The position numbers and the translations under genes are program-made. Under the pieces are notes generated by a model. The model was not told the origin of the DNA. It made no database searches and saw nothing but the letters and a program-made list of their open reading frames with translations. From positions 1 to 44,075 of the forward strand of contig JAYZKF010000057.1 in assembly GCA_036163755.1 (NCBI GenBank): DNA of 44,075 nt, in the 5' to 3' direction. The stretch comes from Fidelibacterota bacterium. Its GTDB lineage: Bacteria > Fidelibacterota > Marinisomatia > Marinisomatales > TCS55. This document shows, one piece after another, positions 1-44,075 of the stretch (position 1 is its first letter; every line of letters starts with the position of its first letter).

Positions 1-890
1 ATGATGTGGACATAGTTTTGGATTGGCATGCGAGTGATAGAAATGCAGCAAACCCAGGAACATCTATGGCTAATAGATCGGCAAAATTTAGATTTCATGG
101 ATATTCAGCTCATGCAGCTGGCGCCCCAGAAAAAGGTCGTTCCGCATTAGATGCAGTTGAGGCGATGAATCATATGGTTAATCTTTTACGCGAACATATT
201 CCAGATGGCTCTCGTATACATTATGTAATTACAAGAGGTGGAAATGCTCCTAATGTAGTACCTGATTATGCGGAAGTATTCTATTATGTTCGAGATTTCA
301 ATGTAGATATTTTAGAAGATATTTGGATCCGGCTTATTAAAACTGCTGAAGGTGCAGCGTTGGGTACAGGTACACGTTTAGAATATGAGATTATTCATGG
401 AAATCGACCAGTCTTGGCAAATGATGTTGCTCAAAAAATAATGTATAATAATTTAAAAGCTATTGGTGGAGTTAATTATGACCGTAAAGAAAAGAAATTT
501 GCTGCTGAAATTTATAAAACACTTCGTAATCCCAGTTTAGAATTAGAATCGGCTAGTGAAGTACAGCCTTATGGATTTAGAAAAGGTAAGGGATCAACTG
601 ATGTTGGTGATGTTAGTTGGATGGTACCCACAGCGAGACTCAGAATAGCTACGTGGGTTCCAGGAACATCCGCTCATACATGGCAAGCTGTATCAGCTGG
701 AGGAATGAGTATTGGTATGAAAGGTATGATGAATGCTGCTAAGGTCATTGCTGGGACAGCAGTTGATTTATATAATGATCCTGAAACTATTAAAAATGCT
801 AAGAAAGAATTGATAGAACGTCGCGGTCCTAAATTTAATTATTATTCACTTCTTGGAGAACGAAAGCCGCCTTTAGATTATCGTAAATGA
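1..890 (+). CDS. M20-family amidohydrolase/peptidase (AbgB / hippurate-hydrolase-like), 5'-truncated by the window edge
   Basis: The reading frame of ORF 6..890 is open to the window start. HGYSAHAAGAPEKGRSALDA and GGNAPNVVPDYAE are typical of M20/M20D amidohydrolases. It ends with TGA at 888-890. Confidence 0.7.
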   Translation, partial: DVDIVLDWHASDRNAANPGTSMANRSAKFRFHGYSAHAAGAPEKGRSALDAVEAMNHMVNLLREHIPDGSRIHYVITRGGNAPNVVPDYAEVFYYVRDFNVDILEDIWIRLIKTAEGAALGTGTRLEYEIIHGNRPVLANDVAQKIMYNNLKAIGGVNYDRKEKKFAAEIYKTLRNPSLELESASEVQPYGFRKGKGSTDVGDVSWMVPTARLRIATWVPGTSAHTWQAVSAGGMSIGMKGMMNAAKVIAGTAVDLYNDPETIKNAKKELIERRGPKFNYYSLLGERKPPLDYRK

Positions 891-974
891 TCTTAAATAA
901 ATTTTTTGAATACAGTGCTAATCTTCAAAGTTAATTTGCACTTGTTCATTTAATAAGAAATCAAATTTGTAATC

Positions 975-2444
975 ATGTCTAAGGAAATCATAGTTATTGG
1001 GTCAGGTATAGCCGGTATGTCGTGTGCAGCTTATTTAGGGAAGGCCGGACATCGCGTAACTGTTATTGAAAAAAATTTTACATATGGAGGAAGATTACAA
1101 ACTGTAAGTCAGCAAGGATATACTTTTGATTCAGGACCAAGTTGGTATTGGATGCCAGATATATTTGACTCTTTTTTTGCAGATTTTGATAAAAAAACAA
1201 ATGATTATTATGATTTAATACGAATTGATCCTGGGTACAGAGTTTATTTTGGTCAACAAGATTATTTTGATTTAGTTGAAAATCTTGATGTATTAAAAAG
1301 AAATTTAAGTAAGCTAGAAGAAGGTGCCGGAAAAGCTTTACAAAGATACCTTGATGATGCAGAAGAAAAATACAAAGTAGCTGTTAAAAAATTTATGTAT
1401 AAACCAAGTTTGTCTCCTTTAGAATATATACATTTTGATTTAATTAAACGATTGGGGAAGCTGAATTTATTTAGACCAATTAGCAAACATATTCGTCAAC
1501 ATTTTTCTAATAATAAAATTATTCAAATGTTAGAATTTCCTAGTTTATTATTGGGTGCAAAACCATCAGACACACCCGCGTTATATAGTATAATGAATTA
1601 TGCTGATATTATTTTGGGAACATGGTATCCTAGCGGTGGAATTAGATCTGTAGCAAATGCTATTTATGAAGTCGCAAAATCCCAAGGTGTAAACTTTTTA
1701 TTTAATCAACCTGTAAATAAAATCTCAATGAATGGAAATAAAGCAACAGGGGTTGTGACAAATAAATCATCTTATCATGCTGACATAATTGTTGCAAATG
1801 CTGATTACCATCATGTAGAACAGACTATGTTGCTAAAGCAAAATCGCAACTATTCAAAATCTTATTGGGAAAAAAGGATCATGTCACCAAGTGCATTGTT
1901 ATTTTATGTTGCTTTAAATAAAAAGTTAGATATATCTCATCATACTTTATTTTTTGATTCTGACTTCAAAAAACATGCTAAAGAAATTTATGATAATCCC
2001 AAATGGCCCGAGCAACCTCTATTTTATACTTCCTGCGTATCAAAGACAGATCCAAAAGTTGCGCCTAAAGATGGAGAGGCTTTATTTATTCTAATTCCTG
2101 TCGCGCCTAATTTGGATGATAATGACCAGATTAGAAAAAATTATTTTCAACAGGTAATTTCAAGAATTGAATTATTAATTAATCAAAATATTAATGATCA
2201 CATAGTATTTTCAAAATCTTATGCTCACCGAGATTTCATTTCAGATTATAACTCATTTAAAGGTAATGCATATGGTTTAGCAAATACTTTATTTCAAACC
2301 GCCTTTTTAAAACCCAAAATAAAAAACAAAAAAATCAATAATTTATATTATACAGGACAATTAACAGTTCCAGGACCAGGGATGCCACCTTCAATTGTGT
2401 CTGGGAAAATAGTAGCTGATCAAATTGATATTGAGATAAAATGA
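975..2444 (+). CDS. crtI: Phytoene desaturase (CrtI type)
   Basis: N-terminal FAD Rossmann motif VIGSGIAGMSCAAYLGKAGHRVTVIEKN and C-terminal YYTGQLTVPGPGMP. The 489-aa length matches CrtI. Its stop overlaps the crtB start (ATGA). Confidence 0.85.
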   Translation: MSKEIIVIGSGIAGMSCAAYLGKAGHRVTVIEKNFTYGGRLQTVSQQGYTFDSGPSWYWMPDIFDSFFADFDKKTNDYYDLIRIDPGYRVYFGQQDYFDLVENLDVLKRNLSKLEEGAGKALQRYLDDAEEKYKVAVKKFMYKPSLSPLEYIHFDLIKRLGKLNLFRPISKHIRQHFSNNKIIQMLEFPSLLLGAKPSDTPALYSIMNYADIILGTWYPSGGIRSVANAIYEVAKSQGVNFLFNQPVNKISMNGNKATGVVTNKSSYHADIIVANADYHHVEQTMLLKQNRNYSKSYWEKRIMSPSALLFYVALNKKLDISHHTLFFDSDFKKHAKEIYDNPKWPEQPLFYTSCVSKTDPKVAPKDGEALFILIPVAPNLDDNDQIRKNYFQQVISRIELLINQNINDHIVFSKSYAHRDFISDYNSFKGNAYGLANTLFQTAFLKPKIKNKKINNLYYTGQLTVPGPGMPPSIVSGKIVADQIDIEIK

Positions 2445-3289
2445 CTAATTCTGAAAGATATCTCCAATCAAGTTTGAAAGCGTCTAGAAGTATAACAAAA
2501 ACTTATAGTACTTCTTTTTCTTTAGGGATTTTTTGTCTTGGAAGAAATATTAGAAATGATATCTATAGTATTTATGGATTTGTACGAGTAGCAGATGAAA
2601 TCGTTGATACTTTTTTTGAAATAGATCAAAGTAAAAAAATTGATGATTTTCATCAATCAACTATTGAATCAATAAAAAATTCATATAGTTCAAATCTAAT
2701 TCTCCATGCTTTCCAAAATGTTGTTAATACTTATCAAATTGATATCGAATTAGTTAATTCTTTCTTTAAAAGTATGAAAGCTGATTTAACTAATAAAAAC
2801 TATAATAGAGAATCTTATGAAGAATATATTTATGGTTCTGCTGAAGTTGTTGGACTGATGTGCCTTTATGTTTTTCTAAATGGAAATCAAAAAAAATATA
2901 ATGAATTAAAAATATACGCACAGAAATTAGGTTCTGCATTTCAAAAGGTTAATTTTTTAAGAGATTTTCATGAGGATTATAAATTAAAAGGTCGAGCATA
3001 TTTTCCTGAGCTTGAAATGGATGGGGAATTTGATGAGTCTTCAAAAAAACAAATTGAAAATGATATTCAAAAAGATTTTGATGAAGCAATTAATGGAATT
3101 AAACGATTGCCAAGATCAAGTTGCCTTGGGGTTTATCTAGCATATCGATATTATAATAAATTATTAAAAAAATTAAAATTAACGCCTGCTTCAAAGCTTT
3201 TAAATAAACGGATACGAGTAAATAACTTTCAAAAGTTTATGCTTTTGCCTTCAGCTCTATTATTTTCATTATTTATGAGGAGAGCTTAA
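2441..3289 (+). CDS. crtB: Phytoene synthase
   Basis: Squalene/phytoene synthase family: YSTSFSLG, first Asp-rich motif RVADEIVD, second motif NFLRDFHEDY. Length 282 aa. Confidence 0.85.
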   Translation: MTNSERYLQSSLKASRSITKTYSTSFSLGIFCLGRNIRNDIYSIYGFVRVADEIVDTFFEIDQSKKIDDFHQSTIESIKNSYSSNLILHAFQNVVNTYQIDIELVNSFFKSMKADLTNKNYNRESYEEYIYGSAEVVGLMCLYVFLNGNQKKYNELKIYAQKLGSAFQKVNFLRDFHEDYKLKGRAYFPELEMDGEFDESSKKQIENDIQKDFDEAINGIKRLPRSSCLGVYLAYRYYNKLLKKLKLTPASKLLNKRIRVNNFQKFMLLPSALLFSLFMRRA

Positions 3290-3291
3290 CA

Positions 3292-3762
3292 ATGATGGTA
3301 TTATTTATACTTTTATTATTTGCGAATAATACAATCAGTGATTTATCAGTTCGGGAAATGTATAAAGCGTCTACTAAAGATGAAGAAACATGCCTGGAAC
3401 TCCTTGAGCTATTAAAAGAAGATGATGAATTAAATTCTTCTCCAACAAAATTAGCTTTTTATGGGGGGACTCTAACATTAATGGCTTTCTATTCTAATAA
3501 TCCAATTGACAAATTGATTTATAGTAGAAAAGCAAATAAGGCTCTTGATCGTTCTTTGAAATTAGATCCTCAAAGTTTTGATGGGAGAAGTTTGAGAATT
3601 CTATATAATGCTAATGTTCCTATTTTTTTATCAGATCATGATGAACTTAAAGAAGATATTCTTTTATTTAATTCATTGATTAGATCCCCTCAAGACTACA
3701 GCATATATAATCAATGGATGATTTCAATTATCAATGAAACCCTAAGCAAATCTAAGTTGTAA
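3292..3762 (+). CDS. Hypothetical protein with N-terminal hydrophobic signal/anchor, embedded in the carotenoid cluster
   Basis: 156-aa ORF with a strong SD (GAGGAG) upstream. It starts 2 nt after the crtB stop and ends 12 nt before crtZ. It has a hydrophobic N-terminus (MMVLFILLLFA) and looks helical. I recognise no family. Confidence 0.5.
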   Translation: MMVLFILLLFANNTISDLSVREMYKASTKDEETCLELLELLKEDDELNSSPTKLAFYGGTLTLMAFYSNNPIDKLIYSRKANKALDRSLKLDPQSFDGRSLRILYNANVPIFLSDHDELKEDILLFNSLIRSPQDYSIYNQWMISIINETLSKSKL

Positions 3763-3774
3763 ATTCGGAGCCTT

Positions 3775-4221
3775 ATGTTTGAATTATTAATAGTTATTGG
3801 TGCATTTTTTGGAATGGAATTTGTTGCTTGGTGGACTCATAAATATGTGATGCATGGTTTTTGTTGGTTTTTGCATGAAGATCACCACGTTCTTACCGGG
3901 AAGCCCTACCAAAAAAATGATTCTTTTGCGCTTGTCTTTGCTATTCCAAGCATTACCTGCTTCTTTGTGGGAAGTTTTTATGAGCCAACTTGGTTAATAT
4001 ACATAGGTTTGGGAATTCTGCTATATGGTATTGCATATATGTTAGTTCACGATATTTTTATTCATCGCAGATTAAAAATTTTTCAAAAACCAAAAAATAA
4101 ATATTTAAAAGGTATTTTATTTGCACATCGTATTCATCATTCAAATTTAGGAAAGGAAAATTGCGAGTATTTTGGTATGCTTTTTGTTCCAATACGTGCA
4201 TTTAAATTAATGGAGAAATAG
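3775..4221 (+). CDS. crtZ: Beta-carotene 3-hydroxylase
   Basis: His-box pattern of the fatty-acid hydroxylase superfamily (HKYVMH, HEDHH, HDIFIH, HRIHH). It is 148 aa with hydrophobic segments, matching CrtZ in size and motifs. A GGAG SD lies upstream. Confidence 0.85.
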   Translation: MFELLIVIGAFFGMEFVAWWTHKYVMHGFCWFLHEDHHVLTGKPYQKNDSFALVFAIPSITCFFVGSFYEPTWLIYIGLGILLYGIAYMLVHDIFIHRRLKIFQKPKNKYLKGILFAHRIHHSNLGKENCEYFGMLFVPIRAFKLMEK

Positions 4222-4224
4222 AAA

Positions 4225-4926
4225 ATGGATAATTATTTATATCTATTAATAAATATAACATCCATACTCATTCCATTTATTTTTTCATTTTATCATAAAA
4301 CTAGTTTTTTCCCAATATGGAAAAAACTTTTTCCAGGTTATATTATTATGACAACTATTTATTTAATCTGGGATATTATTTTTACTCGAATGGGTATTTG
4401 GGGTTTCAATGATCAATATTTAATTGGGTTCAATATCCTCTTCCTTCCATTAGAGGAATGGCTATTCTTTCTGTGCATTCCTTTCGCTTCATTATTCATT
4501 CATTATAATAAAATCAAATTGAATCCAAAATTGCGACTATCTGAATCAAAGTCAAGATTGACTGTAAAAATCATAATTGGACTTTTATTATTTATTCTAT
4601 TTCAGAATTTTGGGAAATTATATACAACTATAACATTCACATTTACTATTCTTCTTCTTACACTTGTTATGTATAAAAATATTTCTTTATTACAAGATTT
4701 TCTTGTTTCATATGTATTCATCTTAATACCATTTTTCATTGTTAATGGCATTCTAACTGGATCATTTATCATTGATCAAATTGTTTGGTATAATAATGAT
4801 CACAATATGGGAATACGTATTGGAACAATCCCTTTTGAAGATATTTTTTATGGGATGACTTTATTTCTTGGAACTATTTTTTTAGCTGATCATTTCAATG
4901 GCTCATTAACTAATCAATCTAAATAA
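4225..4926 (+). CDS. Lycopene cyclase, fused CrtYc/CrtYd (lycopene-cyclase-domain) type
   Basis: 233-aa polytopic membrane protein with two copies of the lycopene-cyclase-domain signature, LPLEEWLFF and IPFEDIFYG, one in each half. Confidence 0.75.
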   Translation: MDNYLYLLINITSILIPFIFSFYHKTSFFPIWKKLFPGYIIMTTIYLIWDIIFTRMGIWGFNDQYLIGFNILFLPLEEWLFFLCIPFASLFIHYNKIKLNPKLRLSESKSRLTVKIIIGLLLFILFQNFGKLYTTITFTFTILLLTLVMYKNISLLQDFLVSYVFILIPFFIVNGILTGSFIIDQIVWYNNDHNMGIRIGTIPFEDIFYGMTLFLGTIFLADHFNGSLTNQSK

Positions 4927-4931
4927 TTGTT

Positions 4932-7148
4932 TTGTCTAAATTTTTAAATCTTATTATTTCTCTTGGCATACTTAATGCAGCTTCATTTTATCAGGAAGAA
5001 GGCTCAAGCGATAAACGAGTTATAATAACTAAACAAATACCTACAGGTAAAATAGAATTAGATGGATTATTGAATGAGCCTGAATGGAAAATGGTTTCCC
5101 CTGCAAAAGACTTTATTCAACGAGATCCAAAAGAGGGAGCTCCTAGCACTGAAAAAACAGAAGTTCATGTAATATATGATGAAGACAATCTTTATATCGG
5201 TGCGATGTTATTTGATAGTAATCCGGATGGAATTCTTGCATATCAGAAACGTAGAGATCAGAGCCTTCGCACCGATGACAGATTCATGTGGATTTTAGAT
5301 ACTTTTCTTGATGGCCGTACAGGATATTTTTTTGAAGTAAATCCTGCTGGTCTTATGGGTGATGGACTCATTATTGGCAGCGAGTCCTACTGGGGAACGA
5401 ATAAAGATTGGAATGGAATCTGGGATGCTAGAGTCGTAATCTTACCGGAAGGTTGGTCAGTAGAAGTTGTTATTCCTTTCCGCACATTAAATTTTAACCC
5501 TAATCTGGAAACTTGGGGGATAAATTTTCAACGTACAGTTCGCAGAAAAAATGAAGATGTAAAATGGGAAGGTTTTCAAAGAAATAAAAAATTAACCTCT
5601 CCAATTCATGCAGGGCATCTTTCTGGATTAAAAAATTTGACGCAAGGGAGAGGAATCGAACTAAAACCTTATCTGAGCATGAATAATCGAAAAGTAGAAA
5701 TAGATGAAAAAATGAAAAATGATAATCTCAGCGATTTAGGTTTTGATATTTCTATGAACATTACCCCGGGATTGCGAGCCTCATTAACTTATAATACAGA
5801 TTTTGCAGAAGCAGAAGTTGATCAAAGAAGAGTAAACCTAACACGATTTCCGCTAAGATATGCTGAAAAACGCGGATTTTTCCTGGAGGGTGCTGGAGTA
5901 TATTCTTTTTCACCTCGAAATGATGTAACACCATTTTTTAGCAGGAGGATTGGTTTATCAGAAGGAAAGCAGATACCTATAAACTATGGCGGTAGATTAT
6001 CTGGACAAATTGGTGATTACGAGATTGGTTTAATACAGGCTCAAACCAAACCTGTTGAAAGTTTGCCAGGTGAAAACTTTACTGTTGCAAGGATGAAAAG
6101 GGCATTATTAAAACAATCATATTTAGGTTTAGTATTTACTGATCGTTCAACTAGCAAAGGGAAAGTAGATTCTACGGGATTAGATCAAACCCTTTATGGT
6201 GCAGACTTAGATTTGAAAACCTCGGAATTTATGGGTGATAAAAATCTTCAGTTTCAAACATTTTTTGTTTTTCACACAGCTCCATTAAATACAAAAGACC
6301 TTAATATTTCTGATCTTTCTACGCGCGGTTTAAGATTAACCTATCCAAATGATATTATTAGAACGCATGTATCTTACCGTGAATTTGGTAATATGTATAA
6401 TCCTGCAGTGGGCTTTAGTAGGCGCAATGGATTTAAGCGTATACAACCAAGTTTTAGCTACAATCCGCGCCCAGAAAAATATGAGTTTATTCGTCAAGTA
6501 GAGTTTGGAATACAATACGAGTATATGACTGATTTAAATAATAATATGTTAAAAAAAGAAACAACTTTTACTCCATTTAATATACGATTTGAAAGTCAAG
6601 ATGAGGTTGGCATTAAAATTGTAAAATTGACAGAATATCTTGATAAACCGTTTACTATTTATGAAGATATAACTATTCCCATTGAAGAATATAGTAGTAG
6701 CGAATTTCAATTTAAATTTGAAACATCTGAGAAAAGGATGCTTTCAACAGAATTAGAGTATCAAACAGGAGATTTTTGGACTGGGAAAAAGAAAACATTG
6801 AAAAGTCAAATTTCGGTCAAACCATTTTCTGGGTTCAATATTCAGACAGAGTATGAAAACAATCAGGTTGAATTAAGTGGTAGTAATTTTAATACAGAAT
6901 TATACAACATTGAATTAGGAGTTTATCCAACTCCACGAACTGCTATATTTAGTAATGTTCAATATGATAACGTATCAAATGCCGTTGGTTTATTTGCTAA
7001 ACTACAGCATACCATCCGCCCAGGAAGTGATTTTTTCTTAGTTTATACACATAACTGGATGAGTTTGGGTGATCAAATATTTGATTTTGACTTAATAACC
7101 ATATCAAAGATAAGCTCATTAAAAATCAATTATACCTTAAGATTATAG
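4932..7148 (+). CDS. DUF5916-like outer-membrane protein with a CBM9/DOMON-like N-terminal domain
   Basis: TTG start and a signal peptide (LIISLGILNAASF). The N-domain contains IELDGLLNEPEW...DEDNLYIGA, followed by a long beta-rich C-terminal region. Length 738 aa. Confidence 0.6.
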   Translation: MSKFLNLIISLGILNAASFYQEEGSSDKRVIITKQIPTGKIELDGLLNEPEWKMVSPAKDFIQRDPKEGAPSTEKTEVHVIYDEDNLYIGAMLFDSNPDGILAYQKRRDQSLRTDDRFMWILDTFLDGRTGYFFEVNPAGLMGDGLIIGSESYWGTNKDWNGIWDARVVILPEGWSVEVVIPFRTLNFNPNLETWGINFQRTVRRKNEDVKWEGFQRNKKLTSPIHAGHLSGLKNLTQGRGIELKPYLSMNNRKVEIDEKMKNDNLSDLGFDISMNITPGLRASLTYNTDFAEAEVDQRRVNLTRFPLRYAEKRGFFLEGAGVYSFSPRNDVTPFFSRRIGLSEGKQIPINYGGRLSGQIGDYEIGLIQAQTKPVESLPGENFTVARMKRALLKQSYLGLVFTDRSTSKGKVDSTGLDQTLYGADLDLKTSEFMGDKNLQFQTFFVFHTAPLNTKDLNISDLSTRGLRLTYPNDIIRTHVSYREFGNMYNPAVGFSRRNGFKRIQPSFSYNPRPEKYEFIRQVEFGIQYEYMTDLNNNMLKKETTFTPFNIRFESQDEVGIKIVKLTEYLDKPFTIYEDITIPIEEYSSSEFQFKFETSEKRMLSTELEYQTGDFWTGKKKTLKSQISVKPFSGFNIQTEYENNQVELSGSNFNTELYNIELGVYPTPRTAIFSNVQYDNVSNAVGLFAKLQHTIRPGSDFFLVYTHNWMSLGDQIFDFDLITISKISSLKINYTLRL

Positions 7149-7163
7149 GAACATAAATATAAA

Positions 7164-7658
7164 ATGAAATTATATGAATTAAATAAAACTCAGATAATCA
7201 ATGATTCAATAGAAAATGTTTTTGACTTTTTTTCAAAGCCAGAAAACCTCAAAACCATTACACCTGAAAAACTTTCATTTAATATATTAACACCAATCCC
7301 TATTAATATGGATAAAGGGACTGTAATCGATTATACCATACGACTATTTGGAATTAGGGTTCATTGGCGTACACTTATTACAAAGTATAATCCACCATAT
7401 GAATTTGTTGATGAACAAATTAAAGGTCCTTATAACTTTTGGCATCATACTCATAAATTTAAAAAGGTTGATGGTGGTGTAGAAATTTCAGATAAGGTAA
7501 TTTATAGTATTCCTATGGGGGTTTTTGGTAGTGTTTTGCACTTTTTATGGATAAAAAGAGATTTAGAAAAAATCTTTACCCATCGTAGAAAAGTTATAGA
7601 AGATATATTAGTAAATAAAAATTTTGAAAATAATGAAAACTATAAAAGGAACAGCTAA
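7164..7658 (+). CDS. SRPBCC (START/polyketide-cyclase-like) family protein
   Basis: VFDFFSKPENLKTITP...GPYNFWHHTHKF is a pattern typical of SRPBCC_3-type ligand-binding proteins. Length 164 aa. Its stop abuts the next gene (TAAATG). Confidence 0.65.
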   Translation: MKLYELNKTQIINDSIENVFDFFSKPENLKTITPEKLSFNILTPIPINMDKGTVIDYTIRLFGIRVHWRTLITKYNPPYEFVDEQIKGPYNFWHHTHKFKKVDGGVEISDKVIYSIPMGVFGSVLHFLWIKRDLEKIFTHRRKVIEDILVNKNFENNENYKRNS

Positions 7659-8585
7659 ATGAAAATCGCTATATTTGGCGGAACTGGATTTGTGGGTTCA
7701 TATATTATTGATGAGCTATTAAAAAATGACCACGAGCCTTTAGTCTTAGTTAGAAAAGGTTCTAAGTCAAAACTAATTAATGCAGATAAATGTAAAATTA
7801 TATCTGGAGACATTAGTGAGATTGAATCAATTGAGAATACTATCAAATCTGCGGATGTAGTGATCTATTGTATAGGTATAATTCGTGAGTTTCCTAAGAA
7901 AGGTGCAACCTTTGAACAGTTACATTTTCAAGCAGCAAAAAAATGTATTGATGTTGCGAAGGCATTAGGTGTGAAAAGGTTTATAATGATGAGTGCCAAT
8001 GGCGTTAAAGTTGATGGAACTGGTTATCAAAGGACCAAATATTTAGCTGAAGAATATTTAAAATTTTCAAATCTAGATTGGACTATCTTTCGTCCATCAT
8101 TGATCTTTGGTGATCCTAGAGGTGGGGGGAGGCCTGAGTTTTGTTCTCAACTTAAGAAAGACATGTTAAGTCTTCCTTTCCCAGCTCCTAATTTCCATCC
8201 AGGTCTAAATCCAATGAATGCAGGAAAATTTGCAATGTCTCCTATACACATAAATAACGTTGCTGAGTTTTTTGTAAAATCAATTGAGTTAAAAGAATCA
8301 ATAAAAAAAATATATTCGCTCGGAGGTGAGGCTTATTATTGGAAAGATATAATTACCACTATTGCAAAATCATATGGAAAGAAGAAATGGACCGTACCTG
8401 CACCTGCAATAGGAGTACAAATCTTAGCAACATTTCTGGGAAGATTCTCATGGTTCCCTATAACAAAAGATCAAATTACAATGTTGTTAGAAGGAAATGT
8501 TTGTGATTCTAAAGAGTTCTATGATTTGTTTCAAATTGAACAAATACCATTTAATACTGAAACACTTTCTTATCTAAATAAATAA
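7659..8585 (+). CDS. NAD(P)H-binding SDR-family protein (NmrA/NDUFA9-like)
   Basis: N-terminal Rossmann motif IAIFGGTGFVGSYII, a YxxxK-like YQRTKYLAE, and RPSLIFG. Length 308 aa. Confidence 0.7.
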   Translation: MKIAIFGGTGFVGSYIIDELLKNDHEPLVLVRKGSKSKLINADKCKIISGDISEIESIENTIKSADVVIYCIGIIREFPKKGATFEQLHFQAAKKCIDVAKALGVKRFIMMSANGVKVDGTGYQRTKYLAEEYLKFSNLDWTIFRPSLIFGDPRGGGRPEFCSQLKKDMLSLPFPAPNFHPGLNPMNAGKFAMSPIHINNVAEFFVKSIELKESIKKIYSLGGEAYYWKDIITTIAKSYGKKKWTVPAPAIGVQILATFLGRFSWFPITKDQITMLLEGNVCDSKEFYDLFQIEQIPFNTETLSYLNK

Positions 8586-8599
8586 CTTAATTGATTAAT

Positions 8600-9118
8600 A
8601 TGAAGATATTAGCCATTCTATTGGTTGTCTTTTTTGTTGGAGGTTTAGCTCTTGTTTTTGCTAATAACCAATCAGTGCAATTGAATGTTGGTGACATTGC
8701 TCCAGATTTTTCATTAAAAGACCAAGATGGTAAGGTTAGAAAATTATCTGATTATACTGGTGAACGTCTTATCGTTTATTTTTTTCCTAAAGCGGATACC
8801 CCTGGATGAACAAAAGAAGCTTGCGGGTTCCGCGACATTTATGGAGAATATAAGAGAGCAAAAATAAAAGTTCTTGGAATAAGTTATGATTCGCCAAGAG
8901 CGTTAAAAAAGTTTAAGAAAAAATATAGATTACCTTTTCATTTCTTATCAGACTATAAGAAAGAAGTAGCTCCAAAATATGGAGCTGCAAGTATAGCCTG
9001 GCCAAAAAGGATGACTTTTATAATTGATAAGGATGGTAGAATTGAAAAAATTTATAATAAAGTAAATGTTAATACTCATGCGGAAAAAATATTAGATGAC
9101 TTACTTGGTAAAAAATAA
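8600..9118 (+). CDS. bcp: Thiol peroxidase Bcp/PrxQ-type peroxiredoxin with in-frame TGA (8807-8809) read as selenocysteine. The protein is predicted to be exported or membrane-anchored.
   Basis: The track ORF ends at ...FFPKADTPG-TGA. The same frame stays open for 102 further sense codons (TKEACGFRDIYGEY...GISYDSP...LPFHFLSDY...RMTFIIDKDGRIEKIY...) and ends at TAA 9116-9118. The joined sequence FFPKADTPG-U-TKEACGFRD matches the Bcp active site FYPKAxTPGCTxxACxxRD. The start is ATG 8600 (MKILAILLVVFF...) or TTG 8591. Confidence 0.8.
8816..8840 (+). promoter_or_regulatory. Candidate bacterial SECIS hairpin downstream of the recoded UGA
   Basis: The core UUGCGG-GUU-CCGCGA (8821-8835) forms 6 bp including one G.U pair. 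It can be extended with bulges by GAAG (8816-8819) and CAUUU (8836-8840). The stem begins 12 nt after the UGA. Confidence 0.4.
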
Positions 9119-11462
9119 TAGATCATTATTTATTATTCCTTTTCTTTTAATCAATCTGATTTACTCTCAGACTAATTCAAACCAAATATTTGGTTTTATT
9201 ACTGATAGTAAATCTGGTGAAGCGTTAATTGGTGCGAACGTATTTATTCAAGAGAATGGAAAGGGAATGGCAACAGATATAAATGGATATTATGTTATTT
9301 CAGGGATTGAAATGGCGGAGGCCACCTTGGTGGCTTCATATGTTGGTTACAAAAGATTTGAAAAGAAAATAAATTTTGAGAATGATAATCCAAATAAATC
9401 TATTAATCTTAATATTTCAATGGAAGTTCAAGCTCTTGAGATTCTTCAGATTGATGTTACCGCAGAGGAGATTGAAAGATTGAATAAAATTGAACCAAGC
9501 CGCATAAACCTTTCCCCGAGGATGCTAAAAGCTCAACCGGCTCTTGCTGAGCCTGATATATTTAGAACCATTCAATCCTTACCAGGTGTCCTGACAAATT
9601 CAGAATTAAGTACAGGATTAATTATTCGTGGAGGAAATACTGATCAGAACTTGATTTTATTAGATGGAATCACTGTTTATAACCCTTCTCATATGGGAGG
9701 TATTTTTTCAAACTTTATTGTTGATGCCGTCAAAGATGCAGAATTAATTAAGGGAGGATACAATGCGGAGTATGGTGGTAGACTTTCTGCAGTATTAGAC
9801 ATTACTAGTAGAGAGGGTAATAGAAACGAATTTGAAGGGAAAGCCAGCGTTTCATTATTATCTGCGCAAACAACAATGGAAGGACCTTTTTTGAATGGTG
9901 CTTGGCTTTTTTCGGGAAGACGAACTTATTTTGATTTATTATTACCCAAGGTATTACCTAAAGAAACAGCTGATAATATACCTCCATATTATTTTTACGA
10001 TTTACAGGGTCATGTATTTACTGACTTAAATGAAAAAGATCGTATCTCATTTAGTTTTTATAATGGAATAGATGATTTTTCATTTAATGATCTAGACCTA
10101 ACAGCATATTGGGGCAATCAGACAGGGAGTTTTTCATATAGACGCGTATTTGCTGAAAAATTAATTGGGAATTTTCTATTGGCAAAAAGTCGTTTTTTTA
10201 CTCGTTTTAGTTTAGGTGGTGACTTTGGACTTAACAGTGAAAATTATATTGATGATATAACCGCTTCTGGAGATCTCTCTTATTTTTCAAGTGAGAATTT
10301 TAATGTATTTTTTGGTGGGCAGCTCAAAAACTATTCGATTAATTATGAAAGTTCTTTTGGAGATAGTTCTACTTTTGGTCTTCCAAATAAAGCCACTGAG
10401 ACATCATTATATACAAAAGTTAAATGGAAGCCAAATAGAAAAATAATTATTGAACCCGGTATTCGATTAAATACGTTTACTGCTCATGAAAAACCTTTAT
10501 ATCCAGATTTCCGATTAGGTGCTAAATATATAATTAATCCTTCTCAATTTATAAATATGGCTATAGGCAACTATCATCAATTCATAGAGACATTTCAGGA
10601 TGATTTTAATCCACCCTTTTTAGATAATTGGGTTGCTATTGATAATTCTGTTGATCCCGCTATGTCAACTCAATTTGTTTTAGGTTATGAGCAGTACATT
10701 GGATCAAGCTATAAATTCCAAGTAGAGGGATATTACAAGGATATAAGTAATCTACTGACTTTTGAAGATCCTACAGCATCGACAGATGGAGATATTCCGT
10801 CAGAAAAATTATCTGATATTTTGACAAAAGCAGATGGATATGCATATGGCCTTGAACTTTTTGGCCAAAAAACTGCTGGAAAACTTTCTGGTTGGGTAGC
10901 ATATACTTGGTCAGTTAGTCGAAAAAAAATGAATGGGATGGAATATTTTACTAATTGGGATCGTAGCCATGTCTTAAATATCCTTGGCAGTTATCAAGCT
11001 AATGAAAAATATGAGTTAAACTGGAAATGGACTTTACAATCAGGTCAGGCACATACACCTATCAATGGTTACTTCATTGAAAATTTACCGGGTGACCCTG
11101 AATTTAGATATCGAACTATTCCTGGGACACGTAACGGAGGGAGATATCCACCTTACCACCGTTTAGATATTGGAATGGTAAGACATTCAAAAATAAAAAA
11201 CACAAAATTCGATCTTTATTTCCAAATAATTAACTCATATAACCGAAAAAATATTTTCAGATATGGATATAGTCTTGGTAGTGTATATAATGGCATAGAT
11301 GATGATGGTGATTGGGAAGAAAAAAAACATGATAAAAACGGGAATAAACGTCCTGATATAGGAGAAACAAATGTAGATGAGCCTGATGAAGGTCGGATAC
11401 AAAGACAGGATATAAATCTTTTTCCAATTATTCCAACTATAGGTATTACTTTTGAATTTTAA
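9096..11462 (+). CDS. TonB-dependent receptor with an N-terminal CarboxypepD_reg-like domain
   Basis: Signal peptide, then IFGFITDSKSGEALIGANVFI...TDINGYYVISGI (carboxypeptidase-regulatory-like fold). A plug region follows (PGVLTNSELSTGLIIRGG, ILLDGITVYNP), then a beta-barrel ending in a C-terminal Phe (ITFEF). The start overlaps the bcp 3' end by 23 nt. Confidence 0.85.
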   Translation: MTYLVKNNRSLFIIPFLLINLIYSQTNSNQIFGFITDSKSGEALIGANVFIQENGKGMATDINGYYVISGIEMAEATLVASYVGYKRFEKKINFENDNPNKSINLNISMEVQALEILQIDVTAEEIERLNKIEPSRINLSPRMLKAQPALAEPDIFRTIQSLPGVLTNSELSTGLIIRGGNTDQNLILLDGITVYNPSHMGGIFSNFIVDAVKDAELIKGGYNAEYGGRLSAVLDITSREGNRNEFEGKASVSLLSAQTTMEGPFLNGAWLFSGRRTYFDLLLPKVLPKETADNIPPYYFYDLQGHVFTDLNEKDRISFSFYNGIDDFSFNDLDLTAYWGNQTGSFSYRRVFAEKLIGNFLLAKSRFFTRFSLGGDFGLNSENYIDDITASGDLSYFSSENFNVFFGGQLKNYSINYESSFGDSSTFGLPNKATETSLYTKVKWKPNRKIIIEPGIRLNTFTAHEKPLYPDFRLGAKYIINPSQFINMAIGNYHQFIETFQDDFNPPFLDNWVAIDNSVDPAMSTQFVLGYEQYIGSSYKFQVEGYYKDISNLLTFEDPTASTDGDIPSEKLSDILTKADGYAYGLELFGQKTAGKLSGWVAYTWSVSRKKMNGMEYFTNWDRSHVLNILGSYQANEKYELNWKWTLQSGQAHTPINGYFIENLPGDPEFRYRTIPGTRNGGRYPPYHRLDIGMVRHSKIKNTKFDLYFQIINSYNRKNIFRYGYSLGSVYNGIDDDGDWEEKKHDKNGNKRPDIGETNVDEPDEGRIQRQDINLFPIIPTIGITFEF

Positions 11463-12483
11463 GTATTTAAATAAATTAATTGCTTTTTCAGGTCTGATTT
11501 TTTTTGGATGTGACTTCCAAGATATCGATTCGCCATATCAAGAACAAATTTCAGTATATGCTAACCTTCAAGCAAATCTACCTATGATTGATACAGTTTA
11601 TGTATCTCGAACTGCAGAAATAGGTGAAGAAGTTGATGCTGAGCAGCTTTGGATTTCTAATGCAGTAGTAAAGATTTCTGATGGTGAGAAAATAGAAATA
11701 GCATCTCCAGTTTTGGGAAAGCCGGGTCGCTATCTAACGCGAAAAGATTACATTTATAAACCTGGAACAAAATATTTTTTGACTGTCGAAGTGGATGGTC
11801 AAAAACTAACAGCTGAAACTACTACGCCAGAAAAAATGGTGATTCAATCGGTCAAAGATGCATCATATAGGTGTAAGGGTGAATCAATCCCTGTTGCCCA
11901 TATCAATACAAATAATATCTCATTTACTGAATCCGGAATTGTACCAACAGGCCAAATTGATACTGTTAGATATCGATCTGGTGAATGTTTTACCGAAAGT
12001 TTTGCATCCTATCCATTTTTTGAGATTGATTTTAATGCGGAAGATTATTCAACTGTTCGAATTTTAACACAAGCACTTGAAGATAAAACATGGGGGCTAG
12101 AGCCTGAAGATTTGGATTATAATAGTAATGGATTAAGAGATAGTACCTACATCAATCTTATTTATGATACAACTCGGGTTTATAATATTTGGAAAGGACC
12201 CTATTATCGAGATGAGAAAAACAACCCTTATAGGCAGAATCCATTTGTTTGGACAGTAGAAACCTCGCCTGTTAATATGAGTTGGTTATTTTTTAATTAT
12301 TATGGATTACAACTGATTACCTTTCAAGCAACTGACAATAATTATTTTGAATATCTTAAAGGTGATCCTTTAGGGCAAAATATTTATACATTACCTAATT
12401 CAAATATTAATGGAGGATATGGATTGTTTTCATCTACTTACGCAAGTCACTTTTTAGTGTATTTAAAACCAGAAGAAAAATGA
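11452..12483 (+). CDS. DUF4249-like lipoprotein (usual partner of CarboxypepD_reg-type TonB receptors)
   Basis: TTG start overlapping the receptor stop. Lipobox LIFFGC. The size (343 aa) and the position immediately after the receptor are typical of DUF4249 genes. The family call is from context and general resemblance, not a strict motif. Confidence 0.55.
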   Translation: MNFKYLNKLIAFSGLIFFGCDFQDIDSPYQEQISVYANLQANLPMIDTVYVSRTAEIGEEVDAEQLWISNAVVKISDGEKIEIASPVLGKPGRYLTRKDYIYKPGTKYFLTVEVDGQKLTAETTTPEKMVIQSVKDASYRCKGESIPVAHINTNNISFTESGIVPTGQIDTVRYRSGECFTESFASYPFFEIDFNAEDYSTVRILTQALEDKTWGLEPEDLDYNSNGLRDSTYINLIYDTTRVYNIWKGPYYRDEKNNPYRQNPFVWTVETSPVNMSWLFFNYYGLQLITFQATDNNYFEYLKGDPLGQNIYTLPNSNINGGYGLFSSTYASHFLVYLKPEEK

Positions 12484-13580
12484 AAAAAATAATTTTTCTA
12501 ATTTTTGTTATTGGATGCAGTAATAACGAAACCAAGAATGCTAATGGCTACAATACTAATAATGTAGTATTAATTACGCTGGACGGTGTTAGATGGGAAG
12601 AAATTTTTAGTGGTGCTGATCCGAATATTATTAGTAATAAAAAGCTCGTTTCTGATATTTTAAAAACAAATGAAACTTATTGGGATGATGATGAAGATGT
12701 GCGTCGAAAGAAGTTACTGCCATTCCTTTGGGGAACGATTTTTCACGAAGGTCAGATCTATGGAAACAGATTAAAACAGAGCAACATGGAATTAACTAAC
12801 CCCTATTTTTTTTCTTATCCTGGCTACAATGAATTACTTACTGGCTTTAACGATGATAGCGTTAATAGTAATGATAAAAAATATAATCCTAATATAAATG
12901 TTTTAGAGTTTATAAATAATCAAGATGGATTTAATAATAAAGTAGCAGCATTTGCCTCTTGGGATGTTTTTGATTGGATAATTAATAATGAACGTAACTC
13001 ATTTACCATTAACTCCGGTGCATACCCTTTAAATGATAGTCCACTTACAGTTAAACAAAAATGGATGAATTCATTCATTTCTGAGATGCCTTATCCTGGT
13101 TATGGTCGTGGGGTAAGATGGGATGCTCTTACATATGAATATGCTTTTGAATATTTAAAATTAAATAAGCCTAGATTTTTATATATAGCATTTGATGAGA
13201 CTGATGAATTTGCTCACGATATCAAGTATGATAATTATCTTTATGCAATTAAGCGTTTGGACAATTATATAGAGAATTTATGGCTTTGGTTGCAATCTCA
13301 AGATAATTATAAAAATAAAACAACTTTGATTATTACAACAGATCACGGTCGAGGGAAATATTTAAATGATAAATGGGGAAGCCATGGGGCAAGTGTTCCC
13401 AATGCAAAAAATGTATGGGCTGCAATCATTGGGCCCGATACGCAATCAAAGGGTGAAATAACAAATTCTAAAACAATTTATACAAATCAAATTGCAGCAA
13501 CTATTTCCTCTCTATTAGGATTTGACTATAAAACTAATCGAGCGCACGGTTCAGTTGTTAAGGGAATGATTACAAATTAG
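12480..13580 (+). CDS. Alkaline-phosphatase-superfamily metalloenzyme (phosphodiesterase/nucleotide-pyrophosphatase-like), lipoprotein
   Basis: Lipobox VIGCSN. VVLITLDGVRWEEIF is the metal/nucleophile region and ITTDHGRG is the distal metal site. The ATGA overlap couples it to the DUF4249 gene. Confidence 0.6.
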   Translation: MKKIIFLIFVIGCSNNETKNANGYNTNNVVLITLDGVRWEEIFSGADPNIISNKKLVSDILKTNETYWDDDEDVRRKKLLPFLWGTIFHEGQIYGNRLKQSNMELTNPYFFSYPGYNELLTGFNDDSVNSNDKKYNPNINVLEFINNQDGFNNKVAAFASWDVFDWIINNERNSFTINSGAYPLNDSPLTVKQKWMNSFISEMPYPGYGRGVRWDALTYEYAFEYLKLNKPRFLYIAFDETDEFAHDIKYDNYLYAIKRLDNYIENLWLWLQSQDNYKNKTTLIITTDHGRGKYLNDKWGSHGASVPNAKNVWAAIIGPDTQSKGEITNSKTIYTNQIAATISSLLGFDYKTNRAHGSVVKGMITN

Positions 13581-14018
13581 TTAAGGTGTTCCAACTCCAT
13601 AAATCCATACTAAAGTTCCACCTAAGTAAGATGTAAAAAAGACAAGCCCTACAAATAAAAATAAAAACGCCAAAATCAGTTTATCAATTCGTTTATCATC
13701 CTTGTAATTAAAAAACATATATACCCAGGTAATAAAAAATACTATTGATCCCCAAGTTATAATATTGCCAATTATTTCATGTAATTTCATTAAATCTAAG
13801 ATTTCAGATGAGTAACCTTTTTCACCGGCTTTAATTAATTCCTTTTCCCCTGATATAGATGCAAAGATAGAAAAGATAGTTGATAATCCAACTAGCCATA
13901 GACTAATAACGCGAGAAATCCAATTAGGTTTGAATAGGTAAACTGAATGAAAAATCAATGCACCAAAAAGAAATGCGATTGGGAAATGAACAAAGAATGG
14001 ATGAAAAGGCAAATTCAT
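13581..14018 (-). CDS. DUF2231-like integral membrane protein
   Basis: N-terminal HPFFVHFPIAFLFGA signature and four hydrophobic segments. Length 145 aa. Confidence 0.6.
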   Translation of the reverse strand: MNLPFHPFFVHFPIAFLFGALIFHSVYLFKPNWISRVISLWLVGLSTIFSIFASISGEKELIKAGEKGYSSEILDLMKLHEIIGNIITWGSIVFFITWVYMFFNYKDDKRIDKLILAFLFLFVGLVFFTSYLGGTLVWIYGVGTP

Positions 14019-14053
14019 TACCTATACAGAAGATTTATTTCCAAAAAAAGTTG

Positions 14054-14125
14054 TAGCCCGTAGGGGAATCGAACCCCTGTTGCAGGAATGAAAATCCTGA
14101 GTCCTAACCACTAGACGAACGGGCC
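14054..14125 (-). tRNA. tRNA-Glu (anticodon UUC)
   Basis: The reverse complement is GGCCCGT-TC-GTCT-AGTGGTTA-GGAC-T-CAGGA-TTTTCAT-TCCTG-CAAC-AGGGG-TTCGATT-CCCCT-ACGGGCT-A. It folds as a cloverleaf with a GTTCGATT T-loop. The anticodon-loop centre is TTC. CCA is not encoded, and pair 1-72 is G.U. Confidence 0.9.
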
Positions 14126-14161
14126 AACATATTATATTTATATATATAAAGCGGTTGCGAA

Positions 14162-14189
14162 ATTATATTTCTTATTCACTAATCAGCAA
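14162..14189 (-). promoter_or_regulatory. Candidate sigma70-like promoter for tRNA-Glu (TTGCTG-16 nt-TATAAT)
   Basis: On the minus strand TTGCTG lies at 14189-14184 and TATAAT at 14167-14162, with a 16-nt spacer. This is about 35 nt upstream of the tRNA 5' end. In AT-rich DNA such matches arise easily by chance. Confidence 0.3.
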
Positions 14190-14199
14190 ACCTTATATA

Positions 14200-14514
14200 T
14201 TATTTATCCCCAACATCAAGGATATCAAGTAACTCACCATTTTGGTGTAATTCCATGGTTATATCTGCTCCTCCGATAAGTTTTCCATTAACAAAAAGTT
14301 GGGGAATTGTAGGCCAACCTGATTGTTCAGATAATCTTATTCTAATCTCAGGGTCTTCTAAGATATTTACATCTTTGTATTCAATTCCATAGTGGTTAAG
14401 AATTTGAACAACCTGATTAGAAAACCCGCACATTGGCATGTCTTTAGTACCTTTCATATATAGGATTATTGGGTTTTTTTCGATATCATTTTTTATTTGT
14501 TCTGATAGTTTCAT
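14200..14514 (-). CDS. grxD: Monothiol glutaredoxin (Grx4 family)
   Basis: CGFS active site (MCGFSNQVVQIL), WPTIPQLFVNGKLIGGAD. Length 104 aa. Confidence 0.9.
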   Translation of the reverse strand: MKLSEQIKNDIEKNPIILYMKGTKDMPMCGFSNQVVQILNHYGIEYKDVNILEDPEIRIRLSEQSGWPTIPQLFVNGKLIGGADITMELHQNGELLDILDVGDK

Positions 14515-14522
14515 TATATTTC

Positions 14523-14771
14523 CTAAGAGTTATTTTTTTCCCATTGTTCAGGTGAAAAAGTTTTTAATTGAAGTGCATGAATTTCTTTTGTCATATATTC
14601 ACCAACAGCTTTATAGACTTGCTTATGCTGATCTATCAATGATAGTCCTTCAAAAGATGAACTGATTACAACGGCACTAAAATGATCTTTAGTCCCCGTT
14701 GTATCTATCACCTCAATCTTCGCATCAGGTATACCTTTTGCTATTAATTCTTTTACTGATTCTGGTTCCAT
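14523..14771 (-). CDS. BolA-family protein
   Basis: 82 aa, with DHFSAVVISSSFEGLSLIDQHKQVY...IHALQLKT typical of BolA/IbaG. It lies immediately upstream of grxD, the classical BolA-Grx pairing. Confidence 0.8.
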   Translation of the reverse strand: MEPESVKELIAKGIPDAKIEVIDTTGTKDHFSAVVISSSFEGLSLIDQHKQVYKAVGEYMTKEIHALQLKTFSPEQWEKNNS

Positions 14772-14888
14772 CTATGCATTAAAATTAAGTATATAATTTA
14801 CTTCTTTGTATTTTTTCAAAACAAGATGGAATGAAATATGATTTTTTCATCAAGACCTACCTATTTCATGACTTAAATTTGTATTTAT

Positions 14889-15662
14889 ATGAAGTTATAT
14901 AGTTGGAACGTTAACGGTATTCGAGCTGCAGAAAGGAAAGGATTTCTAGATTGGTTGGATCAAACTCAACCTGACATCCTTTGTTTGCAAGAAACAAAAG
15001 CCCGTGTGGATCAATTAGGCAGTTCATTAATTGAAGATCATGGTTATCATACTTATTGGCATTCAGCAGATAAAGCAGGCTATAGTGGAGTTGCTACTTT
15101 TTGTAAGGAAGAACCTTATTTTGTTCAAGAAGGATTAGGGATTGATCGGTTTGATTCTGAAGGCCGTGTACTAATTACTGAGCATGAAAATTTTTTACTT
15201 TACAATATTTATTTTCCTAATGGACAAAAAGATGATATACGACTTAATTACAAGTTAGATTTTTATGATGAGTTACTACCTATTGTAAATGATCAAGTAG
15301 AAAATGGTAACAATGTAATTATAACTGGCGATTGGAATACCGCACATCATCCTATTGATTTAGCGCGCCCTAAAGAAAATGAAAAAACTTCTGGATTTAT
15401 GCCCATAGAACGTGAGAGGATAGATACTTACATTTCTCATGGTTGGGTTGATACTTTTCGTCATTTCCATGCTGAATCTGATCGTTATACTTGGTGGACA
15501 TATAGATTTGGTGCTAGAGAAAGGAATATTGGCTGGAGGATAGATTATTTTTTTGTTAATGAAACATTAGTAGAACAATTAGATGATGCGGAAATTCATC
15601 CTGATATTATGGGCTCAGATCATTGTCCGGTTTCATTAACATTAAAAAAAGATAGCTTATAG
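14889..15662 (+). CDS. xth: Exodeoxyribonuclease III
   Basis: SWNVNGIRA, LCLQETK, GDWNTAH and SDHCPV, all EEP-family AP-endonuclease motifs. Length 257 aa. Confidence 0.9.
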   Translation: MKLYSWNVNGIRAAERKGFLDWLDQTQPDILCLQETKARVDQLGSSLIEDHGYHTYWHSADKAGYSGVATFCKEEPYFVQEGLGIDRFDSEGRVLITEHENFLLYNIYFPNGQKDDIRLNYKLDFYDELLPIVNDQVENGNNVIITGDWNTAHHPIDLARPKENEKTSGFMPIERERIDTYISHGWVDTFRHFHAESDRYTWWTYRFGARERNIGWRIDYFFVNETLVEQLDDAEIHPDIMGSDHCPVSLTLKKDSL

Positions 15663-15671
15663 AAAATATTA

Positions 15672-16802
15672 TTAGATCATAAGATCAATAGCAATTGAAT
15701 CAGAAAAAGCGAATCCCTCTTTAGTCAATTTTAATTTATTTTCTTCTAATCTAAAATGATTTCCCCATTTTTCATGATTTAACTTTATTGATTCATTTAC
15801 TGATTGTCTATATGAAGATGGTATTTTTTGTAAGTCTATTCCATTTACAATTCTTAATCCAAATCCAATTAATTCATTGGTGTAATTTTTTTCTGTTACT
15901 TTTTCACTAAAATCTCTTGAATCATCACCTTTTTCTATTGATTTAATATATCGATTCAAATTTCTCATATTCGAATATCTTTTTTCTCCATCAAAGCTAT
16001 GTGCAGATGGCCCAAAAGACAAATAAGGATCGATTTTCCAATAATGCAAATTATGCTGACATTCTTTCCCAGGTTTACTCCAATTGGAAATTTCATATTG
16101 ATTGAAGTTCTCTTTAGCTAATATCAACTGAGCCAATTTATAATAATCAATATTCGTATCCTGGTTTGGCATTTTAACCTTTCCATTTTTTACATATTGG
16201 AAAAGTTGGGTGTTTTCCTCTACAGTTAATGAATAACATGATATATGCTCGGGGTCCAAATCAATTATTTTTTGTAAGTCACGTTTCCAAGTATCTATTG
16301 ACTGGTTTGGGATATTAAAAATCAAATCACAGTTAATATTTTTAAACCCTGCTTTTCGAGCATTATCAAATGTGTGGAATACATCAGAAGGATTATGAAT
16401 TCTAGTAAGAAACTCAAGTAACTTTGGTTCTAATGATTGAACTCCTATCGATAATCGGTTTATCCCTAAATCATTATATTCTTTTAAATATTCAAATTTT
16501 GCCTCTCCGGGATTTGCCTCTATTGTAAATTCTTTAACATCAGATAAATTAAACTTCATTGATAATTCTTCAATGAGTTTAGAGATGAGATTAGGCTCAA
16601 TTAAACTAGGGGTTCCTCCACCAATAAAAATTGTATCTATTTGCCATTCGCTTGTATCTGTATTGCATGATTTAATTTCATTAAATAATGCCCTAAAAAA
16701 CTTTGGGATATTTTTTTCTTGATCTACAACAGAATAAAAATCACAATATATACATTTAATATTGCAGAAAGGGATATGTATGTATATACCAGCTGAAGGC
16801 AT
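15672..16802 (-). CDS. hemW: Radical SAM haem chaperone HemW (HemN-like, oxygen-independent coproporphyrinogen oxidase family)
   Basis: IYIHIPFCNIKCIYCDF (CxxxCxxC), GGGTPS, and a HemN C-terminal domain. Length 376 aa. Confidence 0.85.
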   Translation of the reverse strand: MPSAGIYIHIPFCNIKCIYCDFYSVVDQEKNIPKFFRALFNEIKSCNTDTSEWQIDTIFIGGGTPSLIEPNLISKLIEELSMKFNLSDVKEFTIEANPGEAKFEYLKEYNDLGINRLSIGVQSLEPKLLEFLTRIHNPSDVFHTFDNARKAGFKNINCDLIFNIPNQSIDTWKRDLQKIIDLDPEHISCYSLTVEENTQLFQYVKNGKVKMPNQDTNIDYYKLAQLILAKENFNQYEISNWSKPGKECQHNLHYWKIDPYLSFGPSAHSFDGEKRYSNMRNLNRYIKSIEKGDDSRDFSEKVTEKNYTNELIGFGLRIVNGIDLQKIPSSYRQSVNESIKLNHEKWGNHFRLEENKLKLTKEGFAFSDSIAIDLMI

Positions 16803-16817
16803 AGGCCTATTTATTCG

Positions 16818-17231
16818 TTAGTCAGCTAAGCTATTAATGTCATCTCTTATGAGAATCAGTATAGCAGATTGGGGAACAATTAAATAATCTTCATTTTCAA
16901 TTTTTACTTCAATAGAAGCTTTATTTAAAAATAATGCCATGTCTCCCACATCAGCTTGAGTTGGAATATATTTAACTGTAGAATTATTATTAGTTGACCA
17001 AGGTTCTTCAATATCCTCATCAGGATTACCTAATGGAATTCCAGGACCGACCTCAACAACAATTCCGCTGAGAATCTCTTGTTTTTCAACAACGCTTGGT
17101 GGAAGATAAAGTCCTGCCTTAGATTTTTTTTCTCCCCGATCAGGTCGAATTAATATCCGATCTCCAACAACAAGAATTTGTTTATTTTTGCTTCTCATGT
17201 AAGAAATTAAGGATGTTTGTTTGGTTCGCAC
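16818..17231 (-). CDS. Divergent GroES/Cpn10-family protein
   Basis: GDRILIRP...KSKAGLYLP...SGIVVEVGPG...VGDMALF...EDYLIVPQSAIL follows the GroES fold pattern, but with an insertion of about 25 aa (NPDEDIEEPWSTNNNSTVKYIPTQ). The track start is GTG at 17231, and ATG at 17198 (MRSKNKQ) is an alternative. No groEL follows. Confidence 0.55.
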   Translation of the reverse strand: MRTKQTSLISYMRSKNKQILVVGDRILIRPDRGEKKSKAGLYLPPSVVEKQEILSGIVVEVGPGIPLGNPDEDIEEPWSTNNNSTVKYIPTQADVGDMALFLNKASIEVKIENEDYLIVPQSAILILIRDDINSLAD

Positions 17232-17282
17232 AAGTTGGATGAAATTATTGGAAAATCTAATTTATACAGCGAAATTAAGTGA

Positions 17283-17714
17283 ATGGAAGTAAATGTAAAG
17301 ATTGTTGAAAATGATAAAGAAAAAGAATTAGTTCTTTCAATTCGACGGATTGTTTTTATTCAAGAATTAAATATTCCAGAAAATATGGAAATAAATGAGA
17401 ATGAAGATTCAGCGACGTATGTATTAGCAAATATTGAGAGTGAATATGTTGGGACTGCTAGATGGAGATATACTGATTTAGGTATAAAATTGGAACGTTT
17501 TGCTGTATTAAGTGAGTATAGATCATATGGGGTTGGTACTACGATGACAAAGTTTATTCTAAATCAATTAGATCATTCTAAATTAATCTATTTAAATGCA
17601 CAAGAATCAGCTATATCTTTTTACGAAAAACTTGGGTTTGATTCAATGGGCCCAAGGTTCGATGAAGTGGGAATTCCGCACCAAAAGATGATTTTCCCAA
17701 AAGTTAGTAAATAA
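17283..17714 (+). CDS. GNAT-family N-acetyltransferase
   Basis: 143 aa with an acetyl-CoA-binding region (LERFAVLSEYRSYGVGTTM) and C-terminal FYEKLGF. Confidence 0.75.
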   Translation: MEVNVKIVENDKEKELVLSIRRIVFIQELNIPENMEINENEDSATYVLANIESEYVGTARWRYTDLGIKLERFAVLSEYRSYGVGTTMTKFILNQLDHSKLIYLNAQESAISFYEKLGFDSMGPRFDEVGIPHQKMIFPKVSK

Positions 17715-17795
17715 AAGCAGTCGTTTTACTATCATTAATTTCCACTTATATTCTATATTAGAAGACTCATTTAAATGTTAATATAATTATATCTA

Positions 17796-19628
17796 ATGAC
17801 TGGTTCTATTTATAGACGGATGGGCCAACTCCTATTTAACTTTTGGCCCTATATACTTGTTTCTACAATTTCGGCATTCATCTTTGTTTTATTGAATAGT
17901 GCTTCAATTTGGTTAACAGCATCATTTATCAATAATGTTCTTACAGATTTTGACAAAATTGTTCAATCTCAATTAGAGTGGGCATCTAAAAGTAACCTAA
18001 CAGCAAATGAAAAACTAAAATATTGGACAAACCTATTAATATTAAGAGAAACACCTACAGAATCATTAAAGATTCTCTGCATTGCGATATTGACAGTTTT
18101 CTTTATAAAAAATATCTTTCTGTATATAAAAAATCTACTTCTTCGTATAGTTGAACTAAAATTGGTACGAGATATTAGGGACCAACTTTATAAACATATT
18201 CAAACACTTTCATTAGGCTATTTTCATAAAAGGCATACGGGTTCAATTACTTCTATAGTTATGAATGACGTTGAGCAGCTTCAAATAGCATTAGGCGTAG
18301 TGTTCCAACGTTTGTTTGTTGAGCCCATAAATATATTAACGTTCGTTCTTTTATTATTTATCATTAGTTGGAAGCTTGCAATTATTGCAATAATCATTAT
18401 TCCCCTTGCAGGAATTACTATAATTGGAATTGGAAGAAGTATTAGAAGAAAATCAAGAAGGACTCAGCAAAAAATCGCGGAAATTATGCAGATCCTAACA
18501 GAAACATTATCATCGATCCGAATTGTCAAGGCCTTTGTTAATGAAAAAGAAGAAATTAAAAAGTTTACTAAAGAAAGTAGCCAGTACTTTAAACTATTGC
18601 TAAAACGCGCAAGATTGGATTTGATCTCAGGACCAGTTACTGAAAGCTTTGGTGTAATAATTGGTGTTGTTCTTCTTTGGTATGGGGGAACAGAGGTTCT
18701 AATGGATAGAGGTCTAGTTCCTGAAGATTTTATTCGATTTATATTAATTTTATTTTCGATTCTTGGACCTATCAAACAGTTAAGTAATGTGAATTTAAAA
18801 ATACAGGCAGGCGCAGCTTCTGCTGAGCGTATTTTTGGATTATTAGATACTCCATCTGAAGTTGTTGAAGATCCAAATCCTATTGATTTGGGAATTTTTA
18901 ATAAATCAATCAGTTTTGAAAAAGTACACTTTGAGTATAATAAAGGTAATGAACAGGTATTAGATCAAGTAAGTTTTACAATTAACAAGGGTGAGGTTGT
19001 TGCAATGGTAGGGCCAAGTGGTGCAGGAAAGTCAACAATAGCGGATTTGATTCCACGATTTTTTGATGTTTCTAATGGTGCAATTAAAATTGATGAGAAT
19101 GATATTAGAAAATTGTCATTATCATCTCTGCGTTCGAATATGGGTATAGTCACACAAGAAGTAATACTATTTAATGATACAATAAAAAATAATATTGCGT
19201 ATGCTCAAAAAAATGTAAGCGATGAAGCAATACATGAAGCAGCTGAGGCTGCAAATGCATTGGAGTTTATTGAAAAAACCCCAGATGGTTTTGATACATT
19301 AATTGGTGAAAGGGGCGCAAAACTTTCAGGTGGGCAGAAACAACGATTAGCAATTTCAAGAGCACTTTTAAAAAATCCTCCCATATTAATTTTAGACGAA
19401 GCGACTTCAGCACTAGACACCGAATCTGAAAAAAAAGTTCAAAAGGCCATTGAAGCACTCATGAAAGATCGTACCACACTAGTAATCGCACATAGATTAT
19501 CAACTGTTCAAAATGCAGATAAAATAATTGTAATAGAAAAGGGTAAAGTAGTTGAAACAGGAAGCCATGGAAATCTTTATGATCAAGGTGGCTTATATAG
19601 AAAATTGTATGATATTCAGTTTAATTAA
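17796..19628 (+). CDS. msbA: ABC transporter permease/ATPase, MsbA-like lipid A/lipid exporter
   Basis: Six-TM exporter domain followed by Walker A GPSGAGKST, signature LSGGQKQR, Walker B ILILDEATS and H-loop IAHRL. Length 610 aa. It is directly followed by LPS-core-type glycosyltransferases. Confidence 0.8.
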   Translation: MTGSIYRRMGQLLFNFWPYILVSTISAFIFVLLNSASIWLTASFINNVLTDFDKIVQSQLEWASKSNLTANEKLKYWTNLLILRETPTESLKILCIAILTVFFIKNIFLYIKNLLLRIVELKLVRDIRDQLYKHIQTLSLGYFHKRHTGSITSIVMNDVEQLQIALGVVFQRLFVEPINILTFVLLLFIISWKLAIIAIIIIPLAGITIIGIGRSIRRKSRRTQQKIAEIMQILTETLSSIRIVKAFVNEKEEIKKFTKESSQYFKLLLKRARLDLISGPVTESFGVIIGVVLLWYGGTEVLMDRGLVPEDFIRFILILFSILGPIKQLSNVNLKIQAGAASAERIFGLLDTPSEVVEDPNPIDLGIFNKSISFEKVHFEYNKGNEQVLDQVSFTINKGEVVAMVGPSGAGKSTIADLIPRFFDVSNGAIKIDENDIRKLSLSSLRSNMGIVTQEVILFNDTIKNNIAYAQKNVSDEAIHEAAEAANALEFIEKTPDGFDTLIGERGAKLSGGQKQRLAISRALLKNPPILILDEATSALDTESEKKVQKAIEALMKDRTTLVIAHRLSTVQNADKIIVIEKGKVVETGSHGNLYDQGGLYRKLYDIQFN

Positions 19629-20738
19629 ATGAAAAAAAAATTAAATATATTTTTTAGCAATTCAATATCAGCGCATAAGTGGGGTGGTGGTGAAAAATGG
19701 ATGGTTACTGCTGGGAAGGGATTAAATGAAAGAGGACACAACGTAATTCTTTCTGGAAAGTCAAATTCAGTATTTTTAACTAAAGCAGAAGAAGCAGGTT
19801 TAGATATCATTCCATTAAATATTTATGCTGATTATAACCCATTTAAAATTATTCATACAAAGTGGCTATTGAAGCGGAAAAAAATCGATGTAATTGTACT
19901 TAATTTAAATAAAGATATTAGAGTTGCAGGTATCGCAGCGAGGTGGGCTAAAATTCCAGTGATTATTGCTAGAAATGGAATTCAATTATTTTCTGATAAG
20001 TGGAAACATAAAATGACTATGAAATTGGTAGATGGAATAATCACAAATTCAAAATCAATTAAAGAAGCCTATAATAGATTCCAATGGATGGATAAAAATA
20101 AAACAACGGTAATTTATAATGGATTGAAATCGAATAATCAAGTTGACCCAATTGAGTTAAAAGCAATTTGGAATATTCCAAAGGATCATTTGGTTTTTGT
20201 AGCTGCTGGTCGTTTAACAACACAAAAAGGCTTTGATTTATTAATAGAAGCTGTTAGTTCAATAAGTAGTTCAAAAAGACCATTTAGTATATTAATTGCT
20301 GGAATGGGTAAAGAACGAAAATTGTTACAAGATCAAATAGATAACTATAATCTTCAGAATATTAAATTGATAGGTTTCCAGAATAATTTAGCTTCTATTA
20401 TAAAAGCAGCAGATTATGTTATTATGCCTTCACGAAAAGAAGGAATGCCAAATGTTGTTATGGAAAGTATGGCTTTAGGAAAGCCAGTCCTTGCTGCAAA
20501 TGTCAATGGAGTCCCTGAACTCTTAGATCATAATAAGACAGGATATATCTTTGATCCTATGAGACCAGAACCGGTTAAAGAGGCAATAAAGTTTGTTTTA
20601 GAAAACCATGGTAGTGAAAAGATTGCAAATTGGGGTTCTTTAGCAAAAGAACATGTCAATAATAATTTTAGTTTAGAAAAAATGTTAAACGAATTAGAGT
20701 CATATTTTTATAATCAATATGCCCAAGCGTATCGTTAG
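19629..20738 (+). CDS. Glycosyltransferase family 4
   Basis: GGGEKW at the N-terminus and a C-terminal GT-B region (MPSRKEGMPNVVMESMALGKPVLAANVNGVPELL) carrying the EX7E-type motif. Confidence 0.8.
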   Translation: MKKKLNIFFSNSISAHKWGGGEKWMVTAGKGLNERGHNVILSGKSNSVFLTKAEEAGLDIIPLNIYADYNPFKIIHTKWLLKRKKIDVIVLNLNKDIRVAGIAARWAKIPVIIARNGIQLFSDKWKHKMTMKLVDGIITNSKSIKEAYNRFQWMDKNKTTVIYNGLKSNNQVDPIELKAIWNIPKDHLVFVAAGRLTTQKGFDLLIEAVSSISSSKRPFSILIAGMGKERKLLQDQIDNYNLQNIKLIGFQNNLASIIKAADYVIMPSRKEGMPNVVMESMALGKPVLAANVNGVPELLDHNKTGYIFDPMRPEPVKEAIKFVLENHGSEKIANWGSLAKEHVNNNFSLEKMLNELESYFYNQYAQAYR

Positions 20739-21759
20739 TCAGGCTCGTTCATTCAAAGAAAATCCAAACCATTATCCTAGGAAATTAAAGGTTAGGATTT
20801 ATAATGCATTTACCAAAAAAGAGCCAAATTATTCTCTTCCAGAGAAACTAAACAAAGTACTTATTCAATCGCAGGAAAAAATTGGGGATGGATTATTACT
20901 CTACCCACTTATTTACGGATTAAAATCTATATTTAAGGATTGTGAAATACATGTGCTATGCTCAAGAAAAAATGTTGATCTCTTTCGCAATTTGGAGTTA
21001 GTTAGCAAAACATTAGTTTACAGATCTGGGAAAAATTTTTGGAAATCTTTAGGATTAAATGAATATGACCTTTTTTACAACCCTAAGGATCATCCATCAA
21101 TAACGGCTTTTAAAATAGCAAAGAAAGTAAATGCAAAAGTAAAAGTCTGTATTGCTGATAATCAACAAAATCAACACTATAATTATCAATTAAATGATGA
21201 TCATGTTAAACTTATAATAGAAAAAAACTGTTTATTGTTAAGGGAATATGATCCAACAATAAATTTGATTTCATGGATACCTCAAATTGAAACCGACAAA
21301 AAAATAAGCAAACAAATATGTATTAATATTTCAGCTGATAGTAACTATAGAATATGGCCTATTGAAAAATGGGTTAATTTGATAGATTTGATATCGCGTA
21401 ATGACCCGTCAACAAAAATTAATGTTTTTTCTATGAATAAAGATCAATCTAAATCTAAAGTGTTGGAAAAGAAATTTGGCAATATCATCAAAAAATACAC
21501 TCAATTTGAATCTATTCTAGATTCAACATCTATTATCCAAAAATCAAAAATCTTTATTTCTTCAGATACAGCAATGATACATTTATCGGATGCTGCTAAT
21601 ACACCAATATTAGGTCTTTTTTCTGGCGATAATAAAAATCTTGATCGGTATAAACCATTTTGGACAACACATAAAATTATTCAATCAGATTCACTATCTA
21701 TAGAAAATATAGATCCTGAGGCAGTTTTTTTAGAGTATAAAAAATTAGTTGTTAATTAA
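20719..21759 (+). CDS. Glycosyltransferase family 9 (heptosyltransferase-like)
   Basis: The N-terminal EKIGDGLLLYPLIYGLK and the C-terminal IIQKSKIFISSDTAMIHLSDAANTPILGLFSG match the GT9 pattern. Confidence 0.65.
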   Translation: MPKRIVSQARSFKENPNHYPRKLKVRIYNAFTKKEPNYSLPEKLNKVLIQSQEKIGDGLLLYPLIYGLKSIFKDCEIHVLCSRKNVDLFRNLELVSKTLVYRSGKNFWKSLGLNEYDLFYNPKDHPSITAFKIAKKVNAKVKVCIADNQQNQHYNYQLNDDHVKLIIEKNCLLLREYDPTINLISWIPQIETDKKISKQICINISADSNYRIWPIEKWVNLIDLISRNDPSTKINVFSMNKDQSKSKVLEKKFGNIIKKYTQFESILDSTSIIQKSKIFISSDTAMIHLSDAANTPILGLFSGDNKNLDRYKPFWTTHKIIQSDSLSIENIDPEAVFLEYKKLVVN

Positions 21760-21760
21760 A

Positions 21761-22849
21761 ATGATAAAAGTTCTTTTTGAAAACCATCATCTTTATTACC
21801 TACCTAACTTTATCCCTGTGATAAAAGAAATGCAAAAAAGAAAAAAATTTAAGATTTTTGCATCTATGCCTTTCATCATGCATAAAGAGGAAAAATCCAC
21901 ATTTATAAGTGCATGTAAAAAAATAAACATTGATACTATAGTCGCGGAATCTGAAGAGTTGAGAATATCAAAGATCAAAGAAAAATCTTTTGATGTAATA
22001 GTAGTGGGAAATGTAGGACAACTAATGAAAGTGATTAATGATAATGAACTTACGGTAATGATATATCATGGTATTGGATTGAAACAATCCTACTATAATG
22101 ATATTGATATGAGAATTGACCTTAGATCTGTTGAATCTGAACCTAGGATGAGAGAGTTGAGCTCTCATGGACATAATAATCTGGTTCTTAGTGGTTTTAC
22201 AAAGTGTGATCCATTAGTAACAAATGATTGTAATCAAATAACTGCTAAAATGGATATAGATAATAGTTTAAAAACTATTCTTTACGCTCCAAGCTTTTAC
22301 CCATCATCTATTGACAAATTAATCCCTATTTTACCAAAATTAAGTTGTGAAAATAATTTGGTAATCAAATTACATAATTTTAGTTGGTATCAAGACCAAT
22401 ACAGATACCAAAGTAAAGCAATGATGCAACTAGCAGAAAATAATAAGAATATTTTTTTAGCTCCACAAGATGACTATAATATCATTCCATATTATAGTAT
22501 CGCAGATCTTTTAATCTCAGACATTTCATCAACTATGTTTGAATATTTATACTTGAACCGACCTATAATAATGGCTGAATGTTATGAATTGAGATTAAAG
22601 CATAAAATATTTAAAAAAAGATTTATAAAAAAAATGGATTTGAAAAGGATGGAAGAAGTTGATTTTGCTATGAGATTTAATAATCCCGAAGATTTAGTCT
22701 CATTAGTTTATCATGAGTTAGAACATCCAGATGACTTAGAATCTGAAAGACTAAGTGCTCAAAAAGAATATTTGTTTAAAGTTGATGGGAAGGCATCTTT
22801 TCGCATGGTTAATGCTATTGAATCAAATTTGTCAGGAGCTAAAAATTGA
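21761..22849 (+). CDS. CDP-glycerol glycerophosphotransferase family (TagB/TagF-like) protein
   Basis: ILYAPSFYPSS, VIKLHNFSW and DLLISDISSTMFEYLYLNRPIIM resemble the Glyphos_transf core. I prefer ATG 21761 over the track's TTG 21749. Confidence 0.6.
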   Translation: MIKVLFENHHLYYLPNFIPVIKEMQKRKKFKIFASMPFIMHKEEKSTFISACKKINIDTIVAESEELRISKIKEKSFDVIVVGNVGQLMKVINDNELTVMIYHGIGLKQSYYNDIDMRIDLRSVESEPRMRELSSHGHNNLVLSGFTKCDPLVTNDCNQITAKMDIDNSLKTILYAPSFYPSSIDKLIPILPKLSCENNLVIKLHNFSWYQDQYRYQSKAMMQLAENNKNIFLAPQDDYNIIPYYSIADLLISDISSTMFEYLYLNRPIIMAECYELRLKHKIFKKRFIKKMDLKRMEEVDFAMRFNNPEDLVSLVYHELEHPDDLESERLSAQKEYLFKVDGKASFRMVNAIESNLSGAKN

Positions 22850-23835
22850 GGATTGGTATTTTTTGCCCAAATTGGGTTGGGGACTCAGTTATGGCTATAC
22901 CATTTATCAATTCATTACGCCATTTATATCCTAAAGCAATAATCTTAGCTATATGTAAATCACATGTTGGACCTGTATTTCAAAATCACCCCTCACTTGA
23001 TGGAATTATTCAATTTGAAAAGAAAGATCTATCAGGTATAAAAACAACTTCGGATTCTGGAAGAAATTTGAAAGCTAATGATTTTGATTTGTTTTATCTA
23101 CTTTCTGATTCTTATCGAGCTGCATACTTAGCTTATAAATCTGGCTCACCAATACGTATTGGTTATCGAGGACAAGGAAGGACAGGAATGCTGACTAAAG
23201 CTGTAAAACGTCCTAAAAGTAAAATACATCGTTATCTTCAATACATTAATCTTATTGATAAAGAATTGGGGGATTATGATTGTTTTGATCCAGGTATTGT
23301 ACTCAGCGATGATGAGAAAGATTGGGCAAAAAAAGAATTAACTAAATTAGATTTAATCGATCCCATATCTTTTTTCCCATTTAGCGTAGCAAGTTCAAGA
23401 AGTATTCCTATATCTAAGGCAATTACTATCCTAAATGATATCCATAAAGAGAATGTATTAATTTTTGGAGGTATTAATGATTCACCTTCAGCAAAAGTAA
23501 TCATTAAAACTTTAAATAAAAAAAATATAGTATCGGTTGCAGGTGACTATAGTTTAAGACAAAGTATAGCTATAATATCACAATGTAAAAGTTCAATAGC
23601 TACTGATAGCGGATTGGGGCATATATCTTCCAATCTAGGCATTCCAACTGTAAGTTTATTTGGGGCAGGCGATTCTGAGCTAACAAAGCCAATCGGCGGA
23701 AATACATTTGTGCTTAATCAAAATGTTTATTGCAGCCCATGTTTAAAGAATAAATGCAATAATAAGAAAAACCCTTTATTGTGTTTGGAAAAAATTCAAC
23801 CTGGTGCAATTTTAAAATCATTAGATAGTATTTAA
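22846..23835 (+). CDS. Glycosyltransferase family 9 (WaaF/RfaF-like heptosyltransferase)
   Basis: MRIGIFCPNWVGDSVMAIPFINSLRHLYP and IISQCKSSIATDSGLGHISSNLGIPTVSLFGAGD. Confidence 0.75.
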   Translation: MRIGIFCPNWVGDSVMAIPFINSLRHLYPKAIILAICKSHVGPVFQNHPSLDGIIQFEKKDLSGIKTTSDSGRNLKANDFDLFYLLSDSYRAAYLAYKSGSPIRIGYRGQGRTGMLTKAVKRPKSKIHRYLQYINLIDKELGDYDCFDPGIVLSDDEKDWAKKELTKLDLIDPISFFPFSVASSRSIPISKAITILNDIHKENVLIFGGINDSPSAKVIIKTLNKKNIVSVAGDYSLRQSIAIISQCKSSIATDSGLGHISSNLGIPTVSLFGAGDSELTKPIGGNTFVLNQNVYCSPCLKNKCNNKKNPLLCLEKIQPGAILKSLDSI

Positions 23836-25763
23836 TTTGATTTTGAAAAATGATTAAGATTGTTCTTTGCTTTAGTAAGTAATGGTTTTTTTATTTCAAT
23901 AAAATCCATACCATGAGTTTCTAAGTTATTTATTGGCTCATCATTTATTGAAAACAGTTTTCCAGATTCTATTTTATTTCCAGATAATCTAAACTCCATT
24001 TTCCAATTTTTATCAGCTATAAGAAACTTTTTTGGACGGCTATCAATTTGGCATTCTTGAATGATCGCATAATCATCTAATGCATCGTATTTAAGTAGTG
24101 ATTTTCCAGAAAGAAATCTTTCAAATGGTATAGAGATATTTAGATAATCTATAATAGTTGGCATAATATCTGCATGGCTAGTAATATTAAATTGTGTTTC
24201 CATATTATTAGGGATATGCATTATAAATGGTGTAGAAGCTTGAACATTTTTGAATGAATATGAGTGTGCGAATCTACCAAATTCATTAAACTCCTCACCA
24301 TGGTCCCCCACCACAACAATAATAGTATTTTCCATTTTTCCACTTTCTTCAATACTATCAATTATCTTCCCAATCTGTGAATCAACATAGTGAGCACTAT
24401 TTTTATATCTATTGAATACAAGATCGGACTCTTTTTGTAATCCTTTTTCATAGATTTGATAATGTCTTTTTATATATGGTTCAAATTTTCCAAATGATTC
24501 AGGAAAATAGTAATTATAATGAGTTGAATAGAACCACAAGTAGCTAAGTGATGGTTCATTATTATTATTAACAAAATTATTTAAAAATGTGTCTACCATT
24601 CTTTCATCCCATTTATATAAATCACTTCTTTTTACCATTGGATGGCCAAGGCCACCACCATAATTTGTAAATTTATATATATTGTCTATTGCCTCAGTAA
24701 AAATATGTTTATCCATATCAGAATATTCTAATGCAGTTGTTGTATAAATATTTATATCATATCCAAGAGCGTCAAAAACTGATAATACCGTTGGCTGAAG
24801 TTCATTTTTGTACGATGGATACCAATAAAATGGAGTTTGCCCAGATAATATTCCAAAGGTACCATTACCTGTACAATTACTATTACTGAAATGTTGTAAA
24901 CTTGAAATCCATTCTTTTTTTAATCGATTTAAGTTTGGCATAATTTTTTGGTCATCCATATCAAATCGCAAACTTTCAAAAACAAGAAAAACAATATTAA
25001 TGTTATTTTTTTGTGCAGTTATTTCATTCAAATTATTATCAAATAATTGTTGTTGAGATAAATAATCTGATTCAAAATCCCATGTTATATTGGCTTCAGC
25101 TATTTCAATATCTGATGGCGGATTAAGAATTGGAGTCCATACTTTGCTCATTCTAAGTGGTGTATAAGATGGCACGGAATTCCAATAGTGATTCAGTGTC
25201 TCCCTTTCTGTATAGTGTAGATAAGAAAAACATAATTTTTCAATTATAGAAAATATAATTATTGATTTAAATCCAATTTGTATATGTGATTGGATAAAGT
25301 GTGGGACCAGACTTTTTTTATTTTTATAAAACCAAATTGATAAAATAAGTGAGAAAACTGACCATACTATGATTAATAGAATTTGTATAGTTATTGTAAT
25401 TATATCAGAAGACTGGACACCCATATCTTGCATGACACCAGTTTCAAATAAAATCTTGAATAATTGAATATTAAAGTGATCTCGATAAATAGATAATACC
25501 TTTGCATCAATAGCAGTAAAAACATAAGTAAAGGCAAAAAAGAAAACAGCTAAGTATCGAAATCCAAATTCACTAGACTTAAATAATCTGCCAAGCCCTT
25601 TTGTAATGCCTTTTATAATCATCACCAAAAAAAATGGAGTATTTATAGTCATTAAAAGGTGAAAGAATCCAACTTCTCCTCTACCAAGGAAGGTTGCATT
25701 TATAAATATATAAACTAATAATACAAAATAATTACAAACGTAAAATATGGTTAATTGATTCAT
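23832..25763 (-). CDS. Membrane-anchored sulfatase-like (LTA-synthase / phosphoglycerol- or phosphoethanolamine-transferase family) enzyme
   Basis: About 5-6 N-terminal TM helices, then an alkaline-phosphatase-superfamily domain with VFLVFESLRFD, NCTGNGTFGILSG and VVVGDHGEEF. Length 643 aa. Confidence 0.7.
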   Translation of the reverse strand: MNQLTIFYVCNYFVLLVYIFINATFLGRGEVGFFHLLMTINTPFFLVMIIKGITKGLGRLFKSSEFGFRYLAVFFFAFTYVFTAIDAKVLSIYRDHFNIQLFKILFETGVMQDMGVQSSDIITITIQILLIIVWSVFSLILSIWFYKNKKSLVPHFIQSHIQIGFKSIIIFSIIEKLCFSYLHYTERETLNHYWNSVPSYTPLRMSKVWTPILNPPSDIEIAEANITWDFESDYLSQQQLFDNNLNEITAQKNNINIVFLVFESLRFDMDDQKIMPNLNRLKKEWISSLQHFSNSNCTGNGTFGILSGQTPFYWYPSYKNELQPTVLSVFDALGYDINIYTTTALEYSDMDKHIFTEAIDNIYKFTNYGGGLGHPMVKRSDLYKWDERMVDTFLNNFVNNNNEPSLSYLWFYSTHYNYYFPESFGKFEPYIKRHYQIYEKGLQKESDLVFNRYKNSAHYVDSQIGKIIDSIEESGKMENTIIVVVGDHGEEFNEFGRFAHSYSFKNVQASTPFIMHIPNNMETQFNITSHADIMPTIIDYLNISIPFERFLSGKSLLKYDALDDYAIIQECQIDSRPKKFLIADKNWKMEFRLSGNKIESGKLFSINDEPINNLETHGMDFIEIKKPLLTKAKNNLNHFSKSN

Positions 25764-25860
25764 AAATAAATTTAGGTTTTGGGCTACTTTTCTTTGATAA
25801 GAAATTAACCTTATAATTTATTTTTCATCACTATTAGTATAATCGGTAATTTAGGAGCCT

Positions 25861-26589
25861 ATGAAAGCTGTTATACTTGCTGCAGGGGTATCAAGGAGGC
25901 TTTATCCTCTCACCTATGATATGCCAAAATGTTTGATTAAAGTTGGTGAAAAACCAATAATCAATCATCAATTAGATTCTCTAAAAAACTCGGGAATTAA
26001 TGATATAATAATTGTAGTGGGTTACCATAGAGAAATATTAATAGATCATATAAATACTAATTACCCAGATTTGAATATTAATTTTGTTATCAATCACCAC
26101 TATTTTGAAACGAACACAGCATACTCATTACAACTCTGCGATGAGCAGGTGAATAATGATCAATTCATTTTATTGAATGCTGATGTTTTATATCCCTATG
26201 AAGTACTTGAACGATTGATGAATTCTTCCCATAAAACTATTCTTGCAGTTGAAGTTAAGAAATGTGGCAGGGAAGAAGTAAAAGTAATTGAAGGCAAGGA
26301 TCAACGGCTTGTTGCAATTGGAAAAGATTTAATTGAGGATAATTGTCTTGGTGAGTTTATTGGGGTAGCAAAATTATCTCAAGACTTTTCAAGCATGTTT
26401 TTTAAGTCCCTTGATAAATTAATTAATGCAGGGGGCAAGTCAGACTATTTTGAAGCTGCAATGCACTCAATATTAGCTAACCACCCAGTTTTTTATGAGG
26501 ATGTGTCTGATTTACCATGTATTGAAATTGATTTTGTTGAAGATCTAGAAAATGCGCAAAATCTGGTCAAATCTGACTTGTTCAAATAA
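25861..26589 (+). CDS. Nucleotidyltransferase (LicC/GCD1-like sugar- or alcohol-phosphate cytidylyl/nucleotidyl transferase)
   Basis: MKAVILAAGVSRRLYPLTYDMPKCLIKV is an NTP_transferase G-rich loop, followed by LLNADVLY. Length 242 aa. An AGGAG SD lies upstream. Confidence 0.75.
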   Translation: MKAVILAAGVSRRLYPLTYDMPKCLIKVGEKPIINHQLDSLKNSGINDIIIVVGYHREILIDHINTNYPDLNINFVINHHYFETNTAYSLQLCDEQVNNDQFILLNADVLYPYEVLERLMNSSHKTILAVEVKKCGREEVKVIEGKDQRLVAIGKDLIEDNCLGEFIGVAKLSQDFSSMFFKSLDKLINAGGKSDYFEAAMHSILANHPVFYEDVSDLPCIEIDFVEDLENAQNLVKSDLFK

Positions 26590-26595
26590 TATAAC

Positions 26596-27258
26596 GTGAT
26601 CCCTGACTATATAATTATTGATTTTGATAGCACTTTTATTACTGAAGAATCATTAGATGAATTAGCTAAATATAAATTGCGTGACCAGCCTGATTCTCAA
26701 ACAATGTTAAATAAAATTAAATCTTTAACAAATGCTGGTATGAATGGTGATATTCCTTTTAAACAATCATTAGATGAGCGTATGGAAGTCCTTAATTTGA
26801 ATCGATCGGATATTAACTCTGTTTCTAAAATACTTTCAGAATGTGTGACACCTTCGTTTACAAAGAATAAATCTTTTTTCATTGAAAATAATAATAAGAT
26901 CATGATTCTTTCTGGAGGCTTTAAAGAACTAATTGTTCCTATAGTTGATGATTTTGGAATATCAAGTTCAAATGTTTTTGCTAATGACTTTATATATAAT
27001 TCGTCCGAACAAATAACTGGCATCAATCAAGATAACATAATGTCTAAAAATGGGGGTAAGGTTAAGCAATCAAAATTACTTAGTATACATGGCACTGTTC
27101 ATGTAATTGGCGATGGTTATACTGATTATGAAATAAAATTAGATGGTCCAGCAACACACTTTTTTGCATTTACAGAAAATGTTGAAAGAAAAAATATTTG
27201 CGAATTAGCAGATTTAACTCTGTCTAATTTTGATGATTATATCAATATTCTAAAATGA
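26596..27258 (+). CDS. HAD-IB hydrolase, phosphoserine-phosphatase-like
   Basis: GTG start. Motif I is IIIDFDSTF (DxDxT), motif II is ILSGGF, and the motif III/IV region is K...GDGYTDYE. The overall layout resembles small archaeal/human PSP enzymes. Confidence 0.7.
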   Translation: MIPDYIIIDFDSTFITEESLDELAKYKLRDQPDSQTMLNKIKSLTNAGMNGDIPFKQSLDERMEVLNLNRSDINSVSKILSECVTPSFTKNKSFFIENNNKIMILSGGFKELIVPIVDDFGISSSNVFANDFIYNSSEQITGINQDNIMSKNGGKVKQSKLLSIHGTVHVIGDGYTDYEIKLDGPATHFFAFTENVERKNICELADLTLSNFDDYINILK

Positions 27259-27322
27259 TTTGAAGAACTATATTTATTAAATTGTAACGGATTAAATAAT
27301 AAATTTTATTAATTAGGTCACC

Positions 27323-28582
27323 ATGCTCCAAAAAGTATTATCTGAAAAAATATCGCATTGGCAAGATGAAGTAAGTACTCTTCTTAAGGAACATGGAGAA
27401 AATAAAATTAGTGATGTTAGTATCAATCAAGCCTATGGTGGTATGCGAGGTGTAAAGGGCTTGATATGTGAAACATCGGCCGTTTCAGCTGATAAAGGCT
27501 TGATAATTCGTGGTTACCCACTACTTGATATAACACATATTTTACCTGAAGAAGCATTTTATTTATTGCTTACTGGTGATTTACCAAATCAAGCCGCTAA
27601 AGAAGATATTCAACAACAATTTAGAGCTCATCAAGATGTACCTGAATATATTTGGGAAGTTCTTTCGAAATTGCCTGATAACTCTCATCCTATGACAATG
27701 CTTTCTATAGCAATCCAATCTATGCAAGTAGACAGTAAATTTGTGAAAAAATATGATGAGGGAACACCTAAGTCAGATTATTGGAAATGGACGTTAGATG
27801 ATGGGATTAGATTAATTGGCGCTTTGCCAGGTATTGCCGCAGGGATTTACCGAATGAGGTATAATAAAGGTGACCTTATAGAACCAACAGACAATTTAGA
27901 TTGGGCAGGGAATTATGCTCATATGCTGGGTTTTGAAGATGATGATTTCAAAAAATTGATGCGTCTTTATTTAATGTTACATTGTGATCATGAAGGTGGC
28001 AATGTAAGCGCTTTCAGCTCATTAACAGTTTCATCTGCATTGTCTTCTCCTTTTTTATCTGTAGCTGCTGGCCTAAATGGCCTTGCTGGCCCATTGCATG
28101 GCTTGGCTAATCAAGAATGTTTAAAATTTGTTTTGGAAGTCCATGACCATTTTAAAGGTGCCCCTGATAAGGAAGAGTTAGAGAAGTTTTGTTGGGATAG
28201 ATTGCAGAATGGTCGCGTTATCCCGGGTTATGGCCATGCAGTCCTAAGATGTCCTGACCCACGATTTACCGCATTCTTATCATTTGGAAAGGATCATATT
28301 GTTAATGATGAAATATTCTCTATTGTTGAGAGATTATTCGAAGTTGTGCCTTCTGTATTAAAAGAACATGGTAAAGCAAAAAATCCATGGCCCAATGTAG
28401 ATGCTGCTTCAGGTTCACTATTGTATTTTTATGGATTAAAAGAGTTTAATTACTATACAGTATTATTTAGTATATCGAGGGCAATGGGTATTATTGCCCA
28501 AATGGTAATTAATCGTGCAATGGGAATACCAATTATGAGACCAAAGTCAATAACCACTGAATGGATTAAAAAGAATACCTGA
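27323..28582 (+). CDS. gltA: Citrate synthase (eukaryotic/mitochondrial-like type)
   Basis: HCDHEGGNVSA, GLAGPLHGLANQE, GRVIPGYGHAVLRCPDPRF and KNPWPNVDAASG. Length 419 aa. Confidence 0.9.
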   Translation: MLQKVLSEKISHWQDEVSTLLKEHGENKISDVSINQAYGGMRGVKGLICETSAVSADKGLIIRGYPLLDITHILPEEAFYLLLTGDLPNQAAKEDIQQQFRAHQDVPEYIWEVLSKLPDNSHPMTMLSIAIQSMQVDSKFVKKYDEGTPKSDYWKWTLDDGIRLIGALPGIAAGIYRMRYNKGDLIEPTDNLDWAGNYAHMLGFEDDDFKKLMRLYLMLHCDHEGGNVSAFSSLTVSSALSSPFLSVAAGLNGLAGPLHGLANQECLKFVLEVHDHFKGAPDKEELEKFCWDRLQNGRVIPGYGHAVLRCPDPRFTAFLSFGKDHIVNDEIFSIVERLFEVVPSVLKEHGKAKNPWPNVDAASGSLLYFYGLKEFNYYTVLFSISRAMGIIAQMVINRAMGIPIMRPKSITTEWIKKNT

Positions 28583-28628
28583 TACGAAATCCATTTTTTC
28601 TTCTAAGTATAAAACTTATTTTTAATTT

Positions 28629-29312
28629 ATGAGATGGCTTATTTCACTAGAGCTATGTGTTCTTGTCTTCACAGGTTGTGCATCACATCCAGTGATTAAT
28701 CCCCATTTGCCTGAGGCTGGAAAATCAAAAAAAGGTTATGCCTTATCTGTCGAAAATGTTGCACCTTATATGTGGTACAGAAGAGGAATTAGTGATAAAA
28801 GTGAAATTGGATTTCGCGTCGGGTTGCCAATTTATGGTACCGGGATTGATTATAGCCGGGTTGTTTTTCATAAAGAAAACAAATGGGATTTAGTGAATTT
28901 AGCTTGGTCTCTAAATCCAAATTATAATATTGATGCTACTTACTACAAATTTAAAACTAACAAATCAGATACTGGTTTTCTTAAATCACGATGGATGGGC
29001 TTCAGAGGGATGATTATACAAAAAGGAATTACTAATAATTCTAGTAATCGAATTGGGTTATTAATGGGTTTTCAATCGAATCCACGTTGGGGTGTTGAAT
29101 TTGGTTATTTTCATGACCCGTCTTCATTGCCAATCAATCAATTATTTAATCCTAAATATGATCCCAAAGCACCTGATAACCCCCCAAGGTTTTCTGATAA
29201 ACAGATGAAAGATTCTACTACAGGCTTTCCTTCAGAATATTCCCGTTTAACAGGGTTATCTTTGAGCATATTCTTTGATTTAGATGCTCCTAAGAAAAAA
29301 AATAAAAAATAA
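28629..29312 (+). CDS. Hypothetical lipoprotein, beta-rich (possible small outer-membrane protein)
   Basis: Lipobox VFTGC, alternating hydrophobic strands, and a Lys-rich C-terminal tail (APKKKNKK). No family recognised. Confidence 0.5.
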   Translation: MRWLISLELCVLVFTGCASHPVINPHLPEAGKSKKGYALSVENVAPYMWYRRGISDKSEIGFRVGLPIYGTGIDYSRVVFHKENKWDLVNLAWSLNPNYNIDATYYKFKTNKSDTGFLKSRWMGFRGMIIQKGITNNSSNRIGLLMGFQSNPRWGVEFGYFHDPSSLPINQLFNPKYDPKAPDNPPRFSDKQMKDSTTGFPSEYSRLTGLSLSIFFDLDAPKKKNKK

Positions 29313-29315
29313 ATT

Positions 29316-30194
29316 TTGTCACTAGCAAATATGATTAAAGAGCATTTTGATCGATGCGTAATTTCAAAATTTGATGGTCTTTCAGTTGACCATCCTATCA
29401 TTGTTTTAAATTCAATAAAAAATATTCTTGGTGATGATAAAGATGAACCATCAAAAATTTTGCTGAATTCCTTAGGAGTAACATCGAATCAATATCCCAA
29501 AAGAAATGATGACCAAATTTTGCTTGATCAAACTGTAAAAGAAGGTATTGGACTTACAGTATTTATATCAGACTTAATTGAATCATCTGAAATACATGAT
29601 TATAATAAAATGGAGCAAGAAGCAGCTCGGCTTCATCTAGTAAGTGAAAATGGATTAAGTGGTTTTGAAATTCTAATCGAACTCGCCTTAAAAGATTTTA
29701 ATCGTTTAGGAGAATTAGCGTATCATTTGCACCGAGCTATGAATTTTAATAAAGGCAAAAGTGAGGTATGGAACTATACTCGATGCTTAATAAAAGAGAT
29801 AGTAAAAGAAAAATTGTCAAAAAAACGTGAGAATATTGAAACCAAATTTGATTTAGATAAAAATATTTATAATAATCAAATTAGTACTTTAACATCAGCA
29901 CATCGACTATGGAATCTTAATTCAATTCGAAAGTCAGGTTTTGTCCAAGGAATCTCTTATTGGTTGTCTAAGCAAGAAGTTGATTCAATGAATGTCAATA
30001 ATCAAGATAAAGTGAACTTAGGTCTATCAAAGTATGTTAAAAGTGGGGGTAGATATTTTATTGAAATTGCTGAAGAATTAATTGATAGTCCGAAAAAAAT
30101 TATTGAACTGGAATCTCTTCGATATTTGTCGAATAATGCAAATCCAAAACATCTGTCATATATTTCTAATAGAATTATGAATTTATTACAATGA
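29316..30194 (+). CDS. Hypothetical protein (no recognisable family)
   Basis: The track start is TTG 29316, and ATG 29331 (MIKEHF) is an alternative. It looks helical, and its stop overlaps the next gene (ATGA). It is called a CDS on length and translational coupling only. Confidence 0.45.
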   Translation: MSLANMIKEHFDRCVISKFDGLSVDHPIIVLNSIKNILGDDKDEPSKILLNSLGVTSNQYPKRNDDQILLDQTVKEGIGLTVFISDLIESSEIHDYNKMEQEAARLHLVSENGLSGFEILIELALKDFNRLGELAYHLHRAMNFNKGKSEVWNYTRCLIKEIVKEKLSKKRENIETKFDLDKNIYNNQISTLTSAHRLWNLNSIRKSGFVQGISYWLSKQEVDSMNVNNQDKVNLGLSKYVKSGGRYFIEIAEELIDSPKKIIELESLRYLSNNANPKHLSYISNRIMNLLQ

Positions 30195-31039
30195 ATATAG
30201 CTGGTTACAGTCTCTATAGTATTGAAACAAGTCGATTTGGATTAGATGGTGGAACTATGTTTGGAATTATACCTAAGGCATTATGGGAAAAAGAAGCTCC
30301 ATCAGATAATGATAACCGTATAGAAATGGTTACAAGGTCATTATTATTGGTGGGGCATGATCGAAAAATTTTAATTGATACTGGAAATGGTGATAAATGG
30401 CAAGAGAAGTTCAAAGCACTTTATAATATTGATACTGAATCAATTAACTTGACTTCATCATTATCAAAATATGGATTTACTCCTGATGATATAACTGATG
30501 TTTTTTGTACTCATCTACATTTTGATCATATTGGAGGGAATACAAAAATAATTAATGAAAAATTAGTTCCTGTTTTTGAAAATGCAACTTATTGGATGCA
30601 GAAGGAAAATTGGGAGCTTGCAAACTCTCCTTCTGAAAGAGATCAAGGTAGTTTCATGAAGGATGACTGGTCAGTTTTAGCAGAAAACGGAATGATAGAT
30701 TTAGTTGACGGTAAAGAACCTTTCTTGCCAAACATTGAAATCGAATTATCATATGGTCATACAGTTGGAATGATGTTGCCAAAATTAACTGATGGTACAG
30801 AAACTATTATGTATATGGCAGATCTAATACCAATGGCTGCACATATTCCTTTGCCATGGATTATGGGATATGATATTCATTCGGGGTTAACCCTTAAAGA
30901 AAAAAGTAAATTAATGCCTAAAGCAGTTGAAGAAAATTGGACAATATTTTTTGAACATGATCCTTTGCATCAAGCTTGCAAAGTCCATTTTGACGGAAAG
31001 CATTTCAGATTAAAAAAATCAGTAATTATAAGTGAATGA
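30191..31039 (+). CDS. MBL-fold metallo-hydrolase
   Basis: THLHFDHIGG (HxHxDH) plus downstream His/Asp ligands (YGHTVGM, ADL). Length 282 aa. Confidence 0.8.
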   Translation: MNIAGYSLYSIETSRFGLDGGTMFGIIPKALWEKEAPSDNDNRIEMVTRSLLLVGHDRKILIDTGNGDKWQEKFKALYNIDTESINLTSSLSKYGFTPDDITDVFCTHLHFDHIGGNTKIINEKLVPVFENATYWMQKENWELANSPSERDQGSFMKDDWSVLAENGMIDLVDGKEPFLPNIEIELSYGHTVGMMLPKLTDGTETIMYMADLIPMAAHIPLPWIMGYDIHSGLTLKEKSKLMPKAVEENWTIFFEHDPLHQACKVHFDGKHFRLKKSVIISE

Positions 31040-31400
31040 ATCAGATAAAATGTCCGAACTATTCCTAAGAGGTTTGGATGAATATGATAAAGGAGAGTAT
31101 TTTGAAGCGCATGAGGCATGGGAAGACTTATGGTCTGATTATAATTTTCCAGATAGGAAATTTATCCAAGGATTAATTCAATTGTCTGTAAGCTTTGTTC
31201 ACCTAGGTAATGGGAATCTAATCGGTGCAAAGAACTTATTAAAAAAATGTCAACAGAAATTTGATGATTATAACGGTACGCACCGAGGAATAAATCTTCG
31301 GGATTTGAAATCTTCTATTGAGGTTGTTGAAATAGTTTATAGCGAATTAATTGATTGTAAAGATTTTGATTGGGATCTTGTACCAGTGCTAAAAAATTGA
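31032..31400 (+). CDS. DUF309-family protein
   Basis: YFEAHEAWEDLW...GLIQLSVSFVHLGNGNLIGA is the characteristic DUF309 pattern. It overlaps the MBL gene by 8 nt. Confidence 0.65.
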   Translation: MNESDKMSELFLRGLDEYDKGEYFEAHEAWEDLWSDYNFPDRKFIQGLIQLSVSFVHLGNGNLIGAKNLLKKCQQKFDDYNGTHRGINLRDLKSSIEVVEIVYSELIDCKDFDWDLVPVLKN

Positions 31401-31401
31401 A

Positions 31402-31740
31402 ATGAAAAATATTGCATTATTTATAAAGGATTTTAAAAAAGGAACGGAGATATCAAGCCATTTAGTTGATATGGATATTGATATTACTTTTTCTGAATCT
31501 ATTTACGATTTACCGGATCATTGTGAAATTGCTATTATTGATTTAAATGAAGAGAAATTTGCTAATAAGGAATTTATCACTGAAATAAAAAACCAGAGCG
31601 GTATAACTCTAATTGGATATATAGATAAAGTGACTAAAGGTATTTTTGATGATTATAAATCAATTGGGTGTGATATAATTTTGCCAAAAGCATCAATAGC
31701 AAAAAATATAAAAAAAATATTAAAAGAAATATTGAAGTGA
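31402..31740 (+). CDS. Small hypothetical protein with a receiver (CheY)-like alternating beta/alpha pattern, probably degenerate
   Basis: IALFIKD / IAIIDLN / LIGYID / CDIILPK resemble REC beta1/beta3/beta4/beta5 strands, but the N-terminal acidic pair is missing. The assignment is weak. Confidence 0.35.
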   Translation: MKNIALFIKDFKKGTEISSHLVDMDIDITFSESIYDLPDHCEIAIIDLNEEKFANKEFITEIKNQSGITLIGYIDKVTKGIFDDYKSIGCDIILPKASIAKNIKKILKEILK

Positions 31741-32390
31741 GGGAAACTATATCTGAGAAAACAGCACGAGCTGAAAAAATTGTTGGAGTTCTCAAAGAAA
31801 ATTATCCTGATTCAAAATGTTCACTGAATTATTCTTCTCCACATGAATTATTGATAGCTACAATTTTATCGGCTCAATGCACAGACCATAGAGTAAATCA
31901 AGTGACTCATGACTTGTTCAAGAAGTATTTGTCACTATCAGAGTTTGCTTATTGTGATGTTAACCTATTAGCAAAAGATATACATTCATGTGGGTACCAT
32001 AATCAAAAAGCCCGCAATATTCAATCTGCAAGTTTAATGATTGTAGAACATCACAATGGAAAAGTACCTAATAATTTAGAGGAATTAGTTAAGCTCCCTG
32101 GAGTAGGCAGAAAGACTGCAAATTGTGTGCTTGGAGAAATATTTAATATTCCTTCAATGGTGATTGATACGCATATGATTCGTATTATGAATCTTTTAAA
32201 ATTTGTTAATTCAAGAGACCCCAAAAATATAGAATTTGACTTAATGAAATTATTTAATGATAATGAATGGGTAAGTTTAACGCATATGATCATTGATCAT
32301 GGCAGGGCAGTTTGTATCGCAAGAAGGCCGAATTGTAATGAATGCGTACTTGCGCCATACTGTCCATCAGCTGAAATAAATACTTTCTAA
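31737..32390 (+). CDS. nth: Endonuclease III
   Basis: HhH-GPD motif LVKLPGVGRKTANCVL, catalytic Lys/Asp region, and C-terminal 4Fe-4S cluster CIARRPNCNECVLAPYC. Confidence 0.9.
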   Translation: MRETISEKTARAEKIVGVLKENYPDSKCSLNYSSPHELLIATILSAQCTDHRVNQVTHDLFKKYLSLSEFAYCDVNLLAKDIHSCGYHNQKARNIQSASLMIVEHHNGKVPNNLEELVKLPGVGRKTANCVLGEIFNIPSMVIDTHMIRIMNLLKFVNSRDPKNIEFDLMKLFNDNEWVSLTHMIIDHGRAVCIARRPNCNECVLAPYCPSAEINTF

Positions 32391-32447
32391 ATATTGCTGA
32401 CTAATAAGTAAATTCTATATCAATAATTAGTTGTATTATACAAATAA

Positions 32448-32855
32448 ATGAAAAATTTATATTTAACAAAATTATTTTACTTTAATGCAGCTCATCAATA
32501 TGGACATAAAGATTGGTCTGATGAGAAAAATCAAAATGTTTTTGGCCCTGATTCCAAAGTTCATGGACATAATTATATATTAGAGGTAATGGTCACTGGA
32601 GAAGTGGATGAAGATACTGGATTTATAGTGGATTTGGGTCATTTAAAAAAAATTGTCAATAAATATGTTATAGATGTTTTAGATCATACTCAATTTGAAA
32701 GAGAAGTTGAATGGTTTAAGGACAAGCAACCTAGTTCTGAAAACTTGGCACAGTTTATTTGGATACAAATTGAACCTCATTTAAAAGGTGCAACGCTTTA
32801 TCGAATACGGTTAAGGGAGACGCCAACCATATTTACTGATTATTATGGGAAATAA
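32448..32855 (+). CDS. queD: 6-carboxy-5,6,7,8-tetrahydropterin synthase
   Basis: FNAAHQY...HGHNY...DHT motifs of the PTPS/QueD family. Length 135 aa. Confidence 0.85.
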   Translation: MKNLYLTKLFYFNAAHQYGHKDWSDEKNQNVFGPDSKVHGHNYILEVMVTGEVDEDTGFIVDLGHLKKIVNKYVIDVLDHTQFEREVEWFKDKQPSSENLAQFIWIQIEPHLKGATLYRIRLRETPTIFTDYYGK

Positions 32856-32860
32856 TTATT

Positions 32861-33529
32861 ATGGAGTTTAAAGAAAAGCTTTTTTTATTTCTCAGCAGCA
32901 TTTTTTTAACATCACTTGTTGTTGGTAATATTATTGGAACGACAAAATTTGTTAATGTTTTTAGCTTAACAGTACCCGCAGGAACTCTTGCATATCCATT
33001 TACTTTTTTAGCAACAGATCTTATTTGTGAGTTATATGGTAAAAAGAGAGCTCAGGTTTTAGTTTGGATTGGATTTGCAATGAACTTTTTTATGTTGGGT
33101 TTGATGATGTTAGGCCATTATTTAAAAGATGCATCTGGTATTTCAGGAGCAACTTCGACATTTGAAAGTGTTTATAGTTTTATGATTGGCAATGTTATTG
33201 CATCAATGTTTGCATATTTAGTTGCTCAGAGTGTTGATGTGAGATTATTTCATTTTTGGAAGAGTTTAACTAAAGGTAAATATTTGTGGGTGCGAAATAA
33301 TTTATCTACAGTTGTAAGTCAGTTAGTTGATACAACTGCGATTTTATCAGTTCTTTATTTCGCTAATAATCTTGGTGGTAATGTTCGTACAATTGCGGAT
33401 CTTATAAGTCTAATTATAGCATCCTATTTATTTAAATTTTTCATTGCATTATTTGATACCCCATTATTTTATCTTGGAGTATGGGCACTTAAAGATAAAG
33501 TTTCCCCAGAATTAGTTTCGGAAAATTAA
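32861..33529 (+). CDS. yhhQ: Queuosine-precursor transporter (YhhQ/DUF165, VUT family)
   Basis: Polytopic membrane protein with AGTLAYPFTFLATDLICELYGKKRA and QLVDT motifs typical of YhhQ. Confidence 0.75.
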   Translation: MEFKEKLFLFLSSIFLTSLVVGNIIGTTKFVNVFSLTVPAGTLAYPFTFLATDLICELYGKKRAQVLVWIGFAMNFFMLGLMMLGHYLKDASGISGATSTFESVYSFMIGNVIASMFAYLVAQSVDVRLFHFWKSLTKGKYLWVRNNLSTVVSQLVDTTAILSVLYFANNLGGNVRTIADLISLIIASYLFKFFIALFDTPLFYLGVWALKDKVSPELVSEN

Positions 33530-33550
33530 TTTATTTAGAAAGAAAACCTA

Positions 33551-34114
33551 ATGACTAATAATTATGATAAATTAGAATCTTTAACAAGCGAATTGCTTCA
33601 ATTAATTGGTGAAGATATTAATAGGGATGGTTTAATTAAAACTCCGATGCGTGTAGCGAAAGCTTGGGATTATTTTTCGCAGGGTTATCGAACTAACATT
33701 GATGATGTAATCAACAATGCGATTTTTACTGAAAATTGTAAAGATATGATTGTCGTTAGAGATATTGAATTCTTTTCATTATGCGAGCACCACATGATAC
33801 CTTTTTTCGGCAGAGCACATGTTGGATATCTACCTGATGGTAAGATTATCGGACTTTCAAAAATTCCTAGAATAGTTGATATGTTTTCAAGGAGATTGCA
33901 GGTTCAAGAACGATTAACAGATGAGATTGCGAATACGATACAAAAAATCTTGAATCCTATTGGAGTTGCAGTTGTGATGGAAGGAAGGCATCTGTGCATG
34001 CAGATGCGAGGTGTTGAAAAGCAAAATAGTTTAGCTTCTACGTCAGCAATGTTAGGGCAATTTAGAAAATCAGCTGAGACTAGAGCTGAATTCTTAAGTA
34101 TTATAAGTAAGTAA
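33551..34114 (+). CDS. folE: GTP cyclohydrolase I
   Basis: [25 protein letters not shown]. Length 187 aa. Confidence 0.9.
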
Positions 34115-34127
34115 AGAACTAATTGTT

Positions 34128-35516
34128 ATGGCAGCTTTTGATACTGTAGTGTTGGGTGGGGGTCCTGGAGGTTATGTCTCAGCAATACGCGCTGCTCAAT
34201 TGGGTAATAAAACGGCGATAATTGACCAAGATAGGCTAGGTGGAATATGTCTTAATTGGGGTTGTATACCAACAAAGGCACTATTAAAAAGCGCAGAAAT
34301 TCTACACTATATAAAAAATAGTGGAGGATACGGTATTAAAGTTCCAAAATATGATATTGATTTTGATCAGACCATTAAGCGAAGTAGAGATATTTCTTTT
34401 AACCTATCAAAAGGCATTGAATTTTTAATGAAAAAAAATAAAATAAAACATATCGTTGGTAGGGGTATGCTTAATTCAGAATCTGAGGTTATAGTTGATG
34501 ATGGTAAGAAAAAACAAAAAATTCAGGCTAAAAACATTATTATTGCAACTGGTGGTAGGGTCAAAAAATTTCCTGGAATAGAGTTCGATGGTATAAATAT
34601 TATTTCATCTAAAGAAGCCATGGTAGTTGAATCTCCTCCGAAAAAGTTAATTATTATTGGTGCTGGCGCTATCGGTGTTGAATTTGCATATTTTTTCAAT
34701 GAATTTGGGAGTCAGGTGCATCTGATTGAAATGATGCCAAATATTCTTCCTAATGAAGATTTAGAAATCTCAAAGGAGCTGGAAAAACTTTTTAAAAAAA
34801 CAGGAATTAATATTCATACAGATACTAAGGTATCTAATATTAAGAAATTGCAAAAAAATGTCAAGGTTTCCCTTGAAAAGGGAAAAACTTCAAAGATTAT
34901 TAATGCTGAAAAAGTTTTAATCGCGACAGGTGTTCAGGGCAATATTGAAGAAATAGGACTAGAGAATGTTGGAATAAAGACAGATAATGACTCAATAGTA
35001 ATAAATGAGTTTAATCAAACATCTGTGCGAAATATTTATGCAATAGGGGATGTATCTGGTCCTCCTTGGCTAGCTCATGTTGCTTCTGCTCAAGGTCATG
35101 TTGCAGCTGAACATGCTTCAGGTTTAACAACCCATCCATTAGATTATAGTAATGTACCAGCATGTACCTATTGTCAGCCGCAAGTAGCTTCCTTGGGACT
35201 CACTGAAAAAGCTGCTAAAGATAAAGGATATAAAATAAAAGTTGGCCGTTTTAAGTTTAGTGGAAGCGGTAAAGCACTTGCTATTGGGTCTTCAGAAGGA
35301 TTTATAAAAATTATTTTTGACGAAAAATATGGCGAATTACTTGGGTGTCATATTATTGGCCATGATGCAACAGAATTGATTGCTGAACTAACGATAGCTA
35401 AAGCTCTCGAAACGACATGGCAAGAGATAGCAATAACAATGCATGCACATCCAACTCTTTCCGAAGCTATTATGGAGGCAGCCCAAGATGCTTATGGACA
35501 AGGGATTCATCAGTAA
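34128..35516 (+). CDS. lpdA: Dihydrolipoyl dehydrogenase (E3)
   Basis: GGGPGGY FAD motif, redox-active disulfide GGICLNWGCIPTK, and C-terminal HAHPTLSE. Confidence 0.9.
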   Translation: MAAFDTVVLGGGPGGYVSAIRAAQLGNKTAIIDQDRLGGICLNWGCIPTKALLKSAEILHYIKNSGGYGIKVPKYDIDFDQTIKRSRDISFNLSKGIEFLMKKNKIKHIVGRGMLNSESEVIVDDGKKKQKIQAKNIIIATGGRVKKFPGIEFDGINIISSKEAMVVESPPKKLIIIGAGAIGVEFAYFFNEFGSQVHLIEMMPNILPNEDLEISKELEKLFKKTGINIHTDTKVSNIKKLQKNVKVSLEKGKTSKIINAEKVLIATGVQGNIEEIGLENVGIKTDNDSIVINEFNQTSVRNIYAIGDVSGPPWLAHVASAQGHVAAEHASGLTTHPLDYSNVPACTYCQPQVASLGLTEKAAKDKGYKIKVGRFKFSGSGKALAIGSSEGFIKIIFDEKYGELLGCHIIGHDATELIAELTIAKALETTWQEIAITMHAHPTLSEAIMEAAQDAYGQGIHQ

Positions 35517-36161
35517 ATGGGAACATCTATAAACATACTGGACTTGGGTAGAATGAGCTATAACTCTGCATGGGATATCCAAAAAAATTATCATCAAAAG
35601 GTTTTAACAGGCAAAGAACAAGATACTCTTATTTTAGTGGAGCATGAGCCAGTATATACTTTGGGTAAAAATGCAAATGATAATCATCTGCTTCAATCTG
35701 CATCAGAAGAGATAAAAGTCTATAGAATTGAAAGAGGTGGAGACATAACTTTTCATGGTCCAGGGCAAATCGTAGTCTATCCGATTTTGGATTTAAATAG
35801 ATACATTAAAAGTGTTTCGTGGTATATGAGAACATTGGAAAAAATTATAATAGATACACTATCAGATTTCAAAATAAAAGCTGAACTAAAAGATGGACTG
35901 ACAGGGGTTTGGGTCGGTGATGAGAAAATTGGTGCACAAGGAGTTAGAATTTCTCGATGGGTTACAATGCACGGATTGGCTCTTAACGTAAATACTGATC
36001 TTAGATATTTTGATGGAATTATACCTTGTGGAATATTTGATTATGGTGTTACATCTATGGAAAAATTAACAGGGAGCAAACAAGATATAAATAAAGTAAA
36101 AAATACAATTATCAAATATTTTAATAATATCCTTTCACATAAAAAAGTAAGATATAACTAA
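35517..36161 (+). CDS. lipB: Lipoyl(octanoyl) transferase
   Basis: EHEPVYTLG, ERGGDITFHGPGQ and the PCG region. It starts immediately after the lpd stop (TAAATG). Confidence 0.85.
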   Translation: MGTSINILDLGRMSYNSAWDIQKNYHQKVLTGKEQDTLILVEHEPVYTLGKNANDNHLLQSASEEIKVYRIERGGDITFHGPGQIVVYPILDLNRYIKSVSWYMRTLEKIIIDTLSDFKIKAELKDGLTGVWVGDEKIGAQGVRISRWVTMHGLALNVNTDLRYFDGIIPCGIFDYGVTSMEKLTGSKQDINKVKNTIIKYFNNILSHKKVRYN

Positions 36162-38167
36162 TGGCTAGATTGCACGGATTTCAAAAAAAGGAATTATTAG
36201 ATATTTATAATAAAATGTATCTTGCGCGAACTTTGGATGAAAAACAGTTGATTTTACTTAAGCAAGGAAAGGGGTTTTTTCATATTGGTTGTTCTGGCCA
36301 TGAAGGAGCACAGCTGGCAGCATCAAATAATCTGAATCCTGGAAAAGATTGGGTTTATCCGTACTATAGAGATGCCGCATTATGTCTAGGTCTTGGTATG
36401 ACCGGTAAAGAGCAACTCCTTTCATTTTTAGCCCGCGATGATGATCCGAATTCAGGTGGTCGACAAATGCCTCAGCACTATGGTCATAAAAATTTGAGAA
36501 TAGTAAGTCAATCAAGTCCAACTGGGACCCAATTTTTACAGGCAGTTGGTTGTGCAATGTCAAGGAAATGGGAAAAGACAAAAGAAGTTGTTTATGTTTC
36601 ATCAGGTGAAGGTAGTACAAGTGAAGGGGAGTTTCATGAAGCCTTAAATTGGTCTAGTCGTGAAAAGCTACCGGTAATATTTCATATTCAAGATAATCAA
36701 TATGCAATTAGTGTTCATATATCAGAGCAGACTTCTGGGTCTTCTGTTTATTCAATGGTTGGCGGTTATCAAAATCTATCAAGGTACAATGTTGATGGTA
36801 CCAATTTTTTTGAAACTGACCTTGCATTTAAACAAGCTGTAGAAAGGGCAAGGAAAGGGAAAGGGCCATCGGTAATTATTTCTCGAGTTATTCGGTTGTT
36901 ACCCCATTCTTCATCTGATGATCAAAGAAAGTATAGATCTGATAAAGATTTAGAATCCGATAAAAAAAAGGACCCAGTAGAGCTATTTGAAAAATATTGC
37001 ATAAATAAAAAAGTTGCTTTACCTAAAGATTTTGAGACTATAAGAAATAAAGTTTTTGAGCAAGTTAATTTGGATGCAGAATGGGCTGATAAACAAAACC
37101 ATCCTGATACATCTACCGCATTAGATCATGTTTATTCTGATCAAAGCAATTTAAAAGAAAAGTCATTAAAGACAATTAATGATAAGGTAGTGTTGGTTGA
37201 TGCAATTAATCATGCAATGTTTGAGGAAATGTCATTAAATAAAAAAATGGTTATTTATGGAGAAGATATTGCTGATCCAAAAGGTGGAGTTTTTACTGCA
37301 ACAAAAGGTTTGACAAAAGAATTTGGAAAAGATAGAGTTTTTAATTCCCCACTTGCTGAAGCATCAATTATTGGAACTGCAATTGGTCTTGCTGTTACAG
37401 GTTGGAAGCCATGTGTTGAAATACAGTTTGGGGATTATATCTGGCCAGCAATGATGCAGATTAGAAATGAGTTAGCTTCAATGCGTTATCGTTCCAATGG
37501 AAATTGGAAATGTCCATTGGTGATTCGGGTACCAGTAGGTGGATATATACATGGTGCCATATGCCATAGTCAATCTATTGATGGATATTTTATGCATATG
37601 CCAGGTATAAGGATTGCTTATCCATCTAATGCTTCTGATGCGAAAGGATTGCTTAAGGCAGCTTGCAGGATGGATGACCCCGTGATATTTATGGAGCATA
37701 AAGGATTATATCGCCAAGGATTTTCATCTACACCAGAGCCTGACGAAAATTATATATTACCATTTGGCAAAGCAAAAATTATCCAAGAAGGAAATATATT
37801 AACGATAATAACTTGGGGAGCAATGGTTCAAAAGTGTATAGAGTCTGTGAAAGCGTGTGAACTTGAAAAAGATATGGTTGAAATTATTGATCTAAGAACA
37901 TTAAATCCATTGGATCACAAAACTATTAGTTCTTCTGTTCAAAAAACAGGTAAAGTTTTAGTCGTTCATGAAGACAATTTAACGAATGGACCCGGAGCCG
38001 AGATTGCAGCTTTAATTGCAGAAAATAATTTTGAATATTTAGATGGGCCGGTTAAAAGAGTAGGCTCAGCTGATGCACATGTGCCTTATAATTGGCATTT
38101 AGAAGAAAAGGTGTTAGTTCAAAATAGTGATATTCAAAATGCATTAATTGAATTATTGGAGTATTAA
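36161..38167 (+). CDS. 2-oxoacid (branched-chain-type) dehydrogenase E1 component, fused alpha/beta subunits
   Basis: The N-terminal half carries TPP-binding alpha motifs (GHEGAQLA, SSGEGSTSEGEFHEALN). The C-terminal half carries beta motifs (FNSPLAEASIIGTAIGLA, IQFGDY). Length 668 aa. Confidence 0.85.
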   Translation: MARLHGFQKKELLDIYNKMYLARTLDEKQLILLKQGKGFFHIGCSGHEGAQLAASNNLNPGKDWVYPYYRDAALCLGLGMTGKEQLLSFLARDDDPNSGGRQMPQHYGHKNLRIVSQSSPTGTQFLQAVGCAMSRKWEKTKEVVYVSSGEGSTSEGEFHEALNWSSREKLPVIFHIQDNQYAISVHISEQTSGSSVYSMVGGYQNLSRYNVDGTNFFETDLAFKQAVERARKGKGPSVIISRVIRLLPHSSSDDQRKYRSDKDLESDKKKDPVELFEKYCINKKVALPKDFETIRNKVFEQVNLDAEWADKQNHPDTSTALDHVYSDQSNLKEKSLKTINDKVVLVDAINHAMFEEMSLNKKMVIYGEDIADPKGGVFTATKGLTKEFGKDRVFNSPLAEASIIGTAIGLAVTGWKPCVEIQFGDYIWPAMMQIRNELASMRYRSNGNWKCPLVIRVPVGGYIHGAICHSQSIDGYFMHMPGIRIAYPSNASDAKGLLKAACRMDDPVIFMEHKGLYRQGFSSTPEPDENYILPFGKAKIIQEGNILTIITWGAMVQKCIESVKACELEKDMVEIIDLRTLNPLDHKTISSSVQKTGKVLVVHEDNLTNGPGAEIAALIAENNFEYLDGPVKRVGSADAHVPYNWHLEEKVLVQNSDIQNALIELLEY

Positions 38168-39432
38168 TGATTGTAGATATTGTAATGCCAAAAATGGGTG
38201 AGTCCATAACTGAAGGGACCATTATTGAATGGAGAAAAAAAGTAGGTGACGCAATTAAAATGGATGAAATAATCCTTGAGATTGGTACTGATAAAGTTGA
38301 TTCTGAAATCCCAAGTTCTACTGACGGTGTATTGATCGAAATTATTGGAAAACCAAATGATGTGATGGAAGTAGGTGCTGTGATTGCAAGAGTTGAAACT
38401 GATTCAAAGGCTTCAGTTATTGAAAAACCCGTAGAAGAAAAAGAAGATATAGTTCTTGAAAAAAATATTGAATCAAAACCAGTAGTCCAGAAAAAAGTTT
38501 CAATTAAATCAAGCTTAACCGAGAAGAAATTTTTTACACCGGTTGTTAATAGAATTGCTGAAGAAAACAATATAGATCATGGTGAATTAATGAACATTAA
38601 AGGTAGCGGAAAAGGTGGAAGGGTAACAAAGGTTGATATCCTTAGTTATATAAAGAATCGCCAGGATTCAAGCCTTGAAGTAATGTCAAAAGATCAACAA
38701 GATATACCATCTCATGCTTTTTCTAATGAAGAAGATAAAATAGAGATGGATCATATGAGAAAATTAATTGCAGACCATATGAGATCTAGCATAGATACAT
38801 CGGCGCATGTTTATGTCATGACTGAGGTTGATATGACAAAGATTGTTGATTATGTTTCACTAAAACAAGAATCTTTTTTTCAAAGAGAAGGATATAGTTT
38901 AACCTATACTCCTTTTATAATTCAGGCATGTGTTAAAGCTCTGGGCCAATTTCCGGATATGAATTCATCTTTAGATGAGAATTCAATTATTCATCATAAA
39001 AATATAAATATTGGTATGGCTGTCGCAGTAGATAATGGACTTATGGTGCCAGTTATATTAAACTGTGAAGAATTAAATTTTTTAGGAATATGTAGAAAAG
39101 TTCGTGATCTAGTATTGAGAACTAGAAACAAAGAATTAAATGCAGATGAGCTACAAGGTTCAACATTTTCTATTTCTAATTTTGGGGTTTTCAATGTAAC
39201 AATGGGTACTCCGATTATCAATCAGCCAAACGTTGGAATTTTAGGCGTTGGAGTCGTAAAGAAAAGACCTGTCGTAATAGAAACAAATGATGGGGACACT
39301 ATAGGTATTAAAAGCATGATGTACTTGTCGCTTGGCTTCGATCATCGCTTAATCGATGGTGCAGGTGGTAGCCAATTTATTGAATCGATCCGTGAAAATA
39401 TTGAAAAGATTGATTTAGAAAGTTTATTATAA
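38167..39432 (+). CDS. Dihydrolipoamide acyltransferase (E2)
   Basis: Lipoyl domain MPKMGESITEGTI...EIGTDKVDSEIPS, an E3-binding domain (TPVVNRIAEENNID), and a catalytic domain ending in DHRLIDGA. Confidence 0.9.
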   Translation: MIVDIVMPKMGESITEGTIIEWRKKVGDAIKMDEIILEIGTDKVDSEIPSSTDGVLIEIIGKPNDVMEVGAVIARVETDSKASVIEKPVEEKEDIVLEKNIESKPVVQKKVSIKSSLTEKKFFTPVVNRIAEENNIDHGELMNIKGSGKGGRVTKVDILSYIKNRQDSSLEVMSKDQQDIPSHAFSNEEDKIEMDHMRKLIADHMRSSIDTSAHVYVMTEVDMTKIVDYVSLKQESFFQREGYSLTYTPFIIQACVKALGQFPDMNSSLDENSIIHHKNINIGMAVAVDNGLMVPVILNCEELNFLGICRKVRDLVLRTRNKELNADELQGSTFSISNFGVFNVTMGTPIINQPNVGILGVGVVKKRPVVIETNDGDTIGIKSMMYLSLGFDHRLIDGAGGSQFIESIRENIEKIDLESLL

Positions 39433-40268
39433 TGCCAATCGATCATGTCCTAAAGCTTTATTCAGAATCTATTCGTTCTCCTTATTTACATTATGGATTT
39501 TGGGATGAACCTGAATCGATTGACCCAAATGAATTAACATTAGATGATATGGTAAAAGCCCAAGGTCGTTATATTGAACATTTGGCTTCCTTTATACCTC
39601 AAGATGTAAAGACAATTTTAGATGTTGGCGCTGGAATTGGTGGTAATTCAAGTTATCTTATATCCAAGGGATACGAAGTTGAAGCATTATCGCCTGATGA
39701 ATATCAAGAAATCGTCTTTAAAGAAAAATATGATGGGCAAGTAAAGTTTCATAGATCAAAATTTGAAAATTTTGAACCAGAAAGAAAATATGATCTAGTG
39801 TTTGAGAGTGAAAGTGCCTGCTATATTGAGATTGAACCGGGATGGAAAACTGCACAAAAAACAGTACGTGATGGAGGTTATTTACTAGCTTCTGACTATT
39901 TTCTTCATCATAATGATGGGAGTGGTGATTGGCATATTAAGGCTTCCCATGATGAGAAGAATTATATGAAAAAAGCTGAAGAATATGGTTTCAAATTAAT
40001 TAATGAATTTGACCAAACTGAGAATACTATGCCAACTTTAGATGGGGCAAAAGCATTAATGGAAAGGTTTATCTTTCCTACACTTGAATTTTCGTCTAAT
40101 TATTTGGGGAAAAATCATCCGTTTATTTTGAAAGTAATTAAAAAGGCTTTTGGTAAAAAAGTAGATGATAAAATGGAACAGCTCTCACTACTTAATAGTA
40201 AGGATTTTAAAAAATATAAAAGGTATATGATTTTTTTGTTTCAGAAAGTTCGAAATCATCATGGATAG
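39432..40268 (+). CDS. Class I SAM-dependent methyltransferase
   Basis: LHYGFW pre-motif and motif I ILDVGAGIGGNSSYL. Length 278 aa. It overlaps E2 (TAATG) upstream and lipA (8 nt) downstream. Confidence 0.75.
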   Translation: MPIDHVLKLYSESIRSPYLHYGFWDEPESIDPNELTLDDMVKAQGRYIEHLASFIPQDVKTILDVGAGIGGNSSYLISKGYEVEALSPDEYQEIVFKEKYDGQVKFHRSKFENFEPERKYDLVFESESACYIEIEPGWKTAQKTVRDGGYLLASDYFLHHNDGSGDWHIKASHDEKNYMKKAEEYGFKLINEFDQTENTMPTLDGAKALMERFIFPTLEFSSNYLGKNHPFILKVIKKAFGKKVDDKMEQLSLLNSKDFKKYKRYMIFLFQKVRNHHG

Positions 40269-41130
40269 CAAAGTAGCGATTTCAAAAAAACCAAAGATTC
40301 GTCTTCAATTTGGTAAAGGATACAAATTTGTTGAAAAGACTGTTTCAAAAAATCATCTTCATACTGTTTGTGAAGAAGCTCGATGTCCTAATATTTATGA
40401 ATGCTGGGATAGGGGAACAGCTACTATAATGATATTAGGAGATATTTGTACTCGGGCCTGTGGATTTTGCTCTGTTAAAACTGGTTTACCCAGAAAGTTA
40501 GATGAAATGGAGCCTATTCGGACAGCAATGGCAGTAAAAAAAATGAATTTGAAACATGTTGTCATTACTTCAGTTGACCGTGATGATTTGAAAGGTGACT
40601 TTGGAGCAAGAGTATGGGCTGAAACTATCAAGCAAGTCCATAAACATGTGCCCAAATGCACTGTGGAGGTTTTAACACCGGATTTTCAGGGATATCAACC
40701 TGCACTTGAAATAGTTTTTAACGCAAAGCCTGAAATATTCTCACACAATATTGAATGCATAGAACGTATAAGTAAAAAAGTTAGAGCTCAAGCGGTATGG
40801 TTAAGGAGCTTGGAAGTTTTAAAGCAATCTGTAGGTTTTGGTTTGAGAACCAAAACTGGAATGATGGTTGGTTTGGGAGAATCAAAAGATGAGGTAATCG
40901 AAACCATGAAAGAAATAGTTGATCTAGGAGTAGATATTTTTACTATTGGACAATATTTGCAACCAACTAAGAATCATCTTGAAGTAAAACGTTATGTTGA
41001 AGATGAAGAATTTTTTTACTACAAGGAAAAAGGTCTTGAATTAGGTTTTCAAGTAGTTGAGTCTGGGCCACTAGTTAGAAGCTCATACCATGCTGATGAA
41101 CAAGCTAGGTTGGTCTCAGAAAAAGTATGA
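40261..41130 (+). CDS. lipA: Lipoyl synthase
   Basis: Auxiliary cluster CEEARCPNIYEC, radical SAM cluster CTRACGFCSV, and C-terminal RSSY. Confidence 0.9.
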   Translation: MDSKVAISKKPKIRLQFGKGYKFVEKTVSKNHLHTVCEEARCPNIYECWDRGTATIMILGDICTRACGFCSVKTGLPRKLDEMEPIRTAMAVKKMNLKHVVITSVDRDDLKGDFGARVWAETIKQVHKHVPKCTVEVLTPDFQGYQPALEIVFNAKPEIFSHNIECIERISKKVRAQAVWLRSLEVLKQSVGFGLRTKTGMMVGLGESKDEVIETMKEIVDLGVDIFTIGQYLQPTKNHLEVKRYVEDEEFFYYKEKGLELGFQVVESGPLVRSSYHADEQARLVSEKV

Positions 41131-41447
41131 TCCAAAATAAAAACTTAATTTATGGTTTAGTTGTAATCTCAGGATTTATACTTGTTTGGTTGGTATATGC
41201 AGATCAAGGTATCGAACCAAAGCCGGACATATTTAGTGAAGAATCGCCATTAATATTAATAGATGGGAAAGTTCCTCCTAAATTGTCAAGGTTTCCCGCG
41301 CACTTACAGTTTATCGATGAACAGACATGTTTGCAATGCCATGCAACTGAGCGAAAAATGAACTTTGGCGCTGGACCAGTCGTAGCAAAAAAGATGCCTC
41401 ATGAATTCCGTGATAATTGTTCAAGCTGTCATATATTAGAAAAATGA
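41127..41447 (+). CDS. Small membrane-anchored dihaem c-type cytochrome (NapB-like motif spacing)
   Basis: N-terminal TM helix (LIYGLVVISGFILVWLVYA). Two CxxCH haem-binding motifs, CLQCH and CSSCH, each preceded by a P(A/H)H-type segment (FPAH..., MPHEFRDNCSSCH). Length 106 aa. ATGA overlap with lipA. Confidence 0.6.
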   Translation: MIQNKNLIYGLVVISGFILVWLVYADQGIEPKPDIFSEESPLILIDGKVPPKLSRFPAHLQFIDEQTCLQCHATERKMNFGAGPVVAKKMPHEFRDNCSSCHILEK

Positions 41448-41512
41448 ACCATTTAGGCATAAAATCCGTAAATTTTTGTAAATTATATGTCAAAATTGCA
41501 TATTAATATTTT

Positions 41513-41527
41513 TGGCACAAAATTTGA
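41513..41527 (+). promoter_or_regulatory. Candidate sigma54-type -24/-12 element upstream of lon (TGGCAC-N5-TTGA)
   Basis: TGGCAC (41513-41518), a 5-nt spacer, then TTGA (41524-41527), compared with the consensus TGGCAC-N5-TTGC(A/T). It lies 34 nt upstream of the lon ATG. There is one mismatch in the critical -12 GC. Confidence 0.25.
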
Positions 41528-41560
41528 GCCATTAATTAATGACAAATTAAAAGGAATATT

Positions 41561-43981
41561 ATGAGCGAAGATTTTGAAAAAGATTTTAATGAAGAACTAT
41601 TAGAAGAAAGTGAATCTTATCCAGTGATGCCATTGCGGAATACTGTTCTTTTTCCGCAACAAGTGATTCCTATTTATATCGGTAGAGATAAATCTCTAAA
41701 GTTAATTAATGAACTTCCATCCAATAGTAAACATATAGTTGTTGTAGCACAAGAAGATGGATCAATAGAAAATCCTGAGCCCGATGAAATGTATTCTTTC
41801 GGAACACTTGCTGTTGTTCTAAAAGTATTTGATATGCCTGATAATAGCAAATCTGCAATTGTCCAAGGTATAGATAGAGTAAAGATTCTTGATTTCAAAG
41901 AAAAAGAACCTTATTACCGTGCTGTAGTCCAAAGAATTTCTGACAATGTACCCTCTGATGATGTTGAGATAGATGCATTAGCAAACAATCTTCGACAAGT
42001 TTTTAATGAATTAATTAAAGTCGCTCCTAATCTTAGTGAAGAGCATACCGGTATGCTCTCTAATATCCAGAAACCAGCTCGTTTAGCTGATCGTGCAGTT
42101 TCATTGCTTACTGTTCCAAATCCAGAGAAGCAGGATGTGCTTGAAGAACTTGATATTAAAAGTAGGGTAGAAAAATCAATTAATATTCTAACAAAAGAAA
42201 TTCAAAGAATCAAACTTGGTGAAGAGATCCAAACTGAAGTACATGATGAAATAAGCAAATCTCAGCGGGAATATTATCTTAGAGAACAAATGAAAGCAAT
42301 TAAGCGTGAATTGGGTGAAGATGAATCTCAAGTTGAATTAAAGGAAATTGAAGATGCGATTAAAAAAGCTAAGATGCCAAAAGATGCGAAAAAGGTCGCT
42401 TTAAAAGAATTAGATAGACTCTCAAAAATTCCTTCTCAATCACCGGAGTATACTGTTTCAAGAACATATCTTGATTGGTTGACTGAATTACCATGGTCAA
42501 AAAAATCTGAAGATACTATTGATGTAAAAGATGCTAATAAAATTCTTGATGAAGATCACTACGGATTAGAAAAAGTAAAAGAAAGAATACTTGAATATCT
42601 TGCAGTTCGGGCATTGAAAATGAAAAAGGATCCTGATGGAGCTATACGTGGTCCAATATTATGTTTTGCAGGCCCTCCAGGTGTGGGAAAAACATCCCTA
42701 GGAAAATCAATTGCAAGATCAATGGGTCGTGAATTTGTTCGTATTTCTCTTGGAGGTGTTCGTGATGAAGCAGAGATCCGTGGTCATAGGAGAACATATA
42801 TTGGTGCACTGCCAGGAAGAATAATTCAATCATTAAAAAAAGCAGGTACAAATAATCCTGTTTTTATGCTAGATGAAATTGACAAGCTAGGAATGGACTT
42901 TCGTGGCGATCCATCTTCAGCATTATTAGAAGTATTAGACCCAGAGCAAAACAATACTTTTGCTGATCATTATTTGGAAGTTGATTTTGATCTTAGCAAT
43001 GTTATGTTTATAGCAACTGCTAATTATCAAGACCCAATTCCTCCCGCATTAAAAGATAGAATGGAAATCATTGATTTCTCAGGATATATTTTGGATGAAA
43101 AAGTCCAAATTGCAAAGAAACATTTAATTCCTAAGCAAATGGAAGAGAATGCACTTACAACTAAAGATGTTGCTCTTGATGATGTGGGATTAAAAGAACT
43201 AATTAATTCGTATACCCGTGAGGCTGGAGTAAGAAATCTTGAACGTGAAATAGCAAATGTATTTAGGAAAGTTGCTCGCGATAAAGTTGAAAAAAAATCA
43301 AAGAAAGTTAGAGTTTCAAAAAAGAAGGTAACTGAATATTTGGGAGCCCCTAGATTTTATTCTGATATTGCAGAGCGTACCACGAAGCCTGGAGTTGTGA
43401 CTGGTTTGGCTTGGACAGCAGCAGGTGGTGATATTCTATTTATTGAAGCATCAAAAATGAAGGGCAAGGGAGCACTAACTTTAACAGGCCAATTGGGTGA
43501 TGTAATGAAAGAATCAGCAACGGCAGCTATGACCTATGTGCGTTCTCATACAGATATTCTTGATCTAGCAAATGACTTCAATGAAAAAACAGATATTCAT
43601 GTACATGTTCCAGCAGGTGCAATTCCAAAAGATGGACCATCAGCAGGTGTTGGTATGTTTACTGCAATTCTTTCTCTTCTATCTGGCAAACCCGTTAAAA
43701 GCAAGGTTGCTATGACTGGTGAGATTACACTAAGAGGTAATGTATTACCAATTGGAGGGGTAAAAGAAAAAGTTACTGCAGCACATCGTTCTGGAATAAA
43801 AACAATAATATTGCCTGATCAAAATCGTAAGGATCTTGAAGATATTCCTGAACATATTAAGAAAGATTTAGAATTTCATTTTGCTAAAGAAATGATGGAT
43901 GTTATTGATGTGGCTATACCAGGATTAAAGGGAAAGAAAAAAACAAAAAATACATCTTCAAAGATAAAAAAGGCAGTTTAA
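41561..43981 (+). CDS. lon: ATP-dependent Lon protease (endopeptidase La)
   Basis: LON N-domain (PVMPLRNTVLFP), Walker A GPPGVGKTS, Walker B FMLDEIDK, and protease Ser site PKDGPSAG. Length 806 aa. An AAGGA SD lies upstream. Confidence 0.95.
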   Translation: MSEDFEKDFNEELLEESESYPVMPLRNTVLFPQQVIPIYIGRDKSLKLINELPSNSKHIVVVAQEDGSIENPEPDEMYSFGTLAVVLKVFDMPDNSKSAIVQGIDRVKILDFKEKEPYYRAVVQRISDNVPSDDVEIDALANNLRQVFNELIKVAPNLSEEHTGMLSNIQKPARLADRAVSLLTVPNPEKQDVLEELDIKSRVEKSINILTKEIQRIKLGEEIQTEVHDEISKSQREYYLREQMKAIKRELGEDESQVELKEIEDAIKKAKMPKDAKKVALKELDRLSKIPSQSPEYTVSRTYLDWLTELPWSKKSEDTIDVKDANKILDEDHYGLEKVKERILEYLAVRALKMKKDPDGAIRGPILCFAGPPGVGKTSLGKSIARSMGREFVRISLGGVRDEAEIRGHRRTYIGALPGRIIQSLKKAGTNNPVFMLDEIDKLGMDFRGDPSSALLEVLDPEQNNTFADHYLEVDFDLSNVMFIATANYQDPIPPALKDRMEIIDFSGYILDEKVQIAKKHLIPKQMEENALTTKDVALDDVGLKELINSYTREAGVRNLEREIANVFRKVARDKVEKKSKKVRVSKKKVTEYLGAPRFYSDIAERTTKPGVVTGLAWTAAGGDILFIEASKMKGKGALTLTGQLGDVMKESATAAMTYVRSHTDILDLANDFNEKTDIHVHVPAGAIPKDGPSAGVGMFTAILSLLSGKPVKSKVAMTGEITLRGNVLPIGGVKEKVTAAHRSGIKTIILPDQNRKDLEDIPEHIKKDLEFHFAKEMMDVIDVAIPGLKGKKKTKNTSSKIKKAV

Positions 43982-43998
43982 ATTTATATTAATATAAT

Positions 43999-44072
43999 GG
44001 GCGTTTAACTCAGCTGGTCAGAGTGCCTCCCTTACAAGGAGGAAGTCGGGAGTTCAAATCTCTCAACGCCCA
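43999..44072 (+). tRNA. tRNA-Val (anticodon UAC)
   Basis: GGGCGTT-TA-ACTC-AGCTGGTCA-GAGT-G-CCTCC-CTTACAA-GGAGG-AAGTC-GGGAG-TTCAAAT-CTCTC-AACGCCC-A. It folds as a cloverleaf with anticodon TAC. The window ends 3 nt after the discriminator (CCG). Confidence 0.9.
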
Positions 44073-44075
44073 CCG

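Follow-up and report, generated by a model that had tools for sequence, protein, structure and literature searches.

A Bcp/PrxQ-type peroxiredoxin of SAR406/Marinimicrobia with a predicted selenocysteine at its peroxidatic position

Our analysis indicates that an in-frame UGA at positions 8807-8809 of the 44,075-nucleotide stretch of DNA under study (hereafter the window) very probably encodes selenocysteine (Sec), and that the gene carrying it specifies a Sec-containing Bcp/PrxQ-type (atypical 2-Cys) peroxiredoxin of SAR406/Marinimicrobia. Sec recoding at this TGA of a Bcp gene had been predicted from the letters of the window, and the prediction was supported by pairs of Sec- and Cys-containing homologues, by a conserved hairpin, by the dN/dS ratio, and by the use of TGA as a stop codon elsewhere in the window.

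The frame that opens at 8591 reads ...LIVYFFPKADTPG up to TGA 8807-8809 and then continues through 102 sense codons, TKEACGFRDIYGEY...ILDDLLGKK, to TAA 9116-9118, just as the original prediction had described for the part past the TGA. Since all homologous proteins begin at MK(I/L), which is equivalent to ATG 8600, the gene was assigned to 8600-9118 on the + strand and not from TTG 8591; it comprises 172 codons from ATG 8600 to TAA 9116-9118. The 72-aa ORF that had been described therefore ends at TGA 8807-8809 as claimed, but its start does not hold, because the count ran from TTG 8591. The TGA is codon 70 of the 172 and the sole in-frame TGA of the peroxiredoxin gene. It is also the only TGA of the window that links two open stretches outside another long ORF, and a chance event was rejected on this ground.

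The window is densely coding. A gene for an NAD-binding NmrA-like protein (7659-8585) lies directly upstream of the peroxiredoxin gene, and a gene for a TonB-receptor-like protein (9096-11462) lies directly downstream. Carotenoid genes are found at 975-4926, and further genes of the window encode a DUF5916 protein, LPS glycosyltransferases, citrate synthase, queuosine and folate functions, lon, and a 2-oxoacid dehydrogenase complex with lipA and lipB. The neighbours of the peroxiredoxin gene are housekeeping genes, and none of the window genes around it is related to selenium. In 11 of the 25 closest homologous loci a tRNA-Glu gene is located about 5-8 kb downstream, as it is in the window, indicating that the peroxiredoxin locus is syntenic.

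When Cys was placed at position 70, the joined 172-aa protein matched the Pfam AhpC-TSA family (PF00578) with 129.6 bits (cutoff 26, E 8e-38). The alignment covered profile positions 1-123 of 124, end to end, and put the TGA on the peroxidatic-Cys column, which answers the first check that had been proposed for the prediction. The best NCBIfam match was the Bcp model NF006960, with 135.1 bits for a query that retains its leader and has Cys for Sec (equivalog cutoff 140), and the top PDB matches were all BCPs. The score with the PrxU model NF040737 was 40.9 bits, where the cutoff is 270, which leaves the protein outside PrxU. In alignments to the BCP structures 2ywn and 5epf, position 70 corresponds to the peroxidatic Cys (CP) and C75 to the resolving Cys (CR), with U70 and C75 aligned to CTKEMC / CTKEAC of 2ywn and 5epf and the resolving Cys at CP+5. 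The PF00578 and structure alignments together confirm that the TGA sits at the peroxidatic Cys, with the resolving Cys five residues on. The active-site motif PxxxTxxU (P63-K-A-D-T67-P-G-U70), identified from the sequence and the BCP structure alignment, spans 8786-8809 (+) and follows the PxxxTxxC/U definition for peroxiredoxins given in PMC13188914. Within it, the predicted Sec codon, an in-frame UGA on the peroxidatic Cys column, occupies 8807-8809 (+) as codon 70, while the TGC codon of the resolving C75 occupies 8822-8824 (+) and forms part of the 5' arm in the hairpin described below. A conserved active-site Arg, R137 (AGG, 9008-9010, +), lies in WPKRMTFIID and falls on the Arg of the P-A-R-I-T-F-V-I-D segment when aligned to BCP 3drn.

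The protein begins with an N-terminal hydrophobic segment, MKILAILLVVFFVGGLALVFA, encoded at 8600-8662 (+) and read from the sequence, in which V-F-A precedes NNQS. Every Marinimicrobia form has such a leader, MK plus hydrophobic residues ending in V-F-A or similar; Sec forms from Acidobacteriota have none and start straight at the catalytic domain. The segment looks like a signal peptide or a membrane anchor, and the peroxiredoxin may be exported or membrane-anchored.

A homology scan in which each species was represented by a single genome yielded 80 loci. The closest 25 are nearly all labelled Marinimicrobia, Neomarinimicrobiota or SAR406, with protein identities of 50-81%. TGA is found at the peroxidatic column in about 30 loci, including all 25 of the Marinimicrobia (SAR406) loci recovered; TGA loci outside this group come from Terriglobales (L025, L027 and L030), Bryobacteraceae (L053) and Chloroflexi (L046). 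In 38 other homologues the codon at this column is TGC or TGT, and no codon other than TGA, TGC or TGT occurs among the loci that match the active-site pattern. In a rough neighbor-joining (NJ) tree, the Marinimicrobia and Terriglobales Sec forms make up one clade, the Sec form of Bryobacteraceae (L053) groups with Cys forms of Bryobacterales (L058 and L060), and the Sec form of Chloroflexi (L046) groups with a Cys form. These groupings suggest at least three Sec/Cys switches, and that between L053 and L058/L060 separates close relatives. Such switches agree with an earlier description of Sec/Cys evolution as dynamic (PMC1794560).

A SECIS-like hairpin of 6 bp with a triloop is located downstream of the TGA at 8821-8835 (+), and its codons and its pairing are both conserved. 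It consists of a 5' arm UUGCGG (8821-8826), a triloop GUU (8827-8829) and a 3' arm CCGCGA (8830-8835), all on the + strand, and its loop starts 17 nt past the UGA. Each of the hairpin codons TGC GGG TTC CGC GAC is a minority codon in the window, and their joint probability under its codon usage is 1.6e-5; the 18-nt segment that holds them has 72% GC, compared with 31% for the genome. In 13 Marinimicrobia orthologues TGC GGG TTC CGC (codons +5 to +8) is fixed, with one CGT exception that keeps a G-U pair. In the same 13 sequences synonymous sites elsewhere are saturated in dS, and invariant columns of Gly, Arg, Phe and Leu outside the hairpin draw on 2-6 different codons, those of Gly, Arg and Phe on 3-6. 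In an alignment of 27 sequences, 84.6% of helix positions pair in register versus 36-72% when the partners are slid, and three of the hairpin pairs show changes on both sides. Compensated variants are found in Chloroflexi (L046; stem CGUC/GACG with a 5-nt loop AGUUC), in Bryobacteraceae (L053; A-U replacing G-C with the GUU triloop kept) and in L033 (stem shifted by one nt, CCUGCA/UGCGGG, GUU triloop kept). Cys-form homologues, used as the control, have no in-register hairpin. In the L017-L023 subgroup a G-G mismatch weakens the canonical stem, and these loci may use an alternative hairpin of 6-7 bp with a CGGGAU loop. These results demonstrate constraint on the hairpin at the RNA level.

The constraint also bears on the peptide. 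TGA forms read C-G-F-R after Sec, with rare exceptions in the distant L033, L046 and L053, whereas in Cys forms the corresponding residues are C-(S/G/A/N)-(I/F/L)-R. The CGFR peptide past Sec is thus imposed by the RNA hairpin.

The published bacterial SECIS (bSECIS) model (PMC13188914) specifies a loop of 3-9 nt, a stem of 4-16 bp, a spacing of 16-37 nt, a minimum free energy (MFE) of at most -7.5 kcal/mol, and a G at loop position one or two, as a rule with G or U after it. A search for a bacterial SECIS past the TGA had been suggested with the original prediction, and the hairpin, with its GUU loop, 6-bp stem and 17-nt spacing, fits the loop, stem and spacing rules of this model. Its folding energy is -5.9 kcal/mol alone and -7.2 kcal/mol in a 45-nt context, which is borderline and just misses the model threshold of -7.5. 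The z-score versus shuffled sequences is -0.7, which is not significant, and of all the TGA trinucleotides that the window contains, about 1% are followed by an equally good hairpin. With RNAalifold, none but the 3 innermost pairs emerged. An extension by a lower stem that takes in the UGA (8798-8846, -10.4 kcal/mol) was considered and dropped because it is not conserved in relatives. Searches against Rfam, at gathering thresholds and, for 8560-9160, at a permissive E-value, returned no SECIS family and only chance matches, bacterial SECIS elements being poorly covered there. Support for the hairpin is comparative, not thermodynamic.

We propose that, when the ribosome reaches UGA 8807-8809, the hairpin at 8821-8835, 17 nt downstream, would act as a bacterial SECIS and recruit SelB-GTP with Sec-tRNA(Sec). 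This complex would outcompete release factor 2, and Sec would be inserted co-translationally at codon 70. The atypical 2-Cys cycle of BCPs, whose CP and CR share a single helix with a spacing of five residues, is established enzymology. By analogy, the U70 selenolate would attack the peroxide and form a selenenic acid, which with C75 would give an intramolecular selenenylsulfide that a thioredoxin-like reductant would reduce.

Neither selA, selB, selD nor tRNA-Sec was found in the 44-kb window or in the 80 related loci (1.2 Mb), which counts against the Sec reading. ARAGORN detected only tRNA-Glu, tRNA-Val and tRNA-Gly, and no tRNA-Sec, in the window and 30 Sec-form loci, and tblastn with E. 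coli SelA, SelB and SelD queries gave no match in the window and the 80 loci. Two ORFs at 34128-38167 whose lengths, 462 and 668 aa, resemble those of SelA and SelB were considered, but they encode dihydrolipoyl dehydrogenase and a fused 2-oxoacid dehydrogenase E1.

It is unlikely that UGA 8807 is recoded to a residue other than Sec, either Cys delivered by SelB on a selC-like tRNA or near-cognate Trp, giving a thiol enzyme or an inactive one. In its favour, SelB-dependent Cys insertion has been proposed in a few bacteria. A 2016 survey, moreover, reported three SAR406 single-cell genomes with SelD alone ('orphan SelD') and no selenoprotein genes (PMC5029168). Against it, the same survey places SelD, the selenium donor, in SAR406. 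In addition, homologues replace the TGA by Cys only and never by Trp or Gly. With Trp as its peroxidatic residue the enzyme would be inactive, but strong purifying selection acts on the protein as a whole; for Cys, a costly UGA with a hairpin would be pointless throughout the phylum when TGC would serve. Sec at codon 70 hence remains the preferred reading. Since the TGA gene is present in every Marinimicrobia genome analyzed here, the simplest explanation for the 'orphan SelD' status of SAR406 is that the single-cell genomes (SAGs) are incomplete and that gene calls have been truncated. Literature searches for selenoproteins of Marinimicrobia, SAR406 or Marinisomatota returned nothing beyond the 'orphan SelD' table.

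Standard gene calling ends the product at the TGA and gives 69 aa, and this is exactly the product expected if the stop at 8807-8809 were real and the gene were a pseudogene or truncated, yielding a 69-aa fragment or no product. The failure to find selA, selB, selD or tRNA-Sec in the window speaks for the same explanation. We nevertheless consider it highly improbable. The 102 codons past the TGA are open, with a dN/dS of 0.07-0.12 (0.08-0.23 for the upstream part), as estimated only from pairs with an estimable dS (0.5-2.6). Furthermore, the C-terminus ...VNVNTHAEKILDDLLGKK is kept across genera, and the TGA is invariant in about 30 loci. The 69-aa fragment would moreover comprise only half of the thioredoxin fold and no catalytic residue. 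The dN/dS and the conserved C-terminus together indicate that the downstream part is translated in the same frame phylum-wide.

The use of TGA as a sense codon genome-wide, for Trp under code 4 or for Gly under code 25, is scarcely credible, even though the low genome GC (31%) and the database proteins may seem to favour it. Among the 120 closest clusters from a database of 5.8 billion proteins, at least 81 have W at the Sec column followed by CGFR, and 34 have C followed by variable residues. The DNA behind one of the W proteins (P0001) reads TGA, indicating that W in database proteins is an artefact of gene calling under code 4, to which metagenomic callers fall back on short contigs. Homologues, in contrast, hold Cys at the column and not Trp or Gly. 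In the window, which has 31% GC itself, only one in-frame TGA was found, and 12 of the 44 other genes end in TGA, often with ATGA stop/start overlaps; in citrate synthase and lipA, the TGA stops coincide with the ends of the family profiles. A reassigned code is therefore ruled out; the original prediction had called it unlikely from TGA stops at 888-890 and 2442-2444, both of which are ORF ends. That TGC or TGT was misread or misassembled as TGA, an alternative named in the original prediction for which a single-base change would suffice, has a negligible probability given that the same TGA is present in about 30 genomes and, together with the hairpin, in a Sanger read of the GOS data and in three independent metagenome assemblies from different samples (L081, L082 and L084; 94-99.6% nucleotide identity).

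The expectation that a standard pipeline would truncate or miss this gene was realized in two forms, as the 69-aa calls and as database entries in which the TGA is translated as Trp under code 4. A real gene is thus cut short or given the wrong residue, and SAR406 genome annotation needs correcting.

Indirect support for Sec use in Marinimicrobia is given by a second candidate selenoprotein, observed in Marinimicrobia L011 (215-772) and in the metagenome contig L086: a lipoprotein with the motif LLVSPT-TGA-xxC-LEGARWVQ (UxxC), in which the TGA is conserved and both flanks are kept at 74% identity. A hairpin, GGGCCC-GGU-GGGUCC, lies 22 nt past its UGA. The L011 protein has no Pfam match and one database homologue only, and its motif was not found among the GOS supplement entries listed.

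With a syntenic, predicted Sec-Bcp carrying a signal-peptide-like leader in every genome recovered, and with the L011/L086 lipoprotein in addition, SAR406/Marinimicrobia could, tentatively, be regarded as phylum-wide users of Sec. If so, they would possess an exported or periplasmic seleno-peroxidase and have a lineage-wide selenium requirement for peroxide defence. In the dark ocean few bacterial lineages are as abundant as SAR406/Marinimicrobia, and a dependence of their peroxide defence on selenium would bear on the trace-element ecology of the deep ocean.

The window protein shares the fold, the motif, the CP-x4-CR spacing and the Arg with Cys-type BCP/PrxQ proteins (E. coli Bcp, 3drn, 2ywn, 5epf and Xanthomonas 3gkk/3gkm/3gkn), so that the same catalytic cycle would be expected, with the intramolecular bond reduced by thioredoxin. 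It differs from them in its N-terminal hydrophobic leader and in the predicted Sec that replaces the peroxidatic Cys. PrxU of Eubacterium acidaminophilum is the experimentally verified Sec-peroxiredoxin (Sohling et al. 2001, via PMC13188914). Like the window protein, PrxU (NF040737) carries Sec at the peroxidatic position of PxxxTxxU. It belongs, however, to another Prx subfamily, has about 230 aa, is without the CP+5 arrangement of the resolving Cys, and comes from a strict anaerobe, whereas the host of the window protein is an ocean-water bacterium. Because the verified protein sits in another subfamily, Sec insertion in the Bcp-type family rests on prediction. At the RNA level, the window hairpin resembles the SECIS elements of E. 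coli fdhF and fdnG in lying in the coding region just past the UGA and in having a loop G followed by U, and it has a spacing within the 16-37 nt of the bSECIS model (PMC13188914). In contrast to the E. coli elements it is much smaller (6 bp plus triloop, -5.9 kcal/mol) and has no conserved bulge or lower stem.

The closest known system is the Prx (TxxU) selenoprotein family (COG1225/PF00578), of which 43 sequences were reported from the Sargasso Sea (Zhang, Fomenko & Gladyshev 2005, PMC1088965) and 253 from GOS, where it is among the most abundant marine selenoproteins (Zhang & Gladyshev 2008, PMC2398784). The GOS read JCVI_READ_1092961126811, annotated as a Sec peroxiredoxin, agrees with the window protein at 146 of 147 positions (99.3% identity) over residues 26-172. 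The Sargasso contig AACY01034826 matches the L003 orthologue, and Sargasso members share FFPKADTPGU. That Sec-containing Prx-like proteins are known from marine metagenomes had been stated correctly in the original prediction, but the extent was understated, as this 99.3% identical sequence was already listed. With a near-identical sequence listed in 2008 and a family dating from the 2005 Sargasso Sea study, the finding of a Sec peroxiredoxin is already known, and the biological gain is small. The GOS/Sargasso proteins belong to one family with the window protein and differ from it in nothing essential, having TPGU, the following CGFRD and a predicted SECIS in common. The former, however, are anonymous reads, whereas here the gene stands in a 44-kb SAR406/Marinimicrobia context, its synteny is conserved, and its product starts with a signal-like segment. 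The additions to the known family are modest: its tie to SAR406 at a conserved locus, a CGFR peptide that is set by the SECIS hairpin, and possible export.

Among the 120 closest clusters of a 5.8-billion-protein database, at least 81 (in the range P0001-P0101) carry Trp at the position of the predicted selenocysteine (Sec) of the Bcp-type peroxiredoxin. The DNA behind one Trp-bearing cluster, P0001, was checked and reads TGA (L081, a metagenome contig, 253-771). The Trp residues are a product of metagenome gene callers that translated short contigs with code 4, and public protein sets therefore contain many mis-translated copies of the Sec-Bcp gene. In the assemblies of two further metagenome contigs, L082 and L084, the gene was cut to 69 aa. 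Cluster P0119, a JGI entry named peroxiredoxin Q/BCP (...VVVYFFPKAFSEYGKADI), lacks a 15-residue stretch spanning the Sec site (DTPG-U-TKEACGFRD), as if the TGA region had been skipped by the gene model or the assembly. The Sec-Bcp gene of L018 (PBRL01000073), labelled as the Chloroflexota MAG NP954, is almost identical to that of Marinimicrobia UBA7303 (L017), and the L018 contig was possibly assigned to the wrong bin. Two contigs from a single MAG, L007 and L008, carry the same region.

The hairpin downstream of the TGA varied among the relatives. In a Marinimicrobia subgroup (L017-L020 and L023), CGG replaces CGC and places a G-G mismatch in the canonical SECIS stem; these loci possibly use another hairpin instead, with 6-7 bp (GGAUUC/GAAUCY) and the loop CGGGAU, in the region 9-37 nt after the TGA. 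The stem of the Sec form in a Chloroflexi MAG (L046:10133) has a wholly different sequence with the pairing kept, and at -18.9 kcal/mol, with a z-score of -2.7, its hairpin was the most stable in the set. Since the resolving Cys is absent from this form (TPG-U-TMEARQFDE), its product would be a 1-Cys-type seleno-peroxiredoxin. Close Bryobacterales orthologues differ at the catalytic codon, which is TGA in L053 but TGC in L058 and L060, and the paired GCGA-GUU-UCGC hairpin was found only in the TGA form. The difference represents a recent Sec/Cys switch inside one family.

A signal-peptide-like hydrophobic leader was present in the window (8600-8662) and at the N-termini of all Marinimicrobia Sec-Bcp proteins (L001-L024), suggesting that the leader-bearing peroxiredoxin is exported or membrane-anchored. 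Many of the closest Cys homologues also have such a leader, and the Acidobacteriota Sec forms have none. A 104-aa glutaredoxin gene (14200-14514, minus strand), adjoining tRNA-Glu, lies about 5 kb from the peroxiredoxin gene, and its product is no more than a possible thiol-redox partner.

Marinimicrobia-type DNA also yielded a candidate second selenoprotein, a putative lipoprotein with an in-frame TGA (L011:215-772 and, on a metagenome contig, L086:95-694). The product of about 185 aa has a lipoprotein signal (...LMAC/LVAC), and the TGA, kept in both copies between flanks that are 74% identical, forms a UxxC motif (LLVSPT-TGA-(GV/SF)-C-LEGARWVQ) with a hairpin, GGGCCC-GGU-GGGUCC, 22 nt 3' of the UGA. 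A Pfam search gave no match, the accessible portion of the GOS supplement did not contain the motif, and a single database homologue was found.

Elsewhere in the window, one 668-aa ORF (36161-38167) matches both the alpha and beta subunits of pyruvate/2-oxoacid dehydrogenase E1, indicating a fused E1 alpha-beta; it is clustered with dihydrolipoyl dehydrogenase (34128-35516), E2 (38167-39432), lipB, a methyltransferase and lipA. A carotenoid gene cluster at 975-4926 comprises an amine-oxidase-type desaturase (975-2444), a phytoene/squalene synthase (2441-3289), a fatty-acid-hydroxylase-family protein (3775-4221) and a lycopene cyclase domain protein (4225-4926). No groEL is adjacent to the Cpn10/GroES-domain ORF (16818-17231, minus strand). 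This ORF, as listed from a GTG start, encodes 137 aa, more than the roughly 95 aa typical of such proteins, and its true start may lie further downstream.
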